Of a stretch of 64,000 nucleotides of DNA, positions 1 through 64,000 are shown piece by piece. Every line of letters starts with the position of its first letter. The first letter of the stretch is position 1. The notes under the pieces were generated by a model. It saw nothing but the letters and a program-made list of their open reading frames with translations. It was not told the origin of the DNA and ran no database searches. Source of the stretch: Actinomycetes bacterium (GTDB lineage: Bacteria > Actinomycetota > Acidimicrobiia > Acidimicrobiales > Aldehydirespiratoraceae); contig JAJRXC010000083.1 of NCBI GenBank assembly GCA_024276495.1, positions 314 through 64,313 of the forward strand, written 5' to 3'. Made by a program: the position numbers and the translations under genes.

Positions 1-2
1 GC

Positions 3-1181
3 TTCGTTCTCTTCGGGCGAGGCGGCGACGACGGCGACGTCACGGCCGGACCCGGCGACGAGACCGCCGACACCACCCCGGCGACCGAACCCGACCCGAC
101 CGACCCCCCGACGACCGAACCCGACCCGACCGACACCGCACCCACCGACACGACCGCACCCACCGACACCGCACCGCCCGAGACCGCACCGCCCGCCCCG
201 GTGGTCACCACCCCCGCGTTCGGGGTCGGCGTGCCGGTCGATTCCGGCTTCACCCCGACCCCGTGCCCCAGCGAACCGGCCAAGGTCGCCTGCATCATCG
301 GCGGCGTGGCCCTCGACGAGACCACCGGCGAGATGCTCGTGCCCTACGAGACGATCGGGTTCACGCCCGAGCTCGAACCGGCCGGCGACCACCTCCACTT
401 CTATCTCGACACCGCGGTCGACGGCGACGAGAACAAGGCCGGCCGGGCCACACCCGGCGGCAGTTGGAAGGAATGGGACGGGTTCCCGCCGTTCAGCTCG
501 TTCGGCGGCGAGAACGGCCGAACCGGGTTCACCGCGGCCGATGTCGAAGCGGCCGGCGCCCGCACCCTCTGCGTGCTCGTGGCCGACGCCGACCATGTCG
601 CCGCCCGGGCCAGCGGCAATTGCGCCCCGATCCCCCAGATCTTCGACATCGACGACACCCTCGAACAGGTCGACCGGCTGACCGGCAACTATGTCGGCCG
701 CTGCGCCATCGGGGCGACGCTGATCCTCCCCGCCGACTGGCGCTGGGTCGACCTCGTGGCAACGCGCCCCGCAGACGCCGCCCAGCTGATCCGCCCGACC
801 GACGTCGAGAAGACCGAGCAGATGCTCCGGGGCCTGCTCGCGTCCGGTGCGGTGCTGTGGGCCGACGGTCCCGTCGACGACGGCTTCATCGTCAACCTCA
901 GCATCCTGCGGGTCGCCGGCGACTACACCTCCGCCGACTCACCCGAAACGGTGCGCCAGAAGCTGGCCCAGTCGGGGATCGAGTTCGAAGGGACCGTCTC
1001 GGAGCGGACCTTCGGCGGGCGAACCGTCAACGCCCAGGTCGTCGCGAAGAACAACCACGAGCGCACCCAATACGTGATCCCTGACTTCGGCTACGCCCTG
1101 GTCCTGAACTTCGCCTCGCCCGACGCCGACCGGTGGATGGAGACCTCCGACGCCATCGCCGCCACCCTCATGGGTTGCTGA
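3..1181 (+). CDS. 5'-truncated membrane-anchored protein: end of a hydrophobic segment, Thr/Pro/Asp linker, then extracytoplasmic domains (HLHFY...LCVLVADADH...SGNC); possibly the C-terminal part of a Ser/Thr kinase
   Basis: Frame is open from base 3 (FVLFGRGGDDGD...TEPDPTD...) through to TGA at 1181; high-GC3 codon usage; start lies outside the window. Confidence 0.75.
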   Translation, partial: FVLFGRGGDDGDVTAGPGDETADTTPATEPDPTDPPTTEPDPTDTAPTDTTAPTDTAPPETAPPAPVVTTPAFGVGVPVDSGFTPTPCPSEPAKVACIIGGVALDETTGEMLVPYETIGFTPELEPAGDHLHFYLDTAVDGDENKAGRATPGGSWKEWDGFPPFSSFGGENGRTGFTAADVEAAGARTLCVLVADADHVAARASGNCAPIPQIFDIDDTLEQVDRLTGNYVGRCAIGATLILPADWRWVDLVATRPADAAQLIRPTDVEKTEQMLRGLLASGAVLWADGPVDDGFIVNLSILRVAGDYTSADSPETVRQKLAQSGIEFEGTVSERTFGGRTVNAQVVAKNNHERTQYVIPDFGYALVLNFASPDADRWMETSDAIAATLMGC

Positions 1182-1215
1182 GCACGACACCCCGAACGCG
1201 ACCGTCGGGCGGGTC

Positions 1216-2121
1216 TCAGGCCCGGGCCCGCAACCGGGTGAGCGACGTGGCCGACATCACCCGGCTGAGCCGGCCGGCGATCTCGGGCGGGGCCGACTCG
1301 ACCACGTTGCCGGCTCGGGCCCACAGCGCCGTCTTCACCTGGAACGGTCGCAGCTCGGGATGTTTCGAGCGGATCAGGGCAGCGAGGCCGGCGATGTGGG
1401 GCGCGGCGTAGCTGTTGCCGGTCTGCACACTGGTGGTGTGCCCCTTCCACAAGGTCGGGACATCGATCCCGCGAGCGAGGAACTCCGTCGGCGGCTCCGG
1501 ATTGGCGTGGTACCGCAACGGGTCGTCGGTCGTGTTGCACGCCACACTCACCACCGACGCGAACAGCGACGGGTAGCTGACCGACTGCACGTTGTTGGCC
1601 GCCGTCACGATCAGCGAGTTGGTGAAGTAGCCGCGGTCGCAGACATCGTGAAAGGCGAGCGCCCAGTCACGCTTGCGGGTGCCGAGCGACAAGTTGACCA
1701 CATCGAACCCCTGATCGACGGCCCAGTCGAGGCCGGCGTGGAACGCGATCGACTTGCCCGACAGCCCCGGACCCAGGACCTTGACGCTGGTGATCTCGGC
1801 CTTCGGGGCGATCGAGTGGATGATGCCGGCACAGGCGGTGCCATGCCCGAAGCTGTCGTCGTGAGGCCCTTCCCGGGTGACGAGACCGCCCTCACGGTCG
1901 ACGGAGAACTCGATCGCGCCGTCGGCGTCGACACAGCCGTCGAGCTCGGGATTGTCGGCATCGATGCCGCTGTCGACGATCGCGACCCGCACCCCGGATC
2001 CGTCGGCACCGCCGAACACCCACTCGTCGCTGACGTCGTCGAGGCTGATCGCCCCGGGCATGCGCAACATCACCGAGTCGCGGCTCCAGGCCGGCCGGGG
2101 ACGAAACCCGCCGTCGGTCAC
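1216..2121 (-). CDS. S8 (subtilisin-family) serine peptidase, short, no signal peptide
   Basis: Catalytic motifs VAIVDSG, HGTACAG, AANN and GNSYAAP; GTG start overlaps the upstream stop (GTGA at 2121-2118). Confidence 0.92.
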   Translation of the reverse strand: MTDGGFRPRPAWSRDSVMLRMPGAISLDDVSDEWVFGGADGSGVRVAIVDSGIDADNPELDGCVDADGAIEFSVDREGGLVTREGPHDDSFGHGTACAGIIHSIAPKAEITSVKVLGPGLSGKSIAFHAGLDWAVDQGFDVVNLSLGTRKRDWALAFHDVCDRGYFTNSLIVTAANNVQSVSYPSLFASVVSVACNTTDDPLRYHANPEPPTEFLARGIDVPTLWKGHTTSVQTGNSYAAPHIAGLAALIRSKHPELRPFQVKTALWARAGNVVESAPPEIAGRLSRVMSATSLTRLRARA

Positions 2122-2669
2122 AGCAGGGATTCCACGGCCCGAGCGACGGCGGCATAGCGGCCGGCGTCGCCGGCGGCGAGCCGTTCGAGGCCGAGGGCGA
2201 GCGAAGCGGGAGACGGAGGAGTCGACCCGGTCCCCGTCTCGGTCATCGCCGCGCCGGCCACGTCGGCCAACATCGAGACCACCTCGACGTCGTCGAAGCT
2301 GTAGGCGCCGGCCGCCGGATCGACCAACTCGACGACACCGATGACCTCCTCCGACCCGCACGGCACCGCGAGGATGGCCGACGCGGTGCCCACGCCGCCG
2401 CCCGCCCCGATGTTGTCGGCATCGTCGGCGGAGATCTGCATCGCCGCCGGCTGACCGGAGGTGGCCACGAACCCGGCCGCCCCGTCGGCGGCGACCTGCG
2501 CCCCGATCCGATCGTTGGCGCGACCGTCGTGTCCGTGCACGGCGAGCACGGTGAACGCGCCCTCGCCGACCGCGAGCAGCCAGCCGCCGGCCGAGCCGGT
2601 CGCCTCGACCGCCGCCTGGACGATCGCCTGATAGGTGGGGCGTGGAGGTTCTGTCGTGGATTGGGTCAT
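2118..2669 (-). CDS. Stand-alone GAF domain protein
   Basis: GAAGFVATSGQP, ILAVPC...VIGVVELVD, FDDVEVVSMLA pattern typical of GAF domains; GAGGA RBS; coupled to the S8 gene. Confidence 0.85.
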   Translation of the reverse strand: MTQSTTEPPRPTYQAIVQAAVEATGSAGGWLLAVGEGAFTVLAVHGHDGRANDRIGAQVAADGAAGFVATSGQPAAMQISADDADNIGAGGGVGTASAILAVPCGSEEVIGVVELVDPAAGAYSFDDVEVVSMLADVAGAAMTETGTGSTPPSPASLALGLERLAAGDAGRYAAVARAVESLL

Positions 2670-2751
2670 GGGTCCTCTCTGATCATCTCATCCCGGTCGA
2701 CACCGGTGGGTCGATGCCGCCCACTCGTACCTGCGGATCGACGCCTCCGGA

Positions 2752-5700
2752 TCACTTCATCCGCGGGAACGCACCGGTGGCCCTCGTCGCCGAGGATCCC
2801 GCCATCGGCGTCGGACCCGCACGGGTGACCCGCTCCTCGGCGGCCGCGGTGCTCAACGCGGAGACCGGTCCGGCGAGGGTGAGCCGCGACAGCCGGGTCC
2901 CGCCGGAGGGAACCGGCCCGGTCCGGCGCCCGCTCAGCTGATCGGCCAGGGCCGGATCGGTGGCCGCGGCGGTGCTGAGCGCCTCGGCCGGCAGGTTCAG
3001 CAACTCGAGCGCCGTGCGGGCCCGCAACGAGCTGTGGGCCGGGGCACCGAGCGCTGCGCTCACGCCGAAGGTGTCGCCGGCGCGCAGCTCCGCGGCGACC
3101 TGTTCCCCGGCCAGCACGACCTCTCCGATCCCGTCGGCGACGACCATGAGGCCGCCGCCTTCCTCCACCGAACGGCCGGGCTCGAGACCGAACGGCGTGA
3201 GGGCGGCGACGAGGCCCTCCATCGTCGAATCCTCGATCGTGCTCAGGAACGGAACGCGGCGGAGCGCCGCGGCGGCATCGAAGGGTTCCGGCTCGGGGAT
3301 CGGCGTTCCGGTCTGCTCGGCCCACAACTGCGCATACGCCCCCCTCGCCGCGACGAGCTCGTCGTGGGTTCCCTGCTCGGCCAGACGGCCCTCGACGATC
3401 ACGAAGATCCGGTCGTAGTCGGTGATGCTGGCCAGCCGGTGGGTGACGGCGACGACGGTGCGGTTCTCGGCGATCCTCGCGATGGTGTCGTTGACCTGGC
3501 GTTCCGTGCCGGGATCGAGCGCCGAGGTCGCCTCGTCCAACAACAGCACCTGCGGGTTGCGGACGAGGGCCCGCGCGATCGCCACTCGTTGACGCTGGCC
3601 GCCGGACAGGGCGGATCCGCCCTCCCCGACGAGCGAGTTGTACCCGTTGGGAAGCGAATCGACGAACGCGTCGATCTCCGCGGCAGCCGCGGCGGCCTCG
3701 ACCTCCGCGTCGGTGGCCCCGATCCGCCCGAACGCGATGTTCTCCCGGATCGTCGCGTCGAACAGGAAGGAGTCCTGGAAGACGACGCCGAGCTGGTCGC
3801 GCCACGACGCGAGCGAACAGGAACGCAGGTCGGCCCCGTCGACGAGGATCGCGCCCTCGTCGGGCTCGTACATGCGCATCAGCAGCCGCAACACGGTCGA
3901 CTTCCCCGACCCCGACGGCCCGACGAACGCCACCCGCGAGCCCGCGGCGATGCTCACGTCGAAGTCATCGAGCGCCCGCCGCTCCGGCGTGTACGAGAGA
4001 CCGACCCCGGCCAGCCGAAGCTCGCGGGTCAGCGGGGCCAACGCGGGGAGGTCGGCACCCTCGGGTTCGGGATCGGCCTCCATCACCTCGTTGATCCGAA
4101 CCAGCGAACCCATCGACGCCTGGACCTGCTGGCTCAAACCGACGAGCACCGTGACCGGCGACAACACCTCGCCCATGATCGACAGGAACGCCACGAGCCC
4201 ACCGGTGGTGAACCGGCCCTCGAGGATCAACCAGGCGCCGAGGCCGAGCACGACGAGGCGAAGCAACGTCATGATCAGGTTGACCGACAACCCGAAGAAC
4301 CCGCCCCACAGCTGCAGGCGCCGCGTCGCCCGGAACAACCGATCGCTTTGTTGGGAGAACCGACGCTCTTCGCGGCCGGCCAGACCGAAGACCTTGACCA
4401 CCTGGTTCGCCTGATAGCTCTCGGCCGCCACCGACAGGAGAGCACTGTTGTTCTCCTGAACGGCCAGCGAACGATCGCGGGCCCCGGCCGCCATCCGGCG
4501 GTACACGAAGCCGACCAGCGGCGCGGTGGCGAGCACGAGCAGACCGAGCCAGAGATCGATCGTCAACATGATGACCGCGGTGACGACCAGCGAGATCATC
4601 TGGAAGATGCCCTGTCCGATCGCTTCGGAGAGGCCGGCCTGCACCGCCCCGACGTCGCTGAACAGCCGGGACAGCACGTCGCCCTGCGGATGCTCGCGGT
4701 ACCACGCGGCCGGGAGCCGCTGCACCCGCCCGAACAGCGATTGGCGGATGTCGCGCGACACGGCGCCGCTGACGTAGGCGGTCTGGTAGGCCTGCCGCAC
4801 CCCGGCGACGAGCGACACGACGAACGCGATGCCGAGCCCCACGAGCAGGGTCAGGACCTGGCTGAACTCGCCACTCGGCAGCGCGGTGTCGAACAACTTC
4901 CGGGTCACGAACGGGAACGCGGCGACAAAAGCGAGGCTCAACAGCATGTAGCCGAAGATCTCGATCTGACGCAGCCGGTACGGGCGCAGGTACTTGAGCG
5001 AGAGACGCAGGAAATCGCCGGTCTTGACGTCGGGTTCGCCGGCGAACACCTTGCGCCGCCACTCCTGCTCGAGCTGACCGAGCGCGGCGCCGAACACCTC
5101 GCGGGCCGTCTCCTCGACCCGCCCGTCCTGGGCGCCGAGCAGACGCATGACCGCCTCCTCCCCCTCTCGGGCCACGAGGAAACGCACGAACGAGAGCGCG
5201 GCCGCGCCGCGCAGCTCGCCGTCGATCTCCGACAGCGCCGGTAGCGGGGTCTGGGCCAGCTGCTCGTCGGGATCCGACAGGCCCGAGCGGTGCAGACCGA
5301 ACCCCTCGACGAGCAACTGCACCTCGTCCGCGCTCGGCAGGGCCGCGCCGAAGAGCAACGCGAGGACACGATGGGGATCCTCGGGCGGCGCCTCGGGGCT
5401 CACGACGACCCAGGCCTCACCGGCCCGGCCGTCGACGATCGATCCGGACGCGACGACCTCGGTCCCGTCGTGGTACGGGTCGATGAGGTTCACGACCGGC
5501 ACGGTCCCCCATGGCTCCGACCCGAGCCCGGCGAGGTTGCGTCGGGCCCGCACCGCGGTCGCCAGATAGCTCTTGGCCACCTCGGCGCCGTAGGTCCCCG
5601 GGGTGAACCGGACCTCGATGTCGTCGGAACGACGGGCCTCGGTGCCGGACGCGAGGCTCGGCGGTGTGGGGGGACTCGGGGGGAGAGGCTGAGCCGGCCC

Positions 5701-6087
5701 CGCAGGTGACGTTGACGGCGTCGGGGGCGGGGCCGGCTCGTCCGGGGGTGTCGACATCGCCGCGGTTCGCGGGGGTGCCGGCACCTCCAGAATGTGAAGG
5801 GTGGTGTCGCCGATTCGCAGCTCGCTCCCGGCCCGACAGGCGACCGGGGCGTCGATGCGACGACCATCGACATAGGTTCCGTTGGAGCTGCCGAGGTCGG
5901 TGACGACGAGCTCGTCACCCCGGACCTCGAAACGAAGATGACGGCGGGAGACCGCAGGATCGCCGACGGTGACATCGCCCTCGTCACGGCCGATCACCAG
6001 CCCGTCGACGAGCGGATGTTCGGCCGTCCCCGCCGGGCCGGTCACCCGGACGAGGAAACGGGCGTTCTCGTTCAGATCTTCGTCCAC
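2752..6087 (-). CDS. FHA domain + degenerate peptidase-MA-like domain + ABC exporter (TMD+NBD) + cNMP-binding-like domain
   Basis: FHA motifs IGR, VSRRH, DLGSSNGT; 6-TM ABC membrane region; Walker A GPSGSGKST, LSGGQRQR, LLLDEATSALD; C-terminal LRRVPFL...ELRAGDTFG; GAGGAG RBS before GTG at 6087. Confidence 0.9.
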   Translation of the reverse strand: MDEDLNENARFLVRVTGPAGTAEHPLVDGLVIGRDEGDVTVGDPAVSRRHLRFEVRGDELVVTDLGSSNGTYVDGRRIDAPVACRAGSELRIGDTTLHILEVPAPPRTAAMSTPPDEPAPPPTPSTSPAGPAQPLPPSPPTPPSLASGTEARRSDDIEVRFTPGTYGAEVAKSYLATAVRARRNLAGLGSEPWGTVPVVNLIDPYHDGTEVVASGSIVDGRAGEAWVVVSPEAPPEDPHRVLALLFGAALPSADEVQLLVEGFGLHRSGLSDPDEQLAQTPLPALSEIDGELRGAAALSFVRFLVAREGEEAVMRLLGAQDGRVEETAREVFGAALGQLEQEWRRKVFAGEPDVKTGDFLRLSLKYLRPYRLRQIEIFGYMLLSLAFVAAFPFVTRKLFDTALPSGEFSQVLTLLVGLGIAFVVSLVAGVRQAYQTAYVSGAVSRDIRQSLFGRVQRLPAAWYREHPQGDVLSRLFSDVGAVQAGLSEAIGQGIFQMISLVVTAVIMLTIDLWLGLLVLATAPLVGFVYRRMAAGARDRSLAVQENNSALLSVAAESYQANQVVKVFGLAGREERRFSQQSDRLFRATRRLQLWGGFFGLSVNLIMTLLRLVVLGLGAWLILEGRFTTGGLVAFLSIMGEVLSPVTVLVGLSQQVQASMGSLVRINEVMEADPEPEGADLPALAPLTRELRLAGVGLSYTPERRALDDFDVSIAAGSRVAFVGPSGSGKSTVLRLLMRMYEPDEGAILVDGADLRSCSLASWRDQLGVVFQDSFLFDATIRENIAFGRIGATDAEVEAAAAAAEIDAFVDSLPNGYNSLVGEGGSALSGGQRQRVAIARALVRNPQVLLLDEATSALDPGTERQVNDTIARIAENRTVVAVTHRLASITDYDRIFVIVEGRLAEQGTHDELVAARGAYAQLWAEQTGTPIPEPEPFDAAAALRRVPFLSTIEDSTMEGLVAALTPFGLEPGRSVEEGGGLMVVADGIGEVVLAGEQVAAELRAGDTFGVSAALGAPAHSSLRARTALELLNLPAEALSTAAATDPALADQLSGRRTGPVPSGGTRLSRLTLAGPVSALSTAAAEERVTRAGPTPMAGSSATRATGAFPRMK

Positions 6088-6089
6088 GG

Positions 6090-6114
6090 TGTAACTCCTC
6101 GTCTCGTCGTCGTC
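6090..6114 (+). promoter_or_regulatory. Putative ECF sigma promoter for the small ORF at 6159
   Basis: TGTAAC-N15-CGTC resembles the general ECF -35 AAC / -10 CGT consensus; an ECF gene is adjacent. Confidence 0.4.
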
Positions 6115-6158
6115 TGGGACAGGAAGTGGCAAGAGCTGTGGCCGGCAAGGAAACCCGA

Positions 6159-6395
6159 ATGACCGAAGATCCCGAAGCAACCGACCGTCTTCTCGAGAAG
6201 CTGCGCACGTTCGTCGCCGACCTCGACGACGACGAACGGCAACTGTTCGCGGCCCTCGTCGGGCCCGGTGTCGCCCTCGCCTACCGCGAGACCGACGAGG
6301 TCGTGGGGTTCGGAACGGGTTGGGGGCCGCAACAGTTGCCCGATCACTTGGCCGCGTCGGTCCGGGAATCCGGCATCCGCGTCATCGGGCTCTGA
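6159..6395 (+). CDS. Small (78 aa) hypothetical protein, candidate precursor/substrate peptide
   Basis: AAGGA RBS before ATG 6159; normal codon usage; helical N-terminus LLEKLRTFVADLDDDERQLFAALV followed by DEVVGFG. Confidence 0.75.
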   Translation: MTEDPEATDRLLEKLRTFVADLDDDERQLFAALVGPGVALAYRETDEVVGFGTGWGPQQLPDHLAASVRESGIRVIGL

Positions 6396-6997
6396 GCCGC
6401 CGAGCCCTTCGTCCGGTCCTGGCGGTCGAGGAGATCCTGTTGCTCCAGCGCGCCCCGCAGACGGCGCCGGGCCCGGTGGAGGGTGACCTTGGCGTTGCCG
6501 TGGCTGATGCCGAGCGCCGACGCGACCTCCGACGGACCGAACCCCAGGTGGACCGTCATCGACAGCACCGCGGCATCGCGGGCCGACACCGCGGCGACAC
6601 CGCAGTTGATGGCCTCGGCCAGCTCACGGACCTCGGCTTCGACATCGGGGCCCGGGTCGTCGGATCGAAAGCTCGGGTCGTCGTCGGACTCGATCGGTTC
6701 CATCCGGGCGTTGCGGCGCCGGCGGAGCTCGTCGACGGCCGCGTTGCGGGCGATCTGAAGGACCCAGGGACGGAAACGAGCGGGGTCTCGTAGCGAGTCG
6801 AGTCGGGCGAGGGCCCGGGTGAAGACCTCCTGCACGACGTCGAGTTGTTGTTCGGGATCGTCGACATAGTCGCTGACCGCCATTCGCGTCGCGGGCGCGT
6901 GACGGCGATAGAGCTCCGCGAACCCGTCGCCCGAACCGGCCCGCACCGCCTCGACGAGGTCGGCCTCGGACCACGCATCAAGACACTCTCGTGCCAT
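6344..6997 (-). CDS. ECF sigma-70 family RNA polymerase sigma factor
   Basis: Region 2 DVVQEVF...FRPWVLQIARNAAVD; region 4 EVASALGIS...VTLHRARRRLR. Confidence 0.92.
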   Translation of the reverse strand: MARECLDAWSEADLVEAVRAGSGDGFAELYRRHAPATRMAVSDYVDDPEQQLDVVQEVFTRALARLDSLRDPARFRPWVLQIARNAAVDELRRRRNARMEPIESDDDPSFRSDDPGPDVEAEVRELAEAINCGVAAVSARDAAVLSMTVHLGFGPSEVASALGISHGNAKVTLHRARRRLRGALEQQDLLDRQDRTKGSAAQSPMTRMPDSRTDAAK

Positions 6998-7040
6998 CCC
7001 ACGTCACCCCCGTCATTGCCGTCACGACTGTTGTACGCGA

Positions 7041-7062
7041 CGGGCGCTAACCGGGCGCTAAC
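7041..7062. promoter_or_regulatory. Perfect 11-bp tandem direct repeat (CGGGCGCTAAC x2), candidate regulator binding site
   Basis: Lies in the divergent intergenic region upstream of the ECF gene; period equals one helical turn. Confidence 0.45.
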
Positions 7063-7119
7063 CACGCTGTGACGGGCGGTCGGGGTGACCCGGCGAAGCC
7101 CACCCGTAGAGTGCCCGCC

Positions 7120-7698
7120 ATGTCAGATCACGTCCTCGGCCGGCGACTCCAATGGATCACGATCGCCTGGAACACCGCCGAGGCCTTCGTCACCATGTAC
7201 CTCGGGTTCACCGCGGGTTCGCTGGCCCTGATCGCTTTCGGGCTCGATTCGCTCATCGAGGTCTTCGCGTCCCTCGTCGTCTTGTGGCACATGCGTCCCG
7301 ACGACGGCGGCCACCCGACCCGAGACCGGCGCGCCGGTCGCCTCGTCGCATCCGCCTTCGCGGTCCTCGCCCTCTTTCTCCTGGTGGTCAGCATCCGCAC
7401 CTTGTGGATCGGCACCGAACCGGACTCCTCTACGATCGGCATCGCCTATCTCACGATCACCGCGGCCGTGATGTTCACCCTGGCCCGAGCCAAGCGCCGC
7501 GTCGGCACCCGCCTGAAGAGCGAACCGTTCCTGGCCGAGGCGTCGATGACGTTCCTCGACGGCGGCCTCGCCACCGGCATCCTCACCGCGCTGGTCCTCA
7601 ACTCGGCGTTCGGCTGGTGGTGGGCCGACCCGGCCGCCGCGATGCTCGTCGCCGTGGTCGCCGCCAACGAGGCCCGCGAAGGATTCACGTCGGCATGA
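7120..7698 (+). CDS. Cation transporter (CDF-like, transmembrane domain only)
   Basis: GSLALIAFGLDSLIE and GWWWADPAAA motifs; about 6 TM helices. Confidence 0.85.
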   Translation: MSDHVLGRRLQWITIAWNTAEAFVTMYLGFTAGSLALIAFGLDSLIEVFASLVVLWHMRPDDGGHPTRDRRAGRLVASAFAVLALFLLVVSIRTLWIGTEPDSSTIGIAYLTITAAVMFTLARAKRRVGTRLKSEPFLAEASMTFLDGGLATGILTALVLNSAFGWWWADPAAAMLVAVVAANEAREGFTSA

Positions 7699-7725
7699 TC
7701 GGCCCCGGCCCGAACCGGTCGCTTT

Positions 7726-7751
7726 CCGTCACGTCGCCGCGACCGTGACGG
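7726..7751. terminator. Stem-loop between convergent genes
   Basis: CCGTCACG...CGTGACGG inverted repeat. Confidence 0.45.
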
Positions 7752-7761
7752 CGCCGCCCGA

Positions 7762-8421
7762 TCAGGCGACGCCCATCAGGGCCTTGACCGTCCGGACGGC
7801 GGAGACGGCGTTCGGGGCGTAGCCGTCGGCCCCGATCCGGTCGGCGTAGGCCTGATCGACCGGCGCCCCGCCCACCAGGAGCACGATTCCGTCCCGTTGC
7901 CCGGCCGTGACGATCGCATCGATGGTCGTGACCAGCTCGGGCATCGTCGTCGTGAGAAAGGCGCTGATCCCGACGGCGTCGGGCCGGTGTTCGGCGATGG
8001 CGGCCACGAAGTCGGCGGCCGGCACATTGACCCCGAGGTCGATCACGTCGAACCCCGCACCCTCCAACATGACGTTGCACAGGTTCTTGCCGATGTCGTG
8101 GATGTCGCCGGCGACGGTGCCCATGACGAAGGTGCCGATCCGGGCCGCCGACTCGGCGGCCAGTCGGGGGCGCACCAGCTCCATTCCGGCCTGCATCGCC
8201 CGGGCCGCGACCAGCATCTCAGGCAGGAAGATCTGGTTCGACTCGAACCGCGAGCCGACCTCCTCGAGGGCGGGAATCATCGAGTCGAACAACACGTGCA
8301 GCGGGGCCGCGCCGCACTCGAACGCCGCAGACGTGTGCGCGACCGCGGCGTCGCCATCACCCGCGACGATCGCGTCGTAGAGCGAATCGAGCACCTCGTC
8401 CACGACGTCGGTGCCCGTCAT
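7762..8421 (-). CDS. Corrinoid (cobalamin-binding) protein, MtbC/MtaC/MetH B12-domain like
   Basis: FLPEMLVAARAM cap domain; GDIHDIGKNL, SAFLTTT, VGGAPV B12-binding motifs. Confidence 0.93.
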   Translation of the reverse strand: MTGTDVVDEVLDSLYDAIVAGDGDAAVAHTSAAFECGAAPLHVLFDSMIPALEEVGSRFESNQIFLPEMLVAARAMQAGMELVRPRLAAESAARIGTFVMGTVAGDIHDIGKNLCNVMLEGAGFDVIDLGVNVPAADFVAAIAEHRPDAVGISAFLTTTMPELVTTIDAIVTAGQRDGIVLLVGGAPVDQAYADRIGADGYAPNAVSAVRTVKALMGVA

Positions 8422-9590
8422 CGTCCACCGGCCCGGACCCCGTCGGCGGCGCCCTCCACCACCGCGTCGACCATGGCGAGCACGTTCGCGGCCGGCACGT
8501 CGCTCATGACCGTGTGCACCGACGAGACCATGTAGCCGCCGTCGGCACCCAGGATCTCGACCACCCGGCGGACCTCGGCTCCGATCTCCGCCGGCGTGCC
8601 GTGCGGCAGGATGCGTTGGGTGTCGATCGCACCGCAGAACACCATCTTCTTGCCGTAGCGGTCACGCAGCGCCTCCAGGTTCGCCATCTCACCGGCCGAC
8701 GTCTGGATCGGGTTGAGGATGTCGATCCCCATCTCGACGAAATCGTCGATCAGCGGGAAGACGTCGCCATCGGTGTGAAAGAACAGCGCGGCGTCGGTGC
8801 GGGACCTGATGAACTCGATCCAGTCGGCATGGATCGGCTTGAGGACCCGGCGGTACATGTCCGGCGACATCAACAGGCTCTCCTGGGTGCCGAGGTCGTC
8901 GCCGATCTTGATGATGTCGACATTGGGGCCCAGCGCGTCGAGGAAGTTCCCCATCAGCTGCTTGCACACACCCTGGATCTTCCAGAGCAGTGCTTCGGTG
9001 AACTCGGGGAACATCACAATGTTCATGAGGAAAGTGTCCATCCCCTGCATGGCGAACGCCCGTTCGAGGGGGAACAGAAGCCACGGGGTGGCGATGATGG
9101 CGAACTCGTTGTCGTCGGCCAGTCGCTGCGCCTCCGAGGCGACGTGGGCCACCCGCGACGGATCGTCCATGTCGGGCCACGGGTGGGCCTCGATCTCCTC
9201 GATGGTCGTCGCCGACGCCAGCGGATGCACCATCGGGAACCACTCCCCGGGCCGAACCTCCTTCGCGCCGGACCCCCAGGAGTCGACATAGTCCGAGTGG
9301 GGTTCGCGGGTCCGGTTTCGTTCCCGCACCGCGTCGGGCTCGCGGTCGAGCACGCCGCGCACGTCGCTGTGGAGGCGCCGCATCGTCGCCTCGTCGATCG
9401 CCGCGGTCCCCAGCTCGGGCCACTCGTAGAGGTAGTCGTCGGGTGCGTCGATGCCGAGCAGGTCCTTCAACGCCCGATACGTCGACATCTTGATGCCGGT
9501 GGCGTTGCTCACCCCGAGCACGATGGGGGGACGGTCCGGCGGCTCGTGGGCGATCGCCATCAGCACCCGTTCTCGTGGCGTGATCGTCAT
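8418..9590 (-). CDS. Uroporphyrinogen decarboxylase family protein (MT2-like methyltransferase superfamily)
   Basis: TPRERV...HEPPDRPP, GDDLGTQESLLMSP, FHTDG, LNPIQ, GAIDTQ; GGGAG RBS; ATGA overlap with the corrinoid gene. Confidence 0.9.
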   Translation of the reverse strand: MTITPRERVLMAIAHEPPDRPPIVLGVSNATGIKMSTYRALKDLLGIDAPDDYLYEWPELGTAAIDEATMRRLHSDVRGVLDREPDAVRERNRTREPHSDYVDSWGSGAKEVRPGEWFPMVHPLASATTIEEIEAHPWPDMDDPSRVAHVASEAQRLADDNEFAIIATPWLLFPLERAFAMQGMDTFLMNIVMFPEFTEALLWKIQGVCKQLMGNFLDALGPNVDIIKIGDDLGTQESLLMSPDMYRRVLKPIHADWIEFIRSRTDAALFFHTDGDVFPLIDDFVEMGIDILNPIQTSAGEMANLEALRDRYGKKMVFCGAIDTQRILPHGTPAEIGAEVRRVVEILGADGGYMVSSVHTVMSDVPAANVLAMVDAVVEGAADGVRAGGR

Positions 9591-9707
9591 GGCGGCTCCC
9601 GCTCTCGAAGGATCAACGGGTCCACGTTCGATGGTCGGGTCGCCGACCGGCAGAGTCCAAGGTCCCGGCCGTTCGCCCCACCCGAGCGGGAGCAATACGC
9701 TCCCCCC

Positions 9708-11855
9708 ATGGCGGACGAAGCCCCCGAGATCCTGCACCTGTTGAAGGCGGGTCGCATCCTGCAGTACCGCCAACAGAACGTGGCCCTCGTGTCCGCCGCG
9801 GAGGGAACCGAGTTCGACATCGGCTACGCCGAACGGTGGCTCGCCCCCGACCTCCGGGTCGCCGTCGGCGACGGCGCGATCGTGATCCTGTCGGACTCGC
9901 CCTACCGCCGGGTCGACCCCGTCCGCTACGCGACCGTCACCGCCGCCGCCGAACGGGGACGCAACGGCCTTCAGCTGACGATCAAGGTCGGCCCCTGGCC
10001 GGTGGTGGAGGACGAAGACGCCCTCACGGCGCCATTGCGCGCGCACCCGACCCAGCCGCCCTACTTCGCCTGGCGCACCCGAACCGAGGGCCTGCGGCCG
10101 CCCCGCTCCGATCACGAGGCCCGCGAGGCGTGGCGCGACGCCGTCGACCGTCTCCGGGGCAACAACTTCTACGCCGACTCCAGCTTCGCCCGCGTCGTGC
10201 GGGTGCTCGACCCGCACGGTCACGAGGTCCGCGAGCGATCGCTCGAGCTCGGCCAGATCGCGACCGCGGTGCTCGAGGTGCGCTCACCGGGCGGCGGCGA
10301 CCATCTCCACTCGGTCCTCGTCGACTCCGACCCGCCCGGGGCCGCGGTCGGCGGCATCGAAGGAGAGCGAACCGACCAGGAATCCCACCTCCACGTGCCG
10401 GTCCGCCCGCTCGCCGCCGGGTCGCATTCCGTGGAGCTCTCCTTTGTTCCCGAGCCGCTTCTCTCGAGCCGGATCTCGTTCACGATCGAGGCCCACAAGG
10501 CGGTCGTCGCCCCCACCCCGCCGCCGGCAACCACGGCCTCGGGCGCAGCGTCGGCCCCGGCGACCGATCCCGGACTCGTGCAGGCGCTGGCCGAACGCCT
10601 TCGCCGCATCGACGCGGTCGAACCGACCCAATGGCTGAACCTCCTCCAGGACCATGTTCTTCCGCTCGCCCCCGACGACCCCGTCATCACCTCCATGACC
10701 GCCGAGGCGGCCTACGACATCGAAGAGTGGGAGACGGTCATCGAGCTGCTCCACGACCCGTCGCGGTTCCGCACCGGCGACGCGTTTCGGGCCTTGACCG
10801 CCGGCTTGCACTACGGGCTCCCGACCGATGTCGCGGGCCTGCTCCGGGAGATCGACTTCGGGGTGGAGTCCAACGTGGCCCGTCTCGCCAAGGAGCTTCC
10901 CCGGCTGCCCGACGGCGCGATCCGGGACATCGCCGAGGTCATCCTCGACGAGCTCGCCGGAAAGGAGGTGCTCGACCGGCTGCTCCCCGACGTGTTCCTA
11001 CGCCTCCGCGACGATCTGGCGTTGCGCGTCGCCATCGAATGCGCCCCGGCCGATCCCGACGCGTGGCTCGATCGGGCGCTGCGGCGCTGGCCCGACCCCC
11101 ACCGGATGCCCGACACGGCCCTCGCCGAGATCCTCACGTGGGACATCAACACCGCCGCGCTGGCCCCGTACGTCAGAGAGGCGATCGAACAACACGTCGA
11201 TGCCGGCGAGGTCGACGAGGTGCTCGAGCTCGACGAACGGGCCCGCGCACTGCTCCCCCGGATCGAACAGGTCCGGCTCCGGGCCGCGACCGCCCGACTC
11301 TTCTTCGACCACGAGGGCACCGTCGACACCGCCCGCGGCCTGCTGCTCGCCGCGGTCGCCGAGGCCGCCGGTCTCGGCGATCCCGACCTCGCCGCCGAGT
11401 TGGCGTTCACGATGCGCGAGCGGTGGCCGGCCGGCGAGGACGAGACGATCGACGCCGCCGTCGACGGGCTGCGCGCCGTGCTCGACGACCTCGTCGACTT
11501 CCAGGAATGGCGGGAGAAACGCGACCACGACGCCGCCGAGGCGCTGCGACCATCGGTCAACGGCAAGGTCCTCCACATCGTCGGTGGACGGCGCCGGCGC
11601 TGGGCCGACGCGCTCGAAACCGACCTCGGCCTCAAGGACCTGCGCTGGCACGAGAGCGAGAAACGCAAACCGCCATCGCTCGACTGGGCCGGCGCGGTCG
11701 ATCCCGACCGCGACCTCGTGGTGCTGATCTGGACCCACTGCGGCCATGCCACCAGTCAGGGGCTCGACGTGGCCGGGGTCGACTACCGACCGGCCACGTG
11801 GAGTCGCGCATCGATTCTCGACGCCGTGCGCGAGGCGATCAGCGCCTCAGTGTGA
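9708..11855 (+). CDS. Hypothetical multidomain protein (715 aa) with C-terminal DUF2325-like domain
   Basis: Coding-like from MADEAPEIL; TACGCT -10 lies 6 nt upstream; C-terminus VLHIVGG...DLVVLIWTHCGH resembles DUF2325. Confidence 0.8.
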   Translation: MADEAPEILHLLKAGRILQYRQQNVALVSAAEGTEFDIGYAERWLAPDLRVAVGDGAIVILSDSPYRRVDPVRYATVTAAAERGRNGLQLTIKVGPWPVVEDEDALTAPLRAHPTQPPYFAWRTRTEGLRPPRSDHEAREAWRDAVDRLRGNNFYADSSFARVVRVLDPHGHEVRERSLELGQIATAVLEVRSPGGGDHLHSVLVDSDPPGAAVGGIEGERTDQESHLHVPVRPLAAGSHSVELSFVPEPLLSSRISFTIEAHKAVVAPTPPPATTASGAASAPATDPGLVQALAERLRRIDAVEPTQWLNLLQDHVLPLAPDDPVITSMTAEAAYDIEEWETVIELLHDPSRFRTGDAFRALTAGLHYGLPTDVAGLLREIDFGVESNVARLAKELPRLPDGAIRDIAEVILDELAGKEVLDRLLPDVFLRLRDDLALRVAIECAPADPDAWLDRALRRWPDPHRMPDTALAEILTWDINTAALAPYVREAIEQHVDAGEVDEVLELDERARALLPRIEQVRLRAATARLFFDHEGTVDTARGLLLAAVAEAAGLGDPDLAAELAFTMRERWPAGEDETIDAAVDGLRAVLDDLVDFQEWREKRDHDAAEALRPSVNGKVLHIVGGRRRRWADALETDLGLKDLRWHESEKRKPPSLDWAGAVDPDRDLVVLIWTHCGHATSQGLDVAGVDYRPATWSRASILDAVREAISASV

Positions 11856-12227
11856 TTCGAGGGCGGCCCGGGCGCCGGCGAGGTCGTCGGCCCCGACGAC
11901 GAGCCGGGTGGACGTGGCGAGGTAGGCCAGGTCGACGTTTACCCCGGCGTCGCCGAGGATGCTGCCGATCTCACCGAGCACCCCCGGTCGATCCTCGACC
12001 GGGACGACCATGACCTCCTCGTCGGCCGCCACCTCGATCCCGACCCGGGCCAGGGCGGTGAAGGCCGCCTCGGCATCGTCGACCAACAGGTGCACTATCG
12101 CCCGGGACCCGCCACACGTCGTGGCACACATGCCTTCGATGTTGACGTCCGCCGCACCGAGGGCCCGTCCGAGGCGGGCCAGCTCCCCTGCGGTGTCGGA
12201 CAATTCGATCGTCAGGTCGGTCGTCAT
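11847..12227 (-). CDS. Tandem ACT domain protein
   Basis: DTAGELARLGRALGAADVNIE and DRPGVLGEIGSILGDAGVNVD repeats. Confidence 0.9.
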   Translation of the reverse strand: MTTDLTIELSDTAGELARLGRALGAADVNIEGMCATTCGGSRAIVHLLVDDAEAAFTALARVGIEVAADEEVMVVPVEDRPGVLGEIGSILGDAGVNVDLAYLATSTRLVVGADDLAGARAALESH

Positions 12228-12318
12228 CGGGCATCACCCTCTCGTTTCACGATCATCGCGCCGAAACCCGACGCGAACCAGTGTCGGCGCGGCGTCGCCG
12301 GTCGAGCCCGACTCGCGC

Positions 12319-12969
12319 TCAGCCTCCGCCCAGCCGACGCGACAGACGATCGGATCCGGCCTCGAATCCCGGAAGCTGGACCTCGAGGGCACCGGCCTTC
12401 GCAGCGGCGAGCTCGACGACGATCGCCTCCACCTCGGCCCAGTTGCGGGCCCGATGGCCACCGAACTCCCGGTTGTAGGGCTGGTCGAACACGATCACGT
12501 CGTTGCCTTCGGCCCGCAGCTCCTCCACGTTGTGGGGCGCATCATCGACATAGCAATCGGCCTCCACCTCGGGTTTCGCGCCGAGGAAGCAGATGTCGCG
12601 GTAGGGGATGCGTTGTTCGTCGAGCCAGGTGACGGTGTCGGCGATCGCCGCCGCGTGGCCCCAGTTGACATAGAGGCGATGGGTGACGATGCGGATCCAC
12701 ACCCCCGCGTCGGAAAGCCGCCACAGCGCGTCCGCGGCGCCGTCGACCACCGGCAGCGTCGCCAGCATGCGCAGGTCGGCGACGGCGAGGCGATGGAGAC
12801 GATTGAACTCCTCGATGCTCAACCCCCACTCGTGGAAGTCCCAGGATCGCTCGTCGGGCAGCGAGTCGGGGTCCACTCCCCGGTCGTCGGCCACCACCTG
12901 GCGAAAGCCCGCGGTGTAGTCCGCCACGACGCCGTCGAGGTCCACGCCGCAAACGAAAGGCCGAGTCAT
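12319..12969 (-). CDS. 5'(3')-deoxyribonucleotidase, NT5C-type HAD hydrolase
   Basis: GVDLDGVVAD, IVTHR, K...YVDDAPHN, FDQPYN motifs. Confidence 0.88.
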   Translation of the reverse strand: MTRPFVCGVDLDGVVADYTAGFRQVVADDRGVDPDSLPDERSWDFHEWGLSIEEFNRLHRLAVADLRMLATLPVVDGAADALWRLSDAGVWIRIVTHRLYVNWGHAAAIADTVTWLDEQRIPYRDICFLGAKPEVEADCYVDDAPHNVEELRAEGNDVIVFDQPYNREFGGHRARNWAEVEAIVVELAAAKAGALEVQLPGFEAGSDRLSRRLGGG

Positions 12970-13004
12970 GCATCGAGGGTGCCACAGATGGCACAGTGCA
13001 CGTC
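12970..13004. promoter_or_regulatory. Compact bidirectional (leaderless-type) promoter region containing palindrome GTGCCA-N4-TGGCAC
   Basis: Minus strand CACCCT 6 nt before ATG 12969; plus strand CACAGT 7 nt before GTG 13005. Confidence 0.45.
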
Positions 13005-13583
13005 GTGCGATCGCTACGACTCGGAATCGATCTCGACGGCGTCGTCGCCGACTTCAACGCGGGATGGACCGCCCGCTACAACCGCGACTTCCCCGACCGG
13101 ATCGACCGCGACCTCACCACCGCCGACGTCACCGAATGGGACGCGCCGACGGTGTTGAGCCACTTCGCGACGATGTCGGAGTTCTGGAAGTGGGCCGAGA
13201 CCTGCGCGGAGGGCCGCAGCCTGTTCGCCGGTCTCGAGCCCTACCCGGGCGCGATCGAGGCCCTCGAACGACTCCGGGCCGACGGGCACCATGTCGTCAT
13301 CCTCACGACGAAGCCCCATTTCTCGATCCACGACACCTACGACTGGCTGGCCCGACACAAGGTACCGTCCACCGAGATCCACATTCTCGACGACAAGACC
13401 CGCGTCGAGTGCGACGTCTATCTCGATGACGGCGTGCACAATCTCGAAGCCCTCGTCGCCGCCCACCCCCGCTCGACCGTGTGCCGCTACGTGCGGCCCT
13501 GGAACACCTCTGTCCCGGGGACCATCGACATCCGCGACTGGAACCAGTTCACCGAGGCGGTTCGCACCCATGCGCGTACATGA
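13005..13583 (+). CDS. 5'(3')-deoxyribonucleotidase, NT5C-type HAD hydrolase (second paralogue)
   Basis: GIDLDGVVADF, ILTTK, K...YLDDGVHN, RPWN; alternative start 12996. Confidence 0.88.
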   Translation: MRSLRLGIDLDGVVADFNAGWTARYNRDFPDRIDRDLTTADVTEWDAPTVLSHFATMSEFWKWAETCAEGRSLFAGLEPYPGAIEALERLRADGHHVVILTTKPHFSIHDTYDWLARHKVPSTEIHILDDKTRVECDVYLDDGVHNLEALVAAHPRSTVCRYVRPWNTSVPGTIDIRDWNQFTEAVRTHART

Positions 13584-13650
13584 AGGCCGCGCGAGCAGTT
13601 GCGCGACCGAGTCGCTACTGTCGCGGGCACAACTCTTCCTGGAGGGAACC

Positions 13651-14889
13651 ATGACAAAGACGATGCTGCGCATTCTTGCGCTGTTGATGTCGTTCGCACT
13701 GTTCGCCGCCGCGTGTGGCAACGACAGCGACGACGACGCCACACCGGCCGACACCGACGAGGGCGCCGACGACGGCGGCGACGAGATGGCCGACGACGAG
13801 ATGGCCGACGACGAGATGACCGATGAAGAGATGGCGGCCATGGACGATGAGGAGATGGCCGACGACGAGATGTCCGACGAGGAGATGGCGGACATGGAGA
13901 TGGCCGACTGGCCGGACAAGATCGTCTTCGGGTTCGTGCCGAGCCAGGAGCAGGATTCGCTCCAAGACGACATCCAGCCCTTCATCGACGTGCTGCAGGA
14001 CGCGCTCGGCATCGAAGTCGAGGGCATCGTGACCACCGACTACACCGGCCTCGTCACGGCGATGGGCACCGGGAGCGCCGATCTCGGCGCGTTCGGACCG
14101 TTCGCCTACACCCTCGGCACCGACCAGTTTCCCGGTCAGATCGAAGCCCTGATCCAGTCGGGCCGTTTCGGTTCGTTCACCTACCACGGTCAGTGGTTCA
14201 CCAACGACCCGTCGATCTGCCCCGAACCGCCCGTCCCCGGCACTTCGCTGGAGAACGGACCCGACGGCGAGATCGTCCAGGTCGACGCCCTCGATGCCGT
14301 CGCCTTGCAGGTCGGCGTGTTCTTCGGCGATGACGGCAAGGCCCAGGGCGAGACGACCGACGACGGCGCGGTGATCAGCCCCGGCTCCAGCTGCATCGGC
14401 AGCCTCGACTCCGTGGTCGGCCGGGAAGTGGCCTTCACCAGCGAGTCGTCGACGTCGGGCTACCTGTTCCCGTCGCTGGATCTGACCAACGCGGGCATCG
14501 ATCCGGTCGAGGACATCACCCCCCGCTTCCTCGGTGGGCACGACGCCTCCGTCACCGCGGTCTACAACGGCGACGCCACCATCGGCCTCTCGTTCGATGA
14601 CGCCCGCCGGACCATCCGCAAGGAGAACCCCGACGTGGGCGAGAAGGTCATCGTCTTCTCGATCACCGATGAGATCCCCAACGACGTCGTCGCCGTCCGA
14701 AGCGAGCTTCCCGACTCGTTGAAGGACGCCATCTACACCGCGGTCGAGGAGTTCCTCGCGACCGACGAGGGCGAAGCGATCTTCGACGAGATCTACGGCT
14801 GGACCGACATCCGTCGGGCCGACGAAGCCGACTTCGACATCGTGCGCGAAGCCTCCCAGACCCTCGGCATCACCGAGCCCCCCGGCTGA
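13651..14889 (+). CDS. phnD: Phosphate/phosphite/phosphonate ABC transporter substrate-binding lipoprotein
   Basis: Lipobox FAAAC; FGFVPS, SSTSGYLFP, GGHDASV, IPND motifs; GGAGG RBS. Confidence 0.9.
   Translation: MTKTMLRILALLMSFALFAAACGNDSDDDATPADTDEGADDGGDEMADDEMADDEMTDEEMAAMDDEEMADDEMSDEEMADMEMADWPDKIVFGFVPSQEQDSLQDDIQPFIDVLQDALGIEVEGIVTTDYTGLVTAMGTGSADLGAFGPFAYTLGTDQFPGQIEALIQSGRFGSFTYHGQWFTNDPSICPEPPVPGTSLENGPDGEIVQVDALDAVALQVGVFFGDDGKAQGETTDDGAVISPGSSCIGSLDSVVGREVAFTSESSTSGYLFPSLDLTNAGIDPVEDITPRFLGGHDASVTAVYNGDATIGLSFDDARRTIRKENPDVGEKVIVFSITDEIPNDVVAVRSELPDSLKDAIYTAVEEFLATDEGEAIFDEIYGWTDIRRADEADFDIVREASQTLGITEPPG
13780..13908 (+). repeat. Intragenic ~15-bp repeats encoding (D/E)EMAD-like pentapeptides
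   Basis: GACGAGATGGCCGAC-type units encode DEMADDEMADDEMTDEEMAAMDDEEMADDEMSDEEMADMEMAD. Confidence 0.85.
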
Positions 14890-14928
14890 TCTGCGGTAGG
14901 GAAACGCAACCGCACAACCCGTGGTCTC

Positions 14929-14960
14929 CGGCTGCGGTCCGCTTCGGCGGGCCGCAGCCG
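14929..14960 (+). terminator. Intercistronic stem-loop with UUCG tetraloop between phnD and phnC
   Basis: CGGCTGCGGTCCGC-TTCG-GCGGGCCGCAGCCG; no U tract, so may act as an mRNA stabiliser or partial terminator. Confidence 0.6.
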
Positions 14961-15000
14961 TGAGGGCCCGCCCCGACTCACGGACTCGCGAGGCAGTCAG

Positions 15001-15774
15001 ATGATCGAACTCAAGAACGTGTCCGTCACCTACCGGGGCGGGGTGAAAGCACTTCGCAACCTCGATCTCACGATCGACGACGGCGAGTTCGTGGTCGTCG
15101 TCGGTCTTTCCGGCGCCGGCAAGTCCACCCTTTTGCGGGTCCTCAACGGCCTCGTCCCCGCCACCGAGGGGTCCGCCAAGGTCGACGGCATCGAGGTCGT
15201 CGGCGCGTCCAACGCCACGCTGCGCATGGTTCGATCCCGCATCGGCATGATCTTCCAGACCTTCAACCTGGCCGAGCGCACCACCGTGCTCAACAACGTG
15301 TTGATGGGTCGTCTGGCCATGGTGCCGTCGTGGCGATCGACCTTCGGCCTGTGGCCGGCCGCCGACCGGGAGATCGCGATGCAGGCCCTCGAACGGGTCG
15401 GCATCGTCGAGAAGACCTACGTCCGGGCATCGAATCTCTCCGGTGGCCAACAACAACGGGTCGGCATCGCCCGGGCCCTCGCCCAACAGCCGACCCTGAT
15501 GCTGGCCGACGAGCCGGTCGCCGCGCTCGATCCGGTGACCAGCCGACAGGTGATGGGCGACCTGGCCCGGATCAACAGCGACCTGGGCATCACCACCCTC
15601 ATCAACCTGCACTTTCTCGACCTCGCCCAGGAGTACGGGCGACGACTCATCGGCCTGCGCGACGGCGAGTTGGTGTTCGACGGCGACATCGCCGACGTCG
15701 ACGACGACACCTTCCGCGAGATCTACGGACGGTCGATCACCGCCGGCGACGTGCTCGCCGACACCGACACGTGA
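15001..15774 (+). CDS. phnC: Phosphonate-type ABC transporter ATP-binding protein
   Basis: GLSGAGKSTLLR, LSGGQQQRVGIARAL, LADEPVAALDP, INLH. Confidence 0.93.
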   Translation: MIELKNVSVTYRGGVKALRNLDLTIDDGEFVVVVGLSGAGKSTLLRVLNGLVPATEGSAKVDGIEVVGASNATLRMVRSRIGMIFQTFNLAERTTVLNNVLMGRLAMVPSWRSTFGLWPAADREIAMQALERVGIVEKTYVRASNLSGGQQQRVGIARALAQQPTLMLADEPVAALDPVTSRQVMGDLARINSDLGITTLINLHFLDLAQEYGRRLIGLRDGELVFDGDIADVDDDTFREIYGRSITAGDVLADTDT

Positions 15775-16598
15775 CCGCCGACTCGTCGGCCCCCGAACCG
15801 GCTGCACCTGGCGGGCCCGGCGGGCGCCCGAAGAAGCCCCGCCGAAAGCCACTCACGCTCGTCGTCGTGGTCGGTCTGGTCCTGTGGACCTGGTTCACGG
15901 GTCGCCAGGTCGGCTTCGACCTCACGACCTTCATCGATCTCTGGACCAACCCGCTGTGGGAGAAGTTCTGGCCCGTGCCGTGGGAGTGGGTGCTCGACCG
16001 CGACAACGTGATCGACCCGCTCGTCGAGACCTTCCAGATCGCCGTGGTCGCCACCGTCGTCGGCTGCGGCCTGGCCTTGCCCGTCTCGTTCGCCATGAGC
16101 CGCCTCACGACCCCCAACGGTGGCACCTACTGGGTCACTCGGGTCGTCATGAACATCGTCCGGGCCGTGCCCGACCTGTTCTGGGCGAAGCTGCTGGTCA
16201 CGGCGGTCGGCATCGGCGCGTTCGCCGGCACCTGGGCGCTGTCGATCTTCTCGTTGGCGGTCATGGTCAAGTTGTTCTCGGAGACCATCGACGGGGCCGA
16301 TCCGCGACCGCTCGAGGCCGCGAGAGCCGCGGGCGGCCGTCATGTCCCGTCGGTGCGGGCCGGCGTGTTGCCCACCGTCTTGCCGTCGTACGTCGCCTAC
16401 TCGCTCTACATCTTCGAGCTCAACATCCGCGCATCGATCGTGCTCGGCCTGGTCGGGGCCGGTGGCATCGGCCGGGTGATCGAGGCGCAGCGCCAGTACT
16501 TCCGCTTCGGCCGGATCCTGGGCGTCCTGCTCATCATCTTCGTGGTGGTGTTCGTGATCGAGCAGATCAGCGTCGCGCTGCGGCGGAGGCTCGTCTGA
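15771..16598 (+). CDS. phnE: Phosphonate-type ABC transporter permease
   Basis: RAVPDL, KLFSE, FELNIRASIVLGLVGAGGIG; GTGA overlap with phnC. Confidence 0.92.
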   Translation: MTADSSAPEPAAPGGPGGRPKKPRRKPLTLVVVVGLVLWTWFTGRQVGFDLTTFIDLWTNPLWEKFWPVPWEWVLDRDNVIDPLVETFQIAVVATVVGCGLALPVSFAMSRLTTPNGGTYWVTRVVMNIVRAVPDLFWAKLLVTAVGIGAFAGTWALSIFSLAVMVKLFSETIDGADPRPLEAARAAGGRHVPSVRAGVLPTVLPSYVAYSLYIFELNIRASIVLGLVGAGGIGRVIEAQRQYFRFGRILGVLLIIFVVVFVIEQISVALRRRLV

Positions 16599-17497
16599 TG
16601 ACCGCCACCGTCCCACCCGACGAGCGCCACGAGGGCGCACCGGCCGGCCGGCCCGAGCGCCCGGTCGGGCCACTCGTCGCCCGGGCCGTCGTCTTCGTGA
16701 TCATCGCCGGTGCCTTCGCGTGGGGTGCGAGCGGCCTCGATGCGTCATGGGCCCGCCTTCGATCGGCCCCCGGCGACGGCTGGGCCATCTTCCGGCTGAT
16801 GTGGCCACCCGACTTCGCGACCGAGCTCGACCGCGGCGTCATCGGCAAGGTCCTCGAGTCGGTCTACATCGCCTGGATCGGCACCATCCTCGGCGCCGCG
16901 ATCTCCCTCCCACTCGCGTTCCTCGCGTCGAACAACGTGTCGCCATCCTTCATCCGACTGCCGATCCGCCAGCTCTTCAACGCGATCCGGGCCGTTCCCG
17001 AACTGATCGTCGCCGTGATCCTGATCGCCATCACCGGCCTCGGCCCGTGGGCCGGGGCGCTGGCGATCGGGCTCCACTCGGTCGGCACCCTCGGCAAGCT
17101 CTCGAGCGAGGAGATCGAGTCCAGCGATCGTGGCCCGGTCGAGGCGGTCGAAGCCTGTGGCGGCCGCTGGATCTCCCGGGTTCGTTGGGGAATCCTGCCC
17201 CAGGTCATGCCGGTGATCATCAGCTACTGGTTGTTCCGCTTCGAGGTCAACGTGCGGGCGTCGGCCGTGCTGGGGATGATCGGGGCCGGAGGGGTCGGCG
17301 CGGAGCTCATCAGCCAACTCAACTTCCGCAACTTCCCCGAGGTCGGCGCGGTGCTGATCATCACGATCGCGGTCGTCATCTTCATCGACACGATCTCGTC
17401 GGCGGTCCGCAAGCGGATCATCGCCGGTGGAGCGGGCGACGATCAGTCCCGCATGGCGGTGCTGTTCGGCGACCTCGTCGGCCACCGCGGCGGCTGA
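16598..17497 (+). CDS. phnE: Phosphonate-type ABC transporter permease (second copy)
   Basis: RAVPEL, GKLSSEEIE, RFEVNVRASAVLGMIGAGGVG; TGATG coupling. Confidence 0.92.
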   Translation: MTATVPPDERHEGAPAGRPERPVGPLVARAVVFVIIAGAFAWGASGLDASWARLRSAPGDGWAIFRLMWPPDFATELDRGVIGKVLESVYIAWIGTILGAAISLPLAFLASNNVSPSFIRLPIRQLFNAIRAVPELIVAVILIAITGLGPWAGALAIGLHSVGTLGKLSSEEIESSDRGPVEAVEACGGRWISRVRWGILPQVMPVIISYWLFRFEVNVRASAVLGMIGAGGVGAELISQLNFRNFPEVGAVLIITIAVVIFIDTISSAVRKRIIAGGAGDDQSRMAVLFGDLVGHRGG

Positions 17498-17507
17498 TGA
17501 CGTTCGG

Positions 17508-18089
17508 TCAGCGTCGAGCCCGCTGATCCGTCTCGATCCGTTGGAGCCAGATCGGCTCCTGAACGCCTTTCACCGTGACCGGCCCGATGGGGCTGAGTCG
17601 CAGCGACCCGTCGGCTGCGCCTCCGGCCCGCAGCACGTCGTCCGACGCCAACAGTTCACCGGGGCCGGCCAGGGCCGACACCCTCGCGGCGACGTTGATC
17701 GTCCGGCCGACGACATCGTCGCCCCTCTCGATCGCCTCGCCATGGTGGAGGCCCATCCGGATCGCCAACGGAAACGAACCCTCCGCTCGGGCGTCATCGA
17801 TCGCGTTCATCAGCGCGACGGCCCCGACGAGACCGGCGTCGGCGCGATCGAACCAGATCATCAGCCCGTCACCGAGTTCCTTGACGATACGACCGGCGCC
17901 CTGGGCGGCGAGGACCGACGACGCCATCTCGGTCTGGTGTTCGAGCACGGTGAGGGCGGCGACGTCACCCACCGAGTCCGTGAACGCGGTGAACCCGACG
18001 AGGTCGGTGAACAGAACCGCTCCGACACAGGCATTCTCGGATCCACCACCCCCGTCGGACGCCGGTTCGAGATCCGGTGGTGGGCTCAT
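17508..18089 (-). CDS. Stand-alone class III adenylate/guanylate cyclase domain protein
   Basis: LFTDLVGFT, KELGDGLM, IRMGLHHG, DVVGRTINVAAR; ATGA overlap with the upstream gene. Confidence 0.9.
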   Translation of the reverse strand: MSPPPDLEPASDGGGGSENACVGAVLFTDLVGFTAFTDSVGDVAALTVLEHQTEMASSVLAAQGAGRIVKELGDGLMIWFDRADAGLVGAVALMNAIDDARAEGSFPLAIRMGLHHGEAIERGDDVVGRTINVAARVSALAGPGELLASDDVLRAGGAADGSLRLSPIGPVTVKGVQEPIWLQRIETDQRARR

Positions 18090-18736
18090 CGATTCGACAC
18101 ACCGATCCGGCCGTTCACCGAGACGGCCCGCACGACGCAGTCGTACCCATCGGGCCGATCGGAGGCCCCGGGCCCGTCGACCCGGTGCACCCGCACCCCG
18201 ACCGGAAGCGCGATGTCGATTCGGCCGGTCACGGTTTCGGCGTCGACATCGTTGGCGCTGTCGAGTTCGACGGTGACCCGTCCGCTCACACAATGGGCGC
18301 GGACCGGACCGCTCACATGCCCGAGATCGATACGACCGCTCGCGGTCGCGGCGTCCACACCGACACAACCGCCGATCTCGATGCGACCCGTCTCGGAGCG
18401 GACCCGGCAATCTCCGGCGACACGGCCGACAACCACCCGTCCCGACGTCGAACGGGCGTCGATCCGCCTTGCTTCCTCGACATCGATTCGGCCCGACTCG
18501 GCGATGATGCTGACGTCCCCCACCGGCCCCCGCACCTCGACCCGGCCGGATGTGGCCCCGATCACGAGCGCGCAGCCGGCGGGCACTCGCACCGTCAGGC
18601 GACCGGCCACGAGGTCGACGGTCGTGATGTCACCGTCCGACCTGATCCGGCTGGGACCGTCGACAGAGACATCGTCTCGCTCCTCGGCGAGCACCCGGAC
18701 TCCGTGCGAGACCGTCGATATCCGCACCGCGGCCAT
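18086..18736 (-). CDS. DUF4097-family beta-strand repeat protein
   Basis: Repeated (T/E/V)SGR(V/I) units; GGAGAGG RBS. Confidence 0.8.
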   Translation of the reverse strand: MAAVRISTVSHGVRVLAEERDDVSVDGPSRIRSDGDITTVDLVAGRLTVRVPAGCALVIGATSGRVEVRGPVGDVSIIAESGRIDVEEARRIDARSTSGRVVVGRVAGDCRVRSETGRIEIGGCVGVDAATASGRIDLGHVSGPVRAHCVSGRVTVELDSANDVDAETVTGRIDIALPVGVRVHRVDGPGASDRPDGYDCVVRAVSVNGRIGVSNR

Positions 18737-18875
18737 GGTGTCGACCTCTCCCCCTCGTCGAATGGGCCACCCGACGGTAGGACCGTCGGCCCGCGGCGAC
18801 AAGCAGATGTGCCAGGTGTCGCACCGGTCCGGCCCGACGCGTGGATCCTCCTCTCGGAGGGGGCAGACTCGCGAC

Positions 18876-19784
18876 ATGGGAACCATCCCGCTTTCTCATG
18901 TCAGGATCCACGGCCATGATGTGCGCTACCGCCGAGCCGGCAACCGCCGGCGTCAGCGCATCCTGCTGCTGCACGGGTTGGCCGGCAGCTCCCGGACCTG
19001 GCAGCACGTCATGCCGGGGTTGGCCGAACGCTACGACGTGATCGCCCCCGATCTCCTCGGCCACGGCGAATCGGCGAAACCGATGGGCGACTACTCCCTC
19101 GGCGCGATGGCGAGCGGGCTTCGCGACCTGTTGGCCATGCTCGAGATCGACCGGGCCACCATCGTCGGGCAGTCGTTCGGTGGTGGCGTCGCCCTGCAAC
19201 TCGCCTACCAGCATCCGGAGCTGTGCGACCGCCTGGTCCTGGTGGGGAGCGGCGGACTGGGCCGCGAGGTCAGCTGGATGTTGCGCCTGCTCTCCCTGCC
19301 CGGCGCAGAGCATCTCATGCCCGTCATCTTTCCCCGGATCGTCGCGGACCGTGGAGACGACGTCGGCCGGTTCCTGCATCGCCGTGGGCTGCGGGCCCCG
19401 CTGCTCAGTGAGATGTGGCGTTCCTACCGCTCCCTGGCGGGGGCCGAGAACCGCAAGGCGTTCGTGCGCACGATGCGCGGGGTGATCGAGCCCGGCGGCC
19501 AGAGCGTCAGCGCCCTCGACCGCCTGTATCTCGCCGCCCACCTCCCCACCCTCATCGTGTGGGGCGACGACGACCGGATCATCCCGGTCGGCCACGCCCA
19601 CGCCGCCCACGAGACCATCCCCGGCTCCCGGCTCGAGATCCTCGACGGCGTCGGCCACTTTCCCCAGGCCGAAGCGCCGGAGCGGTTCGTCCAGGTGCTG
19701 CTCGATTTCATGGCGACCACGAAACGGGCGCCGAGGTCGGCCCCCGACCTCCACGACGCCCTTCTCGCGTCGGCCGGCACCTGA
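18876..19784 (+). CDS. Alpha/beta fold hydrolase
   Basis: LLHG, APDLLGHGES, GQSFGGG, WGDDD, VGHFP. Confidence 0.92.
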   Translation: MGTIPLSHVRIHGHDVRYRRAGNRRRQRILLLHGLAGSSRTWQHVMPGLAERYDVIAPDLLGHGESAKPMGDYSLGAMASGLRDLLAMLEIDRATIVGQSFGGGVALQLAYQHPELCDRLVLVGSGGLGREVSWMLRLLSLPGAEHLMPVIFPRIVADRGDDVGRFLHRRGLRAPLLSEMWRSYRSLAGAENRKAFVRTMRGVIEPGGQSVSALDRLYLAAHLPTLIVWGDDDRIIPVGHAHAAHETIPGSRLEILDGVGHFPQAEAPERFVQVLLDFMATTKRAPRSAPDLHDALLASAGT

Positions 19785-19790
19785 TCGACG

Positions 19791-20723
19791 TCAGGTGCCC
19801 GACAGGCGGGCGACCACCGGCGCCAGCGCCTCGATCGACGCGTGGTCCTGCACGACGATGTAGCTGAACCCCCATCGTTCCCGGCGTTCGTGCAGGGTCT
19901 CGGCGATCTCGTCGGCCGACCCGATCAGCAGCATCGGCATGGCTGCGGCCGCGTCGGGGGTGATCCCGAACAGCGACGCCATGCCCTCGAGCGCGGCGGC
20001 GCGGTCGTCGGTCAGCTGGGTGCTCATGACCAGCACCTGGAGCTCGATGTCGGCGAATCGATCGCCGGCCGCCGCCCGCACCCATTCGAGCTTCTCGTCG
20101 AAGCGGTCGACGGTCGTGTCGGCCAGGGCGTCGGGACCGATCTCGCCGGCTTTCAGGTTGGCGGTGACGCCCACGATGTCGGCTTGACGTCCGGCGATCC
20201 CGAGAACCCGTTTCCCGCCGCCGCCGATGAGCAGCGGCGGCGGGGACTGCACCGGTTTGGGCAGCCCTTCCATGCCGGTGATCGTGTAGTGCTCGCCGTC
20301 GAAATCGACGGGTCCGTCGGCGAACAGGCCCCGGATGATCTCGAGGCTCTCGAGCATGCGGTCGATGCGCACGCCGGGCCGGTCGTAGACCAGGCCCGCC
20401 TTCTCGTAGTCGGTGCGCATCCAACCGGCGCCGATCCCCAGCTCCATCCGGCCGTCGGACAGCACGTCGAGGGTGGCCATCTCCTTCGCGAGAACGGCCG
20501 GGTGCCGGTAGTCGTTGCCGAACACGAGCGCCCCGAGGCGCAGGGTCGTCGTCGCTTCGGCGGCAACGGCCAGGGCCGGTCCGACCGCCAGCTGATCCTC
20601 GAAGTGGTCGGGCATGACGAGCGTCGACCAGCCGGAGTCCTCGAGCCGGCGGGCGGTGTCGGCCCAGCTCGTCCCCGGCGCGGGGGCGGTGAGTTGGATG
20701 CCGAAACGAAACGGATGGGTCAT
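19791..20723 (-). CDS. LLM-class F420-dependent oxidoreductase
   Basis: PFRFG, MPDHF, NDYRHPAVLAKE, LSDGRMELGIGAGW, IGGGG. Confidence 0.9.
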   Translation of the reverse strand: MTHPFRFGIQLTAPAPGTSWADTARRLEDSGWSTLVMPDHFEDQLAVGPALAVAAEATTTLRLGALVFGNDYRHPAVLAKEMATLDVLSDGRMELGIGAGWMRTDYEKAGLVYDRPGVRIDRMLESLEIIRGLFADGPVDFDGEHYTITGMEGLPKPVQSPPPLLIGGGGKRVLGIAGRQADIVGVTANLKAGEIGPDALADTTVDRFDEKLEWVRAAAGDRFADIELQVLVMSTQLTDDRAAALEGMASLFGITPDAAAAMPMLLIGSADEIAETLHERRERWGFSYIVVQDHASIEALAPVVARLSGT

Positions 20724-21493
20724 GCGGGTGGCTCCTGGCTGGTCGGGGTGTTCGGGGTGGGTGGCGGGTGGGGGCGAGGGTGCGACGGTTCGAGGCCGAG
20801 ACGCGCGGCCATGAGGTCGACCTGGTGGGCGAAGAGCTCGTCGGCGTCGTCGAACACGTTGTGGAACTGGCCGAACAGCTCGAAGTTGAGCATGCCGAAC
20901 AAGAGGACCCAGGCGCCGACGCCGTCGAGCATAAGGGACCGGTCGACGGTGATTCCGGCCGATGCCCGGAGCGCATCGATCTGGGTGGCCAGTCCCTCGG
21001 GAACGGGGAGGTCGCCGCCCCGGTGGGCCGGGCCGGCGGCGGCGTCGACATCTTGGAGGAGGGCCATGAGCATTCCGGGCACCCGCGTCGCCGGGTCGAT
21101 GGTGTCGGTCGGCGCCGCGTAGCCCGGAACCGGCGACCCGTAGATGAGGGCGTACTCGTGGGGATGGGCGCGAGCCCATTGCCGGGCCGCGTGGGCGATG
21201 GCGCGCCAGCGGCCGAGCAGGTCGGAGGCGTCGATCTCGGCGTGGGCCGCGGCGCAGGCATCGCTCAGGGCGGTGTAGGCGTCGACGATCAGCGTGGTCA
21301 GCAGGGCGTCGCGGTTCGGGAAGTAGCGGTAGAGCGCCGACGAGGCCATTCCCAGGTCCCGGGAGACGGCTCTCAACGAGAGCCCGGCGGCCCCGTGCCG
21401 GCCGAGGTGGGCCCGCGCGGTGTCGGTGATCTCGGCGATCAGCTCGGCTCGGGCTCGTTCGCGGGCCCGTTTCGGGGCGCTCTGGGCAACCAT
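20720..21493 (-). CDS. TetR/AcrR family regulator (WHG-type C-terminal domain)
   Basis: HTH LSLRAVSRDLGMASSALYRYF; YALIYGSPVPGY; alternative starts 21502/21505. Confidence 0.92.
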   Translation of the reverse strand: MVAQSAPKRARERARAELIAEITDTARAHLGRHGAAGLSLRAVSRDLGMASSALYRYFPNRDALLTTLIVDAYTALSDACAAAHAEIDASDLLGRWRAIAHAARQWARAHPHEYALIYGSPVPGYAAPTDTIDPATRVPGMLMALLQDVDAAAGPAHRGGDLPVPEGLATQIDALRASAGITVDRSLMLDGVGAWVLLFGMLNFELFGQFHNVFDDADELFAHQVDLMAARLGLEPSHPRPHPPPTPNTPTSQEPPA

Positions 21494-21540
21494 CGCTGCC
21501 ATCATCGCCCACCGCGACGGAGAGATCAATGACCACAAAC

Positions 21541-21611
21541 GAGAGCGGTGCTCTTGACAGCCCCGCCCCGGCCTGGCAGGGTGACATCGATCGAGCGAGA
21601 GCACTGCTCTT
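21541..21611. promoter_or_regulatory. Two palindromic TetR-type operators flanking a TTGACA-N17-CAGGGT promoter
   Basis: GAGAGCGGTGCTCTT (21541-21555) and GAGAGCACTGCTCTT (21597-21611); TTGACA at 21554. Confidence 0.7.
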
Positions 21612-21655
21612 GTAACAGATCATCAGTCGCACACCGAAGAACGGAACGCATCGTC

Positions 21656-22597
21656 ATGAGCCTCCACACCATCGTCGGCGCCGGCGCCGTCGGATCCGGC
21701 ACCGCCCGACGTCTCGCCGACGCCGGCCACCACGTCCGCGTCGTCACCCGGTCCGGAAACGGCCCGATCCACCCGAACATCGAGCTCGTGACCGCCGACG
21801 CGACCGACACCGCCCGCCTGACCGAGCTGGCCCGAGACGCCCACGCCCTCTACAACTGCGCCAATCCCCCCTACGAAAAGTGGGCCGACGCCTGGCCCCC
21901 GCTCGCCGCTGCCCTTCTCCGCGCGGCCGAAGCCACCGGCGCCCGGCTCGTCACCATGAGCAACCTCTACGGCTTCGCGCCCGGCACGTCGCCCATGACG
22001 GCCTCCGGCCCGCTCGAGCCGACCACCCGCAAGGGCCGCATCCGGGCCGACATGTGGCACGACGCGCGGACCGCCCACGACGACGGGCGCATCCGGGCGA
22101 CCGAGGCCCGCGCGTCGGACTACTTCGGACCCGGCCTCGGCGAGACCAGCCATCTCGGCGATCGAGCCGTGCCCCGGGCCCTCGCCGGCAAGCGGGTCTC
22201 GATGATCGGGGCCGTCGACGTCGTCCACAGCTGGACCTACATCGACGACGTCTGCACCACCCTCGCCACGCTCGGCACCGACGACCGCGCCCTGGGCCGG
22301 GCCTGGCACGTGCCGACCCTGCCACCCCGCAGCGCCACCGACATGGTCGCCGGGCTGTGCGCCGCGGCCGGGGTCGACCCGGTGAAGGTCGTCCGCATGC
22401 CCACCGTCGCCCTCCGTCTAGGCGCCGTCTTCGTGCCGATGGTTCGCGAGCTCCTCGAGATGCGCTACCAGTTCGATGCCCCGTTCGAGATCGACTCGAC
22501 CGACACCACCGAGACGTTCGGTCTCACCGCCACCCCGTTCGACGACCAGCTGCGGGCCACCGTCGACTCCTACCGCGCCGTGTCGACCCCTTCCTGA
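21656..22597 (+). CDS. NAD-dependent epimerase/dehydratase family protein
   Basis: IVGAGAVG Rossmann motif, NCANPPY, NLYG, RASDYFGP. Confidence 0.9.
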   Translation: MSLHTIVGAGAVGSGTARRLADAGHHVRVVTRSGNGPIHPNIELVTADATDTARLTELARDAHALYNCANPPYEKWADAWPPLAAALLRAAEATGARLVTMSNLYGFAPGTSPMTASGPLEPTTRKGRIRADMWHDARTAHDDGRIRATEARASDYFGPGLGETSHLGDRAVPRALAGKRVSMIGAVDVVHSWTYIDDVCTTLATLGTDDRALGRAWHVPTLPPRSATDMVAGLCAAAGVDPVKVVRMPTVALRLGAVFVPMVRELLEMRYQFDAPFEIDSTDTTETFGLTATPFDDQLRATVDSYRAVSTPS

Positions 22598-22625
22598 GCC
22601 GGCCGGGAAGGCGAGCCCGACGGGG

Positions 22626-23092
22626 TCAGGGAACCGGCACCACCACGGTGGGGCACGGGGCGTGGTGGACCACCGCGCCCCGTGCCCCACCGTGGTGGTG
22701 CACGGGGCGTGGTGGACCACCGCGTTGGTGACCGAACCCAACAGCAGCCCGGTGAACCCACCATGACCGCGGGCACCGACCACCACCAGGTCGGCATCGG
22801 CGGCCTCAGCCAAGATGACCTCTGCGCTCGCCCCCGCGGTCACCACGGTGCGGACACGGTCACGTTCGGCCGCGCCCTGGGTGACGTCGGCGACGACATC
22901 GGCCAGGAGCTTCTCCGCGCCGGCCTCGAAGGGCGCCGGATCGGTGAGGGTCATCTCGAAGCCACCCATCACCGGCAGATGCCAGGCGTGGACCGCGACG
23001 ATCTCCGCATCGGCGCCACCATGGTCGAGGGCCCAGCGCAACGCGGCACGGGCATTCGGCGAATCATCGATTCCGACCACGATCTTCTTCAT
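22626..23092 (-). CDS. Universal stress protein; 3' end frameshifted by a 47-bp insertion (as assembled, the ORF reads through to 22418)
   Basis: IVVGIDDS, DLVVVGARGHGGFTGLLLGSV, HHAPC; removing the insertion restores HHAPCPTVVVPVP-stop at 22626. Confidence 0.85.
22637..22724. repeat. Direct repeat with an inverted copy in between (template-switch type)
   Basis: 25-bp direct repeat at 22653-22677 and 22700-22724; 26-bp perfect inverted repeat at 22637-22662 / 22676-22701. Confidence 0.85.
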
Positions 23093-23142
23093 GACATCCC
23101 TCCTCTCGCCCTCAGTATGAGCGCCCCGGCTCCCCGCAGGGA

Positions 23143-23156
23143 AGGACGAAGGTCAC
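23143..23156 (-). promoter_or_regulatory. Possible DosR/DevR-like box upstream of the USP gene
   Basis: GTGACCTTCGTCCT on the minus strand resembles GGGACNWWNGTCCC; a CATACT -10-like hexamer lies downstream. Confidence 0.35.
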
Positions 23157-24448
23157 TTCGCCGCGACGACGGCGATCCCTCGTAGAGTTGTCTCGGGATC
23201 GCCGGCGGCCACGACGGCCAGCCCCGACCTCGTCGCGATCTCATCGAGGAGTACGCCGCACCGGCTGAGACCACCGTCGACGATCAGCGAACCGCGCACG
23301 CCCATGTGCTCGGCCAGCTCCGCGGCCCGCGTCGCGATCCCGTCGATCACGGCCCGCACGATGTCGGCAGCCGTCGTGTCGAGAGCGAGGCCCTCCAGTG
23401 CGCCGCGCGCGGTCGGATCGTGGTGCGGGGAGCCGAGACCGGCGAGGGCGGGAACGAAGGTGAGCCCCGACCGCCCCGCGGCGGCCACCTCCTCGACCAT
23501 GTCGACCCGCGGGAGCAACCCCACCCGCACCAGCCACTCGACCACCGACCCGGCGGTGTTGATCGACCCCTCGACGACATACTCCTCGACGGTCTCGCCG
23601 GAGATGGTCCGGCGCCACAACGGCAACGTGTAGCAGCCCGCGGGCGCATCGACCGGAGTGGTGCCCGCCCCGACATCGAGCATGCCCGACGTCCCCAACG
23701 TGAGCTTCGCCATCCCCTCGACCATCCCGTGCGCCGCACCGGCAGCCATCTGATCGCCGAGCCGGGCCGCCAACGGGATCTCCGCGCCGAGCAGCTCCGG
23801 CACCGTGACCCCGACGATCGCGTCGGACGCGACGATGTCGGCCAACGGCTCGCGGGGAACACCGAACAGCGCGAGCGCGCCCTCGGACCAGTCGCCCCGG
23901 TGCAGGTCGTAGAGCCCGGTCGCGCCGGCATTGGAGGGATCGGTCACATGGACCTCCCCGCCGCTGAGCGCCCAGGTGAGCCACGTGTCGACGGTGCCCA
24001 TCCGCAGCGTGCCCCGAGACGCCGCGGCCGCGACCTCGCGATCGTGGGCGACGAGCCAGCCCAGCTTCGTGCACGACGCCGACGTGGTCAGCGGAATCCC
24101 CTGGGCGACGAGATCCGCGACGACGGCGGAGGTGCGGGTGTCCTGCCAGCCGATGACGGGACCCAACGCCCGCCCGGTCGCCGCATCCCACGTCACGATC
24201 GACGATCGTTGGTTGGTGATCCCGAGCGCGTCGACATCGCCCGCCACCGCGCCGACCTCATCGAGCGCGACGGTCAACAACCGGAGGCACGACGACACGA
24301 ACTCGTCGGGATCCTGCTCGACGGCACCGGCGAAGGGAACCGAGAGCGCGAGGGTGTCGCGGGCGATCGCCACCCGCTCACCGGCGGCATCGAACAGCCC
24401 GACCCGCACCGTCGTGGTGCCGAGATCGATCGCCGCGGTGAGCGTCAC
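23153..24448 (-). CDS. FGGY-family carbohydrate kinase (glycerol kinase-like)
   Basis: AIDLGTT, GITNQR, WQDTRT, TDPSNA, GDQ, TLGTS, VPALAGLGSP, VDGG; GTGA overlap. Confidence 0.9.
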   Translation of the reverse strand: MTLTAAIDLGTTTVRVGLFDAAGERVAIARDTLALSVPFAGAVEQDPDEFVSSCLRLLTVALDEVGAVAGDVDALGITNQRSSIVTWDAATGRALGPVIGWQDTRTSAVVADLVAQGIPLTTSASCTKLGWLVAHDREVAAAASRGTLRMGTVDTWLTWALSGGEVHVTDPSNAGATGLYDLHRGDWSEGALALFGVPREPLADIVASDAIVGVTVPELLGAEIPLAARLGDQMAAGAAHGMVEGMAKLTLGTSGMLDVGAGTTPVDAPAGCYTLPLWRRTISGETVEEYVVEGSINTAGSVVEWLVRVGLLPRVDMVEEVAAAGRSGLTFVPALAGLGSPHHDPTARGALEGLALDTTAADIVRAVIDGIATRAAELAEHMGVRGSLIVDGGLSRCGVLLDEIATRSGLAVVAAGDPETTLRGIAVVAAK

Positions 24449-25854
24449 GGGATCAACACTCCGGGATTCATCAGCCCGTCGGGATCGATCGCCGCCTTCA
24501 CCGACCGCAACAGCGACAGGCCACCGTCGCCGAGCTCGGCCCCCATCCACGGGCGCCGGACCCGGCCCACCCCGTGGTGGTGGGCCAGCCCCGCGCCCAA
24601 CTCGTCGGCCGCCCTCATCGCCGCGGCCCAGCACGCGTCGTAGGTGGCGGTGAACTCCGCCGGATCGTCGGGGGCGGCAGCCACGGTGAAGTAGAGGTTG
24701 GCGCCGGAACGGTACGCGTGCGACGAGTGCGCGCTGGCCGCGACCACGCCGGGTACGGCCGCCAGCGCGTCGACCACCGCGGTGTACAAGGCGGGGAGGC
24801 GCGACCAGTCGGTCGCGATCTCGATCGTGTCGGCCACGACCCCGGACCGGAGCAGCTCGTCCCAGCTCGGGACCTCGTTGCGATTGTCGAACCAGGCATC
24901 GACCACCTCCCGGGTGGCCGACTCGCCACCCCGCGCCGCGCACAGCTCCCCGACCGCCGCGGCTTCGAGCGGGGCGACACCGGGCGGGCCCTCGTGCAGG
25001 AAGATCAACATGGCGTTGCCCTTCGGCAGCCGGTCCCGGAAGTGACGCCACGACTCACGCCCGTCGTAGAGCCGCACCACCGGTGGCCGCCATCCGGCCC
25101 GCATCGTCTCCCGGATGGCGTCGATCCCGTCGGCGAACTCGGCGAAGTGGAACGCCTGGCGCACCCCGGGTTCGGGCCTGGCCCGCAGCGAGAAGGTCAC
25201 CTCGGTGACGATGCCGAGCGTGCCCTCCGAGCCCATGAGGAGGTGACGCAGGTCGGGACCGGCCGCGGCCCGTGGCGTCGATCGACTCCGGTAGATCGTG
25301 CCGTCGGCGAGCACCGCCTCGAGCGAATGCACCACGTCCTCGATGTTGCCGTAGGCGGTCGAGTACTGCCCCGACGCCCGGGTCGCCACCCACCCCCCGA
25401 CCGTCGACAACTCGATCGACTGGGGCCAGTGCCCGATGGTGAGACCGTCCTCGTGCACCCGGTTCTCGGCGGCCAGTCCGTTGGTGCCGGCCCCGAACGT
25501 CGCCAACAGATCCGGCGACGACAACGAGCGCAACCCGTCCATCCGTTCGGTGGAGAGCACGACCGAATCCGCCGACGCGAGCACGCCACCGACCACGCCC
25601 GAACCGCCGCCCCGCGGAATCATCGGCGTGCCGTGGGCCCGACAGATCCCCACCACAGCGGCGAGCTCGTCGGCGTCGGCCGGGGCGCACACCGCGACCG
25701 GCGCGATGACCTTGTTCCCGGCCGTGATCGGGATCTGTGACCGCATCCACGTGTCGCGGGCCCGTTCGGTCCGTTCGCCGTCGTCGAGCAGCAGCCCGTC
25801 GCCGAGCACCGCGGCGAGCGCGTCGATGAGGGCATCCGGCGGGCCCGTGGTCAT
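24445..25854 (-). CDS. FAD-binding oxidoreductase (alkyl-DHAP synthase-like)
   Basis: PRGGGSGVVGG, GHWPQS...STVGGWVATR, GSEGTLG, HHHGVG. Confidence 0.9.
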   Translation of the reverse strand: MTTGPPDALIDALAAVLGDGLLLDDGERTERARDTWMRSQIPITAGNKVIAPVAVCAPADADELAAVVGICRAHGTPMIPRGGGSGVVGGVLASADSVVLSTERMDGLRSLSSPDLLATFGAGTNGLAAENRVHEDGLTIGHWPQSIELSTVGGWVATRASGQYSTAYGNIEDVVHSLEAVLADGTIYRSRSTPRAAAGPDLRHLLMGSEGTLGIVTEVTFSLRARPEPGVRQAFHFAEFADGIDAIRETMRAGWRPPVVRLYDGRESWRHFRDRLPKGNAMLIFLHEGPPGVAPLEAAAVGELCAARGGESATREVVDAWFDNRNEVPSWDELLRSGVVADTIEIATDWSRLPALYTAVVDALAAVPGVVAASAHSSHAYRSGANLYFTVAAAPDDPAEFTATYDACWAAAMRAADELGAGLAHHHGVGRVRRPWMGAELGDGGLSLLRSVKAAIDPDGLMNPGVLIP

Positions 25855-27440
25855 GATCCGTCTCCGTTCCGAAACGCCAGCTCGTCGGCGAACATGGCCT
25901 TCACCTCCTGCTCCTCATCGGCTCGACGTTCGTCGGTCCAATCCAGCTTCTCGGCCATCCGCGCCGCCATCGCCTCGCTCAGGGCCTGGCGATGCTCGGG
26001 GACGTACCAGGCCACGCGGGTCCGGCGGTACACGGTGTCGACCAGGGTCGTGGCGGCTTCGACATCGACGGCCCAGTCGACCTCACCGGTCACGACCGGC
26101 ACGCCCTCGACGAGCGGCGCGTCGCCCAGGGCGAGCACGTCGGCGGCTTCGGATCCGTAGAGCCGACCGAGCCGCGCCGCCTGACGGTCGTCGCCCGAAA
26201 CGACCGGGTCCCCGCCCGGGATCGGCGCCAGGCCGGGGCCGTCGGGCAGCGAACGACCGAGTTGCTTGGCGACGACCCCGACGACGTCCTCGGCCATCCG
26301 CCGGAACCCCGTGAGCTTGCCGCCCGCGATCGAGATCATCCCCCCGGGGCCGACGGTGACCTCGTCCTTGCGCGACATCTCCTTGGGGTCCTTGCCCTCC
26401 TGGGCGATCAAGGGGCGGACTCCGGCCCACGCCGCGATCACGTCTCGTGGCGTCAGCGGCTCGATGTCGAAGTAGCTCGTCATCGGCGCCAGGAGGTACT
26501 CGACGTCGGCGAGGTCGATCTCGGGCCACAGTGGCCGCTCGCCGCGATAGCTCGTGTCGGTCGTGCCGATGTACACGATGTCGCCGCGGGGGATGGTGAA
26601 GATCGAGCGTTTGTCGGCCGTGTTGCAGATGACGAGGTGGTTGACCGGGAAACGGTCGCGGGAGACCACGACATGCACGCCCTTGGAGAGGTGCAGCCGT
26701 GACGCGGGCGGATCCTGCTCCATCCGGGCGATGCTCTCCACCCAGGGCCCGGCGGCGTTGACGACGATGTCGCCCCGAACGGAGACCTCCCGGCCCGTCG
26801 ATGCGCAGCGGGCGACGATCCCGTCGATGCGGTCGCCGTCGCGGGAGACGCCGACGACCCGCAGACGGCTCGCCACGACCGCCCCGTCGGCCACCGCGGC
26901 CCGCAACACGCCGAGCACGAGCCGGGCATCGTCGGTCAGATACTCGCGGTAGGCGACGGCCCATTGATAGGGGTCGGCGCGCAGATGGGGTTCGTCGGCG
27001 GTGACCTCGTCGCCCTTCCAGACCGAATGTCGATCCGCGTCGGCGATCCCACCGAGCTTCTCGTAGGTCCCGATCCCGGCCCGGAACTTCGTGACCGCCG
27101 CCCGGTTGCGGGCCGGCACGACCATCCAACACGGCTCGGCCAGGTGGGGAGCCATGGCGTGAACGGCCGTACGTTCCCGGGCCGTCTTGCGAACCAGGTC
27201 GACCTCACCGGTGGCCAGATACCGAAGCCCGCCGTGGATCAACTTCGACGAACGAGACGACGTCCCCGCCGCGAAGTCGTCGGCCTCCACGAGCGCGACC
27301 CGCAAACCCCTCGCCGCCGCGTCCCGAGCCACCCCCGCACCGGTGATCCCGCCACCGACGATGACCACGTCGAATCGTTCCGCCTCCAGCTCGTCGAGCC
27401 GTTCTTCACGACTCGACGGGGTGAGGGAGGGGTGGGGCAT
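25851..27440 (-). CDS. glpD: Glycerol-3-phosphate dehydrogenase/oxidase (FAD-dependent)
   Basis: IVGGGITGAG, GTSSRSSKLIHGGLRYL, TDDARL, GVRPL, GGKLT. Confidence 0.9.
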   Translation of the reverse strand: MPHPSLTPSSREERLDELEAERFDVVIVGGGITGAGVARDAAARGLRVALVEADDFAAGTSSRSSKLIHGGLRYLATGEVDLVRKTARERTAVHAMAPHLAEPCWMVVPARNRAAVTKFRAGIGTYEKLGGIADADRHSVWKGDEVTADEPHLRADPYQWAVAYREYLTDDARLVLGVLRAAVADGAVVASRLRVVGVSRDGDRIDGIVARCASTGREVSVRGDIVVNAAGPWVESIARMEQDPPASRLHLSKGVHVVVSRDRFPVNHLVICNTADKRSIFTIPRGDIVYIGTTDTSYRGERPLWPEIDLADVEYLLAPMTSYFDIEPLTPRDVIAAWAGVRPLIAQEGKDPKEMSRKDEVTVGPGGMISIAGGKLTGFRRMAEDVVGVVAKQLGRSLPDGPGLAPIPGGDPVVSGDDRQAARLGRLYGSEAADVLALGDAPLVEGVPVVTGEVDWAVDVEAATTLVDTVYRRTRVAWYVPEHRQALSEAMAARMAEKLDWTDERRADEEQEVKAMFADELAFRNGDGS

Positions 27441-27547
27441 GACCAGTTTCTAGCCGAGTCCCCCGGGCCGGACTGCGCCGCGCCCGCCACGACGGCACGA
27501 GACGCAAATTCGGCGCGGATCGAGAACGGGGTCCGTAGCCTTCGCTG

Positions 27548-28756
27548 ATGTCCCGATTCGCACCGACCTGGGTGTTCAGCATCCTGTCGGCAACCCTGGC
27601 CGCCGGCTACGGCGTGCTGTTCACGATCGTCGGCGACTATCGCGACACCTACGGCATCAGCGAGTCCATGATCGGGATGCTGATCGGCTCCGGGTTCATC
27701 TCGGCCTTCCTGGCCCAGATCGTCATCGCGCCGCTCGCCGACCGAGGTCACGCCCGCCGGCTCATCGTGATCGGCGTGCTCGCCAACGTGGTCGGCCTGC
27801 TGATGATGGCCTTCGGTGAATCGCTGACTCCCCTGTTGTCCGGCCGGATCATCTCCGGTGTCGGCATCGGCGCCGCGCTGCCGGCCATCCGTCGGATCGT
27901 GATCCTGTCGGATCCCGAGAACCTCGGCGAGAACCTCGGCCGCCTCCTCTCCGCCGACGTGTTCGGCTTCGCGACGGGCCCGGCCATCTCGGCCGTGCTG
28001 GTCGGGCCGTTCGGGCTCGCCGCCCCCTTCCTCGTCGTGAGCGGCCTCACCCTGGCGTGTCTCCCGTTCACCGCGCTCGTGGCCGTCACCGAGACGCGGG
28101 GCATGACCGGCCAGCGCCTCGCCATCGATTTGTTGCGGTCTCGGGTGGTCGCCGGTGCCGTCGTGATCGGTGCGGCGGTGTTTCTTATGATCGGCGCGTT
28201 CGACGCCTTGTGGGACGTCGTGCACGAGGATCTCGAGACCTCCACGTGGCTCGCGAACCTCGGGATCACCCTGTTCGCGGTCCCCCTGGTCGTTCTCGGC
28301 CCGACCAGCGGGCGCCTCGCCCAGCGGATCGGTCCGTTCCGGGTCGGCTCGGTGGGCCTGCTCGCGGGGGCCGGGTTCATGTTCGCCTACGGTCAGCTCC
28401 CCACCGGCGGCTGGATCTTCGCCATCGCGATGGTCCACGCGTTCAGCGACGGCCTGACCGTCGCCTCGTCGGGGGTGGCGATCTCGATGGCCGTTCCCGA
28501 GGAGCGCCAGGCCGGGGCCCAAGGTGTCATGGGCGCAGCCCAGTCGTTGACGGCCGGCCTCACCGCCATGATCATCGGCGCCCTCTACCAGGGCCCGGGC
28601 CGCGCCGTCGCCTATGCCGCCGCCGCGGTGGGGATGCTGATCCTCACGGTGATCGGAGTGGCGCTCGCGATGCCGTTCATCCGCGACCGGAACCGCTCGT
28701 TGTCGTCCGAGCCGAGCCCGGCGTCGCGCTCGACGGAGGATCGACTCCCCCGCTGA
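27548..28756 (+). CDS. MFS transporter
   Basis: About 12 TM segments; PLADRGHARR and GRLAQRIG motif-A variants. Confidence 0.9.
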   Translation: MSRFAPTWVFSILSATLAAGYGVLFTIVGDYRDTYGISESMIGMLIGSGFISAFLAQIVIAPLADRGHARRLIVIGVLANVVGLLMMAFGESLTPLLSGRIISGVGIGAALPAIRRIVILSDPENLGENLGRLLSADVFGFATGPAISAVLVGPFGLAAPFLVVSGLTLACLPFTALVAVTETRGMTGQRLAIDLLRSRVVAGAVVIGAAVFLMIGAFDALWDVVHEDLETSTWLANLGITLFAVPLVVLGPTSGRLAQRIGPFRVGSVGLLAGAGFMFAYGQLPTGGWIFAIAMVHAFSDGLTVASSGVAISMAVPEERQAGAQGVMGAAQSLTAGLTAMIIGALYQGPGRAVAYAAAAVGMLILTVIGVALAMPFIRDRNRSLSSEPSPASRSTEDRLPR

Positions 28757-28771
28757 GCTCCCGACCGCTGC

Positions 28772-29203
28772 TCAGCTCACCGGTTCGAGCATGACCAAGG
28801 GGATCTCCCGGTCGGTCTTCTCCTGGTAGCCGCCGTAGTTGGCGTACTTCGCGGTGACCGTCGGCCACAACTCCGCCCGTTCCCGCGAATCGAGGACGCG
28901 AGCCGTCATCGGCGTGACCGGGCCGCCCTTCCACGCTACCTCCACGGCCGGATCGTCCCGCAGGTTGAGGAACCAGGCCGGGTGGGTCGGCTCGCCGCCC
29001 TTCGACGCGACGATCAGGATCGAGTCGCCGTCCTGATAGGGGGAGGTCAACATCACCGACCGCTTCTCGCCGGATTTTCGGCCGACCGTGGTGAGCTCCA
29101 ACACCGGCATCTTCGCCGCCGTCCATCCGAATTTCCCCCTGCTGATCTTGAGCAGACCCCGGTGCAGGGTGTTCATGGTCTTGAGCATTCCGTCGCTGGG
29201 CAT
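28772..29203 (-). CDS. Deazaflavin (F420)-dependent nitroreductase family protein
   Basis: LTTVGRKSG, VASKGG..HPAWFLNL, YQEKTDREIP. Confidence 0.92.
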   Translation of the reverse strand: MPSDGMLKTMNTLHRGLLKISRGKFGWTAAKMPVLELTTVGRKSGEKRSVMLTSPYQDGDSILIVASKGGEPTHPAWFLNLRDDPAVEVAWKGGPVTPMTARVLDSRERAELWPTVTAKYANYGGYQEKTDREIPLVMLEPVS

Positions 29204-29321
29204 GCCGAGGACCGTACCCGCCACCACCGCGAAGCCCAAGAGCGCGGCGACGTTCCGACCGGCGGGCGACACCACTGTGGGCGCGAACGACCCCGTCGGG
29301 CAGGTCCGGTAGCGTGCGCCG

Positions 29322-30464
29322 ATGGCGGACGCGCTGAAAGACCACTTCGATCGACCGCTCGTCGAGCTCCTGGCGTCGCGGTTCGCAACCGTCGACCGCC
29401 GCTTCGACGCCGCGGCGTTCACCGAGACCGTGGTCGACTCACTTCACCCCCTCGAGTTGAAGGACCGGATCAACCTCATCGCCGACGAGTTGCGGGCCGG
29501 TCTGGCCGCCGACTACCGCGTGGCGCTGGCCGCGGTGGTGGCCGTCGCGCGAACCGACGGGATCGAGGGCTTCACCGCGTGGCCGCTGTGCTCGTTCGTC
29601 GAGCGGCACGGCCTCGCCGATCCGCACGCCTCGCTCGACGCGATGGAGACCCTCACCCGCCGGTTCTCCTGCGAGTTCGCGATCCGACCGTTCCTCGATC
29701 ACCATCTCGACCTGACACGCACCCACCTCGACCGTTGGATCCGCAGCGACGACGAGGCGGTGCGCCGGCTCCCGTCGGAGGGCACCCGGCCCCGTCTGCC
29801 GTGGGGGCCGAAGGTCGACGCGCTCCTCGACGACCCGGAGATCGGGCTCGCTGTGCTGACCGAACTGCGCCACGACCCGTCGGAGACCGTGCGTCGCTCG
29901 GTCGCCAACCATCTCAACGACATCGCCCGCAACCATCCGGAGCGGGTCGTGCAGATCACCCGCGAGTGGCGCGCCGACCCGACGATCGAGCCGTCGATGA
30001 TCCGTCATGCGCTGCGCAGCCTCGTGAAGCGGGGGGACCGTGGCGCCCTCGCCGTGCTCGGGTTCACCACCGAGCCCCGAGTGGCGGTCACCGCGTTCGA
30101 CATCGTCCCTGCCGAGCTGCGACTCTCCGACTCGATAGAGCTCAGGGCCACCCTGATCTCGGAGGCGACGACCGACCAGCATCTCGTGATCGACTTCGTC
30201 GTGCATCATGTCGGCGCCGACGGCACCACCCGCCCGAGGGTCTTCAAGTGGACGACGGTCGAGCTCGCCGCCGGGGCGACGACCACCGTGACGAAGCGAC
30301 GCCGGATCGCGACGGCGTCGACGCGCCGCTACCACGCCGGACGGCATCGGGTCGAGCTGCAGATCGCGGGGGAGATCGCCGCCGAGTGCGCCTTCGAGCT
30401 CCTCGACAGCTCGCCGTCCGCGTCGCCGTCGGCCGCTGCCGGGTCGACTTCGCCGCCGCGGTGA
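29322..30464 (+). CDS. DNA alkylation repair protein (HEAT-like repeat glycosylase, AlkC-like)
   Basis: TRRFSCEFAIRPF, SEGTRPRLPW, VRRSVANHLNDI; C-terminal Ig-like domain. Confidence 0.88.
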   Translation: MADALKDHFDRPLVELLASRFATVDRRFDAAAFTETVVDSLHPLELKDRINLIADELRAGLAADYRVALAAVVAVARTDGIEGFTAWPLCSFVERHGLADPHASLDAMETLTRRFSCEFAIRPFLDHHLDLTRTHLDRWIRSDDEAVRRLPSEGTRPRLPWGPKVDALLDDPEIGLAVLTELRHDPSETVRRSVANHLNDIARNHPERVVQITREWRADPTIEPSMIRHALRSLVKRGDRGALAVLGFTTEPRVAVTAFDIVPAELRLSDSIELRATLISEATTDQHLVIDFVVHHVGADGTTRPRVFKWTTVELAAGATTTVTKRRRIATASTRRYHAGRHRVELQIAGEIAAECAFELLDSSPSASPSAAAGSTSPPR

Positions 30465-30515
30465 GATTTGCGATGGACCCTTGCATCATGGAGGGTTTCG
30501 TGTATTTTCAGACCC

Positions 30516-31379
30516 ATGCGCGCCGCTCGTCGCTCACTTGCCGTCGTCATCATCGGCACCCTCGCCGCCGGGTCCGTCGGCCTGCAGCTCGCGGCCGCCC
30601 AGGAGGAATCGATTCCCGATGAGGTCGCCGCGCTGATCGCCGACCGAACCCTGCTGGTCATCGCCGGAAGTGAGGATTCCATGCGAATCGCGGCCACGCC
30701 GGGTGTCGGCGGTGGGCGGGCGATCACCTGCGGCTGGTTCGGTGTTCGCTCCACGGGGGCCGATCCGTTCACGGTCCGCCAGATCGCCGCCCCGGTGATC
30801 GACACGACCTATCTGCTCTGGTGCTGGTATCCCGACACCGGCGACAGCCTCCCGGGTCATCCGATCGTCACCGACTACACCGGCCCGGGCATACCCGGCG
30901 AGCCGGCCGACGAAGACGACGTCAGCGAGTTCGCCCTGGCATCGCTCGAGTTCGCCACACCCGCCCCGGTTCTGAACCCGGCCGTCGACCTCCTCGTCGG
31001 CATCGACACCTGGCTCGCCGTCACCAGCCGGCTCGACTATCCGGCGATCCACGCGAACGCCGGGCCGGTCTGGGTCTCGGTGTGGCCCCGCTTTCGCGAC
31101 GTGGTCTGGGACCTCGGCAACCGCGACACCCTCCGATGCACCCGGCAGTCCGACGCCGCGACCGTGTGGGATCCCGCCGACCCGCAGCGCTCGAGCGACT
31201 GCACTTATCTCTACGAGTCGATCGGGCGAGCCGACGGCACCCACACGATCTCCGCGACCGTCACCTGGACGATCCTGCGGCGCAGCTTCCGCCGGCCCCG
31301 ATGGTTGCCGTGGCGCGACTTCAGCCTCACCACCACCCGGACGGTTCGCGTCACAGAGCTCCAGGCCGTGATCGAGTGA
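30516..31379 (+). CDS. Secreted Cys-containing hypothetical protein (PKD/Ig-like C-terminus)
   Basis: Signal peptide MRAARRSLAVVII...; LVGIDTWL, WDLGN...C, CTYLYE, ATVTW, VTELQAV. Confidence 0.75.
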   Translation: MRAARRSLAVVIIGTLAAGSVGLQLAAAQEESIPDEVAALIADRTLLVIAGSEDSMRIAATPGVGGGRAITCGWFGVRSTGADPFTVRQIAAPVIDTTYLLWCWYPDTGDSLPGHPIVTDYTGPGIPGEPADEDDVSEFALASLEFATPAPVLNPAVDLLVGIDTWLAVTSRLDYPAIHANAGPVWVSVWPRFRDVVWDLGNRDTLRCTRQSDAATVWDPADPQRSSDCTYLYESIGRADGTHTISATVTWTILRRSFRRPRWLPWRDFSLTTTRTVRVTELQAVIE

Positions 31380-31392
31380 CGACGCGGGTCGG

Positions 31393-32079
31393 TCACGCCG
31401 AGCCGAGCTCGTCGGGATCGATGTCGTCGGGGACGGGCCGGTCGGGACCGCGCCGGAAGTAGACCGGGGTGAGGCCCACGCCCGGCCAGTCGCCGGCATC
31501 TCGGACATCGCCGATCCAGACGTGGGGACGCCACAACGTGGCGGGGTCCTGGCTGTCGAGCACGTCGAGGAGCCCCTCCAACTCGAACCGGTCCCGACGG
31601 GTGAGATCGCGGCTGAAGGCGAGGTGGAGGTCGACCGTTCGCGTCGCCGCGTCGGAGGAGAACGTGGCCGCCCAGAGCTCCGGCCCGAACGCACGACTCA
31701 TCGTCGCCGCGATCGTGACCACCGCCGCGTTCTTGAACTCCGCCGCCGGGGTCATGCCGATCCCGTCGGAGGGAATCCGAGTCGCGAACACGCGCCGGTG
31801 GACCCGACCGGGCCACCCCTCGAGGCCGTGTCCGAGCCACAGATGGGTCGTGTGACGAAGCCATGCCGACGACGAGTCGTGGAGCCGCGAGGAGAACTCC
31901 CCGATGGCGGTGACCGTCTCGCCGACCGGATCCTCGGCACAGGCGAAGAAGACCTCCACGAAGCCGGCCGGTTCGTCGACACGGACCGCCACCGCTCGCA
32001 CCCAGTAGGCCAGGGTGTCGACGAGGGCGTCGGTCACGGCCAGAACCACACGGTCCTCGAAGTCGCGCTCGTCTGTCAT
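31393..32079 (-). CDS. Putative immunity protein with two tandem homologous domains
   Basis: ATGA-coupled immediately downstream of the toxin; internal repeat (HLWLG...WPG...VFATR / HVWIG...WPG...VYFRR). Confidence 0.7.
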   Translation of the reverse strand: MTDERDFEDRVVLAVTDALVDTLAYWVRAVAVRVDEPAGFVEVFFACAEDPVGETVTAIGEFSSRLHDSSSAWLRHTTHLWLGHGLEGWPGRVHRRVFATRIPSDGIGMTPAAEFKNAAVVTIAATMSRAFGPELWAATFSSDAATRTVDLHLAFSRDLTRRDRFELEGLLDVLDSQDPATLWRPHVWIGDVRDAGDWPGVGLTPVYFRRGPDRPVPDDIDPDELGSA

Positions 32080-34127
32080 CGAATCGTTCCCGTCGGCGTC
32101 GCCGGGGTGGCCCGCGGCGACGTGGGGACCACGCTAGGGCGACTCGTGCCCTTGATGATGAACGTGTTCGTGGGCTGAAGAGGGACATCGAGTCGTTGGT
32201 TGACGTTGATCCCCTCGATGTCGTCGAACCGGGCCAGTATGTCGCCGGCCCGGGTGCGACCCAGGATCTCGGCGGAGCCGTCGTGGACGGCGTCGAGGAC
32301 GGCCTGGGCGTCGGCGGGATCGGTGAAGTAGCCGCCGCCAGCCTCGCCCCGCTGCGCCGCGCCTTCGATGTGACGCCCCTGCTTCTGGCGGCTGATGGTC
32401 GTGGAGAGCGCGTCGAGTTGGTCATCGAGGCGCTCGTACCTCGTCATGCGCGAGGCGAGCCACTCCGCGCCGTCGGCGGTCGTCTCCCAGGCACCGGTCA
32501 CCGCGCCGACCACGTTGGCCGCCTCACGCACGGTGCGTTCCCGGTCCTCGGGGACGAGGAGGTCGACACCCCCTGCGGCGATCACGTCGGCGACCCCGCC
32601 GGTGACCCCGGCGGCAGCCGCCGAACGACCGAGCGCCGTCGTCGCGACCGCGTAGGCATCGACGCCGACCACGGCCGTGCGAACCCCCGCGGCGACGAAA
32701 CCACCCTTGACCGCGTTGCCCACGACGTCGTCGAGGAGGTCGTCGCCGGTGGAGAGGTTGACGGCCACGGTGGTGCCCGCCGCGGCGAGCGACCCGACCG
32801 CGACGACCAGCATCGGGCCGGCGGTTCCCCCGGTGGCGACCAGCACGGCGCCACTCCCGACCAGGGCCGCACCCATCGCCAACTCGTCTTTGTGCTCCTG
32901 CCACCAGCTCTCGTCGAACCAGCCGCGCTCGACCATCGTCGTGGCCGCGGCGACGACGGATTCGGGCAGATCCGGGTTGTCGGCGATGAACCGGATCAGG
33001 TCGTTTCGGGACCGGACGCCGTCGACCAACCCCGATGGGTCGTTGGCGATGTCGATCGCGTCGGCGTAGGGGCCGAGTGCCGACCTGATCTGCGACTTCA
33101 ACAGGAACGCCCGCAGGTCTGATTCGGCGATCAGCCCGTCGCCGGGTTCGGTTCGTCCGAACGGCCCATCACCGAGGATGTCGGTGTTCTCGTCGGCCGT
33201 GTCGAGGCGGTTGCGCAACTCCGGCACGGCGAGCAGCGCCTCGGCGGCGACCACCTGCGCGGAGGTGAACCGGCCGCGATTCGCGACGACGTACTCGAGA
33301 TCGGCGACCGACACCCGCCCGTCGGGGCCGCCGCCCGTGGCGTTGTCGAACGCGGCGAAGTCGGCTTCGAGGATGGCGAGCGCGTCCAGCTCGTCGACGC
33401 GCACACCGAAGGAGCGGGCCACGAGCATCGAACCGATCACGTCGAGCAACCCGCTCTCGCGGGCCCGGGCCCGATCGGCCACCGCCGCCACATCGAGCCG
33501 GAATCGTTCGATGAGCGGGACCGCCGCCGTCGCGTCGTCGATGTCGAACCCCCTCGCGACCAGTTCGGCGAGATCGGCATCGAGGCGGTCGATGAGGTCG
33601 CCCGCTGCGACGGGGTCGAGATCGAGGGCGGCGGCCACCGCGGCGATGCGGCTCTCCCGTCGGACCTCCGCATCGACCTCGACCAGCGCCGCCGCGGCAC
33701 CCCGGCCGCGGGCCAGGGCCTGCTCGACACGCACCGCCAGGGTGACATCGCCGCCGACCAACCCGAGCACGAGCCCCCGGCGGCGACGCCGCAACCGGGC
33801 CCTCACGCCGTCTTCCGGGTCTCCCCACCAGTCGTCGAGCGCGTCGGTCAGAGCGTCGATCTCACCGATCTCGCGGCGGATCCCGGCGATGAGGGAGAGA
33901 CGGTTACGCAGATCGGTCGCGAGCCCGTCGAGGCGCCCCCGGGCCGAGTCGAGCGAGGCCAGGGGCGAACGCTGGTCCCGGCCCAGGATTCTGGTGGCGT
34001 CGTCGAGCAGCGCCCCGAGCGCCACCTGGTCGGCCGCGAGGTCGACCGCGGCCGACGCCAGGACCTGGGTCAGCCGTCGGGCCGCCGGGACGTCGAGAAG
34101 GAGGGTGTCGGAACCGGTGTGGGACAT
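32076..34127 (-). CDS. Polymorphic toxin with C-terminal Ntox50-like (toxin type 50) nuclease domain
   Basis: C-terminus RQKQGRHIEG...GGYF...AQAVLDAVHDG...QPTNTFIIKGTSRPSVVP; preceded by a Gly/Ala-rich hydrophobic hairpin; helical N-terminus. Confidence 0.8.
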   Translation of the reverse strand: MSHTGSDTLLLDVPAARRLTQVLASAAVDLAADQVALGALLDDATRILGRDQRSPLASLDSARGRLDGLATDLRNRLSLIAGIRREIGEIDALTDALDDWWGDPEDGVRARLRRRRRGLVLGLVGGDVTLAVRVEQALARGRGAAAALVEVDAEVRRESRIAAVAAALDLDPVAAGDLIDRLDADLAELVARGFDIDDATAAVPLIERFRLDVAAVADRARARESGLLDVIGSMLVARSFGVRVDELDALAILEADFAAFDNATGGGPDGRVSVADLEYVVANRGRFTSAQVVAAEALLAVPELRNRLDTADENTDILGDGPFGRTEPGDGLIAESDLRAFLLKSQIRSALGPYADAIDIANDPSGLVDGVRSRNDLIRFIADNPDLPESVVAAATTMVERGWFDESWWQEHKDELAMGAALVGSGAVLVATGGTAGPMLVVAVGSLAAAGTTVAVNLSTGDDLLDDVVGNAVKGGFVAAGVRTAVVGVDAYAVATTALGRSAAAAGVTGGVADVIAAGGVDLLVPEDRERTVREAANVVGAVTGAWETTADGAEWLASRMTRYERLDDQLDALSTTISRQKQGRHIEGAAQRGEAGGGYFTDPADAQAVLDAVHDGSAEILGRTRAGDILARFDDIEGINVNQRLDVPLQPTNTFIIKGTSRPSVVPTSPRATPATPTGTIR

Positions 34128-34160
34128 CGAGTGTATCTCATGTCATTTCATCCCACCCTG

Positions 34161-35445
34161 TCAAGACCTCGTGTCGTGGTCGTGCAGATACTGCTCGAGC
34201 TCGTCGTAGTCACCCGAGCGGTTCGCGTAGATGACGTGATTGCGAGCGGTCTCGAGCCACGGGCCGATCGACGGCTCGACCACGGCCAACGCCTGCTCGA
34301 TCCCTGCGGTGGTGATCGGCTCGACCCGACCCGACTCGAGCGAGGCGGCCAGCGCCGCCTCCGTGGCCTCCTCGACGATGAGTGCGAGATCGGCCCCCGA
34401 GTAGCCATCGGTCGCCGCGACCACCGCGCCGAGATCGACGTCGTCCGTCGGCCTTCCCCGCAGGTGGTGATCGAGGATCGACCGGCGGCCGACCGGATCC
34501 GGCGGCAACACGAGAAGACGACGATCGAAGCGGCCCGGTCGCAGGAGGGCCTCGTCGACATCCCACGGGTGGTTCGTGGCCGCCAACACGAAGACCCCGT
34601 CGTTGTCGGCACCGACCCCGTCGAGCTCGGACAGGAGCTGGTTGACCACTCCCCGCAGCGAGGCGCCCGACACCCGCAGGTGGCTGCGCTTCTGGCCGAG
34701 CGCGTCGATCTCGTCGAAGAACAAGACGCACGGGGCGTTTCGTCGGGCGGTGTCGAAGATCGCCGCGAGGTTCCGCTCGCTCGACCCGATCCACATGTCG
34801 AGCACGTCGGCGAGTCCGACGTTGTAGAAGTTGGCGCCCATCTCGCCGGCGGTGGCCCGGGCGAGAAAGGTCTTCCCGCACCCCGGGGACCCCACAACAT
34901 GAGGCCGCCGGAGGCCACCTTGCCGAACGCGGCCGCCATCTCCGGGTTGCGATCGGCGCCAGAAACGATCGGTCGAGTTGGCGTTTCACCGCATCGAGGC
35001 CGCCGACGTCGTCGAGGGTGATGCCCGCGGCCCCCAGGTGACCGAACTCGACCTCCTCGATCGGCGCCGACTGCGCCCACTCGTCGACGAGCTCGTCGAC
35101 CGTGTCGGGGAAGTCGTCGACGCCGTAGCCGTCGGGCGTCACCGCCCGCCGGGTGCCCGCCGCGTCGGATCCGGTCTCGTCGCCGGGCTCGACGCGGTCC
35201 CGTTCGAACTGCTGTCGCATCGGGCCGGCCGCGGGATCGCCCAACGCCTCGAGCAACTCCACCGAGACTTCCACGATCGCGGGATCGGCGTCGTCGATGT
35301 CGAAACCGGCCCGGAGATGGGGCACCGCGTCCCGCGCCCGATCCGCGTCGATCAACAGTCGAATGAGATGCACCCGCAGGGCGGTATCGTCGGGCGTCGT
35401 CGCCAGCGCCCGCTCCAGCGAGAAGATCAGATCGTCGGCACTCAT
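34161..35445 (-). pseudogene. AAA+ ATPase with TPR-like N-terminus, broken by two 1-bp deletions (possibly sequence errors)
   Basis: DVGGL...LAPI / RNPEMAAAFGK...GLMLWGP / PGCGKT, LFFDEID, AATNHPW, RPGRFDR lie across three frames; shifts near 34951 and 34886. Confidence 0.8.
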
Positions 35446-35572
35446 GGCTCCGGGTGATCCTCGTCGCCACGCTGGAGACCGGTCACCGGACGCGATGGTA
35501 GAACCCGCGAGACTCACGGACGTTCACCATCCGCCGATCGGGTGGAGAGCCCCGACGACCCCGGCGAGACCG

Positions 35573-36388
35573 ATGAGCGATTCCACCGCAGCGGCGGCAA
35601 AGGCCATGAACCTGCTCGCGGTCGGCCGCGTCGACGAAGCGGTGACCCTGATCGGCGAGGCAATCGCCGCCGACCCCGCGAACGCCGACCTCCATGTCGC
35701 GATGGCCCGGGCCCACCATGCCGGCGGAGACGCCGACGAGACCCTCGCCGCGGCCACACGGGCCCTGGCCCTCGACGTCGACGTCGCGGCCCTTCATCTC
35801 GCCGCCGTCGCCCATCGGACGCGCCGCGAGTGGGCCGAGTCGCTCGAGCTGCTCTCCCGCGCGATCGACCTCACCCCGGACGCGGCCAACCTGCACGTCG
35901 GAACCGCGTTGACCCTGCTCGGCCCGTGGATCGCGCCCGCCGACACACCCGCCCACGAGGCGGAGCGGGTCGACGACGGGCGCGTCGCCGAGGCGATCCA
36001 CGCGGCCGACCGGGCCGCCACGCTCGAACCCGAGCTCGCCCTCGTTCCCTACGTCCGCGGATTCGTGGCCCTGGCCCGCGACGACCTGCCCGCCGCCGCG
36101 AGCCATCTCGAGACGGCGCTTCGACTCGACCCCGAATGGTCGACCGCCCATCTGGTGCTCGGAAAGATCCGTGCCCGTCAGGGCATGGGCCGGCTGGCGA
36201 GCCGTCATCTCGCCGCCGCCGGTCGGCTGGAACCCTCCGACACCGGCGCCCTCCATCTCCTGCGCCGTCTCACCACTCCCGGCGGCCGTCGGGCCCGACG
36301 CAAGGGCCGCCTCGACCTCGACCGGGTGGTGCCCGACGCCCGGCGCATCCTCCAGGCGGATCTGCGCATCGGCGGCGGGGGGCGCTGA
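35573..36388 (+). CDS. Tetratricopeptide repeat protein
   Basis: Repeated A(I/L)xxDP helical units. Confidence 0.8.
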   Translation: MSDSTAAAAKAMNLLAVGRVDEAVTLIGEAIAADPANADLHVAMARAHHAGGDADETLAAATRALALDVDVAALHLAAVAHRTRREWAESLELLSRAIDLTPDAANLHVGTALTLLGPWIAPADTPAHEAERVDDGRVAEAIHAADRAATLEPELALVPYVRGFVALARDDLPAAASHLETALRLDPEWSTAHLVLGKIRARQGMGRLASRHLAAAGRLEPSDTGALHLLRRLTTPGGRRARRKGRLDLDRVVPDARRILQADLRIGGGGR

Positions 36389-37878
36389 TGGAGCTCGCCG
36401 ATCTCCTGGGCGTCGTCTTGTTCGGATCCGTCCTGATCCTGCCCATCTGGGCCACCGGACGCCTCTTTCGTTCGGTCCTGCGCCGGCGACGCCGCCTGCT
36501 CGACTCGCTGGCCGAACGGGGCGACGTCCACACCTTCGACATGCCACTGACCATCGGCATCATCCTCTTCGGCGCCGGCGCGGTGTTCGCCGGCATCGCA
36601 CTGGTCCCGGGCCTGATCTGGCTCACCGACGGCGACACCGACGCCCGCCGGGTTTTCCTCGTCAGCTGGCCGGTCTTCGGAGTCTTCGCGCTCGCCGGTC
36701 GACTCGCGGCCCGACCCGGCCTGCGGATCTGGATTAGCGAACCCGCCGGGGTGACCGTGCGTCGAGTGGGCGTCTCGCATCGCGACCGCGGATCTCGACA
36801 CGACCGCCATGTCGCGCACGAGACGATCGTCTCGTTTCACGAGCGGCGCTCGCCGACCGGGGCGGTCGAGATCCGCAGCACCGAGACCCGGCTCGTGGCG
36901 CCGATGCAACTCAGCGGCTTCGACGAGCTCCTCAGCGCCCTCCGGCGGGCGGCTCCTCGTGCCCCCTACACCTCGTGGCGAGACGGCCGTCGCGACCATC
37001 CGACACCGGGCCACCCCGACGAGGAGAACCGGACGAGCTTCTCGATCTCGGCCACCGGCACCCGCGTGACGATCGGCGTCCTCGCTGCCCTTCTGGTCAC
37101 ATTGCTCGTGTGGCCGTGGTTTCTGGTGACCGGCGAGAGCCCGACACGCGACTCGTTCATCTTCGTCGGCATCGGTCTCCTGTTGTGGGCGATGATCGCC
37201 GGTCTGGTCGCGGCCGAGTCGTTCCCCCGCCACCAACCCTCGGTGTTGGAGCTCCGCCCGCAGACCCTGGCGTGGCGAACCCTCCGAGGCGGCCGGCACG
37301 AACGAGACCTGCGCGAGGTCGTGACCGTCACGATCGAGACCGACATCATCTACGTTCGGGGGTTTCCCGGCTACCGCCATCCGTTGCGCATCACGTTCGT
37401 CGACGGACCACCGCTCGAGCTCAACGACGCTCGGGCCCGGCAGATGCGGGCGAGCACCCGTCGCATCGCCGACACGGTTCGCCGTCACGTGCACGACCTC
37501 ACCCGCCGCCACGCCGCCGACCGGGCTCGGGCCGACGCCCTCGCGGTCGAGGCGGCCCGGGCCCGCGCCGACGCCACGATCGGCGGCGACGCCCGCGCCG
37601 TGGATCTCCTCCGTCGAGCCGTGGCCGTCCACCCCCACCCGGTGCGACTGACCCGGCTCCGGCACATCGGGGACCTCCACCGTCGACTCGGCGAACACGA
37701 CCGGGCGGTGTCGCTCTACCGGGCCCACCTCGACTACCGGCCCGACGACGCCCGCGCCTGGGAGGGACTGGCCGCGAGCTTCACGGCGCTGAACCGGGCC
37801 GATCTCGCCGGCGAGGCGACCGAGACCGCCGAACGAATCCTGCTGCGCACCGGACCCGGCGACGGCGTCAACGAATGA
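36388..37878 (+). CDS. Membrane protein with two TM-pair + beta-domain units and C-terminal TPRs
   Basis: TGATG coupling; five hydrophobic segments; C-terminal YRPDDARAWEGLA. Confidence 0.75.
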   Translation: MELADLLGVVLFGSVLILPIWATGRLFRSVLRRRRRLLDSLAERGDVHTFDMPLTIGIILFGAGAVFAGIALVPGLIWLTDGDTDARRVFLVSWPVFGVFALAGRLAARPGLRIWISEPAGVTVRRVGVSHRDRGSRHDRHVAHETIVSFHERRSPTGAVEIRSTETRLVAPMQLSGFDELLSALRRAAPRAPYTSWRDGRRDHPTPGHPDEENRTSFSISATGTRVTIGVLAALLVTLLVWPWFLVTGESPTRDSFIFVGIGLLLWAMIAGLVAAESFPRHQPSVLELRPQTLAWRTLRGGRHERDLREVVTVTIETDIIYVRGFPGYRHPLRITFVDGPPLELNDARARQMRASTRRIADTVRRHVHDLTRRHAADRARADALAVEAARARADATIGGDARAVDLLRRAVAVHPHPVRLTRLRHIGDLHRRLGEHDRAVSLYRAHLDYRPDDARAWEGLAASFTALNRADLAGEATETAERILLRTGPGDGVNE

Positions 37879-40540
37879 GCCGGATCCGATCGAGCTCGGC
37901 GCGGAGGTGACCACTGGCGTCGAGCTCCTGCAGCGGCTGCTCCCGACCTCGATGAAAGGCCCGGAGCTCGGGGCCGTGACCGACCCGCTCGGCGAGCCCC
38001 TCGGCCAACCCGATGGTGAACGGGGTGCGGGGGGTGGCCGCCTGGCGCAACAGGTTCCAGCCGTGTTCGTCCTCGCCCCGGTTGATGGCGAGGGCGGCGA
38101 GTCCGACCAGGGCATCGTTCGCCATCCGGTTCAGCCGGCCCCGCAGCGCGTCGTAGCCGAACCCGACGATGAGATCGGCGGCTTCGGTCGAACGACCGAG
38201 ATCGATCAGGGCGACCGCCTTGACGATCCGCGACGAGTCCCAGATCGACAAGGACCAGTCGCGGCCGTCGACCATGTCGAGGGCCGCGGTCGGGTCGCCG
38301 GTGAGGATCTGGGCGGATGCCAGCGACAACCCGGCCATGACCACCTGGTTGGTGACGCCGTCGTGGGAGTCGAAGAGCCCATAGGCCCGCGAGAACCCGA
38401 CGATCGCCTCGTCGAGGCGGTTCTCGTAGAGGGCGAGACACGCTTCGGCCCAGACCGCCGGCGTGAGGTACGGGCCACTGAGCCGATGCTCGGTGACGAC
38501 CTCCCGAGCGTGGCGAACCAACTCCATCGCCCGGTCCGGGTGTTGCCGGCAGCTGAGGAACGCCATGAGCCCGGCGGCCTGGGCCTCGGCCATCGGCGTC
38601 GTGTCCGGCTCGTTGATCATCTCGTCGAGCACCCGGTGCACCTCGGCGAAGTCGTCGAGTTGCATGGCGAGCACGGCCCGGATGTAGCGGATCCAGTCGT
38701 GGCATTCCCCGGCGGGAAGCGATGCGTCGATCTGCTCGACCCAGCGGCGCCCCTCGACCGCCGGGATCCGGGTGTCCCACAGGCCGTGGCAGCCGAACGC
38801 GATGTGGGCGGCGACCTCGGCCCCCGACTCCCCGCTCGCCGGATCGTCGCCCCGTTCGATCGCCCATTCGAGCGCGCTGGCCAAGTTGGCCCAGTCGTGG
38901 CGCAGGCCCTCGGCCCGGCGAAGGTCGGCCGCCAGCAGGAAGTCCTCGGTGACGACCTTCGAACGGAACCACTCGAGGTGGGCGTCGCGGGCTGCGGTCA
39001 CGTCCTCGCTGCGGGCCAGCTGGTCGCTCGCGTAGATCCGGACGGTCTCCAGCAGGCGGTAGCGGGTTGTGGGATTGTCGGGCCCTTCGTCGACCGACAA
39101 CAGCGACTTCGCGACGAGCGATCCGAGGAGGTCCATGGCGTCGTAGTCGTCGCAGCCGGCCACCGCGACCGCAGCCGGAAGGTCGAACGAGCCGACGAAG
39201 ACGCCGCATCGTCGGAAGAACCTCTGTTCCTCGCGGTCGAGCAGGTCATAGGACCAGTCGAGGGTGGCCTGGAGCGTTCGCCGCTTCTGACGCCCCCGCC
39301 CCCCGGACAACAGCCGGAAGCGGTCCTCCATCCGGTCGAGGATCTCCGCCGGAGTCAGCACGGAGATCCGGGCGGCGGCGAGCTCGATCGCGAGCGGCAT
39401 GCCGTCGAGTTGGAGGCAGATCTCCGCGACCAGCCGACGGGTGGGGTCGGCAGGGTCGTTCTCGCAGGTGAAGGTCGGATTCGCGGCTCGGGCCCGTTCG
39501 ACGAACAGCTGGACGGCGGGCGCGTCCCCCTCGTGACCGAGCGACCCCACCACGATGACCTGCTCCCCGGGGACCTCCAGACGCTGGCGGGTGGTGGCGA
39601 GGATCGCGGTGGAGCTGCTCCGGGCCAGGAGCTGCTCGGCGAATGCCGCGCAGTCGTCGAGGATGTGCTCGCAGTTGTCGAGAACGACCAGGACGTCGCG
39701 TCCCGAGAGGTGATCGATGACCTGTTCGAGCGCGTCACCGGGTGAGCCGACGAGCTCGAGGCGAACGGCGGACGCCACCGCGGCCGCCAGCTCGGATCCG
39801 TCGGACACCGACGACAAGTCGACGAAGTAGCAGCCATCGGTGCGGCCGGGGAGCTCCTGATAGGCGATCTCGACAGCGAGGCGCGTCTTTCCGCATCCGC
39901 CGGTTCCGATGAGGGTCACCATCGGCGCCGATTCGAGCAGGTGACGGGCCCGGACGACCTCGTCGTGCCGACCGATCAGCGGCGACCCGGGCAGCGGCAG
40001 CGACGAGAGGGACGGATCGACGACCCGCAACGGTCGAAACGACGAGAGTCCGACCTGGAAGATGTCGACCGGTTCGGGGACGTCGCGGAGCCGATGCCGA
40101 CCCAGCGCGAGCGTTTCGACGTCGACGACCGAACGGACCGCGTCGGACATCAGGATCTGGCCGCCGGCGGCGACCGCCTCGATTCGAGCCGCGGTGTTGG
40201 GAACCGGGCCGAAGTAGTCGCCGTCGCGTTGCGTGGCCCGTCCCCGATGCAACCCCATGCGAACCCGCAGCGCCGGACCGTCGCCCCAATCGGTCACCGC
40301 CAACTCGGCCTGCGCGGCCATCGCCGCGGCGACCGCCGACTTCGCGTCCTCGAACGCCCCCCGGAAGTGATCACCGGCCCAGCCGAAGACCAGGCCGCCG
40401 CGACCCTCCATCGCCGCCTTGACGATGTGGTCGTGCGTCTCGAGACTCCTGGCCGTGGCCTCGGCATCGGCCGCCCACAACCTCGTCGACCCTTCGACGT
40501 CGGTGAAGAGAAACGTGATGATGCCGGCCGGGGTGTCCAC
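37868..40540 (-). CDS. Adenylate/guanylate cyclase + NB-ARC/STAND ATPase + TPR-like protein
   Basis: FLFTDVEGST, RMGLHRG; GTGGCGKTRL, VLDNCEH, LDGMPLAIELAAAR, WSYDLL. Confidence 0.92.
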   Translation of the reverse strand: MDTPAGIITFLFTDVEGSTRLWAADAEATARSLETHDHIVKAAMEGRGGLVFGWAGDHFRGAFEDAKSAVAAAMAAQAELAVTDWGDGPALRVRMGLHRGRATQRDGDYFGPVPNTAARIEAVAAGGQILMSDAVRSVVDVETLALGRHRLRDVPEPVDIFQVGLSSFRPLRVVDPSLSSLPLPGSPLIGRHDEVVRARHLLESAPMVTLIGTGGCGKTRLAVEIAYQELPGRTDGCYFVDLSSVSDGSELAAAVASAVRLELVGSPGDALEQVIDHLSGRDVLVVLDNCEHILDDCAAFAEQLLARSSSTAILATTRQRLEVPGEQVIVVGSLGHEGDAPAVQLFVERARAANPTFTCENDPADPTRRLVAEICLQLDGMPLAIELAAARISVLTPAEILDRMEDRFRLLSGGRGRQKRRTLQATLDWSYDLLDREEQRFFRRCGVFVGSFDLPAAVAVAGCDDYDAMDLLGSLVAKSLLSVDEGPDNPTTRYRLLETVRIYASDQLARSEDVTAARDAHLEWFRSKVVTEDFLLAADLRRAEGLRHDWANLASALEWAIERGDDPASGESGAEVAAHIAFGCHGLWDTRIPAVEGRRWVEQIDASLPAGECHDWIRYIRAVLAMQLDDFAEVHRVLDEMINEPDTTPMAEAQAAGLMAFLSCRQHPDRAMELVRHAREVVTEHRLSGPYLTPAVWAEACLALYENRLDEAIVGFSRAYGLFDSHDGVTNQVVMAGLSLASAQILTGDPTAALDMVDGRDWSLSIWDSSRIVKAVALIDLGRSTEAADLIVGFGYDALRGRLNRMANDALVGLAALAINRGEDEHGWNLLRQAATPRTPFTIGLAEGLAERVGHGPELRAFHRGREQPLQELDASGHLRAELDRIRLIR

Positions 40541-40688
40541 GAGTCGACGTCAGATCACGAGATTCTCGGTCCGCGGCCCATCACCGCCACATCGCATCGC
40601 CGATCTCCGCATCCGACCAGTCTTGCCGCTCACCGTCGCGAAAGAAACCGCGATCGGTCGATCCCGTGCCGTCCGGGCGAACGCGGCG

Positions 40689-41411
40689 TCACACCGGTGT
40701 CGGCACGACGAGGTGTTCGCGCGCCCACAGGGCGGCCTGGGTCCGGTCCGAGACGCCGAGACCGGCGAAGACCCTGGTGAGGTGCGCCTTCACGGTCTTC
40801 TCGCTGATCCCGAGCCGCCGGGCGATGGCCTTGTTCGTCAGTCCCTCAGCGACCGACTCCAGCACCTCCGTCTCCCGGCCGGTCAGCGGCATGGCAGCCT
40901 TCGCCCGCGTGTCGAGAACGGCCCGGGCCGCGCGCGGATCCAACGGGGCGGCACCGGCGGCCGCGGCCAGGACGGCAGCTCTGAGCACGGCCGGGTCGGC
41001 GTCCTTGACGAGATAGCCGACGGCCCCCGCGTCGAGAGCCCCGATGACACAACCGTGGTCGATCGACGCGGTGAGCATGACGACCGAGGCGTCGGGCCGA
41101 TTCTCGCAGATGCGCCGGGTCGCCTCGATCCCGTCCAGGCCGGGCATGCACACGTCCATCAAGACGACGTCGGGTCGGAGCTCGCCGTCGAGCCGAATGG
41201 CGTCGTGGCCCCCATCGGCCGTACCGGTGATCACCATCTCCCCCGACTGCTCGAGAAGCCGTTGCACACCCACTCGCACCATCGTGTGGTCGTCGACGAG
41301 AAGGACCGAGATCTGACCCGGTGCGGAATCGGCGCACCCCGCGCCGGCATCGGGGGCGAGGCCGGCGCGCAACCGACGGGCGTGGGGGGAGGTGGCGGAC
41401 ACGGGTCTCAC
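40689..41411 (-). CDS. NarL/LuxR-family response regulator (orphan; start uncertain)
   Basis: LVDDH, PDVVLMD, GYLVK, LTGRETEVL...SEKTVKAH. Confidence 0.9.
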   Translation of the reverse strand: MRPVSATSPHARRLRAGLAPDAGAGCADSAPGQISVLLVDDHTMVRVGVQRLLEQSGEMVITGTADGGHDAIRLDGELRPDVVLMDVCMPGLDGIEATRRICENRPDASVVMLTASIDHGCVIGALDAGAVGYLVKDADPAVLRAAVLAAAAGAAPLDPRAARAVLDTRAKAAMPLTGRETEVLESVAEGLTNKAIARRLGISEKTVKAHLTRVFAGLGVSDRTQAALWAREHLVVPTPV

Positions 41412-41526
41412 GATGACCGCGTCGTCGGCTTCGCGACGGTAGGGCGAGGGAAAAGGATCCCTAAATGCGGCGGCGGCGCGGGGTCGTCACGACACCGGGC
41501 CCCGGGGAAGGGCTAGTCTCGAACGC

Positions 41527-43542
41527 ATGTTCGCTTCACTGAACGACGAGCAGCGCCGCGCCGTCGACCACACCGGATCGCCGTTGCTCATCGTTGCCGG
41601 CGCCGGAACCGGCAAGACGAAGACCCTCGCCGCTCGCGTCTGTCGCATCATCGACGACGGCACCGATCCCGAGCGGGTGCTCCTGCTCACGTTCACCCGT
41701 CGGGCCGCCGCCGAGATGCTGGCCCGGGTCGCGGCCGTCTCGACCGACCGGGCCGCGTCGCGGGTGTGGGGCGGCACCTTCCACTCGACGGCCAACCGGG
41801 TGCTGCGCACCTTCGGGCGACGCGTCGGTCTGTCTCCCGGCTTCACCGTGCTCGACCACTCCGACGCCACCGACCTCATGGGCATCGTGCGCACCGAGGA
41901 GGGATTCGGCGAGCGGGCCCGGCGCTTCCCGCGCAAGGAGACGGTGGCCGGCATCTACTCCCGCCTCGTGAGCAGCCAGGCGAAGCTCGATGCGGTGCTC
42001 GAGACCGACTATCCGTGGTGCGCCGATCACCGCGACGAGCTCCGCACGATCTTCACCGCCTACACGACCCGCAAACGGCTCCATCAGGTGCTCGACTACG
42101 ACGACCTGCTCCTCTTCTGGCGGGGGCTCACCACCGGACCGGCCGGCGACACCGTGCGGGCCCTCTTCGACCACATCCTCATCGACGAGTACCAGGACAC
42201 CAATCCGATACAGGCCGACATCGTCAAGGGAATGTGCGGACCCGACACCGAGGTGTGCGCGGTCGGCGACGACGCCCAGGCGATCTACGGCTTCCGTGCG
42301 GCGACCGTGGCCAACATGTGGCGATTCGCCGACGACTTCCCCGGCGCGACCCGAATCACGCTCGAACAGAACTACCGCTCCACCATGCCGATCCTGGCGG
42401 TGGCCAACGCCGTGCTCGGCCAAAGCGACGCCCACTTCGCGAAGGAGCTCTGGTCGGCGCGCGCCCACGGCCCGGCCCCCACCTTGCGAACCCACCACGA
42501 CGAGGGCGCCCAGAGCGCGTCGGTCGCCACCGCGGTGCTCGACGCCCGGGAGCGGGGAATGGACCTTCGCGAGCAGGCCGTGTTGTTTCGCGCCGGGCAC
42601 CACGCCGACGGTCTCGAGCTCGAGCTCACCCGCCGCGACATCCCCTACGTGAAGTACGGCGGGCTCAAATATCTCGAATCCGCCCATGTGAAAGACCTGT
42701 TGGCGCTCTTGCGCATCCTCGACAACCCGGCGGACCAGCTGGCCTGGCATCGGGTGCTCGCGGCGATGGACGGTGTCGGCCCCGCGACGCTGCGCCGACT
42801 CTGCGCCGAGCTCGGCATCGACGACGAACACGACGACTCCTTGGCCAGGTTCATCGACGGCGCCGGCCGGGTACCCAACGCCGCCGACGTCCAGGCTCAC
42901 GAGCTGCGCTCGGCGTTCGCGGCCTGTTTCGCCGAGCTGAACCCGGCCGAGCAGGTCGACCGCCTGAAGGGGTTCTGCGCCCTCGTCTTCCCCGGTCGCT
43001 ATCCCGATGCCGCGGCGCGGGTCGCCGACATCGATCAGCTGAGCGCGACCGCCGCGGCCTACTCGACCCGAAGCCGGTTCCTCACCGAACTAACCCTGGA
43101 TCCGCCGAGCAAGACCAGTGATCGAGCCGGCCCTCCGCATCTCGACGACGACTGGCTGACCCTGTCGACAATCCATTCGGCCAAAGGGCTCGAATGGCGA
43201 TCGGTGCATCTTCTCCATGCCGCCGACGGCAACCTGCCCTCCGAGATGGCGCTCGGCGACGAACACGGCCTCGCCGAGGAGCTCCGGCTCGTGTACGTCG
43301 CGCTCACCCGGGCCCGAGACGAGCTCACGGTCAACTTCCCGCTGCGCTACCACGTCAATCGGCACGCGACCGACGATCGCCACGTCTACGCCCAGCTCAG
43401 CCGGTTCATCGAACCGGTACGGGAGTTGTTCGTCGAGGAGAGCCCACCTCGCGAGATCGACCCGACCCGATCCGACATCGAGCTCGCCGCCGTGGGCGTC
43501 GCCGACGAGGTCGATGCCCGACTGGCCGCCCTGTGGGACTGA
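41527..43542 (+). CDS. UvrD/PcrA/Rep-family ATP-dependent DNA helicase
   Basis: AGAGTGKT, IDEYQDTN, VGDDAQAIY, LEQNYRS, TIHSAKGLEW, YVALTRAR. Confidence 0.95.
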   Translation: MFASLNDEQRRAVDHTGSPLLIVAGAGTGKTKTLAARVCRIIDDGTDPERVLLLTFTRRAAAEMLARVAAVSTDRAASRVWGGTFHSTANRVLRTFGRRVGLSPGFTVLDHSDATDLMGIVRTEEGFGERARRFPRKETVAGIYSRLVSSQAKLDAVLETDYPWCADHRDELRTIFTAYTTRKRLHQVLDYDDLLLFWRGLTTGPAGDTVRALFDHILIDEYQDTNPIQADIVKGMCGPDTEVCAVGDDAQAIYGFRAATVANMWRFADDFPGATRITLEQNYRSTMPILAVANAVLGQSDAHFAKELWSARAHGPAPTLRTHHDEGAQSASVATAVLDARERGMDLREQAVLFRAGHHADGLELELTRRDIPYVKYGGLKYLESAHVKDLLALLRILDNPADQLAWHRVLAAMDGVGPATLRRLCAELGIDDEHDDSLARFIDGAGRVPNAADVQAHELRSAFAACFAELNPAEQVDRLKGFCALVFPGRYPDAAARVADIDQLSATAAAYSTRSRFLTELTLDPPSKTSDRAGPPHLDDDWLTLSTIHSAKGLEWRSVHLLHAADGNLPSEMALGDEHGLAEELRLVYVALTRARDELTVNFPLRYHVNRHATDDRHVYAQLSRFIEPVRELFVEESPPREIDPTRSDIELAAVGVADEVDARLAALWD

Positions 43543-43578
43543 CCGTTCCGGAGATTCTCCGCGAGATCCGCGAGAACC

Positions 43579-43605
43579 TGTCGATCCGGGCCGGCGTCGA
43601 ACGTC
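43579..43605 (+). promoter_or_regulatory. Putative ECF42-type promoter
   Basis: TGTCGA-N17-CGTC directly upstream of the DGPF/YciI + ECF operon. Confidence 0.6.
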
Positions 43606-43641
43606 GTCACCACACATCACCCGCAATCAGGAGGAATTCCC

Positions 43642-44007
43642 GTGAAGTACGCCTGCCTCATCTATTCCGATGAGACCGACCCGTCGGCCAACCCCGATCC
43701 CGCCAGCCCCGAGTTCGCCCCGATCATGGCCGGCTACATGGCATTCGGCGAGGAAGCCGGCGCGGCCGGCGTGCTCGTCACCGGCGAACCACTCGAGCCG
43801 ACGTCGACCGCGACGTCGCTACAGGTGCGCGACGGGGAGGTCATCACGACCGACGGCCCCTTCGCCGAAACGAAGGAACATCTCGGCGGGTTCTACATCC
43901 TCGACTGCGACTCGCTCGACGAGGCGATGAAGTGGGCCGCGAAGATCCCCCACGCGTCGAGCGGCACGATCGAGATCCGTCCGGTGCCCGACTTCAGCGC
44001 GCCCTGA
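43642..44007 (+). CDS. YciI/DGPF family protein
   Basis: TTDGPFAETKEHLGGFY; GGAGG RBS. Confidence 0.92.
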   Translation: MKYACLIYSDETDPSANPDPASPEFAPIMAGYMAFGEEAGAAGVLVTGEPLEPTSTATSLQVRDGEVITTDGPFAETKEHLGGFYILDCDSLDEAMKWAAKIPHASSGTIEIRPVPDFSAP

Positions 44008-45251
44008 GCCCGACCGGGGATCCCGTCGGCGACCGCGTCGCCCGGGTCGTGCGGGAGGAGTGGCCTCGGCTGATGGCCACCCTCTGTCGCGACCTGGGCG
44101 ATCTCGACGCGGCCGAGGACGCGGCCCAGGAAGCCGCGGCCGCGGCCTTGACCCGCTGGCTCGACGACGGCATCCCCGACCGGCCCGGGGCCTGGATCAC
44201 CACCGTCGCCCGACGCAAGGCCGTCGACCGGATCCGTCGCGAACGCACGGGACGGGAGAAGACCGAGCTGCTGGCCCGGCTCGAGGAGCCGCTGCGCGAG
44301 GCGACGGGATCGGCCACCGACGATCAGCTGGGCCTCTTCTTCGGCTGCTGCCACCCGGCCCTCAACATGGAGGCGCAGGCCGCGTTGACCCTGCGAAGTC
44401 TCGGCGGCCTCACCACCGCGGAGATCGCCCGGGGTTTCCTGGTGACGGAGTCGACGATGGCGCAGCGAATCGTCCGGGCGAAACGGAAGATCGCGGCCGC
44501 CGCGATTCCGTTTCGGGTGCCCGAGGAGACCGAGTTGTTCGATCGCCTCGGTGTCGTTCACCATGTCCTGTACCTCGTGTTCAACGAAGGGACCTATCCG
44601 ACGTCCGGGCCGGAAACGACACGCGTCGATCTCGCCGACGAAGCGATCCGCTTGAGCGAGCTGCTGGCCACCCTGATGGTCGACGATGCCGAGTCGCTGG
44701 CTCTCCACGCCCTCTTCTTGTTGATCCACGCCCGCCGCGACGCCCGGATCGACGCGAACGAGGATCCCGTGCTGCTCCGCGACCAGGACCGTTCGCGCTG
44801 GGACCCCGACCTCATCCGACGCGGCCAGGCCCAGCTCGACCGGGCCCTGCGCCTCGACCGGCCCGGCCCCTTTCAGGTCGAAGCGGCGATCCAGTCCCTG
44901 CACGACGACGCGACGACCCCGGCCGACACCGACTGGGCCCAGATCGCGCTTCTCTACGGACGGCTCCGACAGTTCCGTCCGACCCCGATCGTCGCCCTCA
45001 ACCAGGCGGTCGCGGTGGGGGAACACGAGGGCCCGGCCGCGGCCCTCTCGATGCTCGACGACCCGTCCCTCTCCGAACCGCTGACGACCTATCCGCACTT
45101 CCACTCCACACGAGCCGAGATGCTGCGACGACTCGACCGCCGGGCCGAAGCCGCCGAGGCGTACCGGGCCGCGCTCGCCACGATCGAACATCCGGCCGAT
45201 CGGCGTCTCCTCCAGCGACGGCTCGAGGAGGTCTCGCCCGAGCCGCCCTGA
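44004..45251 (+). CDS. ECF sigma factor with C-terminal TPR extension (ECF42 / DUF6596 type); start uncertain (44004-44049)
   Basis: AEDAAQEA, CCHPAL, YLVFNEG, QDRSRWD, TDWAQI; follows the DGPF gene. Confidence 0.9.
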   Translation: MSPTGDPVGDRVARVVREEWPRLMATLCRDLGDLDAAEDAAQEAAAAALTRWLDDGIPDRPGAWITTVARRKAVDRIRRERTGREKTELLARLEEPLREATGSATDDQLGLFFGCCHPALNMEAQAALTLRSLGGLTTAEIARGFLVTESTMAQRIVRAKRKIAAAAIPFRVPEETELFDRLGVVHHVLYLVFNEGTYPTSGPETTRVDLADEAIRLSELLATLMVDDAESLALHALFLLIHARRDARIDANEDPVLLRDQDRSRWDPDLIRRGQAQLDRALRLDRPGPFQVEAAIQSLHDDATTPADTDWAQIALLYGRLRQFRPTPIVALNQAVAVGEHEGPAAALSMLDDPSLSEPLTTYPHFHSTRAEMLRRLDRRAEAAEAYRAALATIEHPADRRLLQRRLEEVSPEPP

Positions 45252-45360
45252 GCAGCAAAGACGATGAACGCGTGCGATCAGCGCACCAACCGCCCCTCGC
45301 CGAGCTCGGCCGGTGACCCCGGGTCTTTCGCCCGCCGGGACCGCGGATTACGGTCCGCAG

Positions 45361-46464
45361 ATGATCACGACCCTGGAAGTCAACCGCGCCGATCACGCCC
45401 GCACCCGGGTGGTACAGGCGCCGGCGGCCATCGGCGAGGGGCAGGTCCTTGCCCGCGTCGACCGGTTCGCGGTCACGTCGAACAACGTCACCTACGCGGT
45501 GATCGGCCACACCCTCGGCTACTGGGACTTCTTTCCACCGGCCGACGACGGGTGGGGGCGGGTCCCCGCGTTCGGCTACGCGGAGATCGTCGACAGCAGA
45601 TGCGCCGGGATCGAACCCGGCAGCCGCGTCTACGGCTATCTCCCGATGAGCTCCCACGTCGTCTTGGAGCCCGGCCGGATCTCCCCCCACGCCTTCCAGG
45701 ACATGGCCGCCCATCGTCAGCCGATGTCGGAGGTCTACAACCGCTACGCGAACGCGGCCACCGATCCGCTCCACGACGGCGAACGTGAAGCGCAGCGGAT
45801 GCTGCTGTACCCGCTGTTCATGACCTCGTTCGTCATCGACGACTTCTTCGCCGACAACGACGACTTCGGGGCGTCGACCGCGGTGATCTCGAGTGCGTCG
45901 AGCAAGACCGCGCTCGGCGTCGCCCGTCTGATGACGCAGCGGGGCCTTCCCGTCATCGGGATCACCTCGGATGCCAATCTCTCGTTCACGGCCGCGCTCG
46001 GCTGCTACGACCAGGTCATCACCTACGACCGGGTCTCCACCCTCCCCGGCGGGCCGGCGATCTACATCGACATCTCCGGGTCGGGTTCGCTCCGTCATGA
46101 GGTCCACTCCCGGCTCGGCGACGCCCTGGCCTTCTCCAGCGCGGTGGGCGCGACCGCCTGGGACGACCTGAGCAGCGGGAGCGGCCCGCTCCCCGGTCCG
46201 GCCCCCGAGTTCTTCTTCGCGCCGACCCAGCTGCAGAAACGTCACGACGACTGGGGACGCGAAGAGATGGACCGGCGGGTGCGGGAGGCGTGGACGGCGT
46301 ACTCGTCGTGGACCGACGAATGGATGACGATCGTCGCCCACGAAGGCGCCGACGCCCTCGCAGCGCTGTGGACCGAGATGTTGCCCGGCCGGGTCGACCC
46401 GACGCTCGGTCACGTCGTCCGCATCGGCGCCGCCGACCGGAGCGTGCCGTCCGACGGCGACTGA
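45361..46464 (+). CDS. DUF2855 family protein
   Basis: FAVTSNNVTYA, YWDFFP, SSASSKTA, FFFAP. Confidence 0.8.
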   Translation: MITTLEVNRADHARTRVVQAPAAIGEGQVLARVDRFAVTSNNVTYAVIGHTLGYWDFFPPADDGWGRVPAFGYAEIVDSRCAGIEPGSRVYGYLPMSSHVVLEPGRISPHAFQDMAAHRQPMSEVYNRYANAATDPLHDGEREAQRMLLYPLFMTSFVIDDFFADNDDFGASTAVISSASSKTALGVARLMTQRGLPVIGITSDANLSFTAALGCYDQVITYDRVSTLPGGPAIYIDISGSGSLRHEVHSRLGDALAFSSAVGATAWDDLSSGSGPLPGPAPEFFFAPTQLQKRHDDWGREEMDRRVREAWTAYSSWTDEWMTIVAHEGADALAALWTEMLPGRVDPTLGHVVRIGAADRSVPSDGD

Positions 46465-46505
46465 CCCGTCCGACGAGCCCGCGCCCGCGCCGGTACCCTC
46501 GGCCC

Positions 46506-47102
46506 GTGGCCGGTCCCCTTCCTCTGCGTTTTCTTCGGTCGTACGCGGACCCCACCGCGCTCCCCCACGTCCACGCGGAACTCGCGCTCATGGGTCGCTC
46601 CAACGTCGGCAAGTCGTCGCTGCTCAACGCGCTGGCCCAACACAAGGGTCTGGCCAAGACCTCGAAGACGCCGGGGGCCACCCGGCTCCTCAACGCGTTC
46701 GAGGTCGGCACGCCCGATTCCGGGCGCTGGCTCATGGACCTCCCCGGCTACGGCTACGCGAAGGTCTCCAAGGCCGAGCAACGCAAGTGGGCGACGATGC
46801 TCAACTGCTACGTCGAGCAGCGGGAGAACCTCACCGCCGTGCTGCTGTTGATCGATGGAGAGATCGGTCCGACCCCCCTCGACCTGCAGACCGTCGAATG
46901 GCTCGACCATCTCCAGCGTGAGATCGTCTATGTCGCGACGAAGGCCGACAAGGTGCGCCCCGCCAAGCGCCAGCGGCGTCGGACCGAGCTGGCGGCCAAG
47001 CTGGGGGTCGAACGACGCGACGTTCGCTGGGTCAGCGCCGACAAGGGCCAGGGGATCCCGGAGCTGCGGTCCCTGGTCCTCGAAACGCTCGGACTGACAT
47101 GA
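46506..47102 (+). CDS. engB: Ribosome biogenesis GTPase YihA/YsxC
   Basis: GRSNVGKSS, SKTPGAT, DLPGYGY, TKAD, VSA. Confidence 0.93.
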   Translation: MAGPLPLRFLRSYADPTALPHVHAELALMGRSNVGKSSLLNALAQHKGLAKTSKTPGATRLLNAFEVGTPDSGRWLMDLPGYGYAKVSKAEQRKWATMLNCYVEQRENLTAVLLLIDGEIGPTPLDLQTVEWLDHLQREIVYVATKADKVRPAKRQRRRTELAAKLGVERRDVRWVSADKGQGIPELRSLVLETLGLT

Positions 47103-47124
47103 CACCCGCCCACAGGAGCATCCG

Positions 47125-48009
47125 ATGATCGAGAAGATGGCGTTCGGACAAACCGGCCACCAGAGCAGCCGGGTGATCTTCGGCGCGGCCGCGCTCGGCA
47201 CGATGTCCGCCGAACGGGCCGCGGCGACCCTCGACACCGTCGTGGAGTTCGGTGTCAACCACATCGACGTGGCGGCGAGCTACGGCGACGCCGAGCTCCG
47301 ATTGGCACCGTTGCTGCGAACCCGTCGCCGCGACGTGTTCCTCGCGACGAAGACCGGAGCGCGCGACGGCGACGGCGCCCGGGCCGGGCTCGAATCCAGC
47401 CTCGAACGCATGGGGGTGGATCATGTCGACCTGATCCAGCTCCACAACCTCGTGGAAGAGGACGAGTGGCGCGACGCCTTCTCGGCCCACGGCGCGGTCG
47501 AGGCGCTCTTCTCGGCGCGCGCCGAGGGACTATGTCGTCATGTCGGCGTCACCGGCCACGGCCTTCGCATCGCCCGGATGCACCTGCGCAGCCTCGCCGA
47601 GGCGCCGTTCGCCTCGGTCCTCTTCCCGTGGAACCACACGCTCGCGTCGGCGTTCCCCGACTACGCAGCCGACGTGGAGCTTCTTCGCGACGTCGCCGCC
47701 AACCAGGGGGTGGCGCTGCAGACGATCAAGTCGATCGCCCGACGCCGGTGGGCCGATCCCGACGAACCCCACTTCAGCTGGTACGAACCGATCGCCGACC
47801 CCGGCGCACGCGCCCGGGCGATCGAGTACGTCCTCGCCGAACCCGACCTCTTTCTCAACACGTCGAGCGACGCCCGCCTCCTGCGGGAAACCCTCGATCT
47901 CGCGAGCTCACCCCGGGTGAGACCGGACGCGTCGCAACTCGAACGGGACCGGTCCGACGCCGGGATCACCCCGATATTCGACGGGGCCGACCTCGAAGTG
48001 ATCGGGTGA
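47125..48009 (+). CDS. Aldo/keto reductase
   Basis: IDVAASYG, FLATK, DLIQLH, GVTGH; AGGAG RBS. Confidence 0.9.
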   Translation: MIEKMAFGQTGHQSSRVIFGAAALGTMSAERAAATLDTVVEFGVNHIDVAASYGDAELRLAPLLRTRRRDVFLATKTGARDGDGARAGLESSLERMGVDHVDLIQLHNLVEEDEWRDAFSAHGAVEALFSARAEGLCRHVGVTGHGLRIARMHLRSLAEAPFASVLFPWNHTLASAFPDYAADVELLRDVAANQGVALQTIKSIARRRWADPDEPHFSWYEPIADPGARARAIEYVLAEPDLFLNTSSDARLLRETLDLASSPRVRPDASQLERDRSDAGITPIFDGADLEVIG

Positions 48010-48026
48010 CGACGCCCTGACCGCGA

Positions 48027-48299
48027 TCAGTCGACGCTGATCTGGGCCATCAGGTTGGCCCGTTCCTCGTCGAAGGTGTCGAGGTCCATCTGACCGTCGT
48101 CGTAGCGGCGGTGAAGATCGGCGACCTTCTCCATCACCTGGTCGTTCGACAGCTTGGGACCGTTGTCGACGACCTCCTCGGCGTCGTCGAGGTCGTCGCC
48201 GCTGCCCTTCTCGAGCTTCTTCTCACGCTTGGACTGCGCCTTGGCCTTCTTCGCCATGTCACGCTGCCGCTTCGCGAAGCTGGATCGTCCTGTCGCCAT
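48027..48299 (-). CDS. Small hypothetical protein (basic N-terminus, acidic C-terminus)
   Basis: GAGGAGG RBS; SFAKRQRDMAKKAKAQSKREKK. Confidence 0.75.
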   Translation of the reverse strand: MATGRSSFAKRQRDMAKKAKAQSKREKKLEKGSGDDLDDAEEVVDNGPKLSNDQVMEKVADLHRRYDDGQMDLDTFDEERANLMAQISVD

Positions 48300-48397
48300 G
48301 ACGTCGTCCTCCTCGAGCTGAATGACCACCGATCGTGGCCGACTATCGAGGGTATGGGGCCGAAGGTGCTTCACCAACGCGTGTAGCTTTCGGACCC

Positions 48398-48775
48398 ATG
48401 ACCACCGACCAGAAGCCGACCGTCACCATCCCCGATGGTGACCCGCCCACCGACCTCGAGCTCGAGGACCTCGTCGCCGGCGACGGCCCCGAAGCCGCCG
48501 CGGGAATGTTGGCGACCGTCGACTACGTCGGGGTGTCCTGGTCGACCGGCGACGAGTTCGACGCCTCGTGGAACCGCAACGACACGTTCGCCTTCAACCT
48601 CGGCGGTGGCGAGGTCATCGAGGGTTGGGACCTCGGCGTCCAGGGCATGAAGGTCGGCGGTCGGCGCCGACTCACCATCCCCCCGGAGATGGGATACGGC
48701 CAGTTCGGCGCCGGCGGGGTGATCGGCCCCAACGAGACGCTAGTGTTCGTCGTCGATCTCCGCAAGCTGGGATGA
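48398..48775 (+). CDS. FKBP-type peptidyl-prolyl cis-trans isomerase
   Basis: YVGV, FDASW, VIEGWD, IPPEMGYG, LVFVVDL. Confidence 0.95.
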   Translation: MTTDQKPTVTIPDGDPPTDLELEDLVAGDGPEAAAGMLATVDYVGVSWSTGDEFDASWNRNDTFAFNLGGGEVIEGWDLGVQGMKVGGRRRLTIPPEMGYGQFGAGGVIGPNETLVFVVDLRKLG

Positions 48776-49980
48776 CGCCGGCGCCGCCACCGCTGGCCCT
48801 TCACCGCGCCGACACCTATGTCGACGGTGCCCCCCATGAGCTGTTCGCCCGGCTCCGCCGCGAGGCGCCGGTGGTCTTCCAACCGATGGACGACCAGCCC
48901 GGCTACTGGGCGGTGCTTCGCCACGCCGACGTCGTGCACGTCGCCACGCATCCGGAGATCTTCTCCGCGGCCGAGGGCGGGGTGGTCGTCGAGGATCTCG
49001 AACCGGCGAGCCTCGAACAGATGCGCGACATGCTGCTCGCCATGGACCCTCCCCGTCACACCGCCTACCGACGGCCGCTCGTGCCGGAGTTCACCGCCCG
49101 GGTGATCTCGGGCATGGAGGCACGTGTGCGCGAGGTCACCCGGGAGATCCTCGACCGGGCGGCGGCCCGAGGCCCCGAGGTCGAGTTCGTCCACGACGTC
49201 TGTGCCCACCTGCCGAGCCAGGTGATCGGCGAGCTCATGGGCCTCCCCCGCGACGACTGGGCCCGGATCCACGCCATGGCCGAACGCAACTCGGGTGGCC
49301 AGGATCCCGACATCGCCGACGCGGCCGAACGGGGCAGCTCCAGCGTCGACATGGCGATGTACGGCATCACGTTCGCGGCCGCTCGTCGGGACACGCCCGC
49401 CCGCGGGGACCTCACCGACATCTTGTTGCGCAAGGAGTTCGACGGCGCACCGATGACCGACGTCGACTTCGGACGGTTCTTCGTCCAGTTGGTCACCGCC
49501 GGCAACGACACCACCCGAACCATGCTCTCCAGCGGGCTTCTCGCCCTCCTCGAGCATCCCGGCCAGCTCGCGATGGTGCGCCGCGACCGGCGCCTCATTC
49601 CGTCGGCGATCGAGGAGATCCTGCGCTGGGCCAACCCGTTGCACTACTTCCGCCGCACGGCCGTGGTCGACACCGAGCTCGGCGGGGTCCGGATCGCCGC
49701 CGGCGACAAGGTCGCCATGGTGTACACCTCGGCCAACCGCGACGAGGCCGTGTTCGACGATTCGCAGCGCTTCGACATCACCCGTCGCCCGAACCATCAT
49801 CTCTCGTTCGGGATCGCCCACCACTTCTGCCTCGGCGTGCACCTGGCCCGCCTCGAGGGTCGGGTGTTCTTCGAGGAGCTCCTCGACCGGTGGCCCGACA
49901 TCGAGCTGGCGGGCGAGCCCCGACGCCAACGCTCCAACCTCAACAACTCGCTGAAGCAGCTCCCGGTGCGGATCTCGTGA
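48772..49980 (+). CDS. Cytochrome P450 (CYP124/125/142-like)
   Basis: DPPRH, AGNDTT, EEILRW, FGIAHHFCLG. Confidence 0.95.
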   Translation: MTPAPPPLALHRADTYVDGAPHELFARLRREAPVVFQPMDDQPGYWAVLRHADVVHVATHPEIFSAAEGGVVVEDLEPASLEQMRDMLLAMDPPRHTAYRRPLVPEFTARVISGMEARVREVTREILDRAAARGPEVEFVHDVCAHLPSQVIGELMGLPRDDWARIHAMAERNSGGQDPDIADAAERGSSSVDMAMYGITFAAARRDTPARGDLTDILLRKEFDGAPMTDVDFGRFFVQLVTAGNDTTRTMLSSGLLALLEHPGQLAMVRRDRRLIPSAIEEILRWANPLHYFRRTAVVDTELGGVRIAAGDKVAMVYTSANRDEAVFDDSQRFDITRRPNHHLSFGIAHHFCLGVHLARLEGRVFFEELLDRWPDIELAGEPRRQRSNLNNSLKQLPVRIS

Positions 49981-50111
49981 CCTCGCCCGGTCCGCCGGGC
50001 CCGATGAACGACACGAGCCGATCACGCGCCTACGATCGCACCCACCCTTCACCACCATGGCGCGTGACAACCCGCGCCGCGCGCTGACCCCGCCCGACCG
50101 ACGAGGTACCC

Positions 50112-50741
50112 ATGACGACACCCACACCCGACGCCGCCGGCAACATCGCCCCGGGCTACTACTACGCGGAAGGCGACCCGCCCGGCACCGTCCGCTACTG
50201 GGATGGCACCCAGTGGACGGGAAGCCCGATGCCCTCACCTCCTGGTGCGACACCGGCCGCGCCGAACGCGGCCGGGTTCTCCCAGGAACGATTCGGAGGC
50301 ATGGGCATCCGCATCGGCGCGATCCTGCTCGACGGCCTCGTGTTCGTCGTCGTGGCGGTGCTGGTGAGCCTTCCGTTCGCGGACAACGTGTCGAACAGCG
50401 ACACCTCGTTCGAGTTCCAGGTCACCGGTGGTGCCGTGTTCATCGGGCCGCTGGTCTACCTCGCCCTGACCATCGTGATGGTGGCGACGATCGGCGCGTC
50501 ACCCGGAAAGTTGATGGTCGGCCTGCGCATCACCACCGCCGACGGGACGACCCCTCCCGGCTACGGGCCGGCCGCGTTGCGGTCCCTGCCGTGGCTCCCC
50601 ACCCTGATCCCGCTGCTCGGGGTCGTGATCTGGCTCGGGATCGTCATCGCGAGTCTGGTCACCATCAGCAACGACGCCGAACGGCGCAGCCTCTTCGATC
50701 GCGTGGCCAACACCCGGGTGGTTCGCAAGAGCGCGCTCTGA
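50112..50741 (+). CDS. RDD family membrane protein with N-terminal DUF2510-like motif
   Basis: PGYY...RYWDGTQWT; RIGAILLD, SPGK, DRVANTRVV. Confidence 0.85.
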   Translation: MTTPTPDAAGNIAPGYYYAEGDPPGTVRYWDGTQWTGSPMPSPPGATPAAPNAAGFSQERFGGMGIRIGAILLDGLVFVVVAVLVSLPFADNVSNSDTSFEFQVTGGAVFIGPLVYLALTIVMVATIGASPGKLMVGLRITTADGTTPPGYGPAALRSLPWLPTLIPLLGVVIWLGIVIASLVTISNDAERRSLFDRVANTRVVRKSAL

Positions 50742-50748
50742 GCGGCCC

Positions 50749-50772
50749 GCGGCGGGTGTCGTCACCCGCCGC
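50749..50772. terminator. Stem-loop between convergent RDD and typA genes
   Basis: GCGGCGGGTG-TCGT-CACCCGCCGC, perfect 10-bp stem. Confidence 0.55.
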
Positions 50773-50786
50773 CGGCTGAGTTGGCG

Positions 50787-52649
50787 TCAGTCGTCGTCGC
50801 GGGGGGCCTTCGCGCGTTTGACGATGCGGGCCCGCGCCCCGGCGCCGAGCACGGTCTTGCGCAGGCGAACGGTCGCGGGCGTCACCTCCACACACTCGTC
50901 GTCGGCGATCGTCTCGAGCGCTTGTTCGAGCGAGAACAGCCGGGGCGGGGTGAGCCGGATCGTGTCGTCGCTCGACTGGGTACGGATGTTGGTCTGCTTC
51001 TTCTCCCGGCAGATGTTGACGTCCATGTCCTCGGATCGGGCGTTCTCGCCGACGATCATGCCCTCGTAGACCTTCACGCCGGGCGGGACGTAGAGCGCCG
51101 ATCGTTCCTGAAGGGCGGCGATGGCGTAGCCGGTGGTGTCACCGATCCGGTCGGAGACCACACTGCCCCGGGCCCGGGTGCGGATCTCGCCGGCCCAGGG
51201 GATCCACCCCTCGAACACGTGATGGAGCAGCCCGGTGCCCCGGGTCTCGGTCATGAACTCGGTGCGGAATCCGATGAGGGCCCGAGCCGGGACGACATAG
51301 TCGAGCCGAACCCAACCGGTGCCGTGGTTGGTCATGTTCTCCATGCTCGCCTTGCGCTCCCCGAGCAGCTGGGTGACCGCGCCGACGTGTTCCTCGGGCA
51401 CGTCGATGGTGAGCCGTTCCGTGGGTTCGTGGACCGCGCCGTCGATCTCGCGGGTCAACACGACGGGCTTGCCGACGGTCAGCTCGAATCCTTCGCGCCG
51501 CATCGTCTCGACGAGGATCGCCAGCTGCAGCTCGCCTCGGCCCTGGACCTCCCAGGTGTCGGGCCGTTCGGTGTCGAACACCCGGATGGAGACGTTGCCG
51601 ATCAGCTCGGTGTCGAGCCGGGCCTTGATCTGGCGGGCGGTCAGCTTGGTTCCGTCGTGACCGGCGAGGGGCGATGTGTTCGTACCGATCGTCATCGACA
51701 GCGTCGGCTCGTCGACGGTGATCGCGGGGAATGGACGGGGATCGTCGGGATCGGCGAGGGTGTCGCCAATCGTCACGTCGTCGAGTCCGGAGACGCCGAT
51801 GAGCGCGCCGGGCCCGGCCTCGTCGACCTCCACCCGGTCGAGGGCCTCGGTGACCGTGAGCGTGCCCACCCGGGCGCGCTCGATGGTGCCGTCGGCGCGG
51901 CACCAGGCCAGGGCCTGGCCCTTGCGGATGGTCCCGTGTTCGACCCGGCACACGGCGATGCGTCCGACGTACGGAGACGAGTCGAGGTTGGTGACCCACG
52001 CCCGCATGGGGTGGCCGGGATCGTGCAGCGGCGCGGGGACCGACTGCAACAACACGTCGAAGAGCGGCGACATGTCGGTGCCGGGGACATCGGGGTCGAG
52101 GGTGGCCAGTCCTTCGCGGGCAACGGTGTAGACGATCGGGAAATCGATCTGGTGATCGGCGGCATCGAGATCGAGGAAAAGCTCGTAGACCTCGTCGACG
52201 ACATCACGAATGCGGGCGTCGGGCCGATCGATCTTGTTGATGACCAAGATGACCGGGAGATGGCGGGCCAGCGCCTTGCGCAGAACGAACCGGGTCTGGG
52301 GCAACGGGCCCTCGGATGCGTCGACCAGCAGCACGACGGCGTCGACCATCGTCAACGCACGTTCGACCTCTCCTCCGAAGTCGGCGTGGCCTGGCGTGTC
52401 GACGATGTTGATCTTCACGCCGTTGAAGCGAATCGCCGTGTTCTTGGCGAGAATCGTGATGCCCTTCTCGCGCTCGAGGTCCATCGAGTCCATGACCCGG
52501 TCCTTGAGCTCCGCCCCTTCACGAAAGGCCCCGCTCTGGCGGAGAAGGGCATCGACGAGGGTGGTTTTTCCATGGTCGACGTGGGCGATCATGGCGACGT
52601 TGCGAAGCGTTTCGACGCGACACAACGGGGACTCGGGGGCAGTGGTCAC
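50787..52649 (-). CDS. typA: Translational GTPase TypA/BipA
   Basis: [45 protein letters not shown]. Confidence 0.96.
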
Positions 52650-52683
52650 CGGCGGAAGGGTACCGACACATAGGGTGGTCGAG

Positions 52684-54720
52684 ATGCGCCGACCCTTCCG
52701 GCTCGCGGTCTCGGTCCTGCTTCTCGGGGCATTGATCGCCGCTGCGTGTGCCGAGACGACCGAGGAGGAACGTGCGGCCATCGCGGCGGTCGCCGCGGCC
52801 GGGTTCGACGACGGGTCGGACCCCTCTCACCGCTCCACCGGCCCGGGGACGGGCCCGCCGCCGGCCGGTCGCGCCGGTGCCCCTCCGACGATCGAACCGA
52901 TGGACTGCCCTTTCGAACGCGACGATCTGGCCCCGGTCGAATGCGGAACGCTCGAGTTGCCCGGCCGCGGCGCCGACGAGGACTACACCGTCGAGATCGC
53001 GTTCGCCCGGTTCTTCGCGACGGGCGCAGCCGAGGACATCCGACCCGACCCGGTCGTCTATCTGCACGGTGGGCCGGGCGGCGCGATTCTCGACGACGGC
53101 GACTTCTGGTACGACTCCATCGTCGCGCCCCACATCGAGAACCGCGACGTCGTCCTCTACGACCAGCGGGGCGCGGGCCGGTCGACCAACCTACCCGCAT
53201 GCCACGAGGCGTCGGAGGTCAGCGAACGTTTCTATGGCGACGTCGCCGCCCACGACACGCTCGCCGACGAGTACATCGCCGCCCTCGACGAGTGCGCCGT
53301 GAAGTTCCGCGAGCTCACCACTGTCGATCTGACCGCGTTCAACAGCGCGGTCAACGCCCAGGACCTCGTGGATTTGATGTGGGCACTGGACATCTCCGAG
53401 TACAACCTCCACGGGTCGTCGTACGGAACCCGGCTCGCCCAGACGGTGATGCGCGACGCGCCCGAAGGCGTGCGGTCGGTCGTGTTGAGCGGCGTCTACC
53501 CGATCGAGGTGAACCTCATGGGGTCGATCGCCGGGTCGATGGAGTCGTCGCTGAACGCGGTCTTCGCCGGCTGCGCGGCGCAACCGGCCTGCGGGCGAGC
53601 GCTCCCGGATCCCTGGTCGACACTCGAGGCGCTCGTCGACGAGCTCGATGCCGAACCGCTGCGGGTGGAGATCCCGACGTCGTTCGACCGCAGCGACACG
53701 ATCGTCTTCGACGGCACCGACTTCCTCAACGGCCTCCACAGCCTTCTCTACGTCGGCCGCGACGCCGCCGGCGTACCCGATCTGCTCATCGACCATCTCG
53801 ACGGAGACGACCGCAGGATCCGCCGTCTCGCCGGGGAGAGCGTCTTCGATCTCCTCGACACCGCCACGTTCCTTCTCGTGCAGTGCGCCGACGAGGGCCC
53901 GTTCACTACGCTGGCCGATCTCGACCGACCCCTGGTCCACGAGTTCCTCCGCGCGATCGACCTCGCACCCGCGATCAACGGGATCGACGCCATCACGATC
54001 TGTGAGAGCTGGGACACCGGCGTCACCGACCCGATCGAGAACGAGCCCGTCACCTGGGACGTTCCGACACTGATCCTCGCCGGGGCCGTCGATCCGATCA
54101 CCCCGCCCACCTGGGCCGCCGACCTCGCGGCTCGACTCCCGCGGAGCCGACTCGTCGTGTCGGCGACGGCGTCGCACGACTCCGACGAGGGCTGGTGCGC
54201 CCTGGGGTTGATCGCGGACTTCGTCGACCGCCCCGATGTCCTCCTCGATGCCTCGTGCGCGGCCGAGGATGCGGTGCTGCCCATCCCCGAGAACGCAAAT
54301 CGGTTCCGTGAGCCGCTCGAGCTGGTCGACTGGTCGCTCGACCTCGACGGGGACGGTGTCTACACCGACATCCGCCTGCCCGACTGGACCGGTGAGTGGC
54401 GAGACGACGTCTACATCCGATGGCGGGGGCTGGACCCGATCGACCCGACCGCGTTGATCGTGCTCGACGGCAGCTCCGAGTACGACCCCGTCGACCACCT
54501 CCGGTTCTCGGGGGCGATCCCCGACTGGGCGGCGGTGCCACGACCGTTCGTCCCCGCGGGATGGACCCGGTGGACGATGGAGACGACCGGCGGCGACCTC
54601 ATCAGCTACGTCCGCGACACCGATGGCTTCGAGATCGTCCTGGTTCGTGAGCCGGGTGAACCCGACGATCTCGAAGCCATGGTGCTCGTCCCGGCGGCGG
54701 TCTCGGCGGGTGCGCGCTGA
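52684..54720 (+). CDS. Lipoprotein alpha/beta hydrolase (TAP-like peptidase) with extra C-terminal domain
   Basis: Lipobox IAAAC; YLHGGPG, DQRGAG, GSSYG, DPITP, SHD. Confidence 0.88.
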
Positions 54721-56519
54721 TGAGGTTCGCTCCCCGCGGCCTGGCCGTCCTCGTCGTCTCCCTCGCCCTCGTCGCCACGGCCTGCTCCGGGTCGGATTCC
54801 GTCACACCGGACACCGGTGACCAGTCGCCGACCGGCGGGAACGACGCGGACGTCGCCGAGCCCGGCGGCTCGGCCACCGACGGCGCGGCGATGCTCGTCG
54901 ACGTCGATTGCTTCGGCGGCGAGGCACGATGCGGCACGGCGCTCCTTCCCCAGGTGCCGGGAAGCCCCGATCTCGTCGAGGTCGCGTTCCGCGTCGTTTC
55001 CGAATCCGGGGAGGGTGTTCCCGTCGTGCTGCTCGAAGACCGCGACAGGGCGATCCGACTCGACCCCGCCGACTTCCCGGGCCGGCCCCTCATCGCCCTC
55101 GGGTCGCGCCGCCATCCCCCCGGCGGCCCGACCATCTCGTGCCCGGAGTGGGGCCGGGTCCCCACCGACGCCGACGATGCCGAGACCAGAGCCGCAACCG
55201 CGTCATGTGCGCAGCGGCTGGCCGACGCCGGCATCGATCTCGACGGCGGCACCCGGGAGAACCAGGCCCGCGACGCGGTTGCCGTGCTGGAAGCCCTCGG
55301 GATCGACCGGTTCGACGTGATCGCGTCGGGACTACACGCGGACCTCGTCGCCGCGATCGACGATTCGCCACTGGCCGTTCGGCGAGCCGTCTACGTCCGA
55401 CCTTCGTTCTCGGGCGAGGACCCGATCGACACGCTCTTCGCCGACGTGATGGCGGCCCTCGATGCCGTGTGGGCCCGATGCGACGAGGTCGACGAGTGCT
55501 CGACCGCCGGAAGCGTCACCGATTTCCTCGCGGCGATCGAGGACTTGCGGGAACGCCCGATTCCCCACGCGGCGACGCCCGGACGCCTGGTCGGTGCCGA
55601 TCAACTCATCGCGGTCGTCGTGAACGAGATCGGCACCACCCGGGGCGCCGAGTTCCTGCCCAGGCTGCACCGGCTCGTCATCGAACGAGACGCCGCCGCC
55701 CTGTCGGCCTATGTCGACTCGTCGTTCTCATCGCCGATCATCGACGGGTTCACGATCGTCTGTGGCCGCCTGGGCGAGGGTCCGGGGGCCGAGGTCAAGC
55801 TTCCCGCCGTCCTTCGCCGCCACGCCACCCGGGCCCGGTCGTTCTTCGCGGCCGCCTGCCCGGTGTGGGGCGTGCGCCGGGTCGAACCCCCGATCGCGGC
55901 GCCGCCCGGACTGGTCATCACCTCGCTCGGGCAGGCCGACCGGCCCGGTCCGGCCGCGGCGACGATTCGTGAACCGACGGTGGGCGCGCCGAGCTCGGCC
56001 TGCGTCACCGGCGCGGCGGCCGCCTGGTTCGACGACGAACGGGTCGATGACACCGCCTGTCGGACACCACTTTCGATGAGGGGACGCAGCGAGAGCGCCG
56101 ACACCGTCGTCGGACGCTACGAGTACACCGACGACCTCACCGTGACCGCCGCGGTGCCCGCCACCTGGTCGGACTACGGCAACGGCACCTGGTACCGCGA
56201 GGCCGATCCGATCGACTCGACCAACCTCGACATCTACGTGTGGGACAACAACGATCCACAGCTCGCCCGCGACGAGATGGTTGCCAGTTGGGGCCTCGTC
56301 GATCCCACGTATGCGACGCGCCCCATCGGCGATCGGAAGTGGCAGCTCGCGACGGGCGCGGTCGACTCCGACGCCGCCTCCTTCGTTTTCGCGATCGCGG
56401 TCGCCCGGGTCGACGGTGTGACGGTCGGGTTCGTGCTGGGCGCCGACCGCTTCGAGCTCGACGCGCTCGTCGAGACCGTGTTGGTCCCCTCCCTCACCTC
56501 GGTCGCGATCGGGGGTTGA
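54720..56519 (+). CDS. Lipoprotein, degenerate paralogue of the upstream alpha/beta hydrolase
   Basis: Lipobox VATAC; similar Cys spacing and C-terminal DPIDxT motif, but lacks HGGPG and GxSxG; TGATG coupling. Confidence 0.75.
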   Translation: MRFAPRGLAVLVVSLALVATACSGSDSVTPDTGDQSPTGGNDADVAEPGGSATDGAAMLVDVDCFGGEARCGTALLPQVPGSPDLVEVAFRVVSESGEGVPVVLLEDRDRAIRLDPADFPGRPLIALGSRRHPPGGPTISCPEWGRVPTDADDAETRAATASCAQRLADAGIDLDGGTRENQARDAVAVLEALGIDRFDVIASGLHADLVAAIDDSPLAVRRAVYVRPSFSGEDPIDTLFADVMAALDAVWARCDEVDECSTAGSVTDFLAAIEDLRERPIPHAATPGRLVGADQLIAVVVNEIGTTRGAEFLPRLHRLVIERDAAALSAYVDSSFSSPIIDGFTIVCGRLGEGPGAEVKLPAVLRRHATRARSFFAAACPVWGVRRVEPPIAAPPGLVITSLGQADRPGPAAATIREPTVGAPSSACVTGAAAAWFDDERVDDTACRTPLSMRGRSESADTVVGRYEYTDDLTVTAAVPATWSDYGNGTWYREADPIDSTNLDIYVWDNNDPQLARDEMVASWGLVDPTYATRPIGDRKWQLATGAVDSDAASFVFAIAVARVDGVTVGFVLGADRFELDALVETVLVPSLTSVAIGG

Positions 56520-56592
56520 CCGCACGTCGCGGTCGCCGACGACGCGGTCCCGCCGGCTCGTTTTCTGCGCCGATCTGTGTCAGATTCGTGTC

Positions 56593-57057
56593 ATGACCGA
56601 CGAGGAGCCCACTCCCGAAGATCAACCCGAACCGGCCGTCTCCGACCCGGCGAAGCTGATTCGGCTCGGGACCATGCTCCAAACGCTGATGGCCGAGGTT
56701 CGCGGTGCCGACACCGACGAGGAGAGCCGCCGTCTTCTGGCCCGAATCCACAACGAGACGATGGACGAGCTCGGCACCGTGTTGTCGAGCGACCTGATGG
56801 AAGAGCTCTCCGAGTTCACCAGCTGTTGCGACGCCGATGGCGTCCCGACCGAAGCCGAGATCCGGGTCGCCCAGGCCCAGCTCGTCGGTTGGCTGCAGGG
56901 ACTGCTCCAGGGCCTGCAGGCCTCCGTCATCGCCCAGCAGGCGGCTGCCGCCCGCCAGTTCCAGCAGCTCGCCGCGAACCGCCGGTCGATTCCGGGCCCC
57001 GGGGGCCCCGGGGCCCGCCCGTCCTCGCTGCCCGAACAAACCGGCACGTACCTCTGA
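56593..57057 (+). CDS. bpa: Bacterial proteasome activator (Bpa/PafE)
   Basis: PAKLIRLG, EIRVAQAQLVGWLQGL, C-terminal GTYL (HbYX). Confidence 0.92.
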   Translation: MTDEEPTPEDQPEPAVSDPAKLIRLGTMLQTLMAEVRGADTDEESRRLLARIHNETMDELGTVLSSDLMEELSEFTSCCDADGVPTEAEIRVAQAQLVGWLQGLLQGLQASVIAQQAAAARQFQQLAANRRSIPGPGGPGARPSSLPEQTGTYL

Positions 57058-57091
57058 CCCTGTCCACCCACAGAATCCTCGGTGAACGAAC

Positions 57092-57799
57092 ATGCCCACA
57101 TCAACCGATATCCTCGTACCCGGCACCGATGGCGAGATCCCCGCCGTGCTCTGGCTCCCCGAGTCGGGCCGGGGCCCCGGCATCGTCTTGATCCAGGAGA
57201 TCTTCGGTGTCAACGGCTACATCCGTGACGTGGCCGATCGCCTCGCCGCCGATGGGTATGTGGTCCTCGCCCCGCACATGTTCTGGCGGATCGACGACGA
57301 CTTCGTCATCGAGGCGACCGGTCCTGACGATCTCCCGGCGGCGTTCGAGGTCGCGGGACGACACGACCCGGCCGACGGGGTCGAAGACCTGGGCGCGGCG
57401 ATCGCCCACCTCCGGGCCCGGCCCGACGTCGACGGCCCGGTCGGTGTGATCGGCTTCTGCTTCGGGGGATCGATGGCCTATCTCGCGGCGGCCGCCCACG
57501 ATCCGGCCTGTGCGGTCTCGTACTACGGTTCGATGATCGGCGCGAACCTCGACCGGGCGGCGTCGATCACCGCCCCGATCCTGTTCCACTTCGGCGGCGA
57601 CGACCCCTATCTCCCCCGAGAGGATGTCGAGGGGCTGCGGGCGGCGACCGCGGAGATGGACAACGTCGAGATCATCGTCCACGACGGCGCCGGCCACGCG
57701 TTCGACAACCATCGCAATCCCATGTTCTCGAACCCCGACGCCGCGAGCGCGGCGTGGGCGACGACCCGCGCTTTTCTCGCCACCCATCTCTCGCGCTGA
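57092..57799 (+). CDS. Dienelactone hydrolase family protein
   Basis: QEIFGVN, GFCFGG, GHAF. Confidence 0.93.
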   Translation: MPTSTDILVPGTDGEIPAVLWLPESGRGPGIVLIQEIFGVNGYIRDVADRLAADGYVVLAPHMFWRIDDDFVIEATGPDDLPAAFEVAGRHDPADGVEDLGAAIAHLRARPDVDGPVGVIGFCFGGSMAYLAAAAHDPACAVSYYGSMIGANLDRAASITAPILFHFGGDDPYLPREDVEGLRAATAEMDNVEIIVHDGAGHAFDNHRNPMFSNPDAASAAWATTRAFLATHLSR

Positions 57800-57808
57800 G
57801 CCACCGGC

Positions 57809-58095
57809 TCACACCGGCCGCTCGGCCCTGAGCGAGTACAGCGGGGGAAGGGCGGGCCGGTTGGCGGGCAGGCGCCACACTCCGTCGCCGGTCACGTTGT
57901 GGGTCGTTTCCGCCCTGCGGTCGACATAGCTGCCGGGCGCGTCGAACACGGTCCCTCCCACCGAAAGTACGAGCGTTCGAGATCGGTGTCGTTCCGGTAG
58001 AACGCCGACGTCTCGTGCAGCGGCGCCCGCTCGTCCCACCAGGCGTGGTTCAGGTCGCGCCAGCCGTCGGGGTCGGGAAGGTCAGATGCCGCCAT
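57809..58095 (-). pseudogene. Internally deleted, frameshifted class I SAM methyltransferase remnant
   Basis: N-terminal NHAWWDERAPLH...FY and C-terminal PGSY...HN...WRLP...LPPLYSLRA segments, but no SAM-binding core; only 287 bp. Confidence 0.6.
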
Positions 58096-58948
58096 GCCAG
58101 TCGCGGAGCGCGGCCGCGATCTGCGGGCCGGAGTCCTCCTGGATGAAGTGGAGGCCGGGGACCGTCACTTCGGTCTGGTTCGGCCACGTGCGACAGAGCT
58201 CGCGCTGACGACCGACCAGGATCGTGCCGGGGTCGGCGTTGACGAACAGCTTCGGCACCGGGCTCGACGAGAGATGCTCGCCGTAGGCCGCGACGATCGC
58301 CACCACATCGGCCGGCTCCCCCGCCAGCGGGATCTCTCGGGGCCAGGTCAGCGTGGGCCGCCGACTCTCCCCCTCTTCGAGGTAGGGGCGACGGTACTCG
58401 TCGAGCTCCTCGTCGGACAGGTCCCGTATCACCGACGCCGGCAGGACCGCCTCCACGAAGAGGTTCTTCCGAAGGATCATCTCCTCGCCCGCGTCGGACC
58501 GCAGAGCCGCGAAGATGTCGCGGGCGACCTCGGGCCAGTCGTCCCATTCGAGCGGCGCGACGATCGCCTCCATGTAGCAGATGCCCTTGATCTGTTCGGG
58601 GTGACGCGCGGCCCGGTGGAATCCGAGCGCCGACCCCCAGTCGTGGATCACGAGGGTGACGTTCTCGGTGGCGCCCACGGCGGCGAACCAGGCGTCGAGA
58701 TGATCGGCGTGCTCCACGAAGCGGTAGCGGTCGGGGCCGCTGTCCGCGAGCCGGTCGCTGTCACCCATCCCGATGAGGTCGGGGGCCAACAGGCGACCCA
58801 TCCCTTCACAACCGGCCATCACGTGACGCCACAGGTACGACGATGTCGGGTTGCCGTGGAGGAAGACGACCGGATCGCCGTCGCCCTGCTCGACGTATGC
58901 CATCCGGTGCCCGTCGACGTCGACGAACTTCTTCTCGATCGCGGCCAT
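58082..58948 (-). CDS. Haloalkane dehalogenase
   Basis: FLHGNPTSSYLW, PDLIGMG, IHDWG, MEAIV, HFIQED. Confidence 0.93.
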   Translation of the reverse strand: MAAIEKKFVDVDGHRMAYVEQGDGDPVVFLHGNPTSSYLWRHVMAGCEGMGRLLAPDLIGMGDSDRLADSGPDRYRFVEHADHLDAWFAAVGATENVTLVIHDWGSALGFHRAARHPEQIKGICYMEAIVAPLEWDDWPEVARDIFAALRSDAGEEMILRKNLFVEAVLPASVIRDLSDEELDEYRRPYLEEGESRRPTLTWPREIPLAGEPADVVAIVAAYGEHLSSSPVPKLFVNADPGTILVGRQRELCRTWPNQTEVTVPGLHFIQEDSGPQIAAALRDWHGGI

Positions 58949-58981
58949 GGTCCGCCACTGTGCCACAGCTACCGTCGCTGC

Positions 58982-59788
58982 GTGGCCGACACCTCACGAC
59001 GAATCGCCTCCTGGAACGTCAACTCGATTCGTGTTCGGGTCGCGCAGGTGGTGACCTGGGCGGTCGACAACGCGATCGACGTGCTGGCGCTCCAGGAGAC
59101 GAAGTGTGGCGACGCCGACTTTCCGTTCGCCGCGTTCGCCGAGGCCGGCTACCAGGTCGCCCACCATGGCGTGAACCAGTGGAACGGCGTCGCCATCGCC
59201 AGTCGGATCGGGCTGGACGCCGTGCGCCGGGGCTTTCGGGGGCCACAACGCGAGCCGTTCGACGAGCCGAGGGTGATCGCCGCCACCGCCGACGGGGTCA
59301 GGGTCTGGTCGGTGTACGTGCCCAACGGTCGGGAGCTGTGGGACCCGCACTACGCCTACAAGCTGGTCTGGCTCGAGCGGCTTCGTCACGAGCTGAGCGC
59401 GGAAGAGGCGGTCGGGCACGCCTCGGTCGTCGCCGGCGACTTCAATGTCGCCCCCACCGATCTCGACATCTACATGCCGTCGCGCTGGCGTCGCCGCACC
59501 CACGCGTCTGCTCCCGAACGGGCGGGGATCGCCGCGCTCGTCGATCTCGGTCTCGACGACGTCACCCGCTCCCATCACCCCGGTCCCGGCGACTACACGT
59601 GGTGGAACTATCGCCCCGGACAGTTCGAGAAGGACCACGGACTGCGCATCGACCTCGCCTTGTGCTCGCCGAGCGCGGCCGCGGCCACCACCGATGTGTG
59701 GATCGACCGGGCCGCACGCGCCGTCGCCCGCCCATCGGACCATGCGCCCCTTGTCCTCGATCTCGCCACCGACCGGCTCGCTGGGTAG
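58982..59788 (+). CDS. xth: Exodeoxyribonuclease III
   Basis: SWNVNS, LQETK, YVPNG, GDFNVAP, YTWW, RID, SDHAP. Confidence 0.95.
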   Translation: MADTSRRIASWNVNSIRVRVAQVVTWAVDNAIDVLALQETKCGDADFPFAAFAEAGYQVAHHGVNQWNGVAIASRIGLDAVRRGFRGPQREPFDEPRVIAATADGVRVWSVYVPNGRELWDPHYAYKLVWLERLRHELSAEEAVGHASVVAGDFNVAPTDLDIYMPSRWRRRTHASAPERAGIAALVDLGLDDVTRSHHPGPGDYTWWNYRPGQFEKDHGLRIDLALCSPSAAAATTDVWIDRAARAVARPSDHAPLVLDLATDRLAG

Positions 59789-59798
59789 CGTCACGGCA

Positions 59799-60911
59799 AT
59801 GCGCCGCCTCCTGATCGCCGTTGCCGCTCTCGCCCTGCTCGCCGTCGCCTGTGGCAACGACGACGACACCGCAGCCGACGCCACTCCGACGACGACCACC
59901 ACGACAACGACGACCACCTCCACAACGACGACGACAACGACAACGACCACCACAACGACGCTCCCACCGCCGCCGTTTCCGACTCCCGCAGCGAGCACCC
60001 TCGAAGGAGTGCTCGGGCTCGGCCGCCCGCTGGTGATCGGTCATGCCGGAGGCGATCGCTCGTGGCCCCACTCGACGATGTTCGGGTTTCGCGAGGCCGC
60101 GGTGGCCGGCACCGACGTGCTCGAGATGGATGTGATGTTGACCGGCGACGGGGTGCTGGTCGTGCAACACGACGACACCGTCGACCGCACGACCGAAGCG
60201 ACCGGGCGGGTCCGTGACCTGACGTACGACGAACTCCAGGCGCTCGACAACGCCTACTGGGCATCGGGTGAGTGGGGCAACCACGATCTCCCCGTCGAGG
60301 AGTACACCCGCCGCGGCATCCGCACCGGAGATCGCGAACCGCCGCCGGGCTACACCCCCGACGACTTCCGGGTCGAGACATTTCGCAACGTCGCCGAGAC
60401 CTTCCCCGATCACGTGCTCGACATCGAGATCAAGGTGCCTCGCGACGATGACGGCAACGACGATCTTGAGTTCGCGATCGAAGGCGCCCGCGTGCTCGCC
60501 GACGAGATCGAGGCGCTGGGCCGCACCGACTCGGTGATCGTCGTGTCGTTCAACGACGACGTCATCGCCGCGTTCAACGAATTCGCCCCCGATGTGGCCA
60601 CCAGCCCCGGCACCAGCGCCCTGACCGACTGGTTCCTCGCCGACGCCCCGCTGCTGCCGAGCCATCGGGTCCTGCAGATCCCCCCGGTCTTCGAGGGGCT
60701 CGACGTGCCGATCGACATCCTCCGGCTGCCGGGCTTTCTCGACAAGGCCGCCGAGCTGGGCCTGGCGATCTGGGTCTGGCCCAACAACGCGGCGACCCAG
60801 GAGAACCCCGACTTCTACGAGTCGCTCCTCGAGTTCGACATCGGTGGGATCATCGCCGGCAGCCCCGAGCTGGCGGTCGAGCGCTATCGGGAGATCGGCG
60901 CCATCCCGTAG
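59799..60911 (+). CDS. Glycerophosphodiester phosphodiesterase lipoprotein with poly-Thr linker
   Basis: Lipobox LAVAC; IGHAGG, LEMDV, HDDTVDRTT, IEIK. Confidence 0.9.
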   Translation: MRRLLIAVAALALLAVACGNDDDTAADATPTTTTTTTTTTSTTTTTTTTTTTTTLPPPPFPTPAASTLEGVLGLGRPLVIGHAGGDRSWPHSTMFGFREAAVAGTDVLEMDVMLTGDGVLVVQHDDTVDRTTEATGRVRDLTYDELQALDNAYWASGEWGNHDLPVEEYTRRGIRTGDREPPPGYTPDDFRVETFRNVAETFPDHVLDIEIKVPRDDDGNDDLEFAIEGARVLADEIEALGRTDSVIVVSFNDDVIAAFNEFAPDVATSPGTSALTDWFLADAPLLPSHRVLQIPPVFEGLDVPIDILRLPGFLDKAAELGLAIWVWPNNAATQENPDFYESLLEFDIGGIIAGSPELAVERYREIGAIP

Positions 60912-60929
60912 CGGGCAAACCGCCGACGG

Positions 60930-61391
60930 CTACTCCTCACCGATGTCCTCGTTCCACAGGAGGGGCTCGGCCGCGATGAACTCCCGCATCATGGCGACAC
61001 ACGTCGGGTCCTCGGCCACCACGACCTCGACACCACGCGACGCCAGCTGTGCCTCGCCGCCGAGGAAGGTCTCGTTCTCGCCGATGACGACGCGGGGGAT
61101 GCCGTAGAGCAGGGCCGCGCCGGTGCACATGTCACACGGTGACAGGGTCGTGTAGAGCGTCGCTCCCGCGTAGGCCGAAGCCGGGAGCCGTCCCGCGTTC
61201 TCCAGGCAGTCCATCTCCGCGTGGAGCACCACACTGCCCCGCTGGACTCGGCGATTGTGGCCCCGCCCGACGATCTCGCCGCCGATCATCAGAGCGGATC
61301 CGATCGGGATCCCCCCTTCGGTCCGTCCGGCTCGGGCCTCGTCGATCGCGGCATCGAGGCCGCGGCGATCGTCGGCGTCGAGCAGCATCAC
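60930..61391 (-). CDS. Nucleoside/cytosine deaminase (fungal FCY1-like)
   Basis: HAE...TLSPCDMC zinc motif; WNEDIG. Confidence 0.92.
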   Translation of the reverse strand: MMLLDADDRRGLDAAIDEARAGRTEGGIPIGSALMIGGEIVGRGHNRRVQRGSVVLHAEMDCLENAGRLPASAYAGATLYTTLSPCDMCTGAALLYGIPRVVIGENETFLGGEAQLASRGVEVVVAEDPTCVAMMREFIAAEPLLWNEDIGEE

Positions 61392-61499
61392 AACGTTCCC
61401 GATCTCGTCATCACCGGGATCCTAGAGGCCCGGCGAAGATGAGCCGAATGACCCACGGCGCAGGGTCAAGTGGCCTCGACGACATGCCGTAGCCACAGC

Positions 61500-63170
61500 A
61501 TGGCAATCGGGCGACTGCGAGGTGCGTTGATGGCAGGGCTGGTGCTCGCGCCGTCCGCCGCGATCGCACAGCTCTCCCCGGCGATCGCCGCCGAGACGAC
61601 CGAACCACAGGAACCGCCGTGGATCGACACGTCGAACCGCGCCGAGGTTCTCGATGGCTATCTCGTCGAGTTCGACCGGGTCGAGCCCGACAGCGGCTAC
61701 GACGGCGACGCCGCGAGCTGTGTCGCCGGCTCCACGACCCAGGAGTACCGCGACAGCATCGTGGCGCGGGTGAACTGGTACCGGCGCATGGCCGGCCTGG
61801 GCCCCGTGTCCGAACGCGTCGACTACTCGACGGCAACCCAGGACGTCGCCATGATGATGTCGGCCGCGGGTGCCCTGTCGCACGCGCCGGGCGCCGACTG
61901 GCCCTGCGCCACCGCGGCCGGAAGAGACGCGGCCCCGAAGAGCAACCTCGCCCTCGGCATCAGCGGCCTCGACGCGATCGACGCCTACGTCCGCGACCCC
62001 GGGAGCAACAACTTCGCGGTCGGCCACCGCCGCACGATCTTCTACCCCCAGCTCCGCGAGATCGGCACCGGCGACGTCGAGACCCGAAACGGCACCTGGG
62101 CCGCCAACACGCTGCGGGTGTTCGACGACAACCTCTGGGGAACACGACCGGAGGTGCGCGAAGAACGCGGGTTCGTGGCCTGGCCGCCGGCCGGGTTCGT
62201 CCCGGCCGAGACCGCGTGGGGCCGCTGGTCGTTCTCGCTTCCCGGAGCCGACTTCAGCGCGGCGACGGTGTCGGTGACCGACTCCCTCGGCGCGGTCCAG
62301 GTGACCGTTCTCGACCGCATCCAGGCCGAGAACCCCGACAGCCTCATCGCTCCGGAACCCAGCATCGTCTGGGCGGTGGGCGGCGACACGAACTCGACGC
62401 CTCTCCCCGCGCCGACCAACGGCGACGAATGCTACGAGGTCACGATCGGTGGGGTGACCGTCGGTGGCGTCACCCAACCCGTCTTCGGCTATCGCACCTG
62501 TGTGATCGACCCGACCGCCGACCCGGCCACGACACCGTCGTCGGCAACGACACCGAACCGCGGGCCCGCGTCGTCCGCCGACTGCGGAGGGATCGAGTTC
62601 GGCGTCTGGACCGTGCCCTGCTGGAGTGAGGGTGCGACGCTCGGCGGGTTCACCGATGTCGTGCTCGACTGGCAGCGCGAGCCGGTGGCGTGGCTCGTCG
62701 GCAACGCGATCACGACGGGGATCACGCCGACCCGGTTCGAGCCCGCGGCGCCGCTGTCCCGGGCGCAGGCCGCGACCCTCATCTGGCGCACCGTCGGTTC
62801 CCCGGAGCCACCCACCGACGCGCCCTCGTTCGTCGACGTACCCGACGACGCCTACTACCGGAACGCCGTGCGTTGGATGGCCCGCTACGGGATCACGACC
62901 GGAACCGGCGGCGACCTGTTCTCCCCGGCCGCGCCGGCGACGCGCGCCGAGTTCGTGACGCTGCTGTGGCGCCTGGTCGACCAGCCCGCCGTCAACGACA
63001 CCCTCGGGTTCACCGATCTGACCGCGCCGTGGCAGATCGCACCGGTTCGCTGGGCCGCCACCGCGAAGATCACCACCGGAACCTCGACCACGACGTTCTC
63101 ACCCGACCTCGCGGTGAGCCGCGGCGAAGCCGCTGTCCTGCTGGCCCGTTTCGGTGCGGCCATCTCGTGA
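61500..63170 (+). CDS. Secreted CAP (SCP) domain protein with C-terminal SLH repeats
   Basis: Signal peptide; NWYRRMAGL, LSH, GHRR; three GITTG...F.P...(S/T)RA SLH-like units. Confidence 0.85.
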   Translation: MAIGRLRGALMAGLVLAPSAAIAQLSPAIAAETTEPQEPPWIDTSNRAEVLDGYLVEFDRVEPDSGYDGDAASCVAGSTTQEYRDSIVARVNWYRRMAGLGPVSERVDYSTATQDVAMMMSAAGALSHAPGADWPCATAAGRDAAPKSNLALGISGLDAIDAYVRDPGSNNFAVGHRRTIFYPQLREIGTGDVETRNGTWAANTLRVFDDNLWGTRPEVREERGFVAWPPAGFVPAETAWGRWSFSLPGADFSAATVSVTDSLGAVQVTVLDRIQAENPDSLIAPEPSIVWAVGGDTNSTPLPAPTNGDECYEVTIGGVTVGGVTQPVFGYRTCVIDPTADPATTPSSATTPNRGPASSADCGGIEFGVWTVPCWSEGATLGGFTDVVLDWQREPVAWLVGNAITTGITPTRFEPAAPLSRAQAATLIWRTVGSPEPPTDAPSFVDVPDDAYYRNAVRWMARYGITTGTGGDLFSPAAPATRAEFVTLLWRLVDQPAVNDTLGFTDLTAPWQIAPVRWAATAKITTGTSTTTFSPDLAVSRGEAAVLLARFGAAIS

Positions 63171-63247
63171 CCCGGAATCGGAGGATTCCCGCGCCGTCGT
63201 GAACCGTCCGGCCTTCGCATCTCGATAGAGGGGGAAAGGAGGCCCAT

Positions 63248-64000
63248 ATGAGGTCAACACTTCCCCCACCACCCCGACGCCCGGCCCCGCCGCCGACCTC
63301 GGCGGCAGCATCGAGCCTCGCGCCGCCACCTCCCCGCCCCGACCGGCGCCGAAACCGCACCGGATGGCGTCTGGTTCGCTGGTTCCACGTCGTCGCGATC
63401 GCGGTGGCGATCGTGACGAGCATCGTCTTCGGCTATGGGGAAGCGGGCGGAATCGTCGCCTTGTTCATCATCATCGTGCCGTTCGAGAAGATGTTCCGTC
63501 GCCACGATCAGCGCATCCGACGACCCGGGCTCCGGACCGACCTGACGTACGCGATCGTCTCCCCCGTCCTCAACGTGGCCGGGGTCGTGGCCGGTGTCAT
63601 GCTGGCCGTGGTGTTCTTCCCCCTGTTCCTTCCCGCCCTCGCCCTGCGGCCGCTCGTGCTCGGTCAGCCCAGCTGGCTCATCGCCATCGAGGCGATCCTG
63701 CTGCTCGACATCTTGATCTACTGGACCCACCGGCTGAGCCATGAGGTCGGCTTCTTCTGGCGGTTCCACTCGATCCATCATTCGAGCGAGAAGATGGACT
63801 GGATCTCCGGCATCCGTGCCCATCCACTCGACGGCGTCATCATCGTGGTCCCCGCGGTGTTCCTGCTCGTCGCCGGATTCGACTTGGAGGTCGTGGGCAT
63901 CGCCGCGGTGGTCCAGACCGTCCTCGGGTTGATGGCGCACGCCAACGTCCGCTGGCGACTGCGACCGCTTCACCGGATCGTCATGACCCCGGAGTTCCAT
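63248..64000 (+). CDS. Sterol desaturase / fatty acid hydroxylase family protein (3'-truncated)
   Basis: AAGGAGG RBS; YWTHRLSH, WRFHSIHHS, HAN, PEFH His boxes; runs off the window end, so absent from the ORF track. Confidence 0.9.
   Translation, partial: MRSTLPPPPRRPAPPPTSAAASSLAPPPPRPDRRRNRTGWRLVRWFHVVAIAVAIVTSIVFGYGEAGGIVALFIIIVPFEKMFRRHDQRIRRPGLRTDLTYAIVSPVLNVAGVVAGVMLAVVFFPLFLPALALRPLVLGQPSWLIAIEAILLLDILIYWTHRLSHEVGFFWRFHSIHHSSEKMDWISGIRAHPLDGVIIVVPAVFLLVAGFDLEVVGIAAVVQTVLGLMAHANVRWRLRPLHRIVMTPEFH

What the first reader, a model, noticed from the sequence alone, without database searches (positions are those of the whole stretch)
32076..34127. Polymorphic toxin with unusual trunk: WXG100-like helices, three EF-hand-like motifs, TM hairpin, Ntox50-like tip
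Seen: no signal peptide; ~85-aa amphipathic N-terminus; three related motifs (FDNATGGGPDGRVSVADL, LDTA...GDGLIAESDL, IDIANDPSGLVDGVRSRNDL); a WWQEHK + Gly/Ala hydrophobic region; and a KQGRH-containing tip whose DNA looks less GC-biased. Known: Ntox50 is a predicted RNase tip of polymorphic toxins. Inference: an interbacterial toxin of a poorly studied lineage, perhaps type VII-exported, with a Ca2+-responsive trunk. No secretion genes are in this window.
Basis: partly seen in the sequence, partly recalled or inferred. Interest (0 to 1): 0.75.

Follow-up and report, generated by a model that had tools for sequence, protein, structure and literature searches.

The report
Modular RNase toxin with translocon-like trunk
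This gene of an uncultured Acidimicrobiales bacterium encodes a modular toxin: an RNase-like tip with its own antidote gene downstream, carried on a membrane-inserting trunk that seems distantly related to the pore-forming proteins plant bacteria use to inject effectors.

Summary

**Tip (residues ~571-671).** It folds like the solved Ntox50-type RNase toxins MafB2-CT (Z 12.3) and YxiD-CT (Z 10.7). The window protein scores below Pfam's Ntox50 cut-off. It keeps only one of their three catalytic histidines (H586); the other two positions are K659 and S665.

**Modularity is shown both ways.**
- The same tip ends RHS, PT-HINT, WXG100_2 and eCIS-type proteins.
- The same trunk carries RES, TNT, DUF6883 and unnamed tips.

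**Immunity.** A family-less gene follows the tip in 7 of 8 tip-bearing loci, overlapping the toxin's stop where read. It is missing in 6 of 6 tip-less loci and in the one locus where K659 and S665 are mutated.

**Trunk core.** Three half-EF-hand loops plus a transmembrane hairpin match no Pfam family. They show moderate, control-tested similarity to HrpF/NolX type III translocon proteins.

**Not supported or open.**
- WXG100-likeness: tested, no support.
- Type VII export: open.
- Ca2+ binding: untested.
- A nucleotidyl-cyclase gene upstream in most related loci is unexplained.

The parts
32076..34127 (-). Toxin gene, 683 aa (P0001), including the stop codon
   Evidence: ORF list and translation. 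There are 21 homologues besides itself at 47-78% identity. It is single-copy in its own genome.
33834..34091 (-). N-terminal helical hairpin, residues 13-98, a variable head module of unknown export role
   Evidence: AF2 helices H13-48 and H54-98, pLDDT 80-90. Only generic hairpin matches, Z about 9. Not similar to local WXG100 proteins. In diverged trunk proteins the shared part starts near profile position 87.
33339..33809 (-). Helical domain, residues 107-263, part of the conserved trunk
   Evidence: AF2 model helices with pLDDT 71-93 by blocks up to about residue 250, lower towards residue 263. Conserved in alignments A1 and A3.
33297..33350 (-). EF-hand-like loop 1, residues 260-277 (FDNATGGGPDGRVSVADL)
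   Evidence: Coordinates. D269, S273, D276 and L277 are conserved. It aligns to the NolX family repeat.
33114..33206 (-). RLDTA helix plus EF-hand-like loop 2, residues 308-338
   Evidence: Coordinates. D309, F323, G324 and D330 are invariant in the 24-sequence alignment. This is the best-matching stretch to NolX, 'FGGGHTVDSGNVSKEDF'.
32997..33056 (-). EF-hand-like loop 3, residues 358-377
   Evidence: Coordinates. D369 and D376 are invariant in A3.
32883..32924 (-). GWFDESWWQEHKDE motif, residues 402-415, at the entry to the membrane segment
   Evidence: Most conserved stretch of the family; it served as the search pattern. Coordinates.
32754..32882 (-). Predicted transmembrane hairpin, residues 416-458
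   Evidence: Hydropathy peaks at 425-449. AF2 helices H413-431 and H438-460. G434 and N457 are invariant.
32418..32753 (-). Gly/Ala-rich amphipathic helices and the trunk-tip junction, residues 459-570 (ends with the ...DLLxPExxE...VH motif)
   Evidence: AF2 helices H465-494, H498-517 and H527-547 at low confidence. Trunk matches in proteins with other tips end at profile position about 545-565.
32115..32417 (-). Tip: Ntox50/MafB2-CT-like RNase-fold domain, residues 571-671 (H586, K659, T661, S665)
   Evidence: Pfam Ntox50 at 15 bits, E 0.043, below the 22.2-bit cut-off. The tip profile hits MafB2 toxin 8hhj_B at E 2.6e-7. Tip model pLDDT 90.6. Foldseek gives 8hhj_B E 5.1e-5 and 9v8i_B E 7.4e-3. 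VIA gives Z 12.3 and 10.7.
31393..32079 (-). Probable immunity gene, 228 aa (P0002), two tandem copies of a domain of about 115 aa; its start overlaps the toxin's stop (ATGA)
   Evidence: overlap. Single-domain relatives lie downstream in other tip-bearing loci. No Pfam or PADLOC family.
34161..35517 (-). Upstream TPR + AAA ATPase gene, 34 bp from the toxin's start; membership in the system is doubtful
   Evidence: Pfam AAA 1.4e-37 and TPR_19. It recurs in only 1 of 15 related loci, L006. In the window it reads in three frames, but a public contig carries an extra base at both break points.
37868..40540 (-). Nucleotidyl cyclase + NB-ARC/STAND ATPase gene, 890 aa, the conserved upstream neighbour in related loci
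   Evidence: Pfam Guanylate_cyc 6.2e-8, NB-ARC 3.5e-7, AAA_22. It lies directly upstream on the same strand in 9 of 11 related loci that have upstream DNA.

Best explanation
The gene encodes a leaderless, three-part antibacterial toxin of the polymorphic-toxin kind, followed by its immunity gene.

(1) A variable N-terminal helical head, residues 1 to about 90, presumably carries the export signal. The route is unknown; type VII is the only candidate seen in the genome.

(2) A conserved trunk, residues about 90-560, has a core of three DG-x-[VI]-[SA]-x-x-D-[LF] loops (half EF-hand loops), a GWFDxxWWxEHKDE motif, a transmembrane hairpin and Gly/Ala-rich helices. This core looks like a distant relative of the HrpF/NolX/PopF translocon proteins. 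I infer that after export it inserts into the target cell's membrane and carries the C-terminal domain across.

(3) The tip, residues about 571-671, has the fold of the RNase toxins MafB2-CT and YxiD-CT. It has a different catalytic set: H586 kept, K659 and S665 in place of the two other histidines. I infer that it cuts RNA, possibly tRNA, in the target cytoplasm.

The 228-aa product of the overlapping downstream gene protects the producer.

Shown here: the modular architecture, the tip fold, and the tip-immunity co-occurrence. Inferred: export, membrane translocation, RNase activity and Ca2+ binding.
For: **Family.**
- There are 21 homologues besides the window protein, mostly about 670-690 aa and matching over 98% of the query (some shorter or partial), in Acidimicrobiales MAGs and metagenomes.

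**Modularity** (profile search over 1.84 billion representatives: 576 proteins at E <= 1e-3).
- Trunk-only matches (profile about 6-555) occur in proteins of 550-1550 aa with other C-termini.
- Tip-only matches (profile about 572-672) always lie at the extreme C-terminus of proteins of 120-3352 aa.
- Of the 31 trunk proteins scanned, 3 carry a C-terminal tip that Pfam names: DUF6883 (9e-21), RES (1e-17) and TNT (3.7e-14). Several others share an unnamed tip, by my reading of the C-termini printed.
- Of 36 tip proteins scanned, 22 match Ntox50 at E <= 0.01 and 12 reach the 22.2-bit cut-off. Their N-terminal parts are RHS repeats (9), PT-HINT (4), WXG100_2 (1), eCIS_core (1) and others.

**Tip fold.**
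- The profile of 33 tips hits MafB2 toxin 8hhj_B at E 2.6e-7.
- The tip model has pLDDT 90.6 and pTM 0.83.
- Foldseek gives 8hhj_B E 5.1e-5, TM 0.65/0.79, rmsd 2.1, and YxiD 9v8i_B E 7.4e-3.
- VIA gives Z 12.3 (100 of 101 residues aligned) and Z 10.7. The next hit is Z 4.8, another RNase toxin.
- MafB2-CT is a ribonuclease (PMC9970974, abstract read). YxiD-CT is an Ntox50 tRNase (PMC12700104, abstract and section 23 read).

**Immunity.**
- A homologous small ORF lies directly downstream in 7 of 8 tip-bearing loci with downstream DNA. It overlaps the toxin's stop in the three loci read (window, L004, L005).
- It is absent in 6 of 6 tip-less loci.
- The one miss, L029, is the family member with E at K659 and R at S665.

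**Trunk versus HrpF/NolX.**
- Pfam NolX or T3SS_HrpK1 give weak sub-threshold hits in the EF-like region of 6 of 32 diverse trunk proteins; the best is 7.9e-6, 26.1 bits against a cut-off of 30.9.
- hhalign of the trunk core against a 6-sequence HrpF/NolX alignment gives probability 77.7%, P 1.9e-5, score 48.2. It spans 248 co-linear columns through loops 1-2 and the hydrophobic region.
- Controls: reversed P 0.38; 20 column shuffles best P 0.16 (score <= 19.8); unrelated alignments 0.36 and 0.72.
- A trunk-core HMM run against 1151 six-frame ORFs puts HrpF/NolX ORFs in all top 5 places (best E 1.2e-4), with the sixth member at rank 7.
- HrpF forms pores in bilayers and NopX is toxic in E. coli, according to passages of the review PMC3973906.
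Against: **Export is not shown.**
- There is no signal peptide and no WXG100, LXG or T7SS_signal match.
- The head against 9 local WXG100 proteins gives P 0.042, while shuffles reach 0.059.
- EccB and EccD were not found in the 97.4%-complete genome.
- No EccC or WXG100 homologue lies within up to 10 kb of the gene in 15 related loci.

**The window protein and its 16 aligned relatives all fall below Pfam's Ntox50 cut-off.**
- The window protein scores 15 bits. Only 5 of 17 match at E <= 1, best 0.0093.
- Two of the three histidines essential in MafB2-CT and YxiD-CT are K and S here, so RNase chemistry is inferred, not shown.

**The locus behaves unlike a typical polymorphic-toxin locus.**
- It is single-copy, with no orphan tips in the genome.
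- It is syntenic across relatives.
- In my samples it was found in 3 of 401 genomes of the class and 2 of 401 of the phylum, own genome included; only 2-3 first-look candidates per genome were scored.

**Trunk-only genes are common**, so the trunk may have a function of its own.

**The HrpF/NolX link is not reciprocal.**
- A small NolX HMM finds no trunk protein significantly; the best is P0047 at E 0.12.
- The prefiltered genome search with A3 found the NolX genes in 0 of 5 replicons.
- No trunk protein reaches the Pfam cut-offs.

**The middle of the full-length model is poorly predicted**, with pLDDT 30-66 over residues about 310-600.
Confidence: 0.6

Rival explanations
1. The protein is a cell-autonomous, membrane-anchored effector of a defence or addiction module, not a secreted weapon. 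It stays in the producer's membrane with both ends in the cytoplasm, held by the two-helix hairpin. The downstream protein acts as an antitoxin. The conserved upstream nucleotidyl cyclase (with a STAND NTPase in the long form) senses a trigger such as phage infection. It then switches on the pore-forming trunk, the RNase, or both.
For: - A cyclase-domain gene lies directly upstream on the same strand in 9 of 11 related loci with upstream DNA. It persists while the toxin gene diverges to 37% identity and while the cyclase changes from 890 aa (cyclase + NB-ARC) to about 200 aa.
- There is no export signal and no nearby secretion gene.
- The locus is single-copy, syntenic and vertically kept.
- The short cyclase gives a weak PycC (Pycsar cyclase) match, E 1.6e-5.
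- Trunk-only versions are retained.
Against: - PADLOC has nothing for the toxin or the immunity protein, and the PycC match covers only part of the profile, as expected for any class III cyclase.
- No cyclic-nucleotide-binding domain was found in the trunk.
- The adjacency may be plain synteny among close relatives, and L032 and L033 look like one sequence filed twice. L006 and L029 lack the cyclase. In the window itself three genes separate the two.
- The tip occurs elsewhere on RHS, PT-HINT, WXG100_2 and eCIS proteins, which are secreted-toxin contexts.
- The tips swapped onto this trunk (TNT, RES, RNase) with cognate downstream genes are the hallmark of polymorphic toxins.
Confidence: 0.2
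2. The trunk itself is the main weapon. It would be an exported, membrane-permeabilising (pore-forming) toxin of the HrpF/NolX kind, and the RNase tip an optional add-on that some lineages have lost.
For: - Trunk-only homologues of 554-627 aa with all trunk motifs intact are frequent among the best matches: P0024-P0029, L006, L014, L032-L034.
- Tip-less lineages seem to keep a remnant of the tip's first helices, suggesting secondary loss.
- The trunk has a hydrophobic hairpin and Gly/Ala-rich helices.
- HrpF forms pores, and NopX is toxic when overexpressed in E. coli (PMC3973906 passages).
Against: - A pore-forming toxin would itself need an immunity gene. None homologous to P0002 is found beside the tip-less genes, 0 of 6. 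I did not examine those flanks for other small membrane proteins.
- One tip-less gene (G167) has an in-frame TGA.
- Immunity tracks the tip, not the trunk.
Confidence: 0.12
3. It is not a toxin at all. It would be a conserved lineage-specific membrane protein with an RNA-binding or RNA-processing C-terminal domain that has lost nuclease activity, given that two catalytic histidines are missing.
For: - Two of three catalytic histidines are replaced.
- The gene is vertically inherited at a fixed locus.
Against: - The K/S variant of the tip is the dominant form in the roughly 100 tip sequences inspected, which sit at the C-terminus of classical toxin scaffolds, so it is evidently a working toxin module.
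- K659 and S665 are conserved in 16 of 17 family members. The single exception has lost the downstream gene.
- The start of the downstream ORF overlaps the toxin's stop, which suggests translational coupling, typical of toxin-immunity pairs.
Confidence: 0.05

Closest known systems
Ntox50 (PF15542) RNase toxin tips: MafB2-CT of Neisseria meningitidis B16B6 (PDB 8HHJ) and YxiD-CT of Bacillus subtilis 6633 (PDB 9V8I)
   Same: - Same fold: Z 12.3 and 10.7, covering nearly the whole domain.
- Same position at the extreme C-terminus of modular toxins.
- The first catalytic histidine sits in a Q-x-[KR]-H motif.
- A downstream immunity gene is present.
- According to Zhang et al. 2012 (PMC3482391, passages read), the family is found on T2SS (MafB-N), T6SS, T7SS (WXG, LXG) and MuF scaffolds.
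   Different: - MafB2 His402 and His409 (YxiD H521 and H528, the 'HxVP' signature) are K659 and S665 here ('IKGT..PSVVP').
- The window protein scores 15 bits against a cut-off of 22.2.
- The immunity protein has no detectable relation to any Pfam family.
- No enzymatic data exist for this K/S clade.
HrpF/NolX(NopX)/PopF and HrpK1 type III translocon proteins (PF05819, PF16937)
   Same: - Co-linear arrangement: a helix 'AAxxLLxxPxLxxxLdxA', then a loop 'FG....DGxISxxDFxxF' (repeated), then C-terminal Gly/Ala-rich hydrophobic segments.
- Profile-profile P 1.9e-5 with clean controls.
- The trunk HMM ranks HrpF/NolX ORFs first among 1151 ORFs.
- They are leaderless secreted proteins that enter a target membrane.
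   Different: - Those proteins belong to Gram-negative plant-associated bacteria, are exported by type III systems and carry no toxin tip.
- Here the host is a monoderm actinobacterium with no T3SS context.
- No member reaches a Pfam cut-off, and the reverse searches found nothing significant.
- Homology is probable, not proven.
Type VII-exported modular toxins of Gram-positives (LXG toxins of Bacillota; CpnT/TNT of mycobacteria)
   Same: - Leaderless, with a helical N-terminus, a C-terminal enzymatic tip and downstream immunity.
- A TNT tip occurs on this same trunk in P0062.
- A protein-language-model search placed the trunk nearest LXG clusters (0.87) and a T7SS_signal cluster (0.86). These scores are below the tool's 0.9 mark, so they are a lead only.
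   Different: - No LXG, WXG100 or T7SS_signal profile match, and no similarity to local WXG100 proteins.
- No partner genes or T7SS genes nearby.
- The genome shows only a WXG100 + FHA-FtsK/SpoIIIE pair.
- That CpnT has an N-terminal channel domain is recalled, not checked here.
EF-hand / dockerin-type Ca2+ loops
   Same: The three loops fit positions 5 (D), 6 (G), 8 (I/V), 9 (S), 12 (D) and 13 (L/F) of the canonical 12-residue loop. The canonical pattern is recalled; the residues come. Weak EF-hand_7 or EF-hand_14 hits appear in 3 of 31 diverged relatives, best 2e-4 at 22 bits against a cut-off of 23.7.
   Different: Positions 1 and 3 are not acidic, and loops 1 and 3 are longer with acidic residues further upstream. 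The window protein has no Pfam EF-hand hit. Metal binding is untested.

Membership tests
Ntox50 (PF15542) | Match to the Pfam model at or above the gathering score (22.2 bits) | tested here: not met
   P0001 scores 15 bits, E 0.043, covering profile 1-82 of 92. Of the 17 family members, 0 reach the cut-off and 5 match at E <= 1. Close tip relatives do reach it: 12 of 36.
Ntox50 (PF15542) | Fold of the solved members (MafB2-CT, YxiD-CT; BECR / RNase A-like) | tested here: met
   Tip model pLDDT 90.6. Foldseek gives 8hhj_B E 5.1e-5 and 9v8i_B E 7.4e-3. VIA gives Z 12.3 and 10.7, with the next hit at 4.8. The tip profile hits 8hhj_B at E 2.6e-7.
Ntox50 (PF15542) | N-terminal catalytic histidine (MafB2 H335, YxiD H447, preceded by K/R) | tested here: met
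   R585-H586 is invariant in 17 of 17 members and H is invariant in the 33-tip alignment. It aligns to MafB2 'GKH'.
Ntox50 (PF15542) | Second and third catalytic histidines, including the C-terminal 'HxVP' (MafB2 H402 and H409; YxiD H521 and H528) | tested here: not met
   The HMMER alignment puts K659 opposite H402 and S665 opposite H409: 'IKGT..PSVVP' against 'IHsGK..VHIVP'. The signature is taken from PMC3482391 (passages), PMC9970974 (abstract) and PMC12700104 (section 23).
Ntox50 (PF15542) | Ribonuclease activity | not testable with these tools
   This needs expression and an RNA cleavage assay.
Polymorphic toxin system (sense of Zhang et al. 2012) | The same trunk carries different C-terminal toxin domains | tested here: met
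   Trunk matches end at profile position about 545-565 and the proteins go on with DUF6883, RES, TNT and unnamed tips.
Polymorphic toxin system (sense of Zhang et al. 2012) | The same tip occurs on unrelated trunks or trafficking domains | tested here: met
   RHS (9), PT-HINT (4), WXG100_2 (1), eCIS_core (1), CBM_4_9 (1) and SpvB (2, below cut-off) among the 36 proteins scanned.
Polymorphic toxin system (sense of Zhang et al. 2012) | A cognate immunity gene immediately downstream that varies with the tip | tested here: met
   Present in 7 of 8 tip-bearing loci and 0 of 6 tip-less loci. The miss is the K659E/S665R variant. Overlapping start and stop. Physical binding is not shown.
Polymorphic toxin system (sense of Zhang et al. 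2012) | A recognisable N-terminal secretion or trafficking domain | tested here: inconclusive
   No Pfam or NCBIfam domain in residues 1-560. The head varies among trunk proteins.
Polymorphic toxin system (sense of Zhang et al. 2012) | Orphan tip/immunity cassettes nearby or elsewhere in the genome | tested here: not met
   A profile search of the own genome finds the gene itself only. Nothing follows P0002 but a convergent gene.
WXG100 / LXG type VII substrates | Profile match to WXG100, WXG100_2, LXG or T7SS_signal | tested here: not met
   No match for P0001 or the 17 family members at E <= 1, for the 31 diverse trunk proteins at E <= 0.01, or for the 15 (14 of them among the 31) at E <= 1. 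hhalign of residues 1-110 against 9 local WXG100 proteins gives P 0.042, score 15.7, while shuffles reach 14.7.
WXG100 / LXG type VII substrates | A helix-turn-helix hairpin of about 100 residues | tested here: met
   H13-48 and H54-98. EsxGH 3q4h_B gives Z 8.4, tied with dozens of unrelated hairpins, so this is not discriminating.
WXG100 / LXG type VII substrates | Type VII machinery in the genome and near the gene | tested here: inconclusive
   A WXG100 gene (34.8 bits) and an FHA-FtsK/SpoIIIE protein of 1416 aa (EccC_a 342 bits, below the cut-off of 509) lie on contig C103 among metabolic genes. EccB and EccD were not found. No such gene lies in the flanks of 15 related loci.
HrpF/NolX (PF05819) and HrpK1 (PF16937) translocators | Match to the Pfam model at or above the cut-off | tested here: not met
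   Best scores are NolX 18.2 bits (cut-off 26.1) and HrpK1 26.1 bits (cut-off 30.9). Six of 32 trunk proteins have weak hits; P0001 has none.
HrpF/NolX (PF05819) and HrpK1 (PF16937) translocators | Significant profile-level similarity over the repeat and hydrophobic core | tested here: inconclusive
   For: hhalign probability 77.7%, P 1.9e-5, with controls >= 0.16; the trunk HMM ranks the family first among 1151 ORFs, best E 1.2e-4. Against: the reverse NolX HMM is not significant, and the genome search with A3 found the genes in 0 of 5 replicons.
HrpF/NolX (PF05819) and HrpK1 (PF16937) translocators | Encoded with, and secreted by, a type III secretion system | tested here: not met
   No T3SS gene is seen in the window region or the related loci examined. 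The genome was not searched for T3SS families. The hosts are Acidimicrobiales.
EF-hand | Canonical 12-residue loop with ligands at positions 1, 3, 5, 7, 9 and 12 | tested here: inconclusive
   Positions 5, 6, 8, 9 and 12 fit in all three loops; positions 1 and 3 do not. P0001 has no Pfam EF-hand hit, and 3 of 31 relatives have weak hits. Ca2+ binding cannot be tested here.

The most novel reading that the evidence does not exclude
The trunk core (three half-EF-hand loops, a GWFD..WW.EHKDE motif, a transmembrane hairpin and Gly/Ala helices) is a true homologue of the HrpF/NolX/PopF type III translocon family. In Gram-positive bacteria it works as a built-in, self-inserting translocation module. 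It would carry whichever enzymatic tip is fused behind it (RNase, TNT or RES NADases) across the target cell's membrane. That would give the first candidate answer to how leaderless Gram-positive polymorphic toxins reach the target cytoplasm. It would also show that the plant-pathogen translocon descends from, or shares an ancestor with, a toxin delivery domain. A bolder variant is that the conserved upstream nucleotidyl cyclase gates this module with a cyclic nucleotide.
Probability: 0.35. Interest if true: 0.85.

Novelty: new variant of a known kind. Interest (0 to 1): 0.66.

Why it matters
Three points would matter if they hold.

1. **Entry into the target cell.** As far as I recall, how toxins of monoderm bacteria cross the target cell's membrane is largely unknown; I did not search the literature on this. 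A conserved trunk with a membrane hairpin directly ahead of interchangeable cytoplasm-acting tips is a concrete, testable candidate for the entry device.

2. **Origin of the HrpF/NolX translocon.** As far as I recall, this family has no solved structure and no known relatives outside proteobacterial T3SS. I did not check this beyond the three literature searches listed in the full report and the absence of a match to the trunk in the PDB searches. A related module in Actinomycetota would give it an evolutionary context and new sequences for structure prediction.

3. **A second active-site form of Ntox50.** The tip defines a large, tightly conserved clade: most of the 415 representative clusters at E <= 1e-10 are tip matches. 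This clade has replaced two of the three catalytic histidines of the characterised members by Lys and Ser. The family therefore has at least two active-site solutions, and Pfam's model under-detects this one.

The natural K659E/S665R variant that has lost its immunity gene is a ready-made pointer to the functional residues.

Tried and rejected
- **Complex prediction** of the tip (residues 565-683 of A1) with P0002 (A5) gave no verdict, score 0.00 in both runs, and controls were not run. It counts neither for nor against binding.
- **The search for homologous proteins with the diverse alignment A3** returned only the close family (21 proteins), with no names and no Pfam.
- **The listing of cluster members** for 10 diverse trunk proteins returned no names or taxa.
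- **tblastn of P0042 against plasmids** found only an Acaryochloris 'peptidoglycan-binding protein', E 2e-3, residues 270-405, and no NolX.
- **Three 50-kb stretches of pNGR234a** were read in search of nolX before the family search located it.
- **BLASTP of P0001 against NolX** was not significant, best E 1.8.
- **BLASTP of the two halves of P0002** against each other was not significant, E 0.17. The tandem-duplication reading rests on the four-way alignment A4 (19-27% identity) and on tblastn of P0002's second half to single-domain genes (2e-9 to 2e-4).
- **The profile search of PDB with the full-length alignment** gave only chance phycocyanin hits and MafB2 at E 1.2.
- **Foldseek with the full-length model** gave nothing for the trunk. 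VIA-wide on it gave only generic helical hairpins for residues 1-81. The trunk core was not folded alone, so nothing can be said about its fold.
- **The ESM Atlas** gave LXG at 0.87 and a T7SS_signal cluster at 0.86, both below the 0.9 mark.
- **The three Alteromonas loci** from the genome scan are chance matches to 'GWFDESW' in an unrelated 286-aa protein; one of them was read.
- **PADLOC** had nothing for the toxin or immunity protein. The AAA ATPase hits IetA/TRIP13 models and the cyclases hit PycC weakly, as generic family similarity.
- **No RNA holder was listed** among public runs, so nothing can be said on expression. The two DNA runs laid hold only parts of the stretch as short contigs.
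- **EccA-like reading of the upstream TPR-AAA ATPase** was rejected. Its best NCBIfam matches are FtsH, CDC48 and PAN, with EccA at E 0.004 only, and it recurs in 1 of 15 related loci.

Full report
**1. The observation**

The ORF at 32076..34127 on the minus strand encodes 683 residues. A second ORF, 31393..32079 (228 aa, P0002), starts at an ATG that overlaps the toxin's TGA.

A word-indexed search of 5.8 billion proteins found 21 homologues besides the protein itself. Most are 670-690 aa long and cover 98-100% of the query at 47-78% identity. Those with names come from Acidimicrobiales MAGs.

In the 17-sequence alignment A1 the acidic and glycine positions of the three loops, GWFD..WW.EHKDE, RQ.Q.RH, GGYF, DAQ.VLDAV and KGT..PSVVP are invariant or nearly so. 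So this is a real, conserved protein, and the motifs are not chance.

The tip's lower GC is real but slight: 0.683 against 0.727, and GC3 0.854 against 0.893. That is inside the host genes' range, so it gives no sign of recent acquisition.

**2. The tip**

Pfam gives only a sub-threshold Ntox50 match: 15 bits, E 0.043, cut-off 22.2, covering profile positions 1-82 of 92. Five of the 17 family members match at E <= 1 and none reaches the cut-off.

A profile search with A1 against 1.84 billion cluster representatives found 576 proteins at E <= 1e-3 and 415 at E <= 1e-10. Most of the 150 listed match only profile positions about 572-672. That match always lies at their extreme C-terminus, in proteins of 120 to 3352 aa.

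I scanned 36 of these with Pfam.
- 22 match Ntox50 at E <= 0.01, and 12 reach the cut-off.
- Their upstream parts are RHS repeats (9), PT-HINT (4), WXG100_2 (1), eCIS_core (1), CBM_4_9 (1) and SpvB (2, below cut-off).

A profile of 33 tips (A2) hits the MafB2 toxin chain 8hhj_B at E 2.6e-7.

The tip folded with A2 gives pLDDT 90.6 and pTM 0.83. Its matches are:

| Target | Foldseek | VIA |
|---|---|---|
| 8hhj_B (MafB2-CT) | E 5.1e-5, TM 0.65/0.79, rmsd 2.1 | Z 12.3, 100 of 101 residues aligned |
| 9v8i_B (YxiD-CT) | E 7.4e-3 | Z 10.7 |

The next VIA matches are other RNase toxins at Z <= 4.8: CdiA-CT of Y. kristensenii, MqsR, RNase A family, BrnT, RelE and colicin D.

MafB2-CT is a ribonuclease whose His335, His402 and His409 are needed for toxicity (PMC9970974, abstract). 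YxiD-CT is assigned to Ntox50 and is a metal-dependent tRNase needing H447, H521, H528, K446 and K524 (PMC12700104, abstract and section 23). Zhang et al. 2012 list Ntox50 as a predicted BECR-fold RNase with 'H, S, K, T, H, K, HxVP' (PMC3482391, passages).

The HMMER alignment shows that only the first histidine is kept here (R585-H586). MafB2's 'IHsGK..VHIVP' corresponds to 'IIKGT..PSVVP', so K659 stands for H402 and S665 for H409.

This K/S form is not a local oddity. It is the consensus of the roughly 100 tip sequences I aligned. I therefore file the tip as a distinct clade of the Ntox50 fold group with another catalytic set, and not as a plain Ntox50 member. RNase activity is inferred.

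**3. The trunk is shared with other tips**

In one search about 40 proteins match profile positions about 6-560, or from about 87 on, and then continue differently. I scanned 31 of them with Pfam. Their tips include DUF6883 (P0032, 9e-21), RES (P0055, 1e-17) and TNT (P0062, 3.7e-14). By my reading of the C-termini printed, at least five (P0037, P0042, P0043, P0045, P0046) share an unnamed tip.

The first ~86 residues are replaced by other helical heads of 100-750 residues in many of them. The trunk ends with a conserved '..D(L/I)LxPExxE..VH' stretch.

**4. Immunity**

P0002 has six homologues of 221-230 aa. No Pfam, NCBIfam or PADLOC family matches.

In the other branch of the family the downstream gene is a single domain of 134-145 aa. 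Both halves of P0002 align to it (A4, 19-27% identity). The second half is found by tblastn at 2e-9 to 2e-4. BLASTP of the two halves against each other is not significant, so the tandem duplication is probable, not proven.

Counts over the window and the 15 related loci:
- Of 8 tip-bearing loci with downstream DNA, 7 have the homologous ORF directly after the toxin: window, L004, L005, L027, L028, L030 and L031.
- Of 6 tip-less loci, none has it: L006, L014, L015, L032, L033 and L034. L032 and L033 look like one sequence filed twice.
- The one tip-bearing locus without it, L029, carries the family's only changes at the putative catalytic positions, K659 to E and S665 to R. There an ABC-F gene on the other strand follows the toxin gene's stop by 34 bp.

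That is the pattern expected if the tip is toxic, the downstream protein neutralises it, and K659 and S665 matter.

**5. What the trunk core is**

No Pfam or NCBIfam family covers residues 1-560.

The full-length model has mean pLDDT 65:
- Residues 10-250 are confident helices.
- The loop region and the membrane region are weak, with pLDDT 30-66.

Hydropathy gives a two-helix hairpin at about residues 416-458.

The three loops fit the second half of an EF-hand loop: D at position 5, G at 6, I/V at 8, S at 9, D at 12. Positions 1 and 3 do not fit. The canonical pattern is recalled from memory. Weak EF-hand hits occur in 3 of 31 relatives.

Six of 32 diverged trunk proteins give weak hits to Pfam NolX or T3SS_HrpK1 in this same region. 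The best is P0042, E 7.9e-6, 26.1 bits against 30.9.

To test this I located NopX/NolX on pNGR234a and fetched five homologues from rhizobial and Ralstonia replicons.

Results for the link:
- hhalign of the 24-sequence trunk alignment against the 6-sequence family gives probability 61.9%, E 7.6e-5, over 103 columns.
- With the trunk core alone (residues 225-560) it gives probability 77.7%, P 1.9e-5, score 48.2. The alignment spans 248 co-linear columns running from loop 1 through loop 2 into the hydrophobic segments.
- Controls: reversed family P 0.38; 20 column shuffles best P 0.16; unrelated alignments A2 and A5 give 0.36 and 0.72.
- A HMMER profile of the trunk core run with --max on 1151 six-frame ORFs from 13 loci puts HrpF/NolX ORFs in the first five places (E 1.2e-4 to 0.099), with the sixth member in seventh place.

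Results against the link:
- The reverse search with the small NolX HMM finds no trunk protein significantly; the best is P0047 at E 0.12.
- The prefiltered genome search with A3 found the genes in 0 of 5 replicons.
- BLASTP of P0001 against NolX is at noise level.
- No trunk protein reaches a Pfam cut-off.

I rate true homology at about two in three.

HrpF forms pores in bilayers, translocators carry transmembrane domains, and NopX is toxic on overexpression in E. coli, according to the review PMC3973906 (passages).

I found no paper linking these families to polymorphic toxins:
- 'NolX' + 'polymorphic toxin': 0 papers.
- 'HrpF' + 'polymorphic toxin': 1 paper, a Xanthomonas secretion review seen only in the listing.
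- 'HrpF' + 'Actinobacteria' + 'type VII secretion' + 'translocon': 0 papers.

**6. Export**

The genome (97.4% complete, 111 contigs) holds one WXG100 gene (34.8 bits) directly before an FHA-FtsK/SpoIIIE protein of 1416 aa. That protein matches EccC_a at 342 bits, below the cut-off of 509. The pair sits on contig C103 between metabolic genes.

Evidence bearing on type VII export:
- EccB and EccD were not found.
- WXG100 matches occur in 14 of 61 sampled genomes of the order, 8 over the cut-off. This tally includes one genome flagged unpublished, G793, on which no other claim rests.
- The toxin's head shows no profile similarity to 9 of these local WXG100 proteins: P 0.042, while shuffles reach 0.059.
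- No EccC or WXG100 homologue lies in the flanks of the 15 related loci.

Type VII export is therefore possible but unsupported.

**7. Genomic setting**

The gene is single-copy in its genome.

With A1 it was found in 3 of 401 sampled genomes of the class, all in one family. With A3 it was found in 2 of 401 of the phylum, the second being a weak match to the membrane region only. Both counts include the own genome. Only 2-3 first-look candidates per genome were scored, so weak matches may have been missed.

The locus is syntenic:
- A DNA_alkylation-like gene (window 29322-30464) recurs downstream in 3 loci (L027, L030, L031).
- A class III nucleotidyl-cyclase gene lies directly upstream on the same strand in 9 of 11 loci with upstream DNA. 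The misses are L006 and L029.

The cyclase comes in two forms (the size split across loci rests on the tblastn ranges):

| Locus type | Cyclase form |
|---|---|
| Tip-bearing genes | about 890 aa: cyclase + NB-ARC/AAA_22 |
| Tip-less genes | about 200 aa: cyclase only |

In the window three genes are inserted between the cyclase and the toxin:
- a TPR protein on the plus strand,
- a membrane-TPR protein on the plus strand,
- a TPR-AAA ATPase on the minus strand, 34 bp upstream of the toxin.

Tip-less lineages seem to retain a remnant of the tip's first helices, which suggests secondary loss of the tip.

The constant cyclase neighbour is unexplained and feeds the main rival: a cell-autonomous, cyclase-triggered effector. 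PADLOC gives that rival no direct support.

**8. Verdict**

This is a real toxin-immunity pair of the polymorphic kind. It has a new, family-less trunk and a variant Ntox50-fold tip.

Its interpretation is right on the tip family and on polymorphism. It is unsupported on WXG100-likeness and type VII export, and untested on Ca2+.

The most interesting lead is the trunk's likely kinship with HrpF/NolX translocators. If it holds, the trunk is a candidate built-in membrane-translocation device.

Noticed in passing
window 34161-35517 (-), break points near 34884 and 34950: The TPR + AAA ATPase gene upstream of the toxin reads in three frames, because of two apparent one-base gaps about 65 bases apart around the Walker A region. 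One contig of public run X1 (depth 3.9, 1 other letter) carries an extra G at exactly both places. The gene is therefore probably intact in nature, and the window has consensus errors or a strain difference.
   Followed up: yes
window 37868-40540 (-); L004 3241-5928; L014 9165-9788; L027, L030-L034: A nucleotidyl-cyclase-domain gene is the constant upstream neighbour of the trunk gene, in 9 of 11 related loci. The 890-aa cyclase + NB-ARC form goes with tip-bearing genes and the ~200-aa cyclase-only form with tip-less genes. Its role (regulator, signal generator or mere synteny) is open.
   Followed up: partly
window 35153-37878 (+): Two plus-strand genes, a TPR protein and a membrane protein with C-terminal TPRs, form with the AAA ATPase an insertion of about 3.7 kb between cyclase and toxin. 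Where the gap was read it is short: 9 bp in L004 by ORF coordinates, and about 64-88 bases between the tblastn matches in L027, L030 and L031.
   Followed up: partly
L029 1077-3092 (about P0017): This natural variant of the toxin has E for K659 and R for S665. It has no immunity gene downstream and no cyclase upstream; an ECF-sigma-like gene and an ABC-F gene flank it.
   Followed up: partly
L014 7219-9102 (G271), L006 5968-7755, L015 (G167), L032-L034: These are tip-less trunk genes of 595-627 aa with all trunk motifs. Their C-termini resemble the first helices of the tip ('..DARSVFDAV..'). The G167 copy has one in-frame TGA.
   Followed up: partly
own genome contig C103: 46294-46500 and 46395-50645 (L010 8250-8546 and 8396-12646): A minimal type VII-like pair, a WXG100 gene followed by an FHA-domain FtsK/SpoIIIE ATPase of 1416 aa. 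It is flanked by luciferase-like, enoyl-CoA hydratase and peptidase S9 genes, with no EccB or EccD in the genome.
   Followed up: partly
window 30468-31379 (+): A 303-aa ORF convergent on the immunity gene, ending 14 bp from it. Its N-terminus is hydrophobic and looks like a signal peptide. It has no Pfam or NCBIfam family, and no homologue was found in the related loci by tblastn.
   Followed up: partly
NZ_CP064921.1 11102-11527 (Acaryochloris marina S15 plasmid): A gene annotated 'peptidoglycan-binding protein' matches the EF-like loop region of trunk protein P0042 (residues 270-405, 26% identity, E 2e-3). It is possibly another carrier of the loop module.
   Followed up: no
P0037, P0042, P0043, P0045, P0046 C-termini: Five diverged trunk proteins share an unnamed tip of about 230-270 aa, '..EPLVKIAP.G.EVS..SPYWTT..EL....G.DL.D.FGLP......Y......AP.....F.S.IAPT.E..GL....GG..Q..VP.R..F'. 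It has no Pfam match at E <= 0.01. This may be an undescribed toxin domain.
   Followed up: no
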